DNA of 64,000 nt from Mobula hypostoma (lineage: Eukaryota). A program made the translations under genes and the position numbers. The stretch is taken from positions 45,136,001-45,200,000 of the forward strand of contig NC_086112.1 of the NCBI RefSeq assembly GCF_963921235.1, written 5' to 3'. Below the pieces are notes generated by a model. That model was not told the origin of the DNA and ran no database searches. It saw only the letters and a program-made list of their open reading frames with translations. How positions within the stretch are numbered: the stretch's first letter is position 1; every line of letters starts with the position of its first letter. Below are positions 1-64,000 of the stretch, piece after piece.

Positions 1-110
1 ATGTGTGTGTGTGAGTGTGTGATTGTGTGTGTGTGAGTGTGTGAGTGTGAGTGTGTGTGCGTGTGTGTGAGAGTGTGTGTGTGAGTGTGTGTGAGTGTGT
101 GTGTGTGTGT
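1..110. repeat. Imperfect (GT)n microsatellite in FBP2 intron 1, abutting a Penelope 3' tail remnant (to ~143)
   Basis: Visible GT/GA dinucleotide run followed by ttgctctggatttccagcatttgcagga, which matches the Penelope tails elsewhere in the window. Confidence 0.9.
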
Positions 111-281
111 TGCTCTGGATTTCCAGCATTTGCAGGATTTCTGAGAAAAACAGAAACCATTGATTTCTCTCTGAATATAGAGTATATTTTCTAAGCACGA
201 TTAAACAAACTGCATGCATCTGCTTACTTTGCAACACATTGCAGTTGTAGTATACAAGCTAACCAAAGGCCAAGGACTCAC

Positions 282-451
282 ATATGGGCAAGACCAGCCT
301 TCCTCACGGCACAAGAGATGGCCTTGATTGCAGTTAGCAGAGAATTCAGAAGCTGAGTGAACTCCCCCGTCCCCTTTGCTTTCCTTCCCTGTTCCATTAC
401 AAATCGAGTCATGGTTTCCACATCAACGTCAAAAGGCGACTGGTCCGACAT
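282..451 (-). CDS. FBP2: Fructose-1,6-bisphosphatase 2 (muscle isozyme), coding exon 1; the rest of the gene lies beyond the window start
   Basis: [56 protein letters not shown]; Kozak GCCACAATG; 170-nt exon ending at donor GTGAGT (281), the same length and phase as vertebrate FBP exon 1; LTAIK/AGLAH residues are FBP2-type; same strand and downstream of FBP1, as in mammals. Confidence 0.9.
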
Positions 452-523
452 TGTGGCAATATTCCTTTCTCTTCTGCAGTTGCAGCCGTAGTGAAGCACA
501 GTGGAAGTATCGGACTGGAGAAT

Positions 524-566
524 CTATTTAAAGTCCCCGTTGGTAAGCCAGCACTGAACAGCTGTT
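524..566 (-). promoter_or_regulatory. Putative FBP2 proximal promoter: TATA/MEF2-like CTTTAAATAG (524-533) and palindromic myogenic E-box AACAGCTGTT (557-566)
   Basis: Motifs 73-115 nt upstream of the ATG; consistent with a muscle isozyme; motif match only. Confidence 0.55.
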
Positions 567-3500
567 GGAACTATGCAATCAAGACTGAAGTCAGTCAGAG
601 GTTGGAACATGCATACTGTTTTGACAGACATGTCTCCCACCAGCAGGGAAGATATAAGACATTGTCAAATTGAAGTTAATTCAGGATCTTTTGTAGCACC
701 TCACTAGGTATCACCCAGTAGGTAAATGCTAAATTGACAACTGTATGTAACTAAACTACCTTTGTTAAACCAAAAGCAGTTGCAAATGTCAGAAGGTGTA
801 TCTGTTCCAGGGATGACTTCAGTAAAAGACTACAGAATATGTTAACATCATGCTGCTTTGAAAGGTCGACTTTTTTTGTCTTGTGCCATGTGTGCAGTAA
901 AGAACTGGCACGAGAAAGGAACTCACCCCGACTGAAAATGCCAGACTTCTTCAGTGACAGACTGGAAAGCTTTTCTCTGTAACTATATCTGGAGATAACA
1001 TTTAGCTAAGTGATATGCAGTCACTGCAGAGAACCCAAGCTGAGATCTGTAGGTGAGCAGAGTGTGTTCCGCACTGCCCGCTGGAGCCCAATGGGTGAGC
1101 AGCGCCTTCACGTCAGACTTCACTCCCACAACACGACCACGCTCCATCTCCTATCATCCACGGGTCTTCTGGGCCACCGGCAAGTGTGATTTCAGTTTGC
1201 TAACCACAAAGTTCTAATCTGAAACGAAAACCTTAAGCCCTATCTGATATAGATGGCTACAGGTACCCTCATTAAAGGGGAAGTTACACTGTAGCCAATT
1301 ACTCTTCAAAAAGTAGTTCACTCGCCTGTTTATCCTTCACAGCAAGTTTAGCTACCAACAGCCTCTATTTGAGCAGTGGGTCACCTCTCTGTACCAAGGA
1401 GGAGATACTTCCAGCTGGCAAAGTAGATTAAGCACAGTTCATTTATTTTTGGTGATTCATGTTTAAGTCCAGACAAAACTCACAAAGCACATTTAAATCT
1501 CACAGGGGATTTTTATCTTATAAAAGATGTCCAAATTACAAAAATTGTCTAAAACTGGAAGGATTTCTGAAACACAGATACAATTCCTGTAAGCTAAAAA
1601 GACATACAAGTGCTGCAGGTGGATAAATTGTCCATCACAGAAATTGAAGTCAGCGGAATGGATTCTAGTCACCAGTCTTTCTGTCCTTCTTCTTGATATT
1701 CCTTAATCATTCCTGATGAGCATGAACTGCTTGATACATTTATACTGCTTCTCTGTCACTTGCGTGACTTCAAGCAGACATGATATTTTGTCAGAAACCC
1801 TTTTTACACAGTCTAAGGCTACCTCTCTAAGCATACAAACCTTTAACTATTAACAGCATACAACTATTAACAGGTCAGCTATTTGATATGATGTGTGATA
1901 GTATCCATCTGGTCTGCAAGCTTCCTTGAACTAAATGACTAAGACATGTTGTCTGGTTTGAAACAAGCCCATTTAAATAACCCCATTGTCTTACACTCCC
2001 TCTCAGTCCAGGTGCTGTGGCCAGTATCCTGTGATCAATAGGCAGTGTGTCTGTTTGCAAAGCTGTTCTTTTAACTTCAAACTGATTACTGCTTGACTTT
2101 TACATTAACAACTGAAGATTGGCTCCCATTTATGACAACATGCTAAACAAAGAATATTGGTTGGATGTTTATCTTACTGAAAAAACAACCCTTGATCTCT
2201 AAAAGTTTCAGCTGCTAGGCTAGACATCTTTGCTTGGCAAAAAAAAAATGCCCCCTGTCCCTGGACTTTGAATATCCATCACACAAGGAAACATCTTCAA
2301 ATTTTAAAAAACGGTGCCATCTCATTTTGTGTAACAAAACCTGAAATTATTTGGCCTTGAATTTCCATTCTGAGCATAGCATTGACAAATTTCTTCTTGG
2401 TGAATGTCACTTATCTGAGAAAATTGTCCCATCCAGAAGGGAACAACAAATACCCCATTTTAGCAGCTGCCCATATATAGCAAATACTTGGCCCAGAATT
2501 TCTGGTCCTAGACTGACACAAGTGTTTTGTGATTCAGAAGCACTGGCTGTATCCATCACCTACTTAAATAAATAGCTCCAAAACTGAAACGGATCATCTC
2601 TTGAATTGCCTTTATCTCTTCCTTTGCTCTTTTATTCTCAGTATCTTTCTCTTTGAGTATCTTTCTGTTCACAAAGGCTTGTTTTTACATCATTTCCATT
2701 TCAGAACATCCTAAAGCAATTTACAACCTGTAAAATATTTCTGTTGTCATGTTAGAAACATAGCAGCAAATTAGAACACAACCAGCATCAATGTAAAGTG
2801 TTAGCAGTTCATGAGGGACTGTGGTTGAATGGATGCCCATATCCTTTACAAGGTGGCCATACTTCTTCTATAAAGATTTTCTATTCTGCTCTTTGTCCAA
2901 TGCATTAACAGCCATCTTACCACAGTTCCACGGGCACTGACTTGTCTCTGTGCCTTAGCCAAGGGTGGTGTCCACAGCGAGGCATCAACTTTTCAGCCAC
3001 AAAGAAGTTAAAGGCCTTCTAGACTATATTAAATGTGCAGGGAAACACCACCAAGAAACACAATACTATCTCATTTTGTGAAACAAAGATTTCCAATCTG
3101 GTCAACCTGCTCTGAGCAAAGTTAGGGTATTCCAGTGAAGGGGCATTATAGCCAAGATCAATCCTGTCTTCTTTTCACAATAAGCCGAATGCATTTGCAC
3201 CCTAATGTAAGCCAATTTACAGTCAAGGCCATTGAATATCATATAGGGGTAAAACTCTTGGGAAGGGAGTCAACACTATTCATGTCAAAATATTCACACT
3301 AATTGTAAAAAAACGAAGCCGGCACTGACAGGAATCTTCTGAGTGCACAGCCCTGTTGGATGCATTTCCTAACGAAGCCATCAGGAGCTGCAAGTCTAGG
3401 TTGTCAATAACAGGGCAGCCAACCGTAAAGGATATTGTATATGTACATGTCCATCTGTAAGTTCAAGTCGGCTGTTGTAAGGCATTACTTAGAGGGTAAT

Positions 3501-5090
3501 TAGGAGATCGTGTGTTCATATCTCCTCGGCTTGATGCCCATAGCTGGGTTCCTGAGAGGTCAGTCACTGCAGCTGAAGATCTGAATTCCAAACAGCAGAG
3601 TCACCAACGAGACATGTGGCCTCAAAATTCTGTCAGGTTGGACAGCTTTCTTGTGAGGTAAGAAATTCCAATCCGGGACTTAATGAGCAACCCATCCAGT
3701 TCTTGGATTTCTTTCAGGGTCTTCAACATGTCTGATGCATGAACACAAAGAGGCAGTTATATTTGTACAGTGGTGCCCAGTGCAGCTGTGTGTCATCGCT
3801 CACAGATAGCACAGACACTGAATGTCCCATGTGCACCACTGGAAAACAGCATCACATAGACACACTGTAAGTGACGCAAAGCATTTACACCATGACAATT
3901 CTCCATTGCGTTGGGCCAAGCCTAGTCTCCACAGTCCAAAATTTCCCCAAATCAGTCGTCGCCCCAGACACCCTCATAGCTCGCCACTAAGTCACTACAT
4001 TAACAATGGAGTCTGACTTAGAAGCATCCACTCATAATGCCATGGATGGTAATTTCACTCCTGCCAAGCACGTACAACTCCAACACCCTAGCCTAACCCT
4101 GAAGATTCTGTTCCGGCTCTGCCTAATGTCCTGAACCTCCCTGCATCCTCTAAGCTTTCCTACACCATGAGCAAACTCTATTCTCCTCTGGCATTGCAAT
4201 GTGAGTGAAGGAAGAGCCATTGAGGGGTTAACTGAGAAAGTCCCATTCTACTGCACACAACAGCTTTGATCTCATGAATTTTGAAGTGGCGAACCTGCAA
4301 AACAAGTCGGCTCATCATACACCACACTGTAAGGTTCTCTTACAGGAGTTGAGTCACTTTTGATATCCACAGTAATCAGTCTGGATTCATTCCTCTGTTC
4401 ACCAGTATTATTTGAGCACATGCAAGGAGGCTACCCAGATACGCAGTTCCACAATGGCTTAAACTCATACAATCATTATTCTACCATAAGCATAATAACA
4501 TGTGTTACCAGGCTCAATGACTGCATCTATCCCACCATTATAAAACTCCTGAATGGACCTCTCAAATACATGTCAAAATGAACTTCTGACCTCACCATCT
4601 ACTTCGAGATGACCTTGCACTTTATTTGTCTACCTGCTTTGCACTTTCTCTGTTACTGTAACATTATAAAACCGTAAGACATAGGAGCACAATTAGGCCA
4701 CCTGGACCATTGAATCTGCTCAACAATTCCATCGTGGCTGATTTATTTTCCCTCTTAACCTTATTCTCCTGCCTGTTCCCTATAACCTTTAGCACCCTGA
4801 TTAATCAAGAACCTATCAAACTCTGCCTTACATGTACCCAATGACTTGGCCTGCTCAGCCGTCTGTGGCAATGAATTCCACATCAAAAGTGCCTCATATG
4901 TTAACCCCTTCATTCCTGGGATCATTCTCATGAACCTCCTCTGGATCCTCTCTCCAATGTCAGCACATCTTTTCTTAGACGAAGAACCCAAAACTGCTCA
5001 CAATACTCCAAGTGCTGACCAACGCTTTAACAAGCCTCAGCACTACATTCTTGCTCTTGTATTCTAGTCCACTCAACATGAGTAACATTG

Positions 5091-7182
5091 ACCCCACTAA
5101 GGAGCACCAGGCTATTGTCTCCCACACCATCACTGACTTTATCCACTCAGGGGATCTCCCATCCACTACTACCAACCTTATAGTTCCCACACCCCGCACT
5201 TCCCGTTTCTACCTCCTACCCAAGATCCACAAACCTGCCTGTCCTGGCCGACCTATTGTCTCAGCTTGCTCCTGCCCCACCGAACTCATTTCTGCATACC
5301 TCGACACGGTTTCATCCCCCGTTGTTCAATCGCATCCTACCTATGTTCGTGACTCTTCTCACGCTCTGAAACTTTTCGATGATTTTAAGGTCCCTGGCCC
5401 CCACCGCTTTATTTTCACCATGGATGTCCAGTCCCTATATACTTCCATCCCCCATCAGGAAGGTCTCAAAGCTCTCCGCTTCTTTTTGGATTCCAGATCT
5501 AATCAGTTCCCCTCTACCACCACTCTGCTCCGTTTAGCGGAATTAGTGCTTACTCTTAATAATTTCTCTTTTGGCTCCTCCCACTTCCTCTAATCTAAAG
5601 GGGTAGCTATGGGCACCCGTATGGGTCCTAGCTATGCCTGCCTTTTTGTTGGCTTTGTGGAACACTCTATGTTCCGAACCTATTCTGGTATCCGTCCCCC
5701 ACTTTTCCTTTGCTACATCGACGACTGCATTGGCGCTGCTTCCTGCATGCATGCTGAGCTCGTTGACTTTATTAACTTTGCCTCCAACTTTCACCCTGCC
5801 CTCAAGTTTACCTGATCCATTTCTGACACCTCCCTCCCCTTTCTAGATCTTTCTGTCTCTGTCTCTGGAGACAGCTTATCCACTGATGTCTACTATAAGC
5901 CTACTGACTCTCACAGCTATCTGGACTATTCCTCTTCTCACCCTGTCTCTTGCAAAAATGCCATCCCCTTCTCGCAATTCCTCCGTTTCCGCCGCATCTG
6001 CTCTCAGGATGAGGCTTTTCATTCCAGGACGAGGGAGATGTCCTCCTTTTTTAAAGAAAGGGGCTTCCCTTCCTCCACTATCAACTCTGCTCTCAAACGC
6101 ATCTCCCCCATTTCACGCGCATCTGCTCTCACTCCATCTTCCCGCCACCCCACTAGGAATAGGGTTCCCCTGGTCCTCACCTACCACCCCACCAGCCTCC
6201 GGGTCCAACATATTATTCTCCATAACTTCCGCCACCTCCAACGGGATCCCACCACTAAGCATATCTTTCCCTACCCCCCCCCCGCTTTCCGCAAGGATCA
6301 CTTGCTACGCAAATCCCTTGTCCATTCGTCCCCTCCATCTCTCCCCATTGATCTCCCTCCTGGCACTTATCCTTGTAAGCAGAACAAGTGCTACACATGC
6401 CCTTACACTTCCTCCCTTACCACCATTCAGGGCCCCAGACAGTCCTTCCAGGTGAGGCGACACTTCACCTGTGAGTCGGCTGGGGTGATATACTGCGTCC
6501 GGTGCTCCCGATGTGGCCTTCTATATATTGGCGAGGCCCGACGCAGACTGGGAGACCGTTTTGCTGAACACCTACGCTCTGTCCACCAGAGAAAGCAGGA
6601 TCTCCCAGTGGCCACACATTTTAATTCCACATCCCATTCCCATTCTGACATGTCTATCCACGGCCTCCTCTACTGTAAAGATGAAGCCACACTCAGGTTA
6701 GAGGAACAACACCTTATATTCCATCTGGGTAGCCTCCAACCTGATGGCATGAACATTGACTTCTCTAACTTCCACTAATGCCCCACCTCCCCCTCGTACC
6801 CCATCCGTTATTTATCTTTATACACACATTCTTTCTCTCTCTCTCCTTTTTCTCCCTCTGTCCCTCTGAATATACCCCTTGCCCATCCTCTGGGTTTCCC
6901 CCCCCCCGCCCACTTTTCCTTCTCCCTGGGCCTCCTGTCTCATGATCCTCTCATATCCCTTTTGCCAATCACCTGTCCAGCTCTTTGCTCTATCTCTCTC
7001 CCTCCTGTCTTCTCCTATCATTTTGGATCTCCCCCTCCCCCTCCCACTTTCAAATCTCTTACTAGCTCTTCCTTCAGTTAGTCCTGACGAAGGGTTTCGG
7101 CCTGAAACGTCGACTGTACCTCTTCACCAGCAACTTTGATGTGTGTTGCTTGAATTTCCAGCATCTGCAGAATTCCTCGTGT
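5091..7182 (+). mobile_element. Penelope-like retroelement (RT + GIY-YIG endonuclease), 5'-truncated, two nonsense codons
   Basis: One frame 5091-6778: FYLLPKIHK, FTMDVQSLYTSIP, MGTRMGPSYA, YIDD, then VIYCVRCSRCGLLYIGE (GIY-YIG); stops at 5591 and 5813; imperfect 8-bp TSD taaca[t/c]tg (5083-5090 / 7183-7190). Confidence 0.92.
7080..7115 (+). ncRNA. Minimal type-I hammerhead ribozyme motif in Penelope 3' region
   Basis: AGTC-CTGACGA-AGG(gtttcgg)CCT-GAAAC-GTC|GACT: stem I AGTC/GACT, both core boxes, stem II; stem III reduced to the palindromic ACGT. Confidence 0.75.
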
Positions 7183-7465
7183 TAACACTGCATTTGCTTT
7201 CCTTACCACTGACTCAATCTGCAAGTTAACATCTAGATAACCCTGCATGAGGACTCCAAAGTCCCTTTGCACCTCTGAGTTTTCTTTTTTTTCTCCATTT
7301 AGAACATTGTCCACACCTTTATTCCTTGCTTTAGAAACCTGTATCAACCATTCCTCTGGCAGCCTATACAGTACACTGACTACCCTATTGGTGAGAAAAA
7401 GCCGTCCTTCAGGTTCTATGAAATCTCTCCCTTTCCAGCTTAAACCTATGTCTTCTAGTACTGGA

Positions 7466-7607
7466 TAGGTTAATCAGTCATTGTAAATTGTCCCTTGATT
7501 AGGTTAAGATTAATCAGGTTTGTTGGAGGTTGCTGGGGCAACGTGACTCAAAGGGCCAGCAGGACCTACTCCACACTGTATCACTAAAAATAAGAAATAA
7601 AAATAAA
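7466..7607 (+). mobile_element. HE1/V-SINE-like SINE 3' half
   Basis: Matches the reverse complement of the SINEs at 29.7 kb and 31.6 kb; A-rich tail. Confidence 0.6.
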
Positions 7608-7694
7608 TTCCCCTTCTGAGATATTCTGTATTCTGTTTTTTCCCTCCTTTTGTACGACCTTAATGTACTTATGTATAGAATGATGAGTCTGAAG

Positions 7695-8915
7695 GGGTTG
7701 TCTTTCAAGAGGGTGAAGCCTCACAAGGAAATAGGCCCTGATGGAGTAACTGGTAGGCTCAGAAAACCTGAGCCAACCAACTGGTGGGGTGTTCAATAAC
7801 ATTTTCAGTCTCTCGTTGCTACAGTCAGAAGTTCCAACCTGCTTCAACAGGGCAACAATTGTACCAGTACCCAAGAAGAGCAGGGTGAGTAGCCTTAATG
7901 ACTACCATCCAGTAGCACTCACATCTATGGTGATGAAACGCTTTGGGAGGTTGGTCATGGCTAGAATCAACTCCTGCCTCAGCAAGAATCTGGACCCACT
8001 GCAATTTGCCTATCACCACAATGGGTCTATTGTGGGTGCAATCTCATTGGTTCTTCACCCAGCCTTGGATCACCTGGGCAACGCTAATACCTATGTCAAG
8101 ATGCTGTTTATTGAGCAGAGTTCCGCATTTAACACAATCATCCCTCTGGTTCTGATTGAAAAGCTCCAGAGCTGGGCCTGTGTACGTCCCTCTACAACTG
8201 GATCCTTGACTTCCTAACCGGAAGACCACAGTCTGTGCAGATCCGAAACAGCAATCATCACTGGTGCACCTCAGGGATGTGTGCTTAGCCCACTGCTCTA
8301 CTCTCTCTACACCCATGACTGTGTGGCTAGGCACAGCTGAAATGCCATCTATAAATTTGCTGATGATACAACCATTGTTGGCAGAATCTCAGAAGGTGAC
8401 GAGAGGGCGTACAGAAGCAAGATATGCCAGCCAGTTGAATGGTGTCGCAGCAACAACTTTGTTTAATGTCAGTAAGACCAAAGAACTGATTGTGGGCTTC
8501 AGAAAGTGTAAGACGAGGGAACACATACCAGTCCTCACAGAAGGATCAGAAGGGAAAAGAGTGAGCAATTTCAAATTCCTTGGTGTCAATATCTCTGAGG
8601 ACCTAACTTGGTCCCAACATACTGATGCAATTATAAAGAAGGCAGGTCAGCAGTTATACTTCATTAGGAGTCTGAGAGGAATTGATATGTCATCAAAAAC
8701 ACTTGGAAAATTTCTACAGATGTACCATGGAGAGCATTCCAACTGGCTGCATCATCATCTGGTATGGGGTCGCAAAAGAGTGAAGGCAGACACTTAACGA
8801 TTCAGGAACAGCTACTTCATCTGCTATCCAGTTTCTGAATGGACATTGAACCTATGAACGCTATGTCACTAATTTTATTTCTATTTTTGCACTACTTATT
8901 TAATTTAACTATTTT
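7695..8915 (+). mobile_element. Rex1/Babar-type LINE, decayed; its 3' UTR continues at ~13007-13135 and 16044-16055 after nested insertions
   Basis: RT peptides [45 protein letters not shown]; 3' end gatattaaacc...gattctgactctga. Confidence 0.8.
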
Positions 8916-8917
8916 TT

Positions 8918-11900
8918 TCTTGGGTCCTTTTGCAGAGGTCTGGGAGCTTGAGCGTTTGGCGTAGTGTCCTTGCTGTTCCTAGTGTTGCACTCTTCTGGCC
9001 CAAGATCTCAGATGTTGTCCCCGGGATTTGTTGGAGCCATTCTCCCAGTCCAGATGTCACAGCTCCAAGTGCTCCTATCACTGCCGGGATTACTCTGGCT
9101 TTAGCTTTCCACATCCCTTCTATTTGCTCTTTCAATCACTGGTATTTTTCTAGTTTCTCATATTCCTCCTGATGTTCCTGTCATTTGGGATTGCCACATC
9201 TATTACTATTGCTTTCTTCTGTTCCTTGTCCAGTATTACCATGCCTGGTGTCTGGTTGGTTGGCCAGTACCTATCATCATGTATTTGAAGTGCCACAGAA
9301 TCTCAGCTCTGTCATTCTCCAGTACCATCTCAGTTGTTTCCCATTTGGACTTAGGAGAGTCCAATCCATGCTCAGTGCAGATGTTCCTGTACACAATTCC
9401 TGCAACTTGGTTGTGCCATTCAGTGTATGCTGTACCTGCCTGCATCTTGCACCCTGCTGCCATGTGTTGGATGGTGTCAGCGGATTCCTTGCACAGTCTG
9501 CATCTTGGGTCCTGTCTGGTGTGGTAGACCCCTGCTTCTATTGCTCTTGTGCTCAGTATCTGTTCCTGTGCAGCTGTGAGCAGTGATTCTGTGCTGTCCC
9601 TCAGCCTTGCCATTTGCAGCCAATGGTGGCACTTTCTTATGTCAGTAACCTCTGATATCTGGCGATGGTACATCCCGTGCAATGGCTTGTCCTGTCATGG
9701 CCTCTGGTCCTCTGGCTCTGCTTCACCCACTTCCATTTCCATGTCCCCTGCCTGCTGTCTGAGGTATTCTCCAAGTTGTCCTTAGGGTCATCTTCCTGAA
9801 ATACTCAAGGATGTTTCACATTTCTTCCAGGACTGTGGCCTTGACACTTCCAAGTCCCCATCCTCCTTTATTCCTGTGGATGTACAGTCACTCGACATTG
9901 GGTGTTGGATGGAATCTTCCATGTATTGTTAGTAGTTTTGGGGTCTTGATGTCAGCAGCTTCCAGTTCATTCCTTGGCCAGCACACTATTGTGGCTGCGT
10001 ATCTGATGACTGGTAGGAGGAGTGTGTTGATGGCTCTCACCTTGTTCTTCCCATTCAGTTGGTTTTTGAGGATCTATCTTACTCTTTGGAGGTAGTTGGA
10101 TGTTGCAGCCTTCCTTGTGTCCTCATCGTGGCATCCATGTACCTGCAGGATCCCCAGGTGTTTGTAGTTGTCCTGTATATTTGGTATGTGGCCTTCAGGT
10201 AACCTGACTCCTTAGTGTTGATGCGTTTGCCTGTTTTCACCACCATCCAGCTGCAGTTTTCCAGTCCAGATGACATCCCGATGTCTCTGCTGTTCACCCT
10301 TGTCAGTGGATTAGTCTCTTTCATTTCTGGCATACAGCTTGATGTCGTCCATGTACAGCAGATGGCTGATGCTCACTCCACTCTTGAACCTATACCCATA
10401 TCGACACTTGAAATGATCTGGCTGAGGGGGTATCAGCACTGGGGATAGTGCTTCACCCTGGTCTATTCCACATCTGATGGACACTTGTGCTATTGGCTTT
10501 AAGTTAACTTCTAGCATTGTCCTCCAATGACCCATTGAGTTCTTGATGAAGGTCCTTAGTGTTTGTTGACCTTGTACAGAGACAGGCATTCCAGCATGAG
10601 GCGGGGGAAGAAGATGGTAGTGCGATGCGCGCGCGCAGCTCTCCGGTGAAAATGATATAATTTCTGTTAAATAGGGGCCGTGGACAATTCTGATTTGATG
10701 GAGACAGACGTGAAAGCACAGAGGAACATCTGGAGAAATTTCTGAAACGCTGGTTCGCTGCCGCTGTTACTGGGCGATCAAGAATCTTCCGGAGGCAAGG
10801 CCCCCAAATCCCCGGCTTTGCCTGCTGCTGGCGACCGAGGCTGAGGTTGAATCGTTCGGATAGAGATAGTGCTCGGTACTCGATGTTGGAGGGCTGATCG
10901 GAGGCTCAAATTTTTCGGACGACTCAGAGTCGGACTGTGGTTGGGCATGGCAGGGAAAGTTTTCTTCCTTCTCCCGTCTGCATGAGATGTGGGACTTTTG
11001 AGAGACTTTGAACTCTTTTACTGTGCCATGGCCTGTTCTTCATCAAGTTATGGTATTGTTGCACTGTTGTAACTATATGTTATAATTATGTGGTTTTTGT
11101 TAGTTTTTCAGTCTTGGTCTGTCCTGTGTTTTTGTGATATCACACCAGAGGAATATCGTATCATTTCTTAATGCATGTATTACTAAATGACAATAAAAGA
11201 GGACTGCGTGTCCTCATAATCTAATCTAATCTAATCCCTATGTGGGGCACTGAGTCATATGCTTTCTGGTAGTTGATCCAAGTTGTGCTTAGGTTGGTTT
11301 GCCTGGTCTTGGAGTCTTGTTTTGTCTACCAGTGGTGCTTGAAGCCTATGGTTCCATTGTCAATCCCCCTCTGAGCAGGGCTCAGGAATTTACACACATG
11401 TTCCTTCAATTTGGTGGCTATGATGCCTGATAGGAGCTTCCATGTGGTTGACAGGCAGGTTATAGGCTGGTAGTTTGATGGTGGTGTTCCTTTGTGAGGA
11501 CCCTTCATTGTGAGTACTGTCCTTCCTTGAGCTAACCAGTCAGGGTGGGAGCCTGCTTCTAGCAGCCGGTTCATTTGACCTGCCAATCATATATGTACTG
11601 CTGTTCATTTCTTCAAGCCAATAGGTGTGGATCATGTCAGGCCCTGGTGATGTCCAGTTCTTCATACTTCATATTACCCGTTGCTAGACATCTACTGTTG
11701 TGATGGTGACTGGTTCTTCCTCCGAGAGGTTGCAGAGACTTACTTGTAGTTCTTTCAGCCACTGGGCACTGGTGTTATGTGATGCTTCTTTCTCCCATGT
11801 ACTCCTTCAGTACTCCTCACTTCCCTTTTCGGTTGGTTCAAGTACTGGCATGTTGTTGCTCTGGAAATGTGCGAAAACTTTTCCTGGTGTTTTGGAAAAG

Positions 11901-12920
11901 AGTGCACTTATTCGCCTGGGCCTCTGCATCTTTAGTGTACCTCTGTAGTCTTGTAGCCAGAGAGGTTAACCATTGCTTGGCAGTTTCCAGGGTTTCGGCT
12001 ATGGACATACCTCTGCACTTTCTTAGTAGCCGAGATGAGTCTTTGGTCTTCCCACCTTTCTGCAGCTCAGTTAGTCTGCTGATCTCCGCCCTTGTGGTTT
12101 TCATCTTGGCTTCCAATCCTTGTCTCGGGAGTGAGGGGGGCAAGTTATTATAGCACTTATTCTCCGCTGTATTTCATTTTGTAGCCCAGCATTTCTAGGA
12201 CCGTTGGTGCAGCTGATACATATATCAAATTATTGATCTCAGTTCTGTTGGAGGTTGTGATTGTGAGTCATATTTCATTGGCTGCTTCTAGCATGCTGCC
12301 TGATGGAATTTTATCACCAAGTCCAGGGAGCCTAGTTCAGTGATTGACAGTCGCCGTTTTAGCTGTGATTTCTCTGGTTGCAGCAACCAGCGGCGATATG
12401 CCCCGAGGTGAGGTTCGAACTTGCATTTCCCGTGTACAAGGTGATACATTTATCTTTGCGTCGTCTGTGAGTTGTGGAGGTGGGGTTTGAACTCACGTTT
12501 CCTGATCAGCACGGTTCTACGGTAAAGTTGCTGTGTGGTTGTATGTCTTCCAATTCAAGATGTGATAGCAATCCTCTGTTGACAGTAACTGATTGCTGGA
12601 TAACCAGTTGTTTTTCCGTGAAGCAGGCCGATGATCTTTGTTGTTGCCAGAGTCCCCACGTGTGCTTGATGTATCCTCTGTCATGTGGGTTGCTGTTAAA
12701 GTAGCATTCCATTAATTCTATGCTGTCCAGTCTTCTTGTCCATTTATGGTTTGTTCCATTTCTCAGTAGATGGAATCTGTTCCCCAACCACTGGCGCAGA
12801 CCTTGTTCATCCGGACGATGTCTGAGCTGGCATGACTCTTCTTGTTCTTGTCAGTCTCATCTGAAGGTTTTTGTGGACAGATGTAGCACAATGTGAGGGG
12901 TCCTGTCCAAGATCCCTACC
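8918..12920 (-). mobile_element. R4/Dong (Rex6-like) non-LTR retrotransposon with restriction-like endonuclease; near full length, heavily frameshifted
   Basis: RT motifs (YQPITCLSTTWKLLSGII, GIDQGEALSP, SHLLYMDDIKLYA); zinc knuckle CRLC...TIQH...C; HNQVAGIV; C-terminal VIPAVIGALG...QKSATLGTARTLR. Confidence 0.85.
10598..11235 (+). mobile_element. Young ~640-bp non-coding (non-autonomous) retroposon inserted in the R4 element
   Basis: Interrupts the R4 RT (YDSVPH..MLEC) cleanly; CpG-rich head gggggaagaagatgg..., caataaa signal, (TAATC)n tail. Confidence 0.7.
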
Positions 12921-13233
12921 AGGCCGTCACCCCCGGGACCTGAACCCCAGACCCCTGCGCCGCGGAGCCCGGACTGTTCCCGGTGTCAGCCTGGCGGCCT
13001 CGGAAGTGTGTGTGTGAGTGTGTATATACTTACCGTCATTCACAGTTTTCTCTCCATTATCATGTATGTACTGCATTGTACGGCTGCCACAAAATCAACA
13101 AATTTCTCAACATGTGCCGGTGATATTAAACCAGAAAACAACAGGAATTCTGCAGATGCTGGAAATTCAAGCAACACACATCAAAGTTGCTGGTGAACGC
13201 AGCAGGCCAGGCAGCATCTCTAGGAAGAGGTAC

Positions 13234-13269
13234 AGTCAACGTTTCAGGCCGAGACCCTTCGTCAGGACT
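13234..13269 (-). ncRNA. Minimal hammerhead ribozyme motif (GUU cleavage triplet)
   Basis: Reverse complement AGTC CTGACGA AGGGTCTCGGCCT GAAAC GTT GACT. Confidence 0.7.
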
Positions 13270-15929
13270 AACTGAAGGAAGAGTGAATAACGGATTTGAA
13301 AGTTGGAGGGGGAGGGGGAGATCCAAAATGATAGGAGAAGACAGGAGGGGGAGGGATGGAGCCAAGAGCTGGACAGGAGATAGGCAAAAGGGGATACGAG
13401 CGGTTCATGGGACAGGAGGTCTGGGAAGAAAGACAAGTGGGGAGGGACCCAGAGGATGGGCAAGAGGTATATTCAGAGGGACAGAGGGAGAAAAAGGAGA
13501 GTGAGAGAAAGAATGTGTGCATAAAAATAAGTAACAGATGGGGTACGAGGGGGAGGTGGGGCCTTAGCGGAAGTTAGAGAAGTCGATGTTCATGCCATCA
13601 GGTTGGAGGTTACCCAGACGGAATATAAGGTGTTGTTCCTCCAACCTGAGTGTGGCTTCATCTTTACAGTAGAGGAGGCCGTGGATAGACATGTCAGAAT
13701 GGGAATGGGATGTGGAATTAAAATGTGTGGCCACTGGGAGATCCTGCTTTCTCTGGCGGACAGAGCATAGATGTTCAGCAAAGCGGTCTCCCAGTCTGTG
13801 TCGGGTCTCGCCAATATATAAAAGGCTACATCGGGAGCACCGGACACAGTATATCACCCCAGTCGACTCACAGGTGAAGTGTTGCCTCACCTGGAAGGAC
13901 TGTTTGGGGCCCTGAATGGTGGTAAGGGAGGAAGTGTAAGGGCATGTGTAGCACTTGTTCTGCTTACACGGATAAGTGCCAGGAGGGAGATCAGTGGGGA
14001 GGGATGGGAGGGGACGAATGGACAAGGGAGTTGCGTAGGGAGCGATCCCTGCGGAATGCAGGGGGGGGGGGAGGGAAAGATGTGCTTAGTGGTAGGATCC
14101 CGTTGGAGGTGGCGGAAGTTACGGAGAATAATATGTTGGACCCGGAGGCTGGTGGGGTGTAGGTGAGGACCAGGGGAACCCTATTCCTAGTGGGGTGGTG
14201 GGAGGATGGAGTGAGAGCAGATGTACGTGAAATGGGGGAGATGCGTTTAAGAGCAGAGTTGATACTGGAGGAAGGGAAGCCCTTCAGTTCCTAATCTAAT
14301 CAGAACCTTCAGAACCTAATCAGTTCCCCTCTACCACCACTCTGCTCCGTTGACCTAATCAGTTCCCATCTACCACCACTCTGCTCCGCCTAGCGGAATT
14401 AGTCCTTACTCTTAATAATTTCTCCTTTGGCTCCTCCCACTTCCTCCAAACTAAAGGTGTAGCTATGGGCACCCATATGGGTCCTAGCTACGCCTGCCTT
14501 TTTGTTGGGTTTGTGGAACAATCTATGTTCCGTGCCTATTCTGGTATCTGTCCCCCACTTTTCCTTCGCTACATCGACGACTGCATTGGCGCTGCTTCCT
14601 GCACGCATGCTGAGCTCGTTGACTTTATTAACTTTGCCTCCAACTTTCACCCTGCCCTCAAGTTTACCTGGTCCATTTCCGACACTGTCCTCCCCTTTCT
14701 AGATCTTTCTGTCTCTGTCTCTGGAGACAGCTTATCCACTGATGTCTACTATAAGCCTACTGACTCTCACAGCTATCTGGACTATTCCTCTTCTCACCCT
14801 GTCTCTTGCAAAAACGCCATCCCCCTCTCGCAATTCCTCCGTCTCCGCCGCATCTGCTCTCAGGATGAGGCTTTTCATTCTAGGACGAGGGAGATATCTT
14901 CCTTTTTTAAAGAAAGGGGCTTCCCTTCCTCCACTATCAACTCTGCTCTTAAACGCATCTCCCCCATTTCACGTACATCTGCTCTCACTCCATCCTCCCA
15001 CCACGCCACTAGGAATAGGGTTCCCCTGGTCATCACCTACCACCCCACCAGCCTCCGGGTCCAACATATTATTCTCCGTAACTTCCGCCACCTCCAACGG
15101 AATCCCACCACTAAGCACATCTTTCCCTCCCCCCCCCCTGCATTCCGCAGGGATCGCTCCCTACGCAACTCCCTTGTCCATTCGTCCCCTCCCATTCCTC
15201 CCCACTGATCTCCCTCCTGGCACTTATCCGTGTAAGCAGAACAAGTGCTACACATGCCCTTACACTTCCTCCCTTACCACCATTCAGGGCCCCAAACAGT
15301 CCTTCCAGGTGAGGCAACACTTCACCTGTGAGTCGACTGGGGTGAGATACTGCGTCCGGTGCTCCCGATGTGGCCTTTTATATATTGGCGAGACCCGACG
15401 CAGACTGGGAGACCGCTTTGCTGAACATCTACGCTCTGTCCACCAGAGAAAGCAGGATCTCCCAGTGGCCACACATTTTAATTCCACATCCCATTCCCAT
15501 TCTGACATGTCTATCCACAGCCTCCTCTACTGTAAAGATGAAGCCACACTCAGGTTGGAGGAACAACACCTTATATTCCGTCTGGGTAACCTCCAACCTG
15601 ATGGCATGAACATCGACTTCTCTAACTTCCGCTAAGGCCCCACCTCCCCCTCGTACCCCATCTGTTACTTATTTTTATGCACACATTCTTTCTCTCACTC
15701 TCCTTTTTCTCCCTCTGTCCCTCTGAATATACCTCTTGCCCATCCTCTGGGTCCCCCCCCACTTGTCTTTCTTCCCGGACCTCCTGTCCCATGAACCGCT
15801 CCTATCCCCTTTTGCCTATCACCCGTCCAGCTCTCGGCTCCATCCCTCCCCCTCCTGTCTTCTCCTATCATTTTGGATCTCCCCCTCCCCCTCCCACTTT
15901 CAAATCTATTACTAACTCTTCCTTCAGTT

Positions 15930-15965
15930 AGTCCTGACGAAGGGTCTCGGCCTGAAACGTCGACT
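15930..15965 (+). ncRNA. Minimal hammerhead ribozyme motif (GUC cleavage triplet)
   Basis: AGTC CTGACGA AGGGTCTCGGCCT GAAAC GTC GACT. Confidence 0.75.
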
Positions 15966-16786
15966 GCACCTCTTCCTACAGATGCTGCCTGGCCTGCTGC
16001 GTTCACCAGCAACTTTGATGTGTGTTGGTTATATTAAACCAGATTCTGACTCTGAATGGCACGTAAACAAAAGCTTTGCACTGTACCTTGGTTACTTGAC
16101 AATAATAAAACCATTACCAATTACCAATCCAATTCTAAGCTTACACGGCATAGAAGAGTATTTCTTGGCCAAGCTACAAATATTTACCTGTTACTTCTTG
16201 ACCAACCTGAAATAAGAGCCTGACCCTGGTTATTATCCAATTATAGCAAGCAGCCCCTTGATTCAACTGATTGACCGATGTTGGATCCCTCCAAAGGTCA
16301 TTTGTACCCAGCAGGCCTGTAGTTAATTATAGTTACCCATTGCACCTTTCTGTCTTTCTACAAAGGTTAATTATTTCAGGTACAAACCTATTGCTCTTTT
16401 ATGTCTTTAAAAGAACATTCCAGGGGGCTGAAAAATCTGTAAAATCCAGATGTTGGAAATCTGAAATAAAAACATAAAATGCTGGAAGCACTAAGTAGAT
16501 CAAGTCCATTGATCAGAAACATTAGCTGCCCCATCTGCTCGATTTCTAGTTCTGCTCTTTTTTGGTTTTAATTCCAGTGGACAGTGTTTTTTTCTTTTTG
16601 TGCTGCCAAGTCTACTGGTCCAATTATAGAAACTTGATCTGTCTCACATGTCAAGGACATTTCTTCTGCTCCAACACAATTTATATATGCTGTGAAAAAG
16701 GTCACAAATGTCCGAAGCAAAAAAAAACAGAACCACATTTTTCCTGCTATGATCAGTTGGATAGTGGCAATCCAATCATACCAATG

Positions 16787-17248
16787 AAAGTTGGATTCAG
16801 TTCTTTTCTCTTTGGGGGTGCGTAATGTGTATTTTCCAATCGGAATACGCACTTGTACTCCAAGAAGTGCTGTCTCATGCTTACCTCGACTTAATTCGTA
16901 CTGAAAATCTTTTTTAAAATTTTCTAAATTGTCATCTCCAATCTATAACTACTCCACCCTCATTTAATATTGCATTGTCAGAATAAGCCTTGAAATTTTA
17001 GGTACGGCTGTCTCATTTTATTGTTAATTGCACGACCATTGATACAGTGCAATTCTCCTTTTCGCATCCCCACTCTGAACTTAGCATTCCAGTGTCACTT
17101 TTGAGCGCATTAATTACTTGTTATCGACAAAGTTTACACTTGTTTAAAAATAAGACATTGCCTTATTTGGTTGGCAATCAGTGGTGAGTGGTGTGCCTCA
17201 GGGGTTTGTGCTGGGTCCACAATTGTTCACAATATACACCAACGATCT
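16787..17248 (+). repeat. Inverted, diverged copy of 52316-52757 (FBP1 intron 1)
   Basis: Collinear match, e.g. gtaatgtgtattttccaatcggaatacgc, gaagtgctgtctcatgcttacctcgacttaattcgt, catctccaatctataactactccaccct. Confidence 0.92.
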
Positions 17249-17269
17249 TTTGCCTCGAAGCTAGAAAAC

Positions 17270-18440
17270 ATAGGGCGATGACTGAGTGTTGTTTCTCAGA
17301 CTGGTGGCTGGTGTCTAGTGATGTGCCACAGGGGTTGGTGCTGGGATCTTTGTAGTTTTTAATTTATATGAATAATTTGGATGTGAATTTACAAGGCATC
17401 TTTAGTGATAATAAAATAGGTGGTGTAGTAGATGATGAAGAAAGTTCTGAAAAATTGCAGGAAGATCTTAATCACCTTGGTATGTTGGTTGAGGGTTGGC
17501 AAATGGCTTTCAATCCAGATAAATGTGAGGTATGGCATTTTGATTGATCAAACCAGATTAGGATTTAATGGTAGGGCCCTGGGGAGGATTATGGAACAGA
17601 GTGACCTAGGAATGCAAGTACATAGTTCACTGAATGTGGCATCACATGTAGACTGGGTGGTGAAGAAGGTGCTTGGCTATCTGGCCTTCAATAGTCAGGC
17701 ACTGAGTAAAGAATTTGGGAAGTTATGTTGCAGTTATATAGTACATTGGTGAAGCTACACTTTGAATATTGGTACATTGTGGACATTCTGTCACAGGAAG
17801 GAGGTTATTAAACTAGGAGTGTGGAGAAGGTGTTGCCTAAACTTGGGGGACTGCATTACAAGGCAAGGTTACGTAGACTAGGACCTCATTTCCTGGGACA
17901 CAGGAAATTGAAGTGTGTTGTCAAAGAGGTATATAAGATCACAAGGCACAGACAGGGAAAAAATTAAGATTTTTTTTTCCCCAGGGAGATGGTGCTAAAA
18001 ACAAGAAGACATAGGATTAACTTTGCAGGTAAGAGATTTGAAATGGACATCGGGGGCAGCTTCCTTATATTTTGAAATAAATTGTCAGAACCAGTAGGGG
18101 AGGCAAGCATATTAGCAACATTTAAAAGCAATCTAGATAAGTAGTGGTAAAGATTTGGGGGAGTAGATTTAGGACAGAGATGAGGAGGAACTACTTTTCC
18201 CAAGAGTGGTGAATCTGTGGAATTCTCTGCCCAATGAAGGGTGGAAGCTACCTCAGTAAATATTTTTAAGACAAGGTTGGATAGATTTTTGCATAGTAGG
18301 GGAATTAAGGGTTATGGGGGAAAGGCAGGTAGGTGGCGATGTGTCCATGGCCAGATCGGTCATGATCTTATTGAATAACGGAGCAGGCTCAATGGTCCAG
18401 ATGGCCTACTCCTGCTCCTATTTCTTATGTTCTTATGTTC
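17270..18440 (+). mobile_element. Old CR1 RT fragment plus a younger CR1 3' end
   Basis: Decayed GVPQG.VLG motif region; 3' tail tttcttatgttcttatgttct. Confidence 0.75.
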
Positions 18441-18444
18441 TAAA

Positions 18445-21400
18445 ACCATAAGACATAGGAACAGATCTAGGTCATTTGGCCCAAAGAGTCTGCTCCACCA
18501 ACCCATCATTGGTGATTCATTATTCCTCTCAACTCCATTCTCCTGCCTTCTACTGTAAACTTTGATGCCCTGACAAATCAAGAAACTATTGACTTCCACA
18601 GTCATGATTTTGCCTCCACAGCTGTCTGTGGCAATGAGTTCCACAGATTCACTACACTCCAGCTGAAGAAATTCCTCCACATCTCTGTTCTAAATGGATA
18701 TCCTTCTATTCTGAGGCTGTGCCCTCTGATTCTAGGCTCACCCACGATAGGATACATCTTTGGCACGTCCATTCTATTAGGTCTTTCAACATTTGATAGG
18801 TTTCAATGAGATCTCCCATCTCATTCATCTAAATTCCAGTGAATACAGACTCGGAGCCAACAAACGTTCCTCATATGTTAGCTCTTTCATTCCCAGAGTC
18901 ATTCTCGTGAACCTTCTCTGGACCCTATCCAATCTTTTTTTCAGATAAGTGGCCCAAAACTGCTCACAATACTCCAAGTGCAGTCTGACCAATGCCTTAT
19001 AAAGCCTCAGCATCAAATCCTTGGTCTTATATTCTAGTCCTCTCGAAATGAATGCGACATTGCATTTGTCTTCCTTACCAATAACTCAACCTGTAAGTTA
19101 ACCTTTAGGGAATCTTGCACACATATTCCTAAGTCCCTTTGCACCCTAGATTTTTAAAATTTTCTTCTCATTTAGAAAATAGTCTATGCCTTTATTCCTT
19201 CTACCAAAGTGCATGACCATGCACTTCCCCACACTATATTCCATCTGCCGCTTCTCTGACCATTTTTCCAAACTGTCCAAGTTCTTCTGCAGATTCCCTG
19301 CTTCCTCAATACTATCTGCCCCCCTCCCCACCTGTCTTGGTATTGTCTGCAAACCTGGCCACAAGCTATCAATCCCATCATTCAAATCATTGACATATAA
19401 TGTTAAAAGAAGCAGCCCCAACACCAACCTAGGAGGAAAACCGTTAGTCACCAGCAGTCACCCAGAAATGGCTCTCTTTATTCCCACTCTTTGCCTCCTG
19501 CCAGTCTTCTATCCATGCTAGTATCTTTCTTGTAATACCATGGGCTCTTATCTTGTTAAGCAGCCTCATGTGCAGTATCTTGCCAAATTGCTTCTGAAAG
19601 TCCAAGTAAGCCACATCCACTAACTCTCCTTTGTCTATCCTGCTTCCTCAAAGAATTTGAACTGATTTGTCAAGCAAGATGTCCTGTTAAGGGTTCCTTT
19701 AACTTAAATCTCCCTAATCAAATGGTTCATTACACAACACCCGATCCAGAATTGCCTTTCCCCTAGTAGTCTCAACCACAAGCTGCTCTAAAAAGCATTC
19801 TAAAAAGGCATCTGTAAAAGGCATTCTACAAATTCCCTCTTGGGATCCGTGACGAACCTGATTTTTCCAATCTACCTGCCAGCCTATATTGAAGTCCCCC
19901 ATGAATTTCATAACATTGCCCTTTTTACATGCCTTTTCTATCTCCCATTGTAATTCATATCTAACATCCTGGCTACTGTTCGGTAGCAGGTATATACCTC
20001 CCATCATGGTCTTTTTACCCTTGCAGTTTCTTAACTCTATCAGTAAGGATTCTATTATCTTCCGATCCAATGTCATCTCTTTCTAAGTGAAACATCTTGG
20101 TTTCCTTGGCTGCCCAAGTCTAGGGAAGACAACTTCCGGCCTCTCCAAACTCGTAAGATTGAGGCGCGCTCGATCCCACCCCAAACCCCAGTTTGTGTGG
20201 ATGCTGTGCAATTTGCTACCCTGTTACAAATTAATGCCGCAAAATAACAGACAGTACACTGTGTAAGATTAAAGGAATTATATTTATGAATCTTAACTGA
20301 AGGGTTAGTGAAGAATAACAGAAAGAAAAGGGCCCATTCTAATTAAACAGTCAAATGAGCCCAAGTTGGAGCTCATCTTGAACTTCTCTGTCACTCACAC
20401 GCTGGGCCCTCAGTCAACGTGAAAGCACACACCACCTTCCGAACATCACTTGGAATCCATCTCAAATGAATGGGTCTCCCATCAGATTGTATGCTGTGAC
20501 CGGTTCTCCCCAGTGTCTCCTCTCTTCATCTCCTCGCGAAAAAAAAACAAGCCCAACCTTAGTGTCCCTCACCAGAGAAACCTCCCCTAACTGACCATCC
20601 TAACCAGATGACACACATTTCTCCTCATCTCTTATCTTCATGAAACAAGCATGTAAACAAGCAGCTCTCACAGAACTGCCAAAATGACATGCACACAACA
20701 TTGCAGTAAGAATATGAGCCAGGGCATTACATAAGGATTTGATTTTAATTTTTACCCGTCAGAGCTACCATGCCTACTTGCCTGTCCTTTCGATACAATG
20801 TGCATCCACGGATATTAAGCTCCCAACTATGATCCTCTTTCAGCCATTACGCAGTGATGCCCACAACATCATATCTGCCAATTACTAACTGTGCTACAAG
20901 ATCATCTACTTATTCCGTATGCTGTGTGCATTCAAATATAACACTTTCAGTCCAATACTCATCACCCTTTTCAATTTTGCCCCCATGTTACACATAAACT
21001 CATCCCACTGACTACAATTTTGCCCTATCATCATCCTGTCCATTCTCACAGTCTCACGACACACTGCGTCTACTTGTATACCAACTGTCTCATCCTCAGC
21101 CCATGACTCTGGTTCCCATCACCCTGTCAAATCAGTTTAAACCTGCTGTGGCTTCCCCCTGCAGGTTTCTCCCCCCAACAGTATCCAAAGCAATATACTT
21201 ATTATTGAGGGAAACAGTCGCAGATGTACTCTGCACTGGCTGCCTATTTCCTTTCCCTCTCCTGACTGTCACGCAGCTACTTGCCTTCTGTAACTTAGGG
21301 GGACTACCTCCCTGTAGCTCCTATTACCTCATTCTCCCATATGAGCTGGTCATCTAGTTGCAGTTCTGGTTCCTTAACATGGTCTCTAAGGAGCTGCAAC

Positions 21401-21480
21401 TCGATGCGCTTCATGCAGGTGTAGTTATCATGGAGACTGGATGTCTCCCAGAGTTCCCACATCTCACACAAAAAAAATCA
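18445..21480 (-). mobile_element. CR1 LINE, internally deleted and decayed (ORF1 remnant, APE, RT); contains a solo LTR
   Basis: ELRNCKGKKT, MGDFN, LYKALVRLHLEYC; ORF1/ORF2 junction TTTAAACTGA at 21141-21132; ORF1-like remnant 21150-21450. Confidence 0.85.
20088..20731. mobile_element. Solo LTR (TG...CA, 4-bp TSD, probably Gypsy-type)
   Basis: Starts tgaaacatcttgg, ends ccagggcattaca; TSD taag at 20084-20087 and 20732-20735; CR1 sequence is continuous across it. Confidence 0.85.
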
Positions 21481-23027
21481 CACTAACTCTGGACCCATTC
21501 TCAGTGCACTAGCTATGTACAATGTAAGAGGAAAAAGAAAACTTACGAATAACTTACTTAGAACCTCCACCTGTGCTTGTCCAAAGCCTCCAACTCTCAC
21601 CCTGGCCCACTGCACTTAAACCTCTCTTCTTTTTATTAGCTCAAATAAAACTCACTTTTAATGAGGCTTGTTCTTTTCAAATGGCTCCCACCCTGCAACA
21701 ATGTCTGTTGCTCATGCACTACCTCAGATTACTAGGTTTAGAGGGCTATGGATCAAATGCAGACAGATGGGTTAGCTCACCCAGCATCATAGTCAGCATG
21801 AATGAGCTGGGCTGAAGGCTCTCTTCTCATGCTGTAAGACTCTATTAGGGGAAATACTGTAGACAAAGGCTTTTTGTAGTGAAGGTTGCTCCAGATGAAA
21901 TAAAGAGAGAAAATACAGGAAATACTCAGCAGGTCAGGCAGAAAGAGAAACAGTTAATGTTTCAGGTCAAGGACTCTGTCAGGACTAAGAAGGTTGCAGA
22001 TCGGTGGGAATGGTTGGAATAGGATATTCTCTGAATGAGGTCTGGATTGGCATGGTGATAAGCTGTTGATGAAATTATCTAATGATGGCAGTTAGAGAGA
22101 GGGTAAACAATGAAAGGAACAGTTACAATGTTGTCAGAGTAGTTGGTAATGTGCTTGTAGTGTCAGTGCAGACAGAAATCCTGAGTCAGTATCACAGTGG
22201 GGTACTTACAGCAGAAGTGGTCAGTATGATACAGGCAAAGAAAGTAAGTACTGAGATAACTGAATTTGATATTGAGTTCCAAAGGGTGTAGGACTGAAGA
22301 TGAGGCATTGCTTCTCAAGCTGGCAATGAGCTTTGTTGGAACTGTTCAAAAGGTTGAGGATAGAAAATCAAAAATGGCATGGCCTGACAGGCAGCTGGAG
22401 CCTCAGAGTTGCCTCTGGACACCGAATGAATGAAGCTGCTCTGCTAATTTGTTGCCCAACCTGCACAAGGTTCTCCATTGTCGAGGAGACTACAAGATAG
22501 TGTGTGGGAAGTAAATTTAGACCAAAGTCAATTCTTTTTGTTCCAACACCCAGTCTATAGTAATCCATTGTATTACTGGTAATAATTCATCCATTCAAGA
22601 TTATCTTCCCCACCATTCTCAATAGTCTTACATGTCAAGCTGCTTCATGAGTACAGTGAGCTCTTGTCACCTGACCAACATTCCTGCACATACTTAGATG
22701 TTTATAATCCATGAGTTTGCACTATGGACTTTGGACTTGAGGCTCTCTGTACCAGTGTAAATTGAAAACAATTGAAACAATTACATGCTGAGCATGGGTA
22801 CAGATCAATTTCTCATTAGTTTTAAACGGAGATACATTAAGCAATGGGTTATTTCTGTAGATCACACATCCAGTTGACGGAAGTACAATGTTCACTAGGT
22901 CATGAACCAAAAACTAGAATATCTGACTTTATCACCCTGCTCTGAAAGTCTGGCCAACTATGGGACCCCCATCACTGTCACTTCATTGTTCGCAGCACTA
23001 TCCCAGGAATGCCAGAAACACTCTGTA

Positions 23028-26000
23028 GACCATAAGACCAAGGAGCAGAAGTCGGCCATTTGGCCCATCGAGTCTGCTCCGCCATCTTAGCATGAGCTGA
23101 TCCATTCTCCCATTTAGTCCCACTCCCCTGCCTTCTCACCATAACCTTTGATGCCCTGGCTACTCAGATACCTATCAATCTCTGCCCTAAATACACCCAA
23201 TGACTTGGCCTCCACTGCTGCCCGTGGCAACAAATTCCATAGATTCACCACCTTCTAGCTAAAAAAATTTCTTTGCATTTCTGTTCTGAATGGGCGCCCT
23301 TCAATCCTTAAGTCATGCCCTCTCGTACTAGACTTCCCATCATGGGAAACAACTTTGCCACATCTACTCTGTCCATGCCTTTCAACATTCGAAATCTTTC
23401 TATGAGGTCTCCCCTCATTCTTCTAAACTCCAAGGAATACAGTCCAAGAGCGGACAAACATTGCTCATATGTTAACCCTCTCATTCCCAGAATCATTTTA
23501 TTGAATCTTCTCTGTACCCTCTCCAACGTCAGCACATCCTTTCTCAAATAAGGAGACCAAACTGCCCACAGTACTCCAAGTGAGGTCTCACCAGCGCCTT
23601 ATAGAGCCTCACATCCCTGCTCCTATACTCTATTCCTCCAGAAATGAATGCCAACATTGCATTTGCCTTCTTCACCACCGACTCAACCTAGAGGTTAACC
23701 TTAAGGGTATCCTGTACGAGGACTCCCAAGTCCCGTTGCATCTTAGACCTTTCAATTCTCTCCCCACTTAAATAATAGTCTGCCCGTTTATTTCTTCTGC
23801 CAAAGTGCATAACCATACACTTTCCAACATTGTATTTCATTTGCCACTTCTTTGCCCATTCTTCCAATCTATCCAGGTCTCTCTGCAGACTCTCCGTTTC
23901 CTCAGCACTACCAGCCCCTCCACCTATCTTCATATCGTCAGCAAACTTAGCCACAAAGCCATCTATTCCATAATCCCAATCGTTGATGTACAATGTAAAA
24001 AGAAGTGGCCCCAACACAGACCCCTGTGGAACACCACTGGTGACTGGCAGCCAACCAGAATAGGATCCCCTTATTCCCACTCTCTGTTTCCAGCCAATCA
24101 GCCAACGCTCTATCCACATATGTAACTTTCCCATTATTCCATGGGCTCTTATCTTGTTAAGTAGCCTCATGTGTGGCACCTTGTCAAAGGCCTTCTGAAA
24201 ATCCAAGTATACAACATCCACTGCATCTCCCTTGTCTAGCCTACTGGTAATTTCCTCAAAAAATTGTAATAGGTTTGTCAGGCAGGATTTTCCTTTAAGG
24301 AATCCATGCTGAGTTCTGCCTATCTTGTCACATGCCTCCAGGTACTCCGTAACCTCATCCTTGACAATGGACTCCAACAACTTCCCAACTGCCAATGTCA
24401 AGCTAACAGGTCTATAATTTCCTTTTGCTTCCTTGCCCCCTTCTTAAATAGTGGAGTGACATTTGCAATCTTCACTTTTCAAAAAAGGAGGGAGAGAGAA
24501 ACCGGGGAATTATAGGCCGGTTAGCCTAACGTCGGTGGTGGGGAAACTGCTGGAGTCAGTTATCAAGGATGTGATAACAGCACATTTGGAAAGCGGTGAA
24601 ATGATCGGACAAAGTCAGCATGGATTTGTGAAAGGAAAATCATGTCTGATGAATCTCATAGAATTTTTTGAGGATGTAACTAGTAGAGTGGATAGGGGAG
24701 AACCAGTGGATGTGGTATATTTGGATTTTCAAAAGGCTTTTGACAAGGTCCCACACAGGAGATTAGTGTGCAAACTTAAAGCACACGGTATTGGGGGTAA
24801 GGTATTGGTGTGGGTGGAGAATTGGTTAGCAGACAGGAAGCAAAGAGTGGGAATAAACGGGACCTTTTCAGAATGGCAGGCGGTGACTAGTGGGGTACCG
24901 CAAGGCTCGGTGCTGGGACCCCAGTTGTTTACAATATATATTAATGACTTGGATGAGGGAATTAAATGCAGCATCTCCAAGTTTGCGGATGACACGAAGC
25001 TGGGTGGCAGTGTCAGCAGTGAGGAGGATGCTAAGAGGATGCAGGGTGACTTGGATAGGTTGGGTGAGTGGGCAAACTCATGGCAGATGCAATTTAATGT
25101 GGATAAATGTGAAGTTATCCGCTTTGGTGGCAAAAATAGGAAAACAGATTATTATCTGAATGGTGGCCGATTAGGAAAAGGGGAGGTGCAACGAGACCTG
25201 GGTGTCATTATACACCAGTCATTGAAAGTGGGCACGCAGGTACAGCAGGCGGTGAAAAAGGCGAACGGTATGCTGGCATTTATAGCGAGAGGATTCGAGT
25301 ACAGGAGCAGGAAGGTACTACTGCAGTTGTACAAGGCCTTGGTGAGACCACACCTGGAGTATTGTGTGCAGTTTTGGTCCCCTAATCTGAGGAAAGACAT
25401 CTTTGCCATAGAGGGAGTACAAAGAAGGTTCACCAGATTGATTCCTGGGATGGCAGGTCTTTCATACGAAGAAAGACTGGATGAACTGGGCTTGTACTCG
25501 TTGGAATTTAGAAGATTGAGGGGGGATCTGATTGAAACGTATAAGATCCTAAAGGGATTGGACAGGCTAGATGCGGGAAGATTGTTCCCGATGTTGGGGA
25601 GGTCCAGAACGAGGGGTCACAGTTTGAGGATAGAGGGGAAGCCTTTTAGGACCGAGATTAGGAAAAACTTCACACAGAGAGTGGTGAATCTGTGGAATTC
25701 TCTGCCACAGCAAACTGTTGAGGCCAGTTCATTGGCTATGTTTAAGAGGGAGTTAGATATGGCCCTTGTGGCTACAGGGGTCAGGGGGTATGGAGGGAAG
25801 GCTGGGGCGGGGTTCTGAGTTGGATGATCAGCCATGATCATAATAAATGGCGGTGCAGGCTCCAAGGGCCGAATGGCCTACTCCTGCACCTATTTTCTAT
25901 GTTTCTATGTTTCCAGTCCTCCGGAACCATGCCAAAATCTATCGACTTTTGAAAGATCATCGCTAATGCCTCCGCAATCTCCACAGCTACTTCCTTCAGT

Positions 26001-26684
26001 ACATGAGGGTGCATTCCATCTGGTCCGGGAGATTTATCTACCTTTAGACTATTCAGCTTCCTGAGTACTTTCTCTGTCGTAATTGTGACTGCGCACACTT
26101 CTCTTCCCTGCCACCCTTGAGTGTCCGGTATACTGCTGATGTCTTCCTCAGTGAAGACTGATGCAAAATACTTGTTCAGTTCCGCGCCATCTTCTTATCT
26201 TTCGGTCCTATATCTACTCTCACCTGTCTTTTACTCTTTATATACCTGAAAAAGCTTTTAGTAGCCTCTTTGATATTATTTGCTAGCTTCCTTTCATAGT
26301 TAATCTTTTCCCTCTTAATAACCTTCTTAGTTTTCTTTTGTAAGCTTTTAAAAACTTCCCAATCCTCTGTCTTCTCACTATTTTTTGCTTCCTTGTATGC
26401 CCTCTCCTTTGCTTTAACTTTGGCTTTGACTTCTCGTCAGCCACGGTTACATCCTTTTTCCATTCGAAAATTTCTTCTTTTTTGGAATATACCTGTCTTG
26501 CACCTTCCTCACTTCTCACATAAACTCCAGCCACTGCTGCTCTGCCATCCTTCCAGCCAGTGCCCCTTTCCAGTCAACTTTGGCCAGTTCCTCTCTCATG
26601 CCACTATAATTTCCTTTACTCCACTGAAATACCAACACATCAGATTTCGGCTTCTCTTTTTCAAATTTCGCAGTGGACTCAATC
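23028..26684 (-). mobile_element. CR1 LINE (5'-truncated), interrupted by a younger antisense CR1
   Basis: ORF 23688-24401 (QHGFLKGKSCLTNL, YLDFQKAFDKV, GVPQGSVLGP, KFADD); KSPGPDGMHP; VPEDWK|IANV is split at the insertion. Confidence 0.92.
24474..25910 (+). mobile_element. Young 5'-truncated CR1 with an uninterrupted RT C-terminal frame
   Basis: ORF to 25818 with all RT motifs; tail ttttctatgtttctatgt; 3-nt ttc overlap at both junctions; nearly identical to 39272-40710. Confidence 0.95.
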
Positions 26685-27114
26685 AGTAGGTCTGGCAGCA
26701 TCTGTGGGTACAGATGAATGGTCTTTGACCTAAAATATTAACTGTGTTTGTCCACCATTGATGCAGCCTGGCCTGCCAAAAACTATTTCAGTGTCAGATT
26801 CAGTGTCAATCTATTTCAGATTTCCAACACCAGCAGTTTATTGATTATTAAGCTTTATGACTCAAACCAAACTCAACAGAACACACTTACCAAAGCTCAT
26901 TGAGGGATTATTAGAACGTCTATATCTTTTAGAAGTTAGCATGCATCTTATTACACTGAAATAATGAACTGTATACTTAAATTACTACATTATTGTGTGT
27001 TATTCTGTTATTATCTCCATTCATTTTACAAATAAAATACATACTTTCAGTTAAGCCATTGAAATATGAAAGAAAGTCAAGAAATAAAGACTAGGAGGAT
27101 AAATGATCGATGTC

Positions 27115-27120
27115 TTTATT
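27115..27120 (-). terminator. Probable FBP1 polyadenylation signal AATAAA
   Basis: First AATAAA on the minus strand, ~230 nt after the stop codon. Confidence 0.6.
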
Positions 27121-27350
27121 TTTACTCCTTCATTAATGTATGTACATGGTACAGATGTTGTTTACTTAGTTATATAAAGACATACAAAAACTATGCTGAC
27201 CTCAAATACACCACAGACAGCTCTAGGAATTGGAATCAATGATCTGATTCAGATTATTGTTGAAATGTTATTCTGCAAGGATGAAATTAACTATCTTTGG
27301 TCCAGGTTCTTAATTCAGAGTTTGCATTCACATTTCTTCATTACATGCCT

Positions 27351-27536
27351 CTATGAAGATTGATTTACAATGTTGAGGTACTCCTGAACGTCATCTCTGG
27401 ACCCCATTATGATTGGTGCCCGTTGGTGAATGGATTCAGGTACAATGTCCAGCACTGCTTCCTTTCCTGTGGTGGCCATACCTCCTGCTTGCTCTATAAT
27501 GTATGCCATAGGATTGCACTCATATAGAAGTCGAAG
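27351..27536 (-). CDS. FBP1: FBP1 coding exon 7 (terminal)
   Basis: ttttag|[61 protein letters not shown]. Confidence 0.96.
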
Positions 27537-27879
27537 CTAAAAAAAGAGCATTCAAGAAATTAGTTTGTGAAGTAAAAGCTATTTTTTTTTCAGTTCTTTC
27601 CCCTCCCAGTCATCAGGAACATGACCTAAGTATATATTTCCCAGTGAGCACAAACCCTATTGGCCTTATTCTTAAGTCTGAGTATTTTTTTTAGGAGAGG
27701 TCACTGAGCAGCAATCCCAAATCACTTGGTGATTTTTCTCCTCAAAAACGTACTACCTCTGTCAAACCATTCAACCAGACAACATAAAGAAGCAGTTAGA
27801 GGAATTCCCTGCAACAGAGTGCAGTAATGTCAAAATGTGTTGGATTTTAAAAAAGAACAGCTATTCAGTCCTCAGGATC

Positions 27880-28280
27880 GGGGTATATTGAGTAATCCAA
27901 TATCTATTGCCCATCCCAGGTTGTCCTGGAAAAGGTAGTGTTAAAACACCTTCTGCAGTCCATATTGGGAAGGAACTCTCAGCGTTATTGGGAAATGAGT
28001 TCCAGGATTTAAATCCAGTGACAACAAAGGAGCAGCAATATATTTCCAAGTGAGAATAGTTTGTGACATAGAGAGGAACATATCACTGGTGGTGTTTCTA
28101 TGCTCCTGCAGCACTGGTCTAACTTGGTAGTTGAGGATGCAAGTTTGGGAGTTGCTGTCAGAGTAACCCAGGTGAGTAAGTGTAGTGCATTTTGTTGATT
28201 GGATGCATTGGAGCCAAAGTGTGTTGATGATGGAGGGAATTAATGTTTAGGATGATGGATGAGGCGCCTTACTGCCCTAG
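27880..28280 (-). mobile_element. Ancient LINE 3' fragment (same family as 38650-39271)
   Basis: Shared diverged sequence, e.g. ttccaag(t)...gtgac...agaggaaca in both copies. Confidence 0.55.
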
Positions 28281-29530
28281 GGAAGCAGTCTCAGTAACAC
28301 TTCTGTGGCATTATGTCATCCTGGCTGATAATATGGTTGTTCTGTGAGTGTTAGAAAGATGCTGTTACTCATTTTCTGGTTCTCTCTCCTGAACTTTTCT
28401 GTCTTCTTCTGCCTCATCACTCTCTTCCATTACATAAGGTACAAAGTGGTAGGAAACGCCAAAGTAACTCACAAATTGCAGCTGAATAAATTTGGCTAAA
28501 GCCCACAGACCTATAGTTTTCTTGCTCTCTGATTCAGCATGGCCTTTGACAAGAATCCTGATCCACGAACACATATCCACTTAACCCTGCATTGAAGGAC
28601 ACCACAATATCCATGTGTCCAATTGGTCACTAATAGTTCAACCCTAGTGCAATAATTTATTGATAATTCCAAGGACTTGCAGATTCTTCCAAAGCTGACC
28701 CAGTCTAAGCCTGATACGTATAGTCATGTTGGTTCTGTTTAGGAGGCTAAATTTGGGAAGGTGACTATAAGAAAAAATGTTGCCTGACTGGAATTCTTTC
28801 TCATGTTTGTTGTACTTGCTCATTTAATATTTCCAGAGATTTTGCACTGGAGGTTGCTATGAGTAGGAGGTGGAAGTGATGACACGGGGCCCTCTACAGG
28901 GCGGCTGAAACACATGAAGACAGTGAAAGTATGGTGTGTCTCCTGAATTAACTGAAACATAATGAAATAGACAGCTTTGAAGTTGACCAAGAAGTGTCAG
29001 TTAAAACTGTGACTTCCAAGCTAAAATAGAAATTAGGACTGCATTTACTTTTTATAGAAAATAGCATTTATAGAAAAAGCTACAGTATATCTGTACTCAA
29101 GGTTTGTCCTCATGTTTTATAGACTTTACATTTGATATCCCTATGCTTGCATCCTATGCACGCAGGCAACAAGGAAGAGTGCTACATACCTTCTTTATCA
29201 TCTGATTTAGCTATCCTACTAGTTCAACGCTTTAGGCACACACTCCCTTGCACTTCTCTATACACTTGTACCAGAATTCAGTGTTCATACTCTCATTATT
29301 CCCATTCTTTGCATTACAAACCCACAATAATGAATGAATACATTCTGTCAAGAACCCATTAAAGGAGAATATCTTGAAATATTGCTTGCAGAATATGCAG
29401 TTAAATAAATACACCAGGAGATCACTAACAGACACCTGGTAAAGGTCATAGAAAATAAATGTTTGCAAGTGGGTTTTGAACACTCTACGTTTTATTTTTG
29501 AAGAGTTGGTTTGCGTGGCTCCAGTCATAC

Positions 29531-29650
29531 CTTGCCTTTGGGACTCTTTGAATTGGCGGGGTACAGAAAGATCCCTCCATACATCAGGGTCCGATGAACA
29601 TCTGCAACCATGGACCCAATATACCTTGCACCATAGGGAGCACTGCCATC
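29531..29650 (-). CDS. FBP1: FBP1 coding exon 6
   Basis: cag|[40 protein letters not shown]|gtatga; 120 nt. Confidence 0.97.
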
Positions 29651-29676
29651 CTGTGGGTCAAAGTGAGGTACATCTT

Positions 29677-29882
29677 TATTTTATTTATTGAGTTACATTA
29701 CAGAATAGTCCTTCCAGCCCCTTTGAACCATGCCACCCAGCAACCCTTGGTTTAACCCTAGCCTAAACACATGACCAATTTGCCCACCAATCGGTACTCC
29801 TTTAGACCGTGGGAGGAAACCAAAGTACCTGGAGAGAGCCCATGCGTTTCATGGGAGTGCTAACCACTACGCGACCATGCCA
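29677..29882 (-). mobile_element. HE1/V-SINE-like SINE
   Basis: A-box-like head, central ggtttcctcccac domain, AT-rich tail; homologous to 31552-31832. Confidence 0.6.
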
Positions 29883-29978
29883 TCTCCTGTTACATACAGT
29901 CATCTTGGATCTGCTACTTTAGATAGATGAAAGAGGCTGCATGCTCTATTTAAACAAGTACAATGTTCTTCACCATAC

Positions 29979-30116
29979 CTTTGGAAATTTCTTTCTCGTT
30001 ATGTATTCTGTAACTGCAGGATCAAAGTACTTTGCATAGCCTTCATTAATGCTGTAAATATTTCCCTTCTTTTTCATGGTCACATTCTTGTCCACCAAAA
30101 TGAATTCTCCAATAGC
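29979..30116 (-). CDS. FBP1: FBP1 coding exon 5
   Basis: tag|[46 protein letters not shown]|gtatgg; 138 nt. Confidence 0.97.
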
Positions 30117-31110
30117 CTAGATTTACAAATTATTAATTAAAGTCAGTTATAAATGCACAGCATGGAGGATGAATTGACATCCAAAGTCTCAGTTGTACCA
30201 GTGCAAAAGATTTAATCTATACACTGAGTAGAATTAAGATTACACATTTGCATAGATAGAACAAGCAACACTGATTGGTCTGAATTGAAATGGTTTAGTT
30301 ACAAGAACCAGTATCACTATTTCCAAGGTAGAATAAACATTCTATCATTGAAGCAGCTATCAAAAGTTTCCTATCACATCTGAAAATGTTACAGGTAGCA
30401 CTATGATCTGTAGTCCACACAAGTTATCATGGAGGAGTAGATTGTGCAAAGAATGTAAACCCAGTTGTTAATTTATTATAGGTAATCATTCACACATCTT
30501 TGGAAGCATGAATCTACCACTGGTAAACAAAGACAGCCGTTAACAAAAATTAACAAAGTAATACCAGAATTTTCTGACTGCTGGCTAATTGCGGGCCAGC
30601 AATCAATGACCATTCCAAATCTCCCCAAGTATGGAAAAAGTCAATATTACAAATGTACTCTGAATTACAGACTGAAATCTTTTATTAGCACTGATTTATC
30701 ACTCAGTAAAACTGAAAAGAATCGATATGTGTCATTTTGCTTCACATTGAGAGGGGTTACAATCTGGAACCTAGTCCCTGTAGAAGAGATGGAATTAGAA
30801 TTGATCAGGGCATTTGTAAGGTAAGTCAATTTGTAGTGCTATGTGATCTGAGTCAGGGAATGGTACTGACAGGGTTGAACGATAAGGAGTTGTTACAAAC
30901 TTATTTTTCTTAACGATGGATGGAACAAAAAAATACAATGAACGAAAAGGTGATTACATGACATGGTGGGGTGGGGAGAGGTGTAGGGGTGGTGGTAGTG
31001 GAGAAACAACAATAGATTTTTTCCTGTTTACTAATCACAAATAGATTTGATGGAATGACTCTTTTCATTTTTGTTACTTTCAGCAAATAATGCAAGTTTC
31101 AAGCTCTTAC

Positions 31111-31251
31111 TGGATCCAGCATGAAGCAGTTCACTCCTTTTCCTGCAGACAATACCAGCATTGTGGCACTGCCGTACAGTGCATAACCAGCTGCTATGAT
31201 GTTACGACCCGACTGCAAAGCATCCTTCTCATTTGGCTGGCTGTCAGAAGT
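31111..31251 (-). CDS. FBP1: FBP1 coding exon 4
   Basis: cag|[47 protein letters not shown]|gtaaga; 141 nt. Confidence 0.97.
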
Positions 31252-31551
31252 CTGAATATACAGAAAGGACACGTTACCAGCTTTATCTGATAGGGGAAAA
31301 ACACATTACATTCTAAAAGTACGTAGGAACGTTAATGATACAGCTTCCCTCCACCTGTCCTAATAGTACAGGCAGTGACCAAAACAGAACTTCTTAGCCT
31401 TCCTATGAAGGATTATCCTTCACGCATGAATTTGATTAGTGAGTATCTGCAACTACTGGTCAATGAAGGGCAGAATGGTATGAGTTTGATCTTGTCTTTA
31501 TTTGAAAACCAAGAATGGGGAGATCAATATCACAACCATAGCCAGGATTAT

Positions 31552-31832
31552 ATTTATTTATTTTTCACTTCGAGATACAGTGTGGAACAGGCCCTTCAGG
31601 TCCAATGAGCCATGCTGTCCAGCAACCCACCTATTTAACTCCAGCCTAATCACAGCACAATTTATAACAGCCAATTAACCTACTAAGTGGTACATCCCTG
31701 GAACATAGGAAGAAACCAGAGCACCCAGAGGAAACCAACATGCTCGTGGGGAGAAATATACAAAGTCAGATGATGTCGTAAATGAGGTCTGACGCCCTCA
31801 GCTGTAACAGTGACGCGCCAACCGCTATGCTA
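31552..31832 (-). mobile_element. HE1/V-SINE-like SINE
   Basis: tRNA-like head (tagcatagcggttggc), V-domain-like ggtttcctctgggtgctctggtttcttcc, AT tail. Confidence 0.65.
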
Positions 31833-32769
31833 TAGGTAGAACATTTTTGTTAGCACTGATTAATGGGCCAGTCAAATCTTGCACAAAATGGATGTGAACT
31901 TTGTGTTTTATTGAGGGGGAGGGCGGAGGTTGTGGCTATAGGAAAGTGGTGTTTTATCTCTGCAGCAATAACAGGCCTAATCTCCCCAGCCTCAACCCTA
32001 ATCCAGCAACATCGTCAATCCCAGAATTAAAATTGCTCACCCTACTGAGTCTACCAGATAAAGCACGGCATGGAAGTTAAACCAGGAATATTTGGCTGTT
32101 TCATTTGTGATTTCGGAACATCACACCCATTAGGTCAAGAGTGGGAAAGGAATGATTTTCTCCTTTCATCATTTATTCCACTTTGGAATGGATGTTACAG
32201 AGTTAATTTTTCAGGTCATTCATTTAGCTGATGTTTAGCAAAGAATAAAGCAGATTTAAACTAAAATTTTATGGACATAAAAAGGAAATAAAGGCACATG
32301 TCTATTAAAAGAAATTGAAGAATAAGTGAAAAATACTAATGGGCAATTGATGTTCCCTTCAGGAACCTAGCGGCAAACAAGATCAATCATTTAAGAAACC
32401 AAAGAGTACTTTAACGATCATGATGTGCAGATAAACAGCCCCACTGTCTTCCCAGTAAAATTTTACAGGAAAAACTAATAAACACATCTTGGTGTCTCCC
32501 ACAAAGGATACTTGAGGCTCTGCAATGATGCATCAATTTTGATAATAGCTTTAGTCCTAAGAAATTCCTAATTTTCTTGATCAAATAGAAGTGCGGACAG
32601 GATCTTTAACCAAGCCAAGTGGAAACTGAAGTAAGTAGAATTTTACAGAATAGGTCATTCTGGTCAGCTGACCCATGTGTGTACATTAGCACCGTGAAAT
32701 GAATCTCTTTCAAACTTTAGGTGTTGCCATTTCCTTCTACTCAGATATTGGTAATGGTTCCTTAAGGTT

Positions 32770-33322
32770 TTTATATGTTGGGGTGGCAATGGGGACAAGG
32801 TCTCACTACCTATTAAATGTTCCCAATGGGGTGTGGCCCCTGACAACCAAGTCCACTTCCTGGCCTTCACGTGTGGCTTAGCTGCTAAGCCCAGCAAAAC
32901 CATTTCTATTGACAGGAAAAGGGGCAATGGTGGGTTATTGGTGTCTTAAAACCGTCGCTTTGGGCAGATGGGGCTTGTCAGCTGAGGTTGGCAGCTCACC
33001 TAAGAGATGGAAAACTCTGATCTCAAACCTCTGCTGTCTTCCCCGCTAATGGGGAAGGCTTAGGGAGTAAACCCTGAGGGAAAATTCCGGAGCTGGAGTC
33101 CCTAAGGCAGTCCTGCATCAATGCTGACTGACAACTCCTGCGATGCTGGTAGTACCAAAATGTATCGGTCTTTGCTGTTCCTTTGGGTTCATCAGATGCA
33201 TGGAGAGGGGGAGTTTGCTACATGAGCAACAACTTGCTCTCCATATTATACTGCCCAGGCTTGCATATCTAGACAGCTAGCATGCAACATCGATGGTCGA
33301 TCCTGACCAAGGGAGGCCTACG
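32770..33322 (+). mobile_element. Non-coding RTE-related (bipartite) non-autonomous retroposon
   Basis: Structured 5' part and RTE-like 3' end (...gaccaagggaggccta); family assignment from recalled similarity only. Confidence 0.45.
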
Positions 33323-33794
33323 AGATAATTGGAACTTCTACCATGAAAACTAAGCAAACCAAACAGAGACAAACTTTGTCTAGTTGGTTAGAGCCAGGGT
33401 GAGCTGACTAATCTGGCCAGAATCAGATATATTCAATAAATGTAGGACTAAGATCATATACTCAGCATTTTACAAAGCTGCCACATCAAACTAATTTTCT
33501 ATTTAGCTCACATTGATGAAGTCATTGAGTCGGTATTTTTAGTTTTGGATTTAACACCAATCTAATATTCTCCCTGCCTCTTGACTAATGATGCAGTAAA
33601 TCCAAGGAGCTGCGAGAATATTACACTCTTATAGTAGCAAGAAATTTCCGTTTAAACAACTGGACCGTGAAACCACCAAATTATCCAGCCTCCTATTAAC
33701 TGCTTGGAAGTGGAAAATTTTACCTGTCAAACTAGTTTTGTTCTCCACCCAAGATAGAAATGGACCTGATCAATTATTACACATGATCACACAC

Positions 33795-34487
33795 ATGAGA
33801 AAATCTGCAGATGCTGGAAATCCGAAGTAACACATGCAAAATGCTGGAGGAACTCATCAGGCCGGGCAGCATCTATGGAAAAGAGTAAACAGTCGACGAT
33901 TCGGGCCGAGACGCTTCATCACGACTGGAAAGGAAGAGGAAAAGGAGAAGTCAGAGTAAGAAGGTGGGGGAGGGGAGGAAGAAATACAAGATGGTAGGCG
34001 ATAGGTTAAAATGGGGGGGAGTGAAGTTAAGAGCTGGGAATTTGATTGGTGGAAGAGATAAAGAGCTGATAGGAGAGGACAGAAGACCATGGAAGAAAGG
34101 GAAGGGGAGGAGCTCCAGAGGGAGGTAATGGGCAGTTAAGATGAGAGAGGGAAACAGGAATGGGGAATGGTGAAAGAGTCGGGGGTGTCAATTAACGGGA
34201 AGTCTGAGCAATCGATATTCATGCTATCAGGTTGGAGGCTATGCAGACAGAAAATAAGGTGTTGTTCCTCCAAACTGAGTGCAGCCTCATCGCGGCAGTA
34301 GAAGAGGCCATGGTCTGAAACATGCCGGAACGGGAATGGGGAGTAAAGTTGAAATGGGTGGCCATTTTTTGTGGCAGACAAAGTGAAGGTGCTCGGCAAA
34401 GCGGTCTCCCAATCTACGTCGTGTCTCACCGATATACAGGTGGCCACACCGGGAGCACCAGATACAGTAGATGACCCCAGCAGACTT
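33795..34487 (-). mobile_element. Older Penelope 3' fragment with a degenerate hammerhead (33891-33926)
   Basis: GIY-YIG remnant (LEEQHLIFCLHSLQPDSMNID); hammerhead cores mutated to GTGATGA and GAATC. Confidence 0.85.
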
Positions 34488-34704
34488 GATTTGATGATGG
34501 GTTTGACATTTGTTGCACTGTTGAAGGCATTATTGTAGAATTGGCCAGCCTGAAGCTGTGACTGCCCTCACATGACTACTCCCCACCCCACCCCCCAATA
34601 CTATGCCACCTTGTTGTAATTAATGAAGCTTTACATAAACCTTATAAAAATATCCAGTCAGTAATATATCTCTGCAATTGCTGAAGGACAAAGACATCCG
34701 ACAC

Positions 34705-34788
34705 TGGTGAAATCAATGTATTTATGTTTTTATGGTGAAATCAATGTATTTATGTTTTTATGGTGAAATCAATGTATTTATGTTTTTA
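34705..34788. repeat. Perfect 3 x 28-bp tandem repeat
   Basis: (tggtgaaatcaatgtatttatgttttta)3. Confidence 0.95.
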
Positions 34789-34856
34789 AAGAACTATTTT
34801 TTCACACCTCATTTATTTTTGGCAAGGCAATAGAAAAAATGTCAAGTCATGCTTAC

Positions 34857-34949
34857 CTTTTTATAAATAGCAAAAATTGTTCCTATGGAAACAAGGCAGT
34901 CAATATTGGAAGAGCCATCTAGTGGATCAAAGCAAACAATATACTTTCC
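34857..34949 (-). CDS. FBP1: FBP1 coding exon 3
   Basis: cag|[31 protein letters not shown]|gtaagc; 93 nt; catalytic DPLDGS motif. Confidence 0.98.
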
Positions 34950-35717
34950 CTGAAAGTAAGGATATATTTGTCAAAGTAGCATTATCATTCCTTCCAATTT
35001 TCTTTACCTTGCAAGAAAACTACTAAAACAACTATGCAGTAGTTTTGAATGCACACCCACAACAAAATCCTTACACAGTTGATTTTTGGGAGTACTTCCA
35101 ACCCTTCACAAGGGCCCATTAGGATGAGGAATAAATGCTGGTTTTTCAAGCAACTCCCACATCCAAATGATACCTTGTGCCATTTCTGATTTTCCAAATG
35201 CCTAGCCTCTCAGCAAGATGGTCATCAGGCAGAAGGGCTGAGATGTGCAGAGCCACGAGGGATGGGGTGTGGGGAAAGAACTCACCGCAAATTCTCTGAT
35301 GCAATATCCCCACACAACCTTCATGAAGTTAAATGCATGAACCATGTGTCAGTCATTTACAATGGCACCGCTGGATTAACATTCTGATTAAATTGAGGTA
35401 AATGACAGAGCTGGCATTGAACACAGTATTTCTCTAGGATAAATCAGGTTAAACCCCCAGCTGAGAATAATGCAAAATGAACAAGTTCTAACCCATTGAT
35501 AATCAACAAATTACATGCAACACTTGAAGCATATGCAGTCTAATATATAAAATAAACCTATACAGCATGCTTTATCCAACCACAATTGTCATTTCTACAA
35601 ACTGTACAATTTTAAGAGAAATTTTATAAAGTTTAATCTTACAAAGTTTACAACCTTTTCCTTAAAATTTGTAAAATTTCTCTTAAAATTTTAGAAATTA
35701 ATTTCCTTTGTACTGAC

Positions 35718-35883
35718 CTGTTTGTCTGGATCTATGATGATAGCATTCTTTTCCTCTTCGGATACAAGGACACATGTACTGAAGGAGGATTTTAACATGT
35801 TTACTACCATGTCATTGGAAAGTACATCGAGCTTCTTCACCTCATCTCCTGTTACATTGACACCGCCTCCAGAAAGCCCATAC
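35718..35883 (-). CDS. FBP1: FBP1 coding exon 2
   Basis: cag|[55 protein letters not shown]|gtcagt; 166 nt, one codon longer than the mammalian exon. Confidence 0.97.
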
Positions 35884-37795
35884 CTGGAAAAGAAATTAGG
35901 TGTTAGTATCATTGTACATAATTTCCCTGGATAAAGAGAAATATTTGCTATGCAAAGACATCTACAGAAATTAGATGTTAATCTTATTCATAGCTTCTTA
36001 TAATGTGCTGAATGGTGTTGTTTATGCTTGGCTGTTAAAGAGAAGCTTCAGCTTGCAGCCAGCTGCTCTGAGTTAAGTCTCAGACTTGCACTGACTCATT
36101 GTAAGTTTAAGGTTTTTGTGGAGTCCAATGGCGGAGCTCTGTCCTGTTGGGATTCCTCAGCATTATGTAGTTTCTCAAGCCGAAGAGTCTAGACCTAGGG
36201 AATATAATCTCAGCAAAATGGGACACCTGGTTAGAAATGAGGAGGTACCCACAACATTGTAAATATTTGGAATTCCCCAATTTACAGGATGGTGTGTGCT
36301 CAGTCATGGAGCATATTCAAGACTGAGTTTGACAGTTTAAGACATCAACGAAATCAAAGGAAATTTGGAACGACTGGCAAACTAGATGAAGTACAGGATT
36401 AGTGCGATTTGATTTTACTAAATAGTGGAACAAGCTCACGATAGCCAATGGCTGATTCCTTCCTCCAGTGAATCCGAGTTTCATTTTAGGCTCAACAGTT
36501 ATTTTAAAAATGTAAACCATTTTATTTTTATTTTGCCTTGCTCCTAGAAGTCCTATTGATTCTGTTGGTTAGGTCACACTGGCCATGGTAGTTCTTCAAG
36601 CCACATCTCTTTAGATCAGTCAGCACTTTACATTCTGGGTCCTAAAACTAAAATTGGAACTTAATTTGCACATTTAAGGTTTCTCTTTTAGATCATGAGA
36701 AGTCAGTCAGACCAAGAAAATTCTGATAAGTTTTCAAAGCAGGTTGAATGTGAAAGTTTCAAGGTTGAAAATGAATGCTACACACAAAGCAGATGGCTAT
36801 AAGTTGAATTTCTCTTCTGTACATAAACTGTCACACAAAGAACCTTGGAAGATTATTTCAAAGCTTCGGACACATCCTTCTGTATAATTGTTTACATTTT
36901 AAAATTTTGAGGCAAGTTGGGTAGAAACCTTGCACCAAGGTTATAGCATTGGTTGCTTCAACAAGTAAGAGCAGAAAATTCTGGGCTGAGCACTAAAATT
37001 ATCCTACCAATGACATAATGTATCCAAGTTGCTTATTCCAAAATGTCAGGCAATTTAAAATTGCAAGTGCATGATCAGCAATCTATTTTGTCTCGTTTGC
37101 CTTTTAAAAACAAGCTGACTGAATGGGATTTAAGATTTAAATTGTAACCACTTAAAATATCTTTCAGGCTGTAGCAGAGACAATTAGTTGCATGTCTTAT
37201 ACCTGATTTTGTGATTTCCTCCCTCCTATGAAAATAATGAAAATGATCCTGACTTTTGGAGAACAGCATTCATCAGGCAGATTACATATTCTACCTAGAC
37301 TGCACTGCGACAACCCCAGACCAAAAATCAACCTATCTTCCATGCATTGCAGTTTAAACTTTAAAGAATGATTGTGTCAGCAAAACTAGATAACTGAAAG
37401 CAGACTTTTAAACTGAGCAGATCTATTAAAACCGTGTAAACTTTAGAAAGATAGCAAAGGTAAACACAGCTGATTATGTCTGCCAATCTTTATAGAGTCA
37501 TTAAAAGTTGACAGGAATTAATTTGGAGAAATTCAATAAACCTGTAAACATTTTAAGTCTTTCTGACTCCAAAAGCATCAGCTTTGTCTTTCCCCTCTGG
37601 CATGTTTAAAAGATAATCCTGTATGGCAGCCGCAGTAAATAGAACGCTTTGGGCTTAGTAATTATGACTTGATATTCTGGTTTGGTTTGTTTTACATTCC
37701 CCTCAGGAAATTAGACAAAGCAGGCTATTATGAATTCACTACAGCCCTATTCCCCCACCTATGGACTTCAGGGAAAAAGAAGAAACTGATATAGA

Positions 37796-38010
37796 AGCAA
37801 CACACATCAAAGTTGCTGGTGAACGCAGCAGGCCAGGCAGCATCTCTAGGAAGAGGTACAGTCGACGTTTCCTGATGAAGGGTCTCGGCCTAAAACGTCG
37901 ACTGTACCTCTTCCTAGAGATGCTGCCTGACCTGCTGCGTTCACCAGCAACTTTGATGTGTGCTGCTTGAATTTCCAGCATCTGCAGAATTCCTGTTGTT
38001 TGCGTTTTTA
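37796..38010. mobile_element. 215-bp Penelope-derived fold-back element centred on a hammerhead remnant, 13-bp TSD
   Basis: 75-bp arms 37796-37870 / 37893-37967 (2 mismatches); TSD aaactgatataga at 37783-37795 and 38011-38023. Confidence 0.93.
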
Positions 38011-39367
38011 AAACTGATATAGAGACAGGCACTAACAACAAGATATGTCACAATGAATTTTAAGTGCCTGTTTCAAACAAAATTATGACACTTTTAAATT
38101 CTTGCAGCCCTATTTGTCACCTCCATTATTTGTTGGAGTTCCGTTATTGCCTTGAAGAAAAATTACCCATCAGCAGATTTCCAAATGAAATCAAGGAATA
38201 CAATCAAAAGTTATTTCAAATATACTTACATTTGTTAAGGAATAAACATAGTTATCCAAAGATAAATAGTGAAAACAAAATCTTTCCCTAGTGGATTGGG
38301 AAAAGTGAATATAACAATTGAGATTATTGCTTCCAGCTGAGTGCGATATTAATGAATGGTGGGAACCCGTTCCCAGAGTTGTTTTAACATAGGTATACTG
38401 TGGATATATTCTTAATTGTATTTTTATTCTTGTACTTTTGCATAAACTAATTGGCATAGAAATCATTTATACAGCTCGACCATTCCATGCCAACATTTAT
38501 TCCCCTCAGGCCTTTGCCCATCTTTCCTTTCCCAATCCACCATCATCCTATTTCCTTCTCCTTTCATTGTTTATTTAGCTTCTCCTAACAGCAACTGTAC
38601 AGTTTTCCTTTAATCAGTCCGTGTCCAGGTGAATTCCATATTTTTACCACTCTCTTCATTATTCTAGGCATCACTGACGAGGCCGGTGTGTTGTCTTCCC
38701 GACTACCATAGGAAAGGGAATGGTAAGCCACCTTCCTGAACCACAGCATTGCTTCCGCTGAAGGTACTCCCAGGGTTTATACTTGGCAATGATCAAGAAA
38801 ATGCGGTATGGTTCCAAGTCAGTCTGGCGTATGACTTGGAGGGGAACATGCTGGTATCTGTGTTCCCATGGACCTAATGCCCTTTCATTCTTATGGTAGT
38901 CCTCAGAGATTGGTGAGATGCTGCCAGAGGAGCCTGGATGAATAACTGTGATGCATTTTATAGGAGGTATACCCCGCGGTCATACCCTGAACTCTGATAG
39001 TGAAGGAAATTAAAGTTTTGGATGATATATGTAATGAAAATCAAGCAGCCCGCTCTGTCCTGGATATTACAAAATTTCTGGGATGTTTTTGGAACTAAAC
39101 TCATTAAGGCAAGAGGACTGTATTTCTTCACACCTGATTTTCTGTTTTGTAGGTGGTGGGAAGTGCTTCATTTCTGATCTGCTCTTAAGTCCACAGTAGT
39201 TGTTCAACTGGGTCAGATGCCTTTCTGCTTAATGGTAATCCCAAGAAATTGATTGTGGAAAACTCAGTAATAGAAACATAGAAACATAGAAAATAGGTGC
39301 AGGAGTAGGCCATTCGGCCCTTCGAGCCTACACCGCCATTTATTATGATCATGGCTGATCATCCAAC

Positions 39368-42300
39368 TCAGAACCCAGCCTTCCCTCCATACCCCCTGAC
39401 CCCTGTAGCCACAAGGGCCATATCTAACTTCCTTTTAAACATAGCTAATGAACTGGCCTCAACAGTTTGCTGTGGCAGAGAATTCCACAGATTCACCGCT
39501 CTCTGTGTGAAGAAGTTTTTCCTAATCTCGGTCCTAAAAGGCTTCCCCTCTATCCTCAAACTGTGACCCCTCGTTCTGGACTTCCCCAACATCGGGAACA
39601 ATCTTCCCGCATCCAGCCTGCCCAATCCCTTTAGGATCTTATACGTTTCAATCAGATCCCCCCTCAATCTTCTAAATTCCAACGAGTACAAGCCCAGTTC
39701 ATCCAGTCTTTCTTCATATGAAAGACCTGCCATCCCAGGAATCAATCTGGTGAACCTTCTTTGTACTCCCTCTATGGCAAGGATGTCTTTCCTCAGATTA
39801 GGGGACCAAAACTGCACACAATACTCCAGGTGTGGTCTCACCAAGGCCTTGTACAACTGCAGTAGTACCTCCCTGCTCCTGTACTCGAATCCTCTCGCTA
39901 TAAATGCCAGCATACCATTCGCCTTTTTCACCGCCTGCTGTACCTGCATGCCCACTTTCAATGACTGGTGTATAATGACACCCAGGTCTCGTTGCACCTC
40001 CCCTTTTCCTAATCAGCCACCATTCAGATAATAATCTGTTTTCCTATTTTTGCCACCAAAGTGGATAACTTCACATTTATCCACATTAAATTGCATATGC
40101 CATGAGTTTGCCCAGTCACCCAACCTATCCAAGTCACCCTGCATCCTCTTAGCATCCTCCTCACTGCTAACACTGCCACCCAGCTTCGTGTCATCCGCAA
40201 ACTTGGAGATGCTGCATTTAATTCCCTCATCCAAGTCATTAATATATATTGTAAACAACTGGGGTCCCAGCACTGAGCCTTGCGGTACCCCACTAGTCAC
40301 CGCCTGCCATTCTGAAAAGGTCCCGTTTATTCCCACTCTTTGCTTCCTGTCTGCTAACCAATTCTCCACCCACACCAATACCTTACCCCCAATACCGTGT
40401 GCTTTAAGTTTGCACACTAATCTCCTGTGTGGGACCTTGTCAAAAGCCTTTTGAGAATCCAAATATACCACATCCACTGGTTCTCCCCTATCCACTCTAC
40501 TAGTTACATCCTCAAAAAATTCTATGAGATTCGTCAGACATGATTTTCCTTTCACAAATCCATGCTGACTTTGTCCAATCATTTCACCGCTTTCCAAATG
40601 TGCTGTTATCACATCCTTGATAACTGACTCCAGCAGTTTCCCCACCACCGACGTTAGGCTAACCGGCCTATAATTCCCCGGTTTCTCTCTCCCTCCTTTT
40701 TTAAAAAGTGGGGTTACATTAGCCACCCTCCAATCCTCAGGAACTAGTCCAGAATCTAACGAGTTTTGAAAAATTATCACTAATGCATCCACTATTTCTT
40801 GGGCTACTTCCTTAAGCACTCTGGGATGCAGACCATCTGGCCCTGGGGATTTATCTGCCTTCAATCCCTTCAATTTACCTAACACCACTTCCCTACTAAC
40901 ATGTATTTCGCTCAGTTCCTCCATCTCACTGGACCCTCTGTCCTTTACTATTCCTGGAAGATTATTTATGTCCTCCTTAGTGAAGACAGAACCAAAGTAA
41001 TTATTCAATTGGTCTGCCATGTCCTTGCTCCCCATAATCAATTCACCTGTTTCTGTTTGCAGGGGACCTACATTTGTCTTTATCAGTCTTTTCCTTTTTA
41101 CATATCTATAAAAGCTTTTACAGTCCGTTTTTATGTTCTCTGCCAGTTTTCTCTCATAATCTTTTTTCCCCTTCCTAATTAAGCCCTTTGTCCTCCTCTG
41201 CTGAACTCTGAATTTCTCCCAGTCCTCAGGTGAGCCACTTTCTCTGGCTAATTTGTATGCTTCTTCTTTGGAATTGATACTATCCCTAATTTCTCTTGTC
41301 AGCCACGGGTGCACTATCTTCCTTGATTTATTCTTTTGCCAAACTGGGATGAACAATTGTTGTAGTTCATCCATGCAACCTTTAAATGCCTTCCATTGCA
41401 TATCCACCGTCAATCCTTTAAGTGTCATTTGCCAGTCTATCTTAGCTAATTCACGTCTCATACCTTCAAAGTTACCCCTCTTTAAGTTCAGAACCTTTGT
41501 TTCTGAATTAACTACATCACTCTCCATGTTAATGAAGAATTCCACCATATTATGGTCACTCTTACCCAAGGGGCCTCTCACGACAAGATCGCTAATTAAC
41601 CCTTCCTCATTGCTCAAAACCCAGTCCAGAATAGCCTGCTCTCTAGTCGGTTCCTCGACATGTTGGTTCAAAAAACCATCCCGCATACATTCCAAGAAAT
41701 CCTCTTCCTCAGCACCTTTACCAATTTGGTTCACCCAGTCTACATGTAGATTGAAGTCACCCATTATAACTGCTGTTCCTTTATTGCACACATTTCTAAT
41801 TTCCTGTTTAATACCATCTCCGACCTCACTACTACTGTTAGGTGGCCTGTACACAACTCCCACCAGCGTCTTCTGCCCCTTAGTGTTACGCAGCTCTACC
41901 CATATCGATTCCACATCTTCCCGGCTTATGTCCTTCCTTTCTATTGCGTTAATCTCTTTTTTAACCAGCAACGCCACCCCACCTCCCCTTCCTTCATGTC
42001 TATCCCTCCTGAATATTGAATATCCCTGAACGTTGAGCTCCCATCCCTGGTCACCCTGGAGCCATGTCTCTGTGATCCCAACTATATCATAATCATTAAT
42101 AACAATCTGCACTTTCAATTCATCCACCTTATTACGAATGCTCCTTGCATTGACACATAAAGCCTTCAGGCGCTCTTTTACAACTCTCTTAGCCCTTTTT
42201 AATGCTTGCCCTGGATTTGTCGGCCTGCCACTTTTACTTTTCCCCTTTGTACTTTTTGCTTCTATGCTCACTTTACACCCCTCTGTCTCTCTGCACTGGT

Positions 42301-42388
42301 TCCCATCCCTCTGTTGTGAACTAACCTCCTCACACCTAGCCTCTTTAATTTGATTCCCACCCCCCAACCATTCTAGTTTAAAGTCACC
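39368..42388 (-). pseudogene. CR1 ORF2 (APE endonuclease + RT), single CGA>TGA nonsense at 40013-40015
   Basis: NARS, ITETW, YRPP, GDFN, SDH (APE); QHGF, GVPQGS, FADD (RT); the sister copy reads GGC-CGA-TTA at ~25165; also YLDSQK in place of YLDFQK. Confidence 0.93.
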
Positions 42389-43257
42389 TCAGTAGCCCCC
42401 GCTAATCTCCCTGCCAGGATATTGGTCCCCCTAGGATTTAAGTGTAACCCGTCCTTTTTGTACAGGTCACACCTGCGCCAAAAGAGGTCCCAATGATCCA
42501 AAAACTTGAATCCCTGCCCCCTGCTCCAATCCCTCAGCCACGCATTTATCCTCCACCTCATCGCATTCCTACTCTCACTGTCGCGTGGCACAGGCAGTAA
42601 TCCCGAGATTACTACCTTTGCGGTCCTTTTTCTCAACTCCCTTCCTAGCTCCCTATATTCTTCTTTCAGGACCTCATCCCTATTCCTACCTATGTCATTG
42701 GTACCTATATGTACCAGGACCTCTGGCTCTTCACCCTCCCACTTCAGGATATCTTGGACACGATCAGAAATATCCCGGACCCTGGCACCAGGGAGGCAAA
42801 CTACCATCCGAGTCTCTGGACTGCGTCCACAGAATCGCCTATCTGACCCCCTTACTATCGAGTCCCCTATCACAACTGCCCTCCTCTTCCTTGCCCTACC
42901 CTTCTGAGCTACAGGGCCAGACTCTGTGCCGGAGGCAGGGCCACTGTCGCTTCCCCCGGGTAAGCTGTCCCCTCCAACAGTACTCAAACAGGAGTACCTG
43001 TTGTTAAGGGGCACAGCCGCCGGGGTACTCCCCATCACCTGCCTTTTCCCCTTCCCCCTCCTAACCGTGACCCACTTGTCTGCCTCCCGTGGCCCCGGCG
43101 TGACCACCTGCCTTCCACTCCTCTCTATCACCTCCTCGCTCTCCCTGACCAGACGAAGGTCATCGAGCTGCAGCTCCAGTTCCGTAACGCGGTCCCTTAG
43201 GAGCTGCATCTCGATGCACTTGGCGCAGATGTAGACGTCCGGGAGGCTTGGAGACTC
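42373..43257 (-). CDS. CR1 ORF1 (coiled coil + SGNH/GDSL esterase domain), 5'-truncated
   Basis: GDSIVRG, PGA, HIGTND and DGLHLN blocks; heptad region LRDRVTELELQLDDL. Confidence 0.9.
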   Translation of the reverse strand, partial: ESPSLPDVYICAKCIEMQLLRDRVTELELQLDDLRLVRESEEVIERSGRQVVTPGPREADKWVTVRRGKGKRQVMGSTPAAVPLNNRYSCLSTVGGDSLPGGSDSGPASGTESGPVAQKGRARKRRAVVIGDSIVRGSDRRFCGRSPETRMVVCLPGARVRDISDRVQDILKWEGEEPEVLVHIGTNDIGRNRDEVLKEEYRELGRELRKRTAKVVISGLLPVPRDSESRNAMRWRINAWLRDWSRGQGFKFLDHWDLFWRRCDLYKKDGLHLNPRGTNILAGRLAGATEVTLN

Positions 43258-45661
43258 TAATGGATAAGTGGTTAGAATCTCTCTTGCTGGATGCAGTAGT
43301 ATCTCACACTTCTATAGCACAAATCTAACTTATCAATTATTTGCCCTTGCTTGACTGTTTTCTAAGTCTTGCTACATAGATAGATTGCCTCACTTGCTGA
43401 AGAGTTGTGAGTACAATTGAACATTTAGTCAGCAATAGGCGAATATGCCTAATGTCTTTATGATGCAAAGAAAAGTCATCAATGAATCAACCTGGGTTCT
43501 AGGCTTAGGAAATTGCCCTACAATGATGTCTTGGGGCTGAATTGATTGAATACTAACAACCGTAACCATCGTCCTTCGCACGAGATATCACTGCAATTAC
43601 TGGAATGTTTTCCCTGCTATGCCCACTCATACAGATGCTGCCTTGATGGTCCACTCTCAGCACCTCTGGAACTCATCTCCTTAGTACGTGCTTGCAGCTA
43701 CATCATCCAGAAGACACCCAAGCAGGGACTAATAAGCAGGTTTCTTTTGGATCCTTTCCCTGTGGCTGGGCCTCTGACCAGAGAAGGGATGGAACAAAAA
43801 GAAATTAGCCAGTCTGGCAGCATCTGTCAAAAGAGAAGCCAGCAGGTCTGGTGGTACCTGTACAGAGAGAAACGGAGTTTACATTTGAGGTCGATGACAT
43901 TTCATCAGATATTGTATATTTGATTCCAAAGTCTGTAGAATATTCTGAGCAGTCCTTTCTGAACAGAGGTTCTACCAAATGCCCATTGGCTCTCCATTCT
44001 CTCCCTTGTGCCTCACAAAATAGCTAACTAGATTTTTATCAGAGAATAGTAGGTGTGTGGAATGTGTTTCCGGGGAGGTGGTAGAGGCTGATACGCTAGG
44101 GACATTTTAGAGACTCTTAGATAGGCACATGGATGAAACAAAATGGAGGGCTATGTGGGAAGGACGGTTTAGATTGATCTTGGAGTAGGTTAAAGGGTCG
44201 GCACAATATCATGGGCCAAAGGACCTGTACTGTGCTATACTGTTCTATATCCTAATCCCTTATTTCTTTTTGTTTTCCATCTTTAAACAAGCTTGCTATC
44301 CACTGTACTCTTGTTTTCTGTGTCAATGTATCTCTGTTTATTAATTAATCAACATATTGAAAGCTCTTTTAAAAACCTTGATTCTCCATTCATTTTGCTA
44401 TTTTCTGTTACATATTTGAAGAATCCAACGTCAACATTCAAACTAAAGCTATGCTGGTGTAATTTGTCTTGTAAATTTCTTTGTTCAATAAAAGCTTTGT
44501 TAAAGTTTTAAAAATATTAGAGTTTTTGGAGGTTTGCTGCTGTTTTGAAATGAGCTAATAATTAACTGGTTAGCAAATATTTTCGATCTTCATTGCAACA
44601 TTTCAGAGGTCCAAGTGATAAGAGTTCTGTGTACTGAAGAGTACGATCGGTAAAGCATACTCCAAACTAAAGAGTGCTCGGCAAGAATGTGATGTAGTCT
44701 AGAACATATACAGAGCGCTTGCAGCTTTGCAAAAAATTAGGGGTTTGTCACACCAGCAATATAGTTCAGGACACCACGGACCAGAAATCATTAGTAATGC
44801 AAGGCAGGTTACACATAAGAACCTATCTCGTAGGTTTAAAGACAAAGGGGAATGGGTGTGCCCTTACCCTCATCTCAATTCACCTTTCGTGCTATTCATT
44901 TGTTTTCTAACTTAATTATTCATATCTTGTACTGTACTGCTGTTTAAAACAATGAATTTCACAAGATGTGTCAGAGATAATAAATCTTATTTGGATTGTG
45001 ATTCCCACCCATACCCAGACACTCTGCACTTCGAGTTCCATGCACAAGGGAAAAGCTAATTGAAGTATCAAATTAATTATTAATAACCCTTCAGAAAACC
45101 CATCTAAAGGATTGTAGATTTTTGTTTACAAATGAACAAAATCAGATTCATTTAGTGAAAGATCTATTTATCTAATTCATGCTGACTAAATCAGTTTACA
45201 ATGTATTTTAGTGGACTAGATTTCACAGGCTAATTAATGGGTAGCTTTCCCTAAAACAGAAAAGATGTGCTGTGTAATGCTGACAGTGCTAGCACACTAC
45301 ACATTATCGTATGAAGTTTGGTAAACTTACAACTATTTAGTCATTCTATTTAGGAATCTTAATTTAGGAACTAGATGTCACATGTAATGCATGGTATTAA
45401 GGGGAAGTGCTGTTAAAAGAAACTTATTTCAAAATGCACAGATTAATAAACTGGCTTTCAGTGTTTCAGAATTTTGTTCAGGGAAGCTCAGAAATGCTAC
45501 AGTACAATTCTAGATGTTCCCATCGCTTTTTCTGAGCGTGTGCAGGGACAGTATTGTATACAATTTTGCTTACACTTTCTTGTATGTGATATGCTTCTCA
45601 GATAATGTCTGAGATATCCTTTTAAATGCTGAAAGTCATACAATAGCAGGATGCCTTAAAG

Positions 45662-45741
45662 CAGGGGTTCCCAACCCTTCTTATACCACGGACCCCTACC
45701 ATTAACCAAGGGGTCCATAGACCCCTGGCTGGGAACCCCTG
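45662..45741. mobile_element. 80-bp hAT-like MITE
   Basis: TIRs caggggttcccaacc / ggctgggaacccctg; 8-bp flanks ccttaaag / ctttaaaa (6/8 match); internal hairpin ggacccct/aggggtcc. Confidence 0.8.
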
Positions 45742-46579
45742 CTTTAAAAGGACAGTTCAGACACAGCTAAATTATCTGAGAAGCATATGCAATATGCTTC
45801 ATTCCACACGGGTTCCCATGGCAACGGTACTATTGTCAGTGCCTCTGACCAGTCCTGACTGCCAGTTATCCTCTTCCTTCTGTGATAAAGTACTGTAGTT
45901 TAGTGCAACTGAATCTTAAAACAGTAAACTCTATTGATTCTGGCAGCTGCAATTAGGATATGACTGTTCATGATTCTCACATGGGAACGTATGCCCTTCA
46001 TATGAAATAATAGGAACAGATATCACGAATATCGCAATAATCTGTATTATATTTTAAAGCTAATCACCGAACATGAGGATAGGAGTTTCTACTGAGTGTC
46101 GACTTCTCAATGTCTGCAAACCAAAGAGCTGATTATCAATTACAGCAGGAAGAAACTGAGTGACAATGAGCCAGATCTCATTAAGGGATCAGAGATGGAT
46201 GGCCGTAAATTCCTTGCCATTATCATTTCAGAGGATCTCTCCTGGGACCAGCCCTTAAGTGTCATTTCAAAGAAGGCATGGCGGTCTTCTTTCTCAGAAG
46301 TTTGCACAGATTCACTCAGTTCAATACTGAACTGATTTCACAATCTAAGGACTCTATAACTCATGTCCTTAGTATCATGATTACTACTTATTTTCTCTCA
46401 ACTCAAGCTGGTAAAACCTGAGGACCGGGCATACCAATGCACACTCAATTCTCAATTGCTGGGCCTTTCGAACTACTCTAGTGGTGTTTTGTATTGCTGA
46501 TTTCTGAGGATTCACATAACTATTGCTGTGTGTGCCTAATTGTTTAATGCTTTTGTGTAGTGACTTCGGGATGATACCA

Positions 46580-47790
46580 GAATCAGATTCAATATCACCA
46601 GCATATGTCATGATGTCATGAAGTTTGTTAACTTTATGCAGCAGTGCAATGAAATGCATGATAAATAAATATAGAGACCAAAACTTAGTTCCATTAAGTA
46701 TATATATGTCTATTAAAAAGTTAAGTTAAAATAATTAGTGGAAAAAAACAGAAATTAAAAAGTAACACACACAAAGTGCTAGAGAAAACTCAGCAGGCCT
46801 GGCAACAATTATGGAGAAGAGTACAGTTGACATTTCAGGCCGAGACCCTTCTGCAGGACTGGTAGTGAGGTAGTGTTTATGGGTTTAATGTCCATTTGGA
46901 AATCAGATGGCAGAGGGGAAGAAGCTGTTCTTGAGTTGCTGAATGTGTACCTTCAGGCTTCTGTACCTCCTTTCTGATGGTAACAGTGAGAAGAGGGCAT
47001 GCCCTGGGTGCTGGGGATGGTGGATACCACCTTCCTTAAGCACCACTTCTTGAAGATGTCTTGGATACTATGGAGGCTGGTACCCACGATGGAGTTGACT
47101 AATTTTACAAGTTTCTACAACTTATTTGGACCTTGAGCAGTAGCCCCCCTCATACCAGACGGTGATGCAGCCAGTCAGAATGCTCTCCACGCTACATTTG
47201 TAGAAGTTTTTGGGTGTTTTATTTGACAAACCAAATCTCCTCAAACTCCTAATGAAAAATAGCTACTGTCTTGCCTTCTTTATAGCAGCATGAATATGTT
47301 GCATCCAGGTTAGGTTGCCAGGGATACTGACACCCAGGAACTTGAAATTGTTCACTCTCTCCACTTCTGATCCCTCCATGAGGATTGGTTCATGCTCCCT
47401 CATCTTACCCTTTCTGAAGCCCACAATCAGCTCTTTGATCTTATTGACGTTGAGTGCAAGGTTGTTGCTGCACTCAACTAGCTGGTACATCTCGCTCCCG
47501 TACACCCTTTCATCATCATCTGAAATTCTGCCAACAAAGGTTGTATCACCAGCAAATTCATAGATGGCATTTGAGTTATGCCTAGTGACACAGTCATGGG
47601 TGTAGAGAGCAGAGCAGTGGGCTAAGCACAGATCCCTGTGGTGTGCCAGTGCTGATTGTCAATGAGGTGGAGATGTTATTTCCAATCCGCACAGGTTGCG
47701 GTCTTCTGGTTAAGAAGCTGTGGATCCAGTTGCAGAGGGAGGTACAAAGGCCCAGGTTCTATAGCTTTTTGATCAGGACCATAGGAATGA
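46580..47790 (-). mobile_element. Rex1/Babar LINE 3' part, with a ~100-bp Penelope tail insert (46762-46862)
   Basis: NNLALNVNKIKELIVGFRK...FKFLGV; tail ccagaatcagattc; degenerate hammerhead 46825-46860. Confidence 0.8.
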
Positions 47791-48480
47791 TGTTGTTTCT
47801 GCTTGGCTATACTATTAGGACAATCTGTACCCTGTTCATGTTGCATAGTCTTTTAATTCAACACATTTCTGGTATTTTTCACTTATTGATTTCTGTATGT
47901 TGTGTATGTTTGGAATGGCTATATCTTTAAGTAAGTTGTTCTTGTTTGTTTATCACGTAATATTTTTCTTGATGGTTGATATGGATTGTCCTGTCTGTGA
48001 TAATGGCTGTAATATAATTTGTAGGACTCTGACTGTAAAACTGGATCAGACTTATATTTCTAGTCTGGTGTCTTTTATAAGTTTGTATTTTAAAGGAAGA
48101 TATTGGTGTTTGATGTTTGCCACTTGATTGTGCCTGTGTAAGTTATCAGATTGTGTTAAACTGCTGCAGGATGTGCTGGATTGTTACTAGGTTCTCTTGG
48201 CATTTTCTGCATTTATTGTCTTGAATTTGTTGGTCTCTTATTACGTATTTTTATTTTTTTTTGTTAACTACCTGGTCCTTTATTGCTACAGGGAATCCCT
48301 CTATCTTTGGGAAGAGGTCTCCAACTCTGAGCCAAGCAATTGACACTTCCTTGTCAACATCTAGTCTGCTCAGATCATGGGGATGTCTTCTCTGGAGGGT
48401 CACGCTCTTCCATTGGTTAACTTTTTATTCTATAGTGTTAATTTCTTCATTTTTCTGGGTTATGCTTTCATTTAAGTTTA
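47790..48480 (-). mobile_element. Second, divergent R4/Dong-clade fragment (AT-rich, decayed)
   Basis: Manual translation: AWLRVGDLFPKIEGF..AIKDQV, CRKC...TIQHI, RHNQVANI. Confidence 0.75.
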
Positions 48481-49019
48481 ATGGTGTGCACATCTTATCA
48501 GAATTGCATACGCTCGCTTGGAAAGCTGAATTCTGTTTTAGTTGATGTAAATATACTACTTACATGATATAAAAATAAAACAATTGTCATTTCAGTTCTT
48601 ATTTTTCTTTATAAATTTTCTAGATTGGTTTCGGACCAAGATATAACACTAAAAGAATACACTAATATGTGTATAGTGAAAGTGTTTTGCCTTTGTTATA
48701 TTTTCACTATTGAGCTCTGTTTGGCAGATTTTCTTAAGCCTTCAAGTAAATCCCATTGAAAGTTTTTCCTTATCATCGCACTATGATCTATTTTCTTTGC
48801 ACATTGATATCCCAGATAATGATGTTTCATATTCATCCATCGGTTGTATTGTTATCTGCTGCTCTCTTTCATATTCTACTAGCTCTATTGCACCTTTCTT
48901 TATGTTTAATGTTCTGCACTTATCTAGTCAAAATTTCATGTTTATACCTTTAGAAGTTAGTTTCACTATTTGAATTAATAGCTTAAGCTTTACTGATGAA
49001 GGGGGTGTATAATTTCAAA

Positions 49020-50817
49020 TTTTAGCCAGAGGGTGGTGAATCTATGGAATTTGTTGCCACGGGCGGCAGTGGAGGCCAAGTCAACGGGTGTATTTAAGGC
49101 AGAGATTGATAGGTATCTGAGTAGCCAGGGCATCAAAGGTTATGGTGAGAAGGTGGGGGAGTGGGACTAAATGGGAGAATGGATCAGCTCATGATAAAAT
49201 GGCGGAGCAGACTCGATGGGCCAAATGGCCGACTTCTGCTCCTTTGTCTTATGGTCTTATGGTCCAAATTGTCCATGTATAGAATCAGAATCAAAGTCAG
49301 AATCAAGTTTATTATCGCTGGCATGTGACGTGAAATTTGTTAACAGCAGCAGCAGTAGTTCAATGCAATACATAATACAGAAGAAAAAAATTAAAAATAA
49401 AAATAAGTAAATCAATTACATGTATATGTATACTGAATAGATTAAAAATAGTCTAAAAACAGAAATAATATATATTTAAAAAGTGAGGTAGTGTTCATGG
49501 GTTCAATGCCCATTTAGGAATCGGATGGCAGAGCGGAAGAAGCTGTTCCTGAATCACACAGCGTGTACCTTCAGGCTTCTGTACCGCCTGCCTGATGGTA
49601 ACAATGAGAAAAGGGCATTCCCTGGGTGCTGGAGGTCCTTAATAATGGGTGCTATCTTTCTGAGACACCACTCCTTGAAGGTATCCTGAGTAATTTGTAG
49701 GCTAGTACCTAAGATGGAGCTGACAAAATTTACGAATAAACTTACGAAGGTGTGTCAAGATATAATTTGTTCGGTTATTTTTGATTTGGCATCCTATTTT
49801 TATCCAATTCTCTAAATTAGGGAGTGGGTTTAAAGCTAGACAAAACTATAGTGGGCTCAGAGGCTCATCCTGGAATGTTTATTATTGTTATTATTTGTTT
49901 TTTTATTTGTATAGTTTGTCTTTTGAATATTGGCTGTTTGTCTGTCTTTGTTTCCGTATAATTTTTTCATTGATTCTATTGTATTTCTTTGGTCTACTGT
50001 GAATGCCTGCAAGAAAATGAATCTCAGGGTAGGATATGGTGGTATATGTACTTTGTTAACAGATTTATTTTGAACTTTGATTATGTCCCGATACATTCTG
50101 AAGATCACCATAACTTGAAAAATCTAATAAAGTTGTCACCAATCACCTTTTTATGGGGGAGAAATGAAAGTATTCATTCTGCTCTTAGTAACATATTGAT
50201 ATATCCAAAAGCAGCTAATTCATAAATACTGCAGATGTTTCCACTTGAAATGGAAAGAACTGAAAGCTCATGGTCATCTTGACCATAATTGGTTTGGCTT
50301 CATATCTTCACGTAGGAGATGGCAATTACTGTGTTTCCTTGCTTCACCGGAGTTTGTGGATACATTTGATTGCACGATAACTAAAGAACTCAAGTCTGCT
50401 TTTAACACCATTCAATATTCCTTCTATCCATTGTTTTCTCATTTTTATATAAGATTATTAAGGGATTGGACATGCTAGAGGCAGGAAACATGTTCCCGAT
50501 GTTGGGGGAGTCCAGAACCAGAGGCCACAGTTTAAGAATAAGGGGTAGACAATTTAGAACGGAGTTGAGGAAAAACTTTTTCACACGGGGGGTTGTGGAT
50601 CTGTGGAATGCTCTGCCTCAGGAGGCAGTGGAGGCCAATTCTCTGGATTCTTTCAGAAAAGAGTTAGATCGAGCTCTTAAAGATAGCGGTGCGAAGGGAT
50701 ATGGGGAGAAGGCAGGAAAAGGGTACTGATTGTGGATGATAAGCCATGATCACAGTGAATGGCGGTGCTGGCTCGAAGGGCCGAATGGCCTATTCCTGCA
50801 CCTATTGTCCATTGTCT
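49020..50817. mobile_element. Cluster of LINE 3' ends (CR1 + 49020-49262, Rex1 - 49283-49735, CR1 + 50445-50817)
   Basis: CR1 C-terminal peptides (MFPMLGESRTRGHSLRI) and tails; Rex1 (gaatca)n tail. Confidence 0.75.
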
Positions 50818-51374
50818 AAAGAAATGAACAGCACCATTTTAAGAAGATCCTTTCCTAACAGACTACTGATTGAGCTGAACAAAGTTAGTGGACTGGGTAC
50901 AAGTGTAACCATTTAGGAATAGATTATCTATACAACCAATGTATGAATATGAAACATAATTATCTGGGATATCAACAAGCATAGTCTGCAATAGATCAGA
51001 GCTTAAAATGAACACCTTGCAATATAAAGTGCAGTTTAGTACAATGTTTTTTAGCAGGCAAATAGGCCAAGAAAATGTGAGTAAAACACATGGCAGATGT
51101 GAAGAGTAGAGCGAGAAGAGGGCAGAAAATATTCTATGTAACTTAGTCACACAGAACCTATTGAAATTATTGGATCTTGATAAATTTTAACACCCTGAAG
51201 AAGACAACGTAATTGCTACATTTTATCATTCTTCAGCGTTGGATAAGCTTCATTAAAAAAAAAGTGAATGGAATGTTTCACCTTTGAGACCCAAGATTAT
51301 CTGGTAAACAGCAACTTTTTTTCTGAAAAAAAATTCAAGTTTCAATGAAACATTACCTTATTAACAGGACACAA

Positions 51375-52395
51375 GAACATAAGAAATAGGAGCAGGAGTA
51401 GGCCACCTGGCCCATCGAGCCTGCTCCACCATTCAATAAGATCATGGCTGATCTGGCCACAAACTCATCTCCACCTACCTGCCTTTTCCCCATAACCCTT
51501 AATTCCCCTACTATGCAAAAATCTATCCTACCTTGTCTTAAATTTATTTACTGAAGTAGCCTCCACTGCTTCATTGGGCAGAGAATTCCACAGATTCACC
51601 ACTCTCTGGGAAAAGCAGTTCCTTCTCATCTTTGTCCTAAATCTACTTCCCCTGAATCTTGAGGCTATGTCCCCTAGTTCTGGTCTCACCTACCAGTGTA
51701 AACAACTTTCCTGTCTCTATCTTATCTATCCCTCTCATAATTTTATGTTTCTATAAGGTCTCCTCTCATTCTTCTGAATTCCAGCCTGAACGGTCCCAGG
51801 CCACTCAATCTCTCCTCATAGTCTAACCCCTTCATTTCTGGAATCAACCTCTGCACCGCCTCCAAAGCCAGTATATCCTTCCCCAAGTAAGGAGACCAGA
51901 ACAGCACACAGTACTCCGGGTGTGGCTTCACCAGCACACTATACAGTTGCAGCATAACCTCCCTGCTCTTAAATTCAATCTCTCTGGCAATGAAGGCCAA
52001 CATTCCATTTGCCTTCTTGATAGCCTGCTGCACCTGCAAACCAACCTTTTGTGATTCATGCACAAGCACTCCCAAGTCCCTCAGCACAGCAGCATGCTGC
52101 AATTTTATTTTACCAATTTAAATAATAATCTGCTTTCATTTTTCCTTCCAAAGTGGATGACCTCGCATTTACCAACATAGTACTCCATCTGCTAGACCTT
52201 GCCCAATCTCTTAACCTATCTCGGCAGATTCTCCGTATCTTCTGCACAATTTGCTTTTCCACTCAATTTAGTATCATCCACAAATTTAGATACAGAACAC
52301 TCCGTCCCCTCTTCCAGATCGTTAATGTATGTCGTGAACAGTTGCGGGCCCAGCACCGACCCCTGCAACACACCGCTCACCACTGATTGCCAACC
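51375..52395 (-). mobile_element. CR1 3' fragment
   Basis: RDLGVLVHESQKVGLQVQQAIKKANGMLAFI; tail aagaacataagaaatagg. Confidence 0.88.
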
Positions 52396-53179
52396 AAATA
52401 AGACGATGGATTTTTAAACGGGTGTAAACTTTGTCAATAAAAGTAACTGATGGGCTCAAAAGTGACACTGGAATCCTAAATCCAGAGTGGGGATGCGTAA
52501 AGGCGAATTGCATTGTAATTAACAATAGAATGAAACAGCCGTACCTCAGATTTCAAGGCTTACCCTGGCAATGCGATATTAAACTAGGGTGGAGTAGTTA
52601 TAGATTGGAGATGAATATTTAGAAAATTTAAAACGATTTTCAGAACGAATTAAGTCGAGGTAAGCATGAGACAGCACTTCCTGGAGTACGAGGGCGTATT
52701 CCGATTGGAAAATACACATTACACACCCCCAAAAGGAAAGGGACTGAATCCAAACTTCTAAACAAACATGGTTTTTTTTCTGAAATAGCACCTGCACTGA
52801 AGCAAGAACTAAAAAAAAACATGATTAGGGGTTTCCTTCTCGCATAACAAAACTATATAGCACTGAAATACAAACTGACGTGGGGGGGGGCGGTCCGTGT
52901 ATTGGTCAATCTCAGCAATTTTGTCGCATAGTTAGCATGTTTTGCAAAAGTTCTGCACATCCTTATCTCAAAGTACGTTCTGCAACCGAAAAAGAATGAT
53001 GGGAATGGTTTATTATATTTACGTTCAACGTGTGGTAGAGCGCCCAAAATCAAACTGGAACCGTGTTACAAGTTTTAGAAAACTACTGCAAGCACATCAC
53101 GGGGCTGCGTAAAGCCACCAAATAATACATTGACTCCCTTAAGGCTAAGTGGAGTAACAGCTGGACAGCGAATACCTAC

Positions 53180-53349
53180 AGGTTGGCGATGCCCGCTTTC
53201 CTGACTGCCGAGGAAATCGCCTTGACAGCAGTGCAGAGAGCGTTAAGAAGCTGGTTCAGTTCCCCGGTGCCTTTCGCCTTCCTGCCCTCCTCCAGCACGA
53301 AGCGGGTCACCGTGATCAGGTTGGTGTCGAAAGGAGCTCGGTCTGCCAT
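53180..53349 (-). CDS. FBP1: Fructose-1,6-bisphosphatase 1 (liver/gluconeogenic isozyme), coding exon 1; full CDS is 7 exons, 1014 nt, 337 aa
   Basis: [57 protein letters not shown]; Kozak AGGATGG; donor GTAGGT; LCTAVK/AGIA and downstream MLVL...[16 protein letters not shown] are FBP1-type. Confidence 0.95.
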
Positions 53350-53439
53350 CCTGCCTAACTGAGTGGTGTACCGTGAAAGAGAGAGGCAGGTACACAATGA
53401 GCTGACTGGCAAACTACACAAACTTCTGGAGGGAAGAAG

Positions 53440-53717
53440 GTACCTTTAACCTCAAAGACTTGTAACCAATCCCCTGAAAAGCCAGCCCAGGGAAGAGGAG
53501 GGGCTTCTTTCTCAGAGCACTCAGAGCAGACTCTCTGGAAAACATTTGAAATTCCTGTGGAAATGGCAGCAAATCAGTAAAGCTGCCTCTAATCCTCTCA
53601 CAGCAGTTTCGTATCCTTGCTGATAGGGTTTCTTGTAACTTCAGAACACGCCTAGCCATGATGCGATTACACACAAGGAGCTAGAGTCTGCCATCATTCT
53701 GGGAGGTGATAATTAAC
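53440..53717 (-). promoter_or_regulatory. Putative FBP1 promoter: DR1/HNF4-like AGGTTAAAGGTAC (53452-53440), CCAAT box (53466-53470), HNF1-like GTTAATTATCACC (53717-53705)
   Basis: Motif matches 90-370 nt upstream of the ATG; consistent with a liver/kidney gene; not validated. Confidence 0.5.
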
Positions 53718-55335
53718 GCAGTTGGTGTGACTTACTCCTCGCTCTGGAACCTCGAACTGTTGTCAGTTTAATTTTAAATCCCAGCCTGACACGTACCTGG
53801 TGGGGTTGATCTCCCAGGGTGGTGTCCCCCTGGGTTTTCCACCGACTACACTCATACATCCTCAGCACAGGTTTCCCAAAGAGAACTGATGGATTCTCCG
53901 TCGCTTGGGACGTGGCTGCCTGAACTCTGGGATTGGTCAGAATTGTTTTTAATGGGGGGGGGGGTGAATTGCAAGCCCCAACAGAGAAAAGAAATCTGAA
54001 ATTTGCATCAAAATTTTAAAAACTGAAAAGAATGTGTATGTGCAGATCAGGCAACATCTTGGAGAAAAAAAGATGAAGTTTCGAGTCAACAATTCTTCAT
54101 CGGAATAGGGCGTGAAACTTAATTCTATCTCTCGTTTCACTGATTTTGCCTGACATCATGTGTATCTCAGCATTCCAGCACCTGCAGATCTTTACTTTCC
54201 AATTGATTTCACTCTCAGGGTACCAAGGAAAAGCTTTCTGGAGTGCTCCCATGGTTGTAACTTTGGGAACTGTTCACAGCAGTCTCCAGGAAAAGTACTG
54301 TGACAATGACCAGGCATTTTTTAAAGTCACATTGCCGACTCGTGATCAATTTGCAAATAATGCTCAGAAATCTTATGTGTTCGGAGAATAAGAGTAGGGC
54401 ACCTTCGGCCAGGAGATTCCACTTCTGATGGTGCAGTATTCCTCCAGTACTCTGAAAATCAGGTGCCCGGGTTGCTGATGGTTTGGCATCCGATTCCCTC
54501 ATTACCTGAATGTGAGCTGGGGTTTAGAGTGTAAGTGCTGTCTGCAGCTAGAGTCAAAGCTGGAGACTACAACTTCAGCGGTTAGGAATGTGGGCGGGTT
54601 TGCAGCTGGAGTTTGTGCATTCATTCCTCATTCCAATTAAACTCAGTAGATTCGTTGAAGAATTTATTATATATCTGTGTATCATGTGATAACCATGAAC
54701 TAGAAATATGAAATATTAAGAGTATAGAAAACCTGCTAGTCCAGAACAACCAATGTCTCAAGGATGCCAAAATAACAGTTTTATTAAATTAAGAATCCAG
54801 CAGGCCTAATCCTTAAAGGGTGAAATAATTGGACAAATTTCCCTGGCATTTCTATTATTGGAATTAATATTTGCTTAAAAAAAGTAACTTTACTGATGTA
54901 ATAACATCTTACAGAACCACAACGATCCCTGTTTTAATGGAATGTTAAATGCCTCAGAAAGCTTCTTGAGTTCATCTGTGCCTTCTGGAGCACAATGACT
55001 GTTGCCACCCAGAAATACTTTTTTTTGTAAATAATGGAAGACTAATCAAACATCATTAGCCAAGACGTAAAGAAAGAAGAGATGTCTGTAAGCTTTATAA
55101 TTAACCCAGGAGCAAGAGAAGCAGAGTTATGACATGAACAAGTTCTTCAACATTTCAGAAAAAGGGTGTAGCTGGTTGGCTGCAGTCTGAAACAAAGTTA
55201 TCTGCTGATATTCCTAGGGCTGATTTTTTTTTAAACCAAGGGAGTACTAGCTGAACAGGAATGAAAAGCAGTTTGAGCTGTGGCTGAGAAGTGCTCCTTG
55301 AATTGGGTACCCAGGTCCTAATGAGATTTCAGAAA

Positions 55336-55540
55336 TACAGGAGATTCTCCAGATGCTGGAGATCCTGAGCAACACACACAAAATGTTGGGGGAACTCAGC
55401 AAGTCAGGCAGCATCTATCGGGAAAGGATCAGTTTTCATTTTGGTCTTGATGAAGGGTCTCGGCCCAAAATGATGATTGTTCATTTCCCTCCATAGATGC
55501 CGCCTGATCTGCTGAGTTCTCCTGGTATTTTGTATGTGTT
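55336..55540. mobile_element. Older Penelope-derived fold-back element with a degenerate hammerhead
   Basis: Arm aacacacacaaaatg...caggcagcatctat mirrored by atagatgccgcctg...ttttgtatgtgtt; central ttgatgaagggtctcggcccaaaat. Confidence 0.8.
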
Positions 55541-57159
55541 TCTCATGAGTTTTTGCAAAGCTCACTTAGGTTTGACAATGAACACACAGTGATCATAGGA
55601 ATTACACGACCTTTTGTAACATAATTACTGGGGCTCCTATGTTCATTCATTGTGCACAGAGTTTCAAAGAGAACATTAAAACGTTGACTCACATCAGAAA
55701 ATTTAGTTCTACTCTAAATTGTTGCTAACCAGTAATAAAATAATCTACTTAGCAATTGCCTTTCTTCAAGTGAAACTCTAAAGTGAGGCCCAGAAAATGC
55801 ACTCGTGGTACAAAATATCACTTGATGTGCCCTGGCCTACATCTATTCAATGGGGATGATCAAAATTAAATATGAATATTATATTTCTCTGCTACTATGA
55901 TGGTCATTTCTTGCTTTTTCCTTTCTGATGAAGGATCCAGAACAGAAATATTAACTGTTTCTCTTTCTGTAGGTGCTGGTTAACCCTGCTGAGCTTCTCT
56001 ATAATTTTCTGCCTTTAAATTAAAACAAATTAATTGGTTCTAATCAAATGGACTGCTGCATTTCCCACATTATATTAGTGACTATACTTAAAAAGTACTA
56101 AATTACTGTAAAATGCTTTTGGATGTTGTGAAATTGTGAAGGGTATTTTTGTTTATTTTGACTGCAGTCTCTTACATATTGGCTGCTGATTGACTCAACT
56201 TCCAGCAAGTGACAATTACAATTACAGTCTCCTTGTGACCATTAGCACTTCCTCAATCTGTTTATTTTTTTCAAGATAAAGAAGCTTTCAGTAGAAGACA
56301 AAAACATTCATTAGCATGGAACTCTTTCCCAAATAAAAGTTTTTATACCAGTCTTTCTTATATAGTTATGGAAGCATCTGACATATTTAAAATTCCACAC
56401 TTCTGGTGCAATCATTGATTACTCATGCACCAATAAATTGATAATTCATATCTGCCACTTCCCCTCTTACAACGCTGGAGGAACTCAACAGGTCAAGCAG
56501 CATCTGTGGGGGAAAGGAACTGTTGATGTTTTGGAGGGTGACCCTGCACGAGGAGAGGCAGGACTGGTGTAAAGAGGAGAACAGGAAGGGTGAGACAAGG
56601 GCTGGTAGGAGATAGGAGAGGCTGAAGCATGGGAGCAGAGCCAGCTGAAGGTGGGGGAAGGAGTGAAGTTGGAAGACAGAAGCACATGACCAAAAGGTAG
56701 ACGTGGACAAAGAAAAATAAATCTGGAATCAGATGAAGCACGGTGGGAGGAAGGAAGGGTGAAGGTGGAGGCAGAGGCAGAGGCGATAAGCAGAGACGCA
56801 GGCTTCTAGGGCTGAATTCTGATAAATAAGGAAGAGTTAAAGAGCAGATTGAGCCAGATGGGTGAGTGGATATGGTGGGTAAAGAGTGTGACTATCTACT
56901 CATTTATGAAATTTGTGGGCTGTTGTGTCCTTCTCTTACAATAGATCTCGGTATGTTCTGTTCATTAGATTATTAACATCATAGAGTTAGAAGTTATCTT
57001 GTACCACACAAGATAGAAATGAACTCTGAATTCAGTGTGATCATATGTACTGACCTGTACCTACTCAATCAACCTTTTATACCTTGCTTTGCTCGCTCTT
57101 AAAGGGTAATTCTGTAAATTGACAGCATAGCTGATGGTTAGCTCAGTATTTGACGATTA

Positions 57160-57617
57160 CGAGAATGAAAGGGTTAATGCATGAGCTGTGTTTGATGGCT
57201 CTGGGCCCGTACTCGCTGGAATTTAGAAGAACGAGGGGGAGGATCTCATTGAAATGTACTGAATATTGAAAGGCCTAGATGGAGTGTACGTGCAGAGAAT
57301 GTTAGCATTAGTGGAAGAGCTAGGACAGGCTCAGGATAGAAGGACATTCCTTTAAAATAGAGACAAGGAGGACCTTCTTCAGGCAGAGTGTAGTGAATGT
57401 GCGGGATTCATTGTCACAGACAGCTGTGGAGGCCATGTCATTGGCTCTATTTAGAGTGTTCAGTAAGGGCGTTACGGGCAGGAGAAGGGCATTACGGGCA
57501 GGAGAAGGGCGTTACGGGCAGGAGGAGGGCTGAACTGGTGGAGCAGGCTCAGCAGCCGGATTCTGCAGAATGGTCTCATTCTGCTCCAACGTTTCACAGA
57601 CTTATGGTCCTATGGTC
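57160..57617 (+). mobile_element. CR1 3' fragment with an internal 3 x 20-bp tandem repeat (57465-57524)
   Basis: YSLEFRR-like region; (aagggcgttacgggcaggag)3. Confidence 0.8.
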
Positions 57618-58394
57618 AAGTCCTCACACCTGGCACAAACACATTATCTGCCAGGCAATAGGGGTTGTTGTATGCTTCTGAGATCTGGACTACCTACAAT
57701 AAGCATCTTAAAATATTGGAAACATACCACCAACATTGTCTTTGAATTCTCCAGTTAGTAGGATGATATTGCATTAGATGGAATGCATAATCAAGGAACT
57801 GATGGAAGGGGACAGTCTTTTGTCTGCGAGTACCTGGGTAGTAATCTAAGTGGATGACTCCTTGCACCTGCCAGCTGATATCACAGCAACTCATTCCACA
57901 TCTATCTGTTTGATAGAGGAAAACAGCTAACTAGCAATTATAGCATCTCCCAGTGGTGTAACCTTATATTTCTACCTTGCCATCTCTCTAACAGTTGATT
58001 GCATAATTGCTTGGTCAAGTTGGGGTGGGTGAGAATCACTGATCTCATTTCTGGAGGAACAACATACAGAGCAACAAATATATGTAGTTCAACCATTATA
58101 GACAAAATGAGTGGATTATGTTCACTTCATTCCTGCTCTTTCAGAAACTTTCCCACGCCTGGGAGTTGGCCAGATGAGATAACTATTAAAAGTGCTGTCA
58201 TAGCTACACTTTTCACCTGGCTGCGCGAAAAGATATGCCATAAATTGTGTTTAATTGAGCTCCTGAAATGTGAGATTGGCTTCCTTATTGTTGCAAATTA
58301 TCCACTGCAGCAGTATCAATTTTACATCCATTCTTCAAATGCCTGTAGCCTTTCTAAACTCTGTGAGTTTATTTGCTAAGACAGACAGGATGAG

Positions 58395-59700
58395 CATAGA
58401 ACACAGAACATTACATCACAGTACAAGCCATTCAGCTCATGATGTTGTGCAAACCTTTTAACCTACTCTAAGATCAATCTAAATCCCCCCTCTTACATAG
58501 CCCTCAATTCTTCTGACATCCATGAGCCCACCTACGAGTTTCTTAAATGCCCCTAATGTATCTGAATCTACCAGCACCCTGTCAGGGCATTGCACACACC
58601 CACCACTCTCTGTGTAAAGAACTTGTCTCTGACATCCCCCTCATACTTTGCTCCAATCACCTAATTGTGAATTTCCCTCTTGTAAGCCATTTCCATCCTG
58701 GGAAGTCTTCGGCTCTCCACACTATCTGTGCCTCCTATCATCTTGTACACCTCTATCAGGTCACCTCTCATCTTCCTTCGCTCCAAAGAGAAAAGCTCTA
58801 GCTTGCCCTACCTATCTTTGTGAGACATGCTCTCCAATCCAGGAAGTATCCTGATAAAGCTCCTGTGCACACTCTCTAAAGCTTTCTGTATAACGAGGTG
58901 ACCAGAACTGAACTCAATATTCCAAGTGTGGTCTACCCAGGGTTTTATAGAGCTGCAACGTTATCTTACAACTCTAAAACTTATTCCTCCGACTAAAGAA
59001 GGCCAACATGACATAAACCTTCTTAATCAACCTATCAACTTGTGTGGCAATTTTGAGGTATCTATGGATGTGGACCTAAAGATACCTCTGGGAATCTCCA
59101 GGCAAAGTAACACTCCATCTACCACCACTCTCTGCTTCCTGTGGGCAGGTGAATTCTCTGTAAACAGAACCAAGTTTCCCTGGATCCCATGCCTCTTAAT
59201 TTTCTGAATGAGCCTACACAGGAAATCTTATCAAATGGCTTTACTAAAATCCATATACCCAACATGAACTGCCCTTTCTTCATCAATGTGGTTCATCACA
59301 TCCTCAAAGAATTCACTCAGGATCGTGAGGCATGGCATGCTTCTCAAAAAGCCATGCTGTCTATCCCTAATCAGATTATGGTTCTCCAAATACTCATAAA
59401 TCCTGTCTCTAAAAATCTTCTCCGCTAATTTGTCAACCATTGAAGTAATATTCACTGGTCTATAATTCGCAGGGTTATGACCACTCCCTTTCTTCAACAA
59501 AGGAATAGCATTTGTCATCCTTCAAACAATGTGGTACTACTCCTGTGGCAAGTGAGGATGTAAAGATCATCGCCAAAGGCCCAGTGAGTTCCTCCCTCGC
59601 TTCCCATTGTAACTTGGGGTATACCTCATCCAGCCCAGGGGACTTATTTATCCTGATGTTTGTCAGAAGTTCCAGCACATTCTCTTTCTTAATGTCAAAA
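58395..59700 (-). mobile_element. Old CR1 RT fragment
   Basis: KSPGLDEVYPK, NYRPVNITSMV, QHGF, YMDFSKA. Confidence 0.85.
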
Positions 59701-60152
59701 AAAATTCTGAACAGATTCTGTTCTTTTAAAATCTGTTCAGATCCAAGGTTTTGCATTTAAATATAACTTCTATTTTTCCACATTCTTTCTGTGGAAATAT
59801 GTTTACTAAATTCCAAAATGTTTCACTAGTATTAAACTAGGTTGGCAGGGGAGTGAGTCCCAGAGCGATGGAGTAGTTGGTGTAAAGGCAGATGCAACAT
59901 ATTGAGAGACTGTGAGGGAGGATAGGTTGTAATAGACATTCACTCTACTAGCCCGGCCGGGGGCGGGGGTCTTGATTCTTTTCCAAACTCAGCTTTCTAA
60001 ACACAGCAGCTGACACATCTGAAGATCAAGCAATTGTTTTTCTAATAAGTTAATTTTCCCAACTGATGTTCTTTGTTTAGCTGCTTGTCGTAAATGGGAG
60101 CCAGTCTTTAGTTCTTAATGTAAGTGGCAAGCAGTAATCAGTTTGAGAGGGT

Positions 60153-60640
60153 CATCATCATCATCATCTTCATCATCAGGTGCCGTGCCCAGTTTGAGCT
60201 TTGACTGGCATGGCCCACACACTCCTGTTTTGGGTCAAGTGGATCAATTCATTGGTATTCATTTCCAGTTCTCTGGCTGCTGTCCCCATCATCATTTGTC
60301 TTTGTCTTCCTCTTGCTCTCTTCCCTTCAATCTTTCCCATAATTACCATGCATTCTAACTCCTCTTTCCTAATCACATGTCCAATGAAGTTACATTGCCT
60401 TTTCATGATCTCGTACATTATTTCTCTTTTTGTGTTTGCTCTGCTCATGACATTCTCGTTAGATATTCGTTTCATCCATGATATTCTTTGCATCCTCCTC
60501 AAAAACCACATCTCTGCTGCTTCAATTCATTTCCTCATGTTACTAGATATTGTCCAACATTCTGAGCCATATAACATAACTGGATAAACGTAACATTTCG
60601 GTACTCTGAGGCGGGTTGTCATGCCTAGTTTAGTGTTGAT
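60153..60640 (-). mobile_element. RTE (BovB-like) LINE 3' fragment with (GAT)n tail
   Basis: MWFLRRMQRISW...GHVIRK...GKIEGKRARGRQR. Confidence 0.88.
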
Positions 60641-61544
60641 TTGAGAGGATACTCTTGCTATAAAGCAGGATGTTGACTCACAGCACCTGGACTGACTTCT
60701 CAAATTGCAGACAATGAGTTATTCAACTTGGCATTTTTCAAAATAGATAATGCTAGCTACCTTTTTAAGTTCAAGAAGGTTCAAAGACCAAATGGAAAAC
60801 TTCACTTAGCATATCAATAGCTGATCTATTAGTAAGTTGGAAGGATTTGTACTCAAGGAATCAGCTTCATGTCATTAATTGTGTGTACCTGGGAACTCTG
60901 TCTCCAGGAGCATTTAGACCACTTGTGTTAAAAGGTATCTGAAAAGAATATCACCTGTGTGTAAAGTCACCCTAGAAGTAATAAAAAACTAGTGTAAGTG
61001 AAGAGAGCAGTTCAGGCTTATTAGGAACATTAAGAAGCCTGAGAGAAAGACAGGGTGGATTCCTCAGCCTTTGATTTCAGTGACAGATGACTGGCTCATC
61101 TGCAGTTCATGGGGTATGTCTTTTTAGCTTATCGGAATTGTATCTGTGTTTTCAAAATCCTTTGTATTTATAAATGGTTTGTAATTTGCAATTCTTTTAT
61201 AATATAGAAATCCTCCATAATTTTGAAATGTGTTTTAAGAATAGCGTTTGGATTTAAATGTGTATCACTAAAAATGAACTATGGTTAAACTATTTTGTTA
61301 GCTGGAACTATCTCCTCCTTAGTAAGGAGAGGGACTCACCACTCAAATAGTGGGTAAGCTTGCTGTGGGGAATAAAGAGGGAAGTGAACTCGTCTTTGAA
61401 GATTGGGTAGTTATAGAACAACCTCCCCTTTGTGGATATCTATATCAGATAGGGCTTAGGGTCAAATTTGAGTTTAAAACTTTGCAGTCAGAAGAACCCA
61501 ATACTATTGTTGTTCCTTTCCATGCCTCGTGGCACAATGCCCTT

Positions 61545-62399
61545 ACCGTTTCTTTAGCATTTTTGCCTGTTTTTTTCCTGAGGCCGAGTTGCTAGCTCGA
61601 CACTCAACCCAGCACAGATGGAAAGTGGGTAAGGAGCCAGCCGGATTCGAACCTGGAATCATTCACCTCAATGTCTGGTGCTGATGAGACCCTGACCTAA
61701 AGCTACACTCTGACTTCGGTTCTTTGTGGGAATGGGACCCGCTCTCAGGGTCTCATGACCGACTGCTTTTTGATATCCCAAGGACGCGGCCTGGAAGACG
61801 AGCGTGCCTTCAGGGTGCCAGATTTTTGTGGCTGTGGAAACAGGCCAGTTCAAGGCCGGTGCCCCTGACTGAGGCATCGCGGGAGAACACAGAACGTCAA
61901 GGGCAGCCGGTTAGCTGCCTAGCTGCCGTGGGCTGTGTGTCCAGAGACCTGAGCCCTGTGACTGACTCTCTGGGCGTAGAGCTCAGGAAAGGTGACGCAA
62001 CAGGCTTTTAACATCATAAATCAGAGAGTTGTTTATGTCTCCCCTCTCGCTGTGAAATGGGGACACCTCTTTTTCCCTTATTAGGGAGAGAGAGAGAGAG
62101 AGTCTGAGGAATGTCAAATTACAGGGTGAACGAGTAGTCTTTGGGGTTCTCCAAGTCTGTGTCTTTGTTGATGCTTTGCTGCACACTTGAATGCTCAGTG
62201 AGGGGGGCCGCAGATGCTTTTTTGCTCGGTGGGGGGGGCTTTGGGGTTCTAACATTTAACTGTCATTCATTCTTTGGGGCGCTCCTCTGTTTTCGTGGAT
62301 GTTTGCGAAGAAAAGTTATTTCAGGATGTATATTGTATACATTACTCTGACATTAAATGTACCTGTTGAAGCCTACTGATGCCACTACATCACTGGCCA
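61545..62399 (-). mobile_element. tRNA-derived SINE split by a ~690-bp non-coding retroposon (61687-62375, + strand, 6-bp TSD ctgatg)
   Basis: A box TGATGTAGTGG (~62392-62382) and B box GGTTCGAATCC (61653-61643) rejoin once the insert is removed; ctgatg at 61681-61686 and 62376-62381. Confidence 0.8.
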
Positions 62400-63681
62400 T
62401 CACAAGGCGGTGGATATGACATAAGGAACAGGGATGGAGATAAAGTGGTGAGATTGCTAATCAAGGATAGTTTCACAGCTGCAGACAAGAAAGACATCGT
62501 GGGAGGATCATGTACTGAGTCAGTGTGGGTGGAAGTCAGAACAGGAAGGGAACAATCACTCTGTTGGGAGCAATCCACAGACTCCCAAATAGCAATAGAG
62601 CATTGAGGAGCAGATCGCGAGGCAGATTTTGGAAAGCTACAAAAATAACACAGTTGTTGTCATGGTGACTTCAATTACACTATGATTGATTGGCATGTCC
62701 TTAGTGCAAAAGGTTAGATGGGACAGAATTTGTTAGGTGTGTCCAAGAAGGGTTCCTGACACAATAAGTATACAGGGTGACGAGAAGAGAGGCCACACTT
62801 GATCGAGTACTAGGCAATGAACCTGTTTAGGTGACAGAACTCTTGGGTAAGCATTTCAGAGACAGTAACCACAACTCACTCACCTTTACCAAAGGCTTGG
62901 AGAGGGATAGGACCTTCAGCATCCAGGGCATGCCCTTTTCTCACAGGTAGGAGATACAGAAGCCCGAAGGCACACACTCAGCGATTCAGGAACAGCTTCT
63001 TCCCCTCTGCCATCCGATTCCTAAATGGACATTTTTAATATACAGTATTTCTGTTTTTGCACATTTAAAAAATCTATTCAATATATGTAATTAATTGACT
63101 TCTTTGTTATTGTTTTATTTTATTTATTATTATTTTCTCTCTGCTAGATTATGTATTGCATTGACCTGCTGCTGCCAAGTTAACAAATTTCACGTCACTT
63201 GTTGGTGATAATAAATCTGGTTCTGAGATAATATGGAAAAGTATTTAATTAGGGGAGGGCAAATTATCATTCTATTAGACAGGAATATATGTACTCAGGG
63301 AAATGCACAACTGAACTGTGGAGGTTGTTTGGGGAGAACTAGCATGAAATTCTGGATAGGTTTGCTTCATTGATGTAGTGAAAGGGATTTTTGGGTGAAG
63401 GAACCATGGTTGACAAGAGAAGTTATACATGAAGTCAAGATGAAGAAAAAAGCATACTTAAGGTTTAGGAAGCAATGATGAGACAGGCTCTTGAGACTTA
63501 TAAGTTAGCTAGGAGGAACTTAAGAAAGGACATGAGAAGACCTTTGCGAGTAGGATTAAGGAAAACCCAAGGCTTTCTACATGAAGAACAGAATGACTAG
63601 ACTCTGGGTAAGAGGGATTAAAAAAAGGAAACTTGTGCCTGAAGTTGAAGGAGGTGGTGTTGGTCCTTAATGAATACTTTG
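62400..63681 (+). mobile_element. Old CR1 endonuclease-region fragment interrupted by a Rex1 3' end (~62912-63228)
   Basis: TESVWVEVR, ENPKAF-like remnants; Rex1 3' UTR motif ttaacaaatttcacg...ggtgataataaatctg. Confidence 0.7.
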
Positions 63682-63755
63682 CTGCACCGATAATTCCCCA
63701 ACACCTACACAAAACGCCAATAACCAGACACTCCCAGTTCTCCCGCTTGTCCTGC

Positions 63756-63773
63756 TGGCGCCCCCTGGTGGCA
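63756..63773 (-). promoter_or_regulatory. Consensus CTCF motif TGCCACCAGGGGGCGCCA within a GC-rich repeat starting ~63683
   Basis: Near-perfect match to the CTCF core consensus. Confidence 0.65.
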
Positions 63774-64000
63774 GTGACTGAAAGATGCGGGTGGTTTTTT
63801 CTCTTGTGGGCGCTGGATGATGACGCAGGATGTCGCCTGGATGATTCGGCGGTGGAGCAGTAGAATGTGGAAGTGGAGCTGAGAGTATGAATGGAGTGGG
63901 TAATGGATGCCAGCGGGGCCCTGGGCGGGAGGTGGTGGTAGTTCATTGAATTGCAGAGAGAAGCAGTGTCGCTCAGGTTAGTGGCTGGAGTGACACCGGC

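Follow-up and report, generated by a model that had tools for sequence, protein, structure and literature searches.

In CR1 retrotransposons whose first open reading frame (ORF1) encodes an esterase, the second (ORF2) is likely to be produced by -1 programmed ribosomal frameshifting at a U_UUA_AAC heptamer placed at the very end of ORF1, as judged from comparative sequence analysis. Most ribosomes would terminate after Leu-Asn and release ORF1p, while a minority would slip back one base at the heptamer and continue into ORF2, with the predicted transframe peptide ...E-V-T-L-N-L-E-W-L-G-G-G-N-Q... The product would be an ORF1-esterase-APE-RT fusion of roughly 1,300 residues (the sum of 311 and about 1,000 codons), made in a low, constant proportion in the way that retroviruses make Gag-Pol. 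U_UUA_AAC is, together with G_GGA_AAC and A_AAA_AAC, among the most shift-prone heptamers (PMC5009743). An earlier note had suggested such a fusion from one element in the window, by which we mean the whole 64,000-nucleotide stretch of Mobula hypostoma DNA analysed; the suggestion gains support for the family, although the copy in the window would not itself be active.

The element and its ORF1-ORF2 junction

The window element belongs to a young and numerous family of CR1-type LINEs in which ORF1 encodes an esterase; its features are as follows.

39271-43257, minus strand: CR1-type LINE copy of a young family, 5'-truncated and dead, from comparison of near-identical copies
42373-43257, minus strand: ORF1, its start lost in the window copy
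42427-42873, minus strand: SGNH/GDSL esterase domain of ORF1 (Pfam PF13472, E 1.7e-16)
42389-42391, minus strand: TGA closing the -1 frame, two codons 5' of the heptamer
42376-42382, minus strand: U_UUA_AAC heptamer in X_XXY_YYZ phase with ORF1, the predicted site of the -1 slip
42373-42375, minus strand: ORF1 stop TAG, directly 3' of the heptamer
42360-42365, minus strand: G6 run after a 10-nt spacer from the heptamer, candidate stimulator without local pairing
42345-42371, minus strand: out-of-frame 8-codon ORF 3' of the ORF1 stop, ATG at 42371
42152-42382, minus strand: linker between the heptamer and the APE Asn motif, 77 codons with the -1 frame open and no AUG
41552-42112, minus strand: APE endonuclease domain of ORF2 (Pfam PF03372, E 2e-12)
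41762-41764, minus strand: earliest in-frame ATG in ORF2, codon 208, within the APE domain
40040-40693, minus strand: reverse transcriptase domain (Pfam PF00078, E 5.9e-33)
40013-40015, minus strand: nonsense codon in ORF2 of the window copy, beyond which the frame continues to 39368

Re-reading of the sequence confirmed the junction as first described in the earlier note. ORF1, whose C-terminus on the minus strand is ...E-V-T-L-N-stop, carries the heptamer (42382-42376) in X_XXY_YYZ phase with the stop adjacent, and the TGA at 42391-42389 leaves an ORF1/ORF2 overlap of 16 nt. Two further statements held: ORF2 has no in-frame AUG until 41764, past the endonuclease motif (codon 208, against codon 79, at 42151, for the APE Asn), and the AUG at 42371 is out of frame and opens an ORF of eight codons. 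No conserved role was seen for this small ORF, the ATG of which is absent from the junctions of the other 14 families described below. The -1 frame itself runs for 791 codons (42388-40013) and spans the APE and RT domains identified by Pfam; over the linker (42152-42382) it contains no stop, compared with 4 and 7 in the other two frames. The bare TTTAAAC occurs 21 times on the two strands of the window, being followed by TAA or TAG at two places and by a G5 run at one, so a lone heptamer means little and the evidence lies in its conservation.

The class features of a CR1-group LINE with an esterase ORF1 (type IV) are present, with an SGNH esterase in ORF1 and APE followed by RT in ORF2, and the closest named ORF1 protein is from a ray (98% identity). 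The provisional label CR1 follows the earlier note and the description in PMC13343379. Type IV is the CR1-group ORF1 class that contains an esterase (PMC4120745), and in cartilaginous fishes L2 elements are described as having no ORF1 and canonical CR1s as having the esterase (PMC13343379).

The 5' edge at 43257 is common to 19 of 29 near-identical copies (99.0-99.6% identity), with one more ending at 43254, and short repeats form the 3' tail; in 12 of the 29 close copies ORF1 comprises 311 codons from an AUG. The truncation at 43257 and the nonsense codon at 40015-40013, a place which the sister copy within the window reads through (ORF 24460-25818), mean that the window copy is not itself active. 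A DNA search of the same genome with the window element as query gave 1245 first-look candidates, 40 of which were scored and 30 fetched, the window copy being one of the 30. Heptamer, stop and -1 phase are kept in all 30 of these closest copies; as they were picked by likeness and are about 99% identical, they show only that the junction is a trait of the family and not the result of decay.

A family with a single fused ORF, which the earlier note had named as evidence against its own reading, did not come to light in a longer-protein search that was weak and gave three matches, all of them chimeric-looking gene models. Fused readings in five other proteins (P0029, P0051, P0095, P0220 and P0221) were rejected as fused families, since they look like single mutated copies or gene models entering the -1 frame. 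Two of them, P0029 and P0221, are annotated host gene models in which the reading leaves the esterase in the -1 frame (F-K-L) and enters the linker or APE.

Elsewhere in the window, a plus-strand 3' fragment of the same CR1 family (24473-25913, 97.7% identical) adjoins an older CR1-like RT fragment on the opposite strand (23318-24419). Several ORFs with RT-like and GIY-YIG-like motifs lie at 4979-6778 and 13564-15635 and are probably Penelope-like elements.

Conservation of the heptamer and of the reading phase

Divergent loci were retrieved from three sources: the same genome, searched with three divergent queries, metagenome contigs, which gave 20 loci, and genome contigs, which gave 17. One natural copy from each of 15 distinct families was aligned, the representatives being partly chosen for intactness. 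ORF1 identity among these families, which are related and include five that are mutually close (55-85%), ranges from 23 to 85% with a median of 36%, and the same codon is found in 695 of 1855 comparisons at four-fold sites. The alignment of junctions across families, proposed in the earlier note as a check, bore the heptamer out at the level of nucleotides: ORF1 ends in U_UUA_AAC and a stop in 14 of the 15 families and in another canonical heptamer, G_GGA_AAC, and a stop in the remaining one (L032). Here ORF1 ends CAG GGA AAC TAG with APE in the -1 frame, the swap being represented by this single DNA locus. The stop after the heptamer is TAA or TAG in 15/15 families. The terminal Leu codon is TTA in 14/14 and the Asn codon AAC in 15/15, and a T ends the codon before Leu in 14/14 families, even though that codon encodes eight different residues. 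At five conserved Leu columns of the same alignment the top codon accounts for only 29-50%, and AAC is used in 5/14 and 3/15 families at two conserved Asn columns. The fixation of TTA, AAC and the preceding T while the control columns vary therefore suggests a constraint on the nucleotides.

The protein record extends this pattern. Leu-Asn ends nearly all homologous ORF1s of a first search, from cartilaginous fishes and from far more distant sources, and stays terminal in homologues whose tails are 6-13 residues longer. Fifty-percent-identity representatives were then searched with an ORF1 query from which the last 17 residues had been removed to avoid bias towards the ending. Among the 150 matches listed, 110 reach the end of the esterase and 101 have a tail of 8-45 residues, ending in LN (45), GN (9), KN (1) or otherwise (46). 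All nine GN ends among the matches listed are preceded by Gln, whose codon can end in G, and 44 of the 45 LN ends by a residue for which a U-ending codon is possible (the other by Glu), which is what G_GGA_AAC and U_UUA_AAC, respectively, require. In a quick tree of the esterase domains from 98 of the 150 matches listed, with endings labelled by hand-made patterns set after the data had been seen, GN, LN, KN and FF/FL endings fall inside one clade (SH-aLRT 97).

Within the KN clade, proteins P0164 and P0220 hardly differ as far as ...R-T-K, after which P0164 stops 13 residues on and P0220 continues into the APE motif. Their tails can be fitted as frame 0 and frame -1 readings of the same nucleotides at 13 of 14 positions, compared with 4 of 13 for the +1 frame and a mean of 3.3 for shuffled controls (0/5000 as high), and the fit forces an A at the third position of Lys as well as a G5 run after a 10-nt spacer; the stop in this case lies 12 codons further on. 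This pair, known as protein only, points to A_AAA_AAC as the heptamer of a third clade; in the other KN tails the residues at the corresponding position are different. Seven further proteins (P0107, P0113, P0121, P0146, P0148, P0152 and P0201) have Phe-Leu or Phe-Phe at the junction position, endings that, at the level of protein, are compatible with U_UUU_UUA or U_UUU_UUC heptamers. A clade of eight (P0135, P0173, P0190, P0191, P0194, P0214, P0217 and P0187; SH-aLRT 98) has no heptamer-compatible ending and may be a lineage that reaches ORF2 by another route.

The frame of APE relative to the heptamer was scored wherever a locus had both an exact heptamer and a nearby APE start. It is -1 at 77 of 100 such loci, or 47 of 70 if the window family is excluded, with individual families contributing 30/30, 4/9, 16/23, 6/9, 10/13, 4/5 and 7/11; the tie in the oldest family (4 at -1, 4 at 0 and 1 at +1) is expected from indels in dead copies. 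Fourteen families, L090 and L032 among them, keep the phase; L101 is the single exception. The linker between heptamer and APE Asn measures 35, 39, 44, 52, 60, 67, 68, 72 or 77 codons, and in one family the heptamer is 105 codons from the APE start. That APE is still in the -1 frame behind such different linkers indicates that gains and losses in the linker have come as whole codons. In these families the stop that closes the -1 frame lies 1-17 codons 5' of the heptamer.

The absence of an ORF2 start codon is less general than the earlier note implied: it holds for the window family and for 8 of the 14 in-phase families, which have no AUG before the APE Asn, while 6/14 contain an in-frame AUG in the linker. 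The UUG at 42367, which the note had raised as a possible start, is replaced by CAG, AAG or AGG in other families, a CUG start is likewise not conserved, and no near-cognate codon, CUG included, is shared across families. The UAAUG stop-start is absent from the window and occurs, among exact-heptamer junctions, only in L136 and L137, which belong to one family.

A sister family (L135-L137) is about 90% identical to the window element from 42313 downstream (compared over 42313-41452) but only about 75% identical in ORF1, and near 42313-42295 there is an apparent remnant of an older junction with a shortened G run. The window family thus appears to have gained a new ORF1 together with its junction by in-frame recombination.

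Searches of other sequence collections were negative: four scans of viral contigs gave no loci, alignment of GN proteins to genome contigs found none, a plasmid search had no match, and an Rfam scan returned one chance match and nothing relevant.

The G run downstream of the heptamer

A run of 5-7 G residues starts 8 to 10 nucleotides after the heptamer in 14 of the 15 families, at exactly +10 in 12 of them, and L032 has four G at +12; the background is 90 in 15829 positions. In the -1 frame the run is covered by a G-ending codon (for four different residues), GGG and then mostly a G-starting codon, and as the residues encoded vary, the run is not a protein constraint. The earlier note had drawn attention to a G-rich tract with a possible TGGTT/AATCA stem. 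The tract was upheld in part, the conserved element being the G6 run at 42365-42360 with its 10-nt spacer, unpaired, whereas the stem is unsupported (z +0.90 for 46 nt, -0.16 for 90 nt).

A conserved stimulatory structure did not emerge either. Fold z-scores lie between -1.6 and +1.5 across the 15 families, none of which folds better than its shuffles, and neither these scores nor a search for pairing partners gave the stem-loop or pseudoknot 5-9 nt downstream that is expected of a canonical signal. A conserved intramolecular G-quadruplex was rejected because the two-tier pattern fits only 6/15 families. The C-rich codons of a C-L-P-G motif about 420 nt upstream are a plausible partner for the G run in families of the M. 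hypostoma genome, but this match is lost in L032, L035 and L118 and was rejected as a conserved feature; no long-range partner is shared among the 15 families, nor are downstream C runs.

The nearest parallel in position comes from PRRSV, where a short linear CCCANCUCC motif, bound by PCBP and nsp1-beta and located 11 nt 3' of the shift site, replaces RNA structure (PMC5009743). The first G of the CR1 run is likewise nucleotide 11 counted from the shift site. The resemblance is one of position only, the CR1 element being G-rich and the protein-bound PRRSV motif C-rich. On account of this match in position we favour a bound protein or direct contact with the ribosome, rather than a stem-loop or pseudoknot, as the way in which an unpaired G run could stimulate shifting, and we consider the chances that it does so about even. 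G-rich elements have also been placed behind the same UUUAAAC in reporters of G-quadruplex-stimulated -1 frameshifting, with an optimum spacer of 6-8 nt and four G3 tracts (PMC3919603), a design that differs from the CR1 junctions, only 6/15 of which match even a two-tier pattern.

Coronavirus and retrovirus signals use the same heptamers in the same phase to fuse an upstream ORF to a polymerase ORF (PMC5009743); CR1 differs in having a linear G run in place of a conserved downstream stem-loop or pairing partner. Judging from the junction sequences, the CR1 signal most likely works like the viral ones while departing from them in structure. More tentatively, and with somewhat less than even confidence, we propose that esterase-CR1 elements across animals make their RT as a Gag-Pol-like fusion driven by a previously undescribed stimulator. 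This stimulator would be the unpaired G run, set 10 nt beyond the slippery site and recognized by a host protein, ORF1p or the ribosome.

Other routes to ORF2 and related systems

Three other accounts of the junction are less favoured, and each leaves the heptamer swap and the phase lock unexplained. Termination-reinitiation as in SART1 or L1, in which ribosomes would resume in the -1 frame at a codon that may or may not be AUG and the motif would serve as a reinitiation signal, is improbable. It would be in keeping with the adjacent stop in 15/15 DNA families, with the UAAUG of L136 and L137 and the linker AUGs of 6/14 families, and it has precedents in the AUG-independent initiation of L1 ORF2 (PMC5009743) and the UAAUG of SART1 (PMC3894237). 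It does not, however, explain why XXX and the preceding base switch from U_UUA to G_GGA, or why phase is locked from the heptamer; the KN pair picks up the -1 frame at Lys-Asn, 12 codons before the stop, and the families have no start codon in common, UAAUG being present at only two of the junctions obtained.

A separate message for ORF2, arising by splicing or from an internal promoter or IRES with the heptamer incidental, we regard as very improbable. Although an IRES has been discussed as a possibility for non-LTR ORF2 (PMC3894237) and a donor-like sequence follows the stop in one family (L032), the alternation of TAG and TAA means that the stop is not a fixed splice acceptor, and such a message would predict neither codon-level conservation of the heptamer nor the phase lock. 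Sense-strand intron ends were seen in 0 of the 15 joints listed (15 of 52), a weak argument drawn from the contigs of four runs whose RNA status was guessed. Least probable of all, and already disfavoured, is protein constraint or plain inheritance, whereby Leu-Asn is required at the C-terminus of the esterase and brings its nucleotides with it. Terminal LN is indeed widespread and the families share ancestry, yet synonymous sites are saturated while TTA (14/14), AAC (15/15) and the preceding T (14/14) remain fixed, LN is still terminal behind the longer tails, and in other clades Leu is replaced by Gly or Lys.

Frameshifting, the reading we prefer, has counterparts among retroelements. The Dictyostelium elements TRE5-A and TRE3-A, LINEs with two ORFs, are said to need a -1 frameshift to reach ORF2 (PMC5911963); they differ from CR1 in being L1-clade APE-type elements with another type of ORF1, and the legend that says so gives neither heptamer nor stimulator (PMC5911963). 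Penelope-like elements have an optional ORF1, which can be set apart by a frameshift accompanied by a pseudoknot (PMC8557442), and esterase ORF1s also occur in Penelope elements (PMC3905857), but these belong to a different retroelement order, with a GIY-YIG endonuclease and the pseudoknot drawn. L1 and SART1 resemble CR1 in their bicistronic RNA and low ORF2 output (PMC5009743, PMC3894237); they make a separate ORF2p, whereas in CR1 the overlap of the two ORFs contains a slippery site, with ORF2 in the -1 frame, and the window family has no start codon. Paramecium LINEs may use a +1 shift or reinitiation (PMC5405496).

Our literature search found no paper that describes frameshifting or a slippery site where the CR1 ORFs meet; mention of the overlap may exist in the original accounts of CR1, in Repbase reports or in supplements. 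The word frameshift does not occur in the available portions of a 2026 CR1 survey (PMC13343379), the esterase structure paper (PMC3905857), the amniote CR1 paper (PMC4316615) or the ORF1 survey (PMC4120745).

The CR1 group is described as the dominant retrotransposon in most vertebrate species (PMC13343379), and the translation of LINE ORF2 is called an open and important question (PMC3894237); given a conserved -1 site, a reporter of 120 nt can put it to the test. If frameshifting is the route, the real enzyme would be an esterase-APE-RT fusion, so that ORF2 annotations beginning at a downstream AUG would be wrong and engineered CR1 vectors would need the junction. A very widespread, chromosomally encoded frameshift signal would also be added to those known, possibly with a structure-free G-run stimulator. 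The UAAUG directly after the heptamer in L136 and L137 offers a natural test case for reinitiation against frameshifting.

As to the sources of the loci, those numbered L111-L125 are CR1-type elements, 12 of the 17 genome-contig loci sit in one bacterial MAG, and one matching protein (P0017) is named as a Pseudomonas protein, which suggests that these MAG loci and P0017 are animal host DNA in prokaryotic assemblies.
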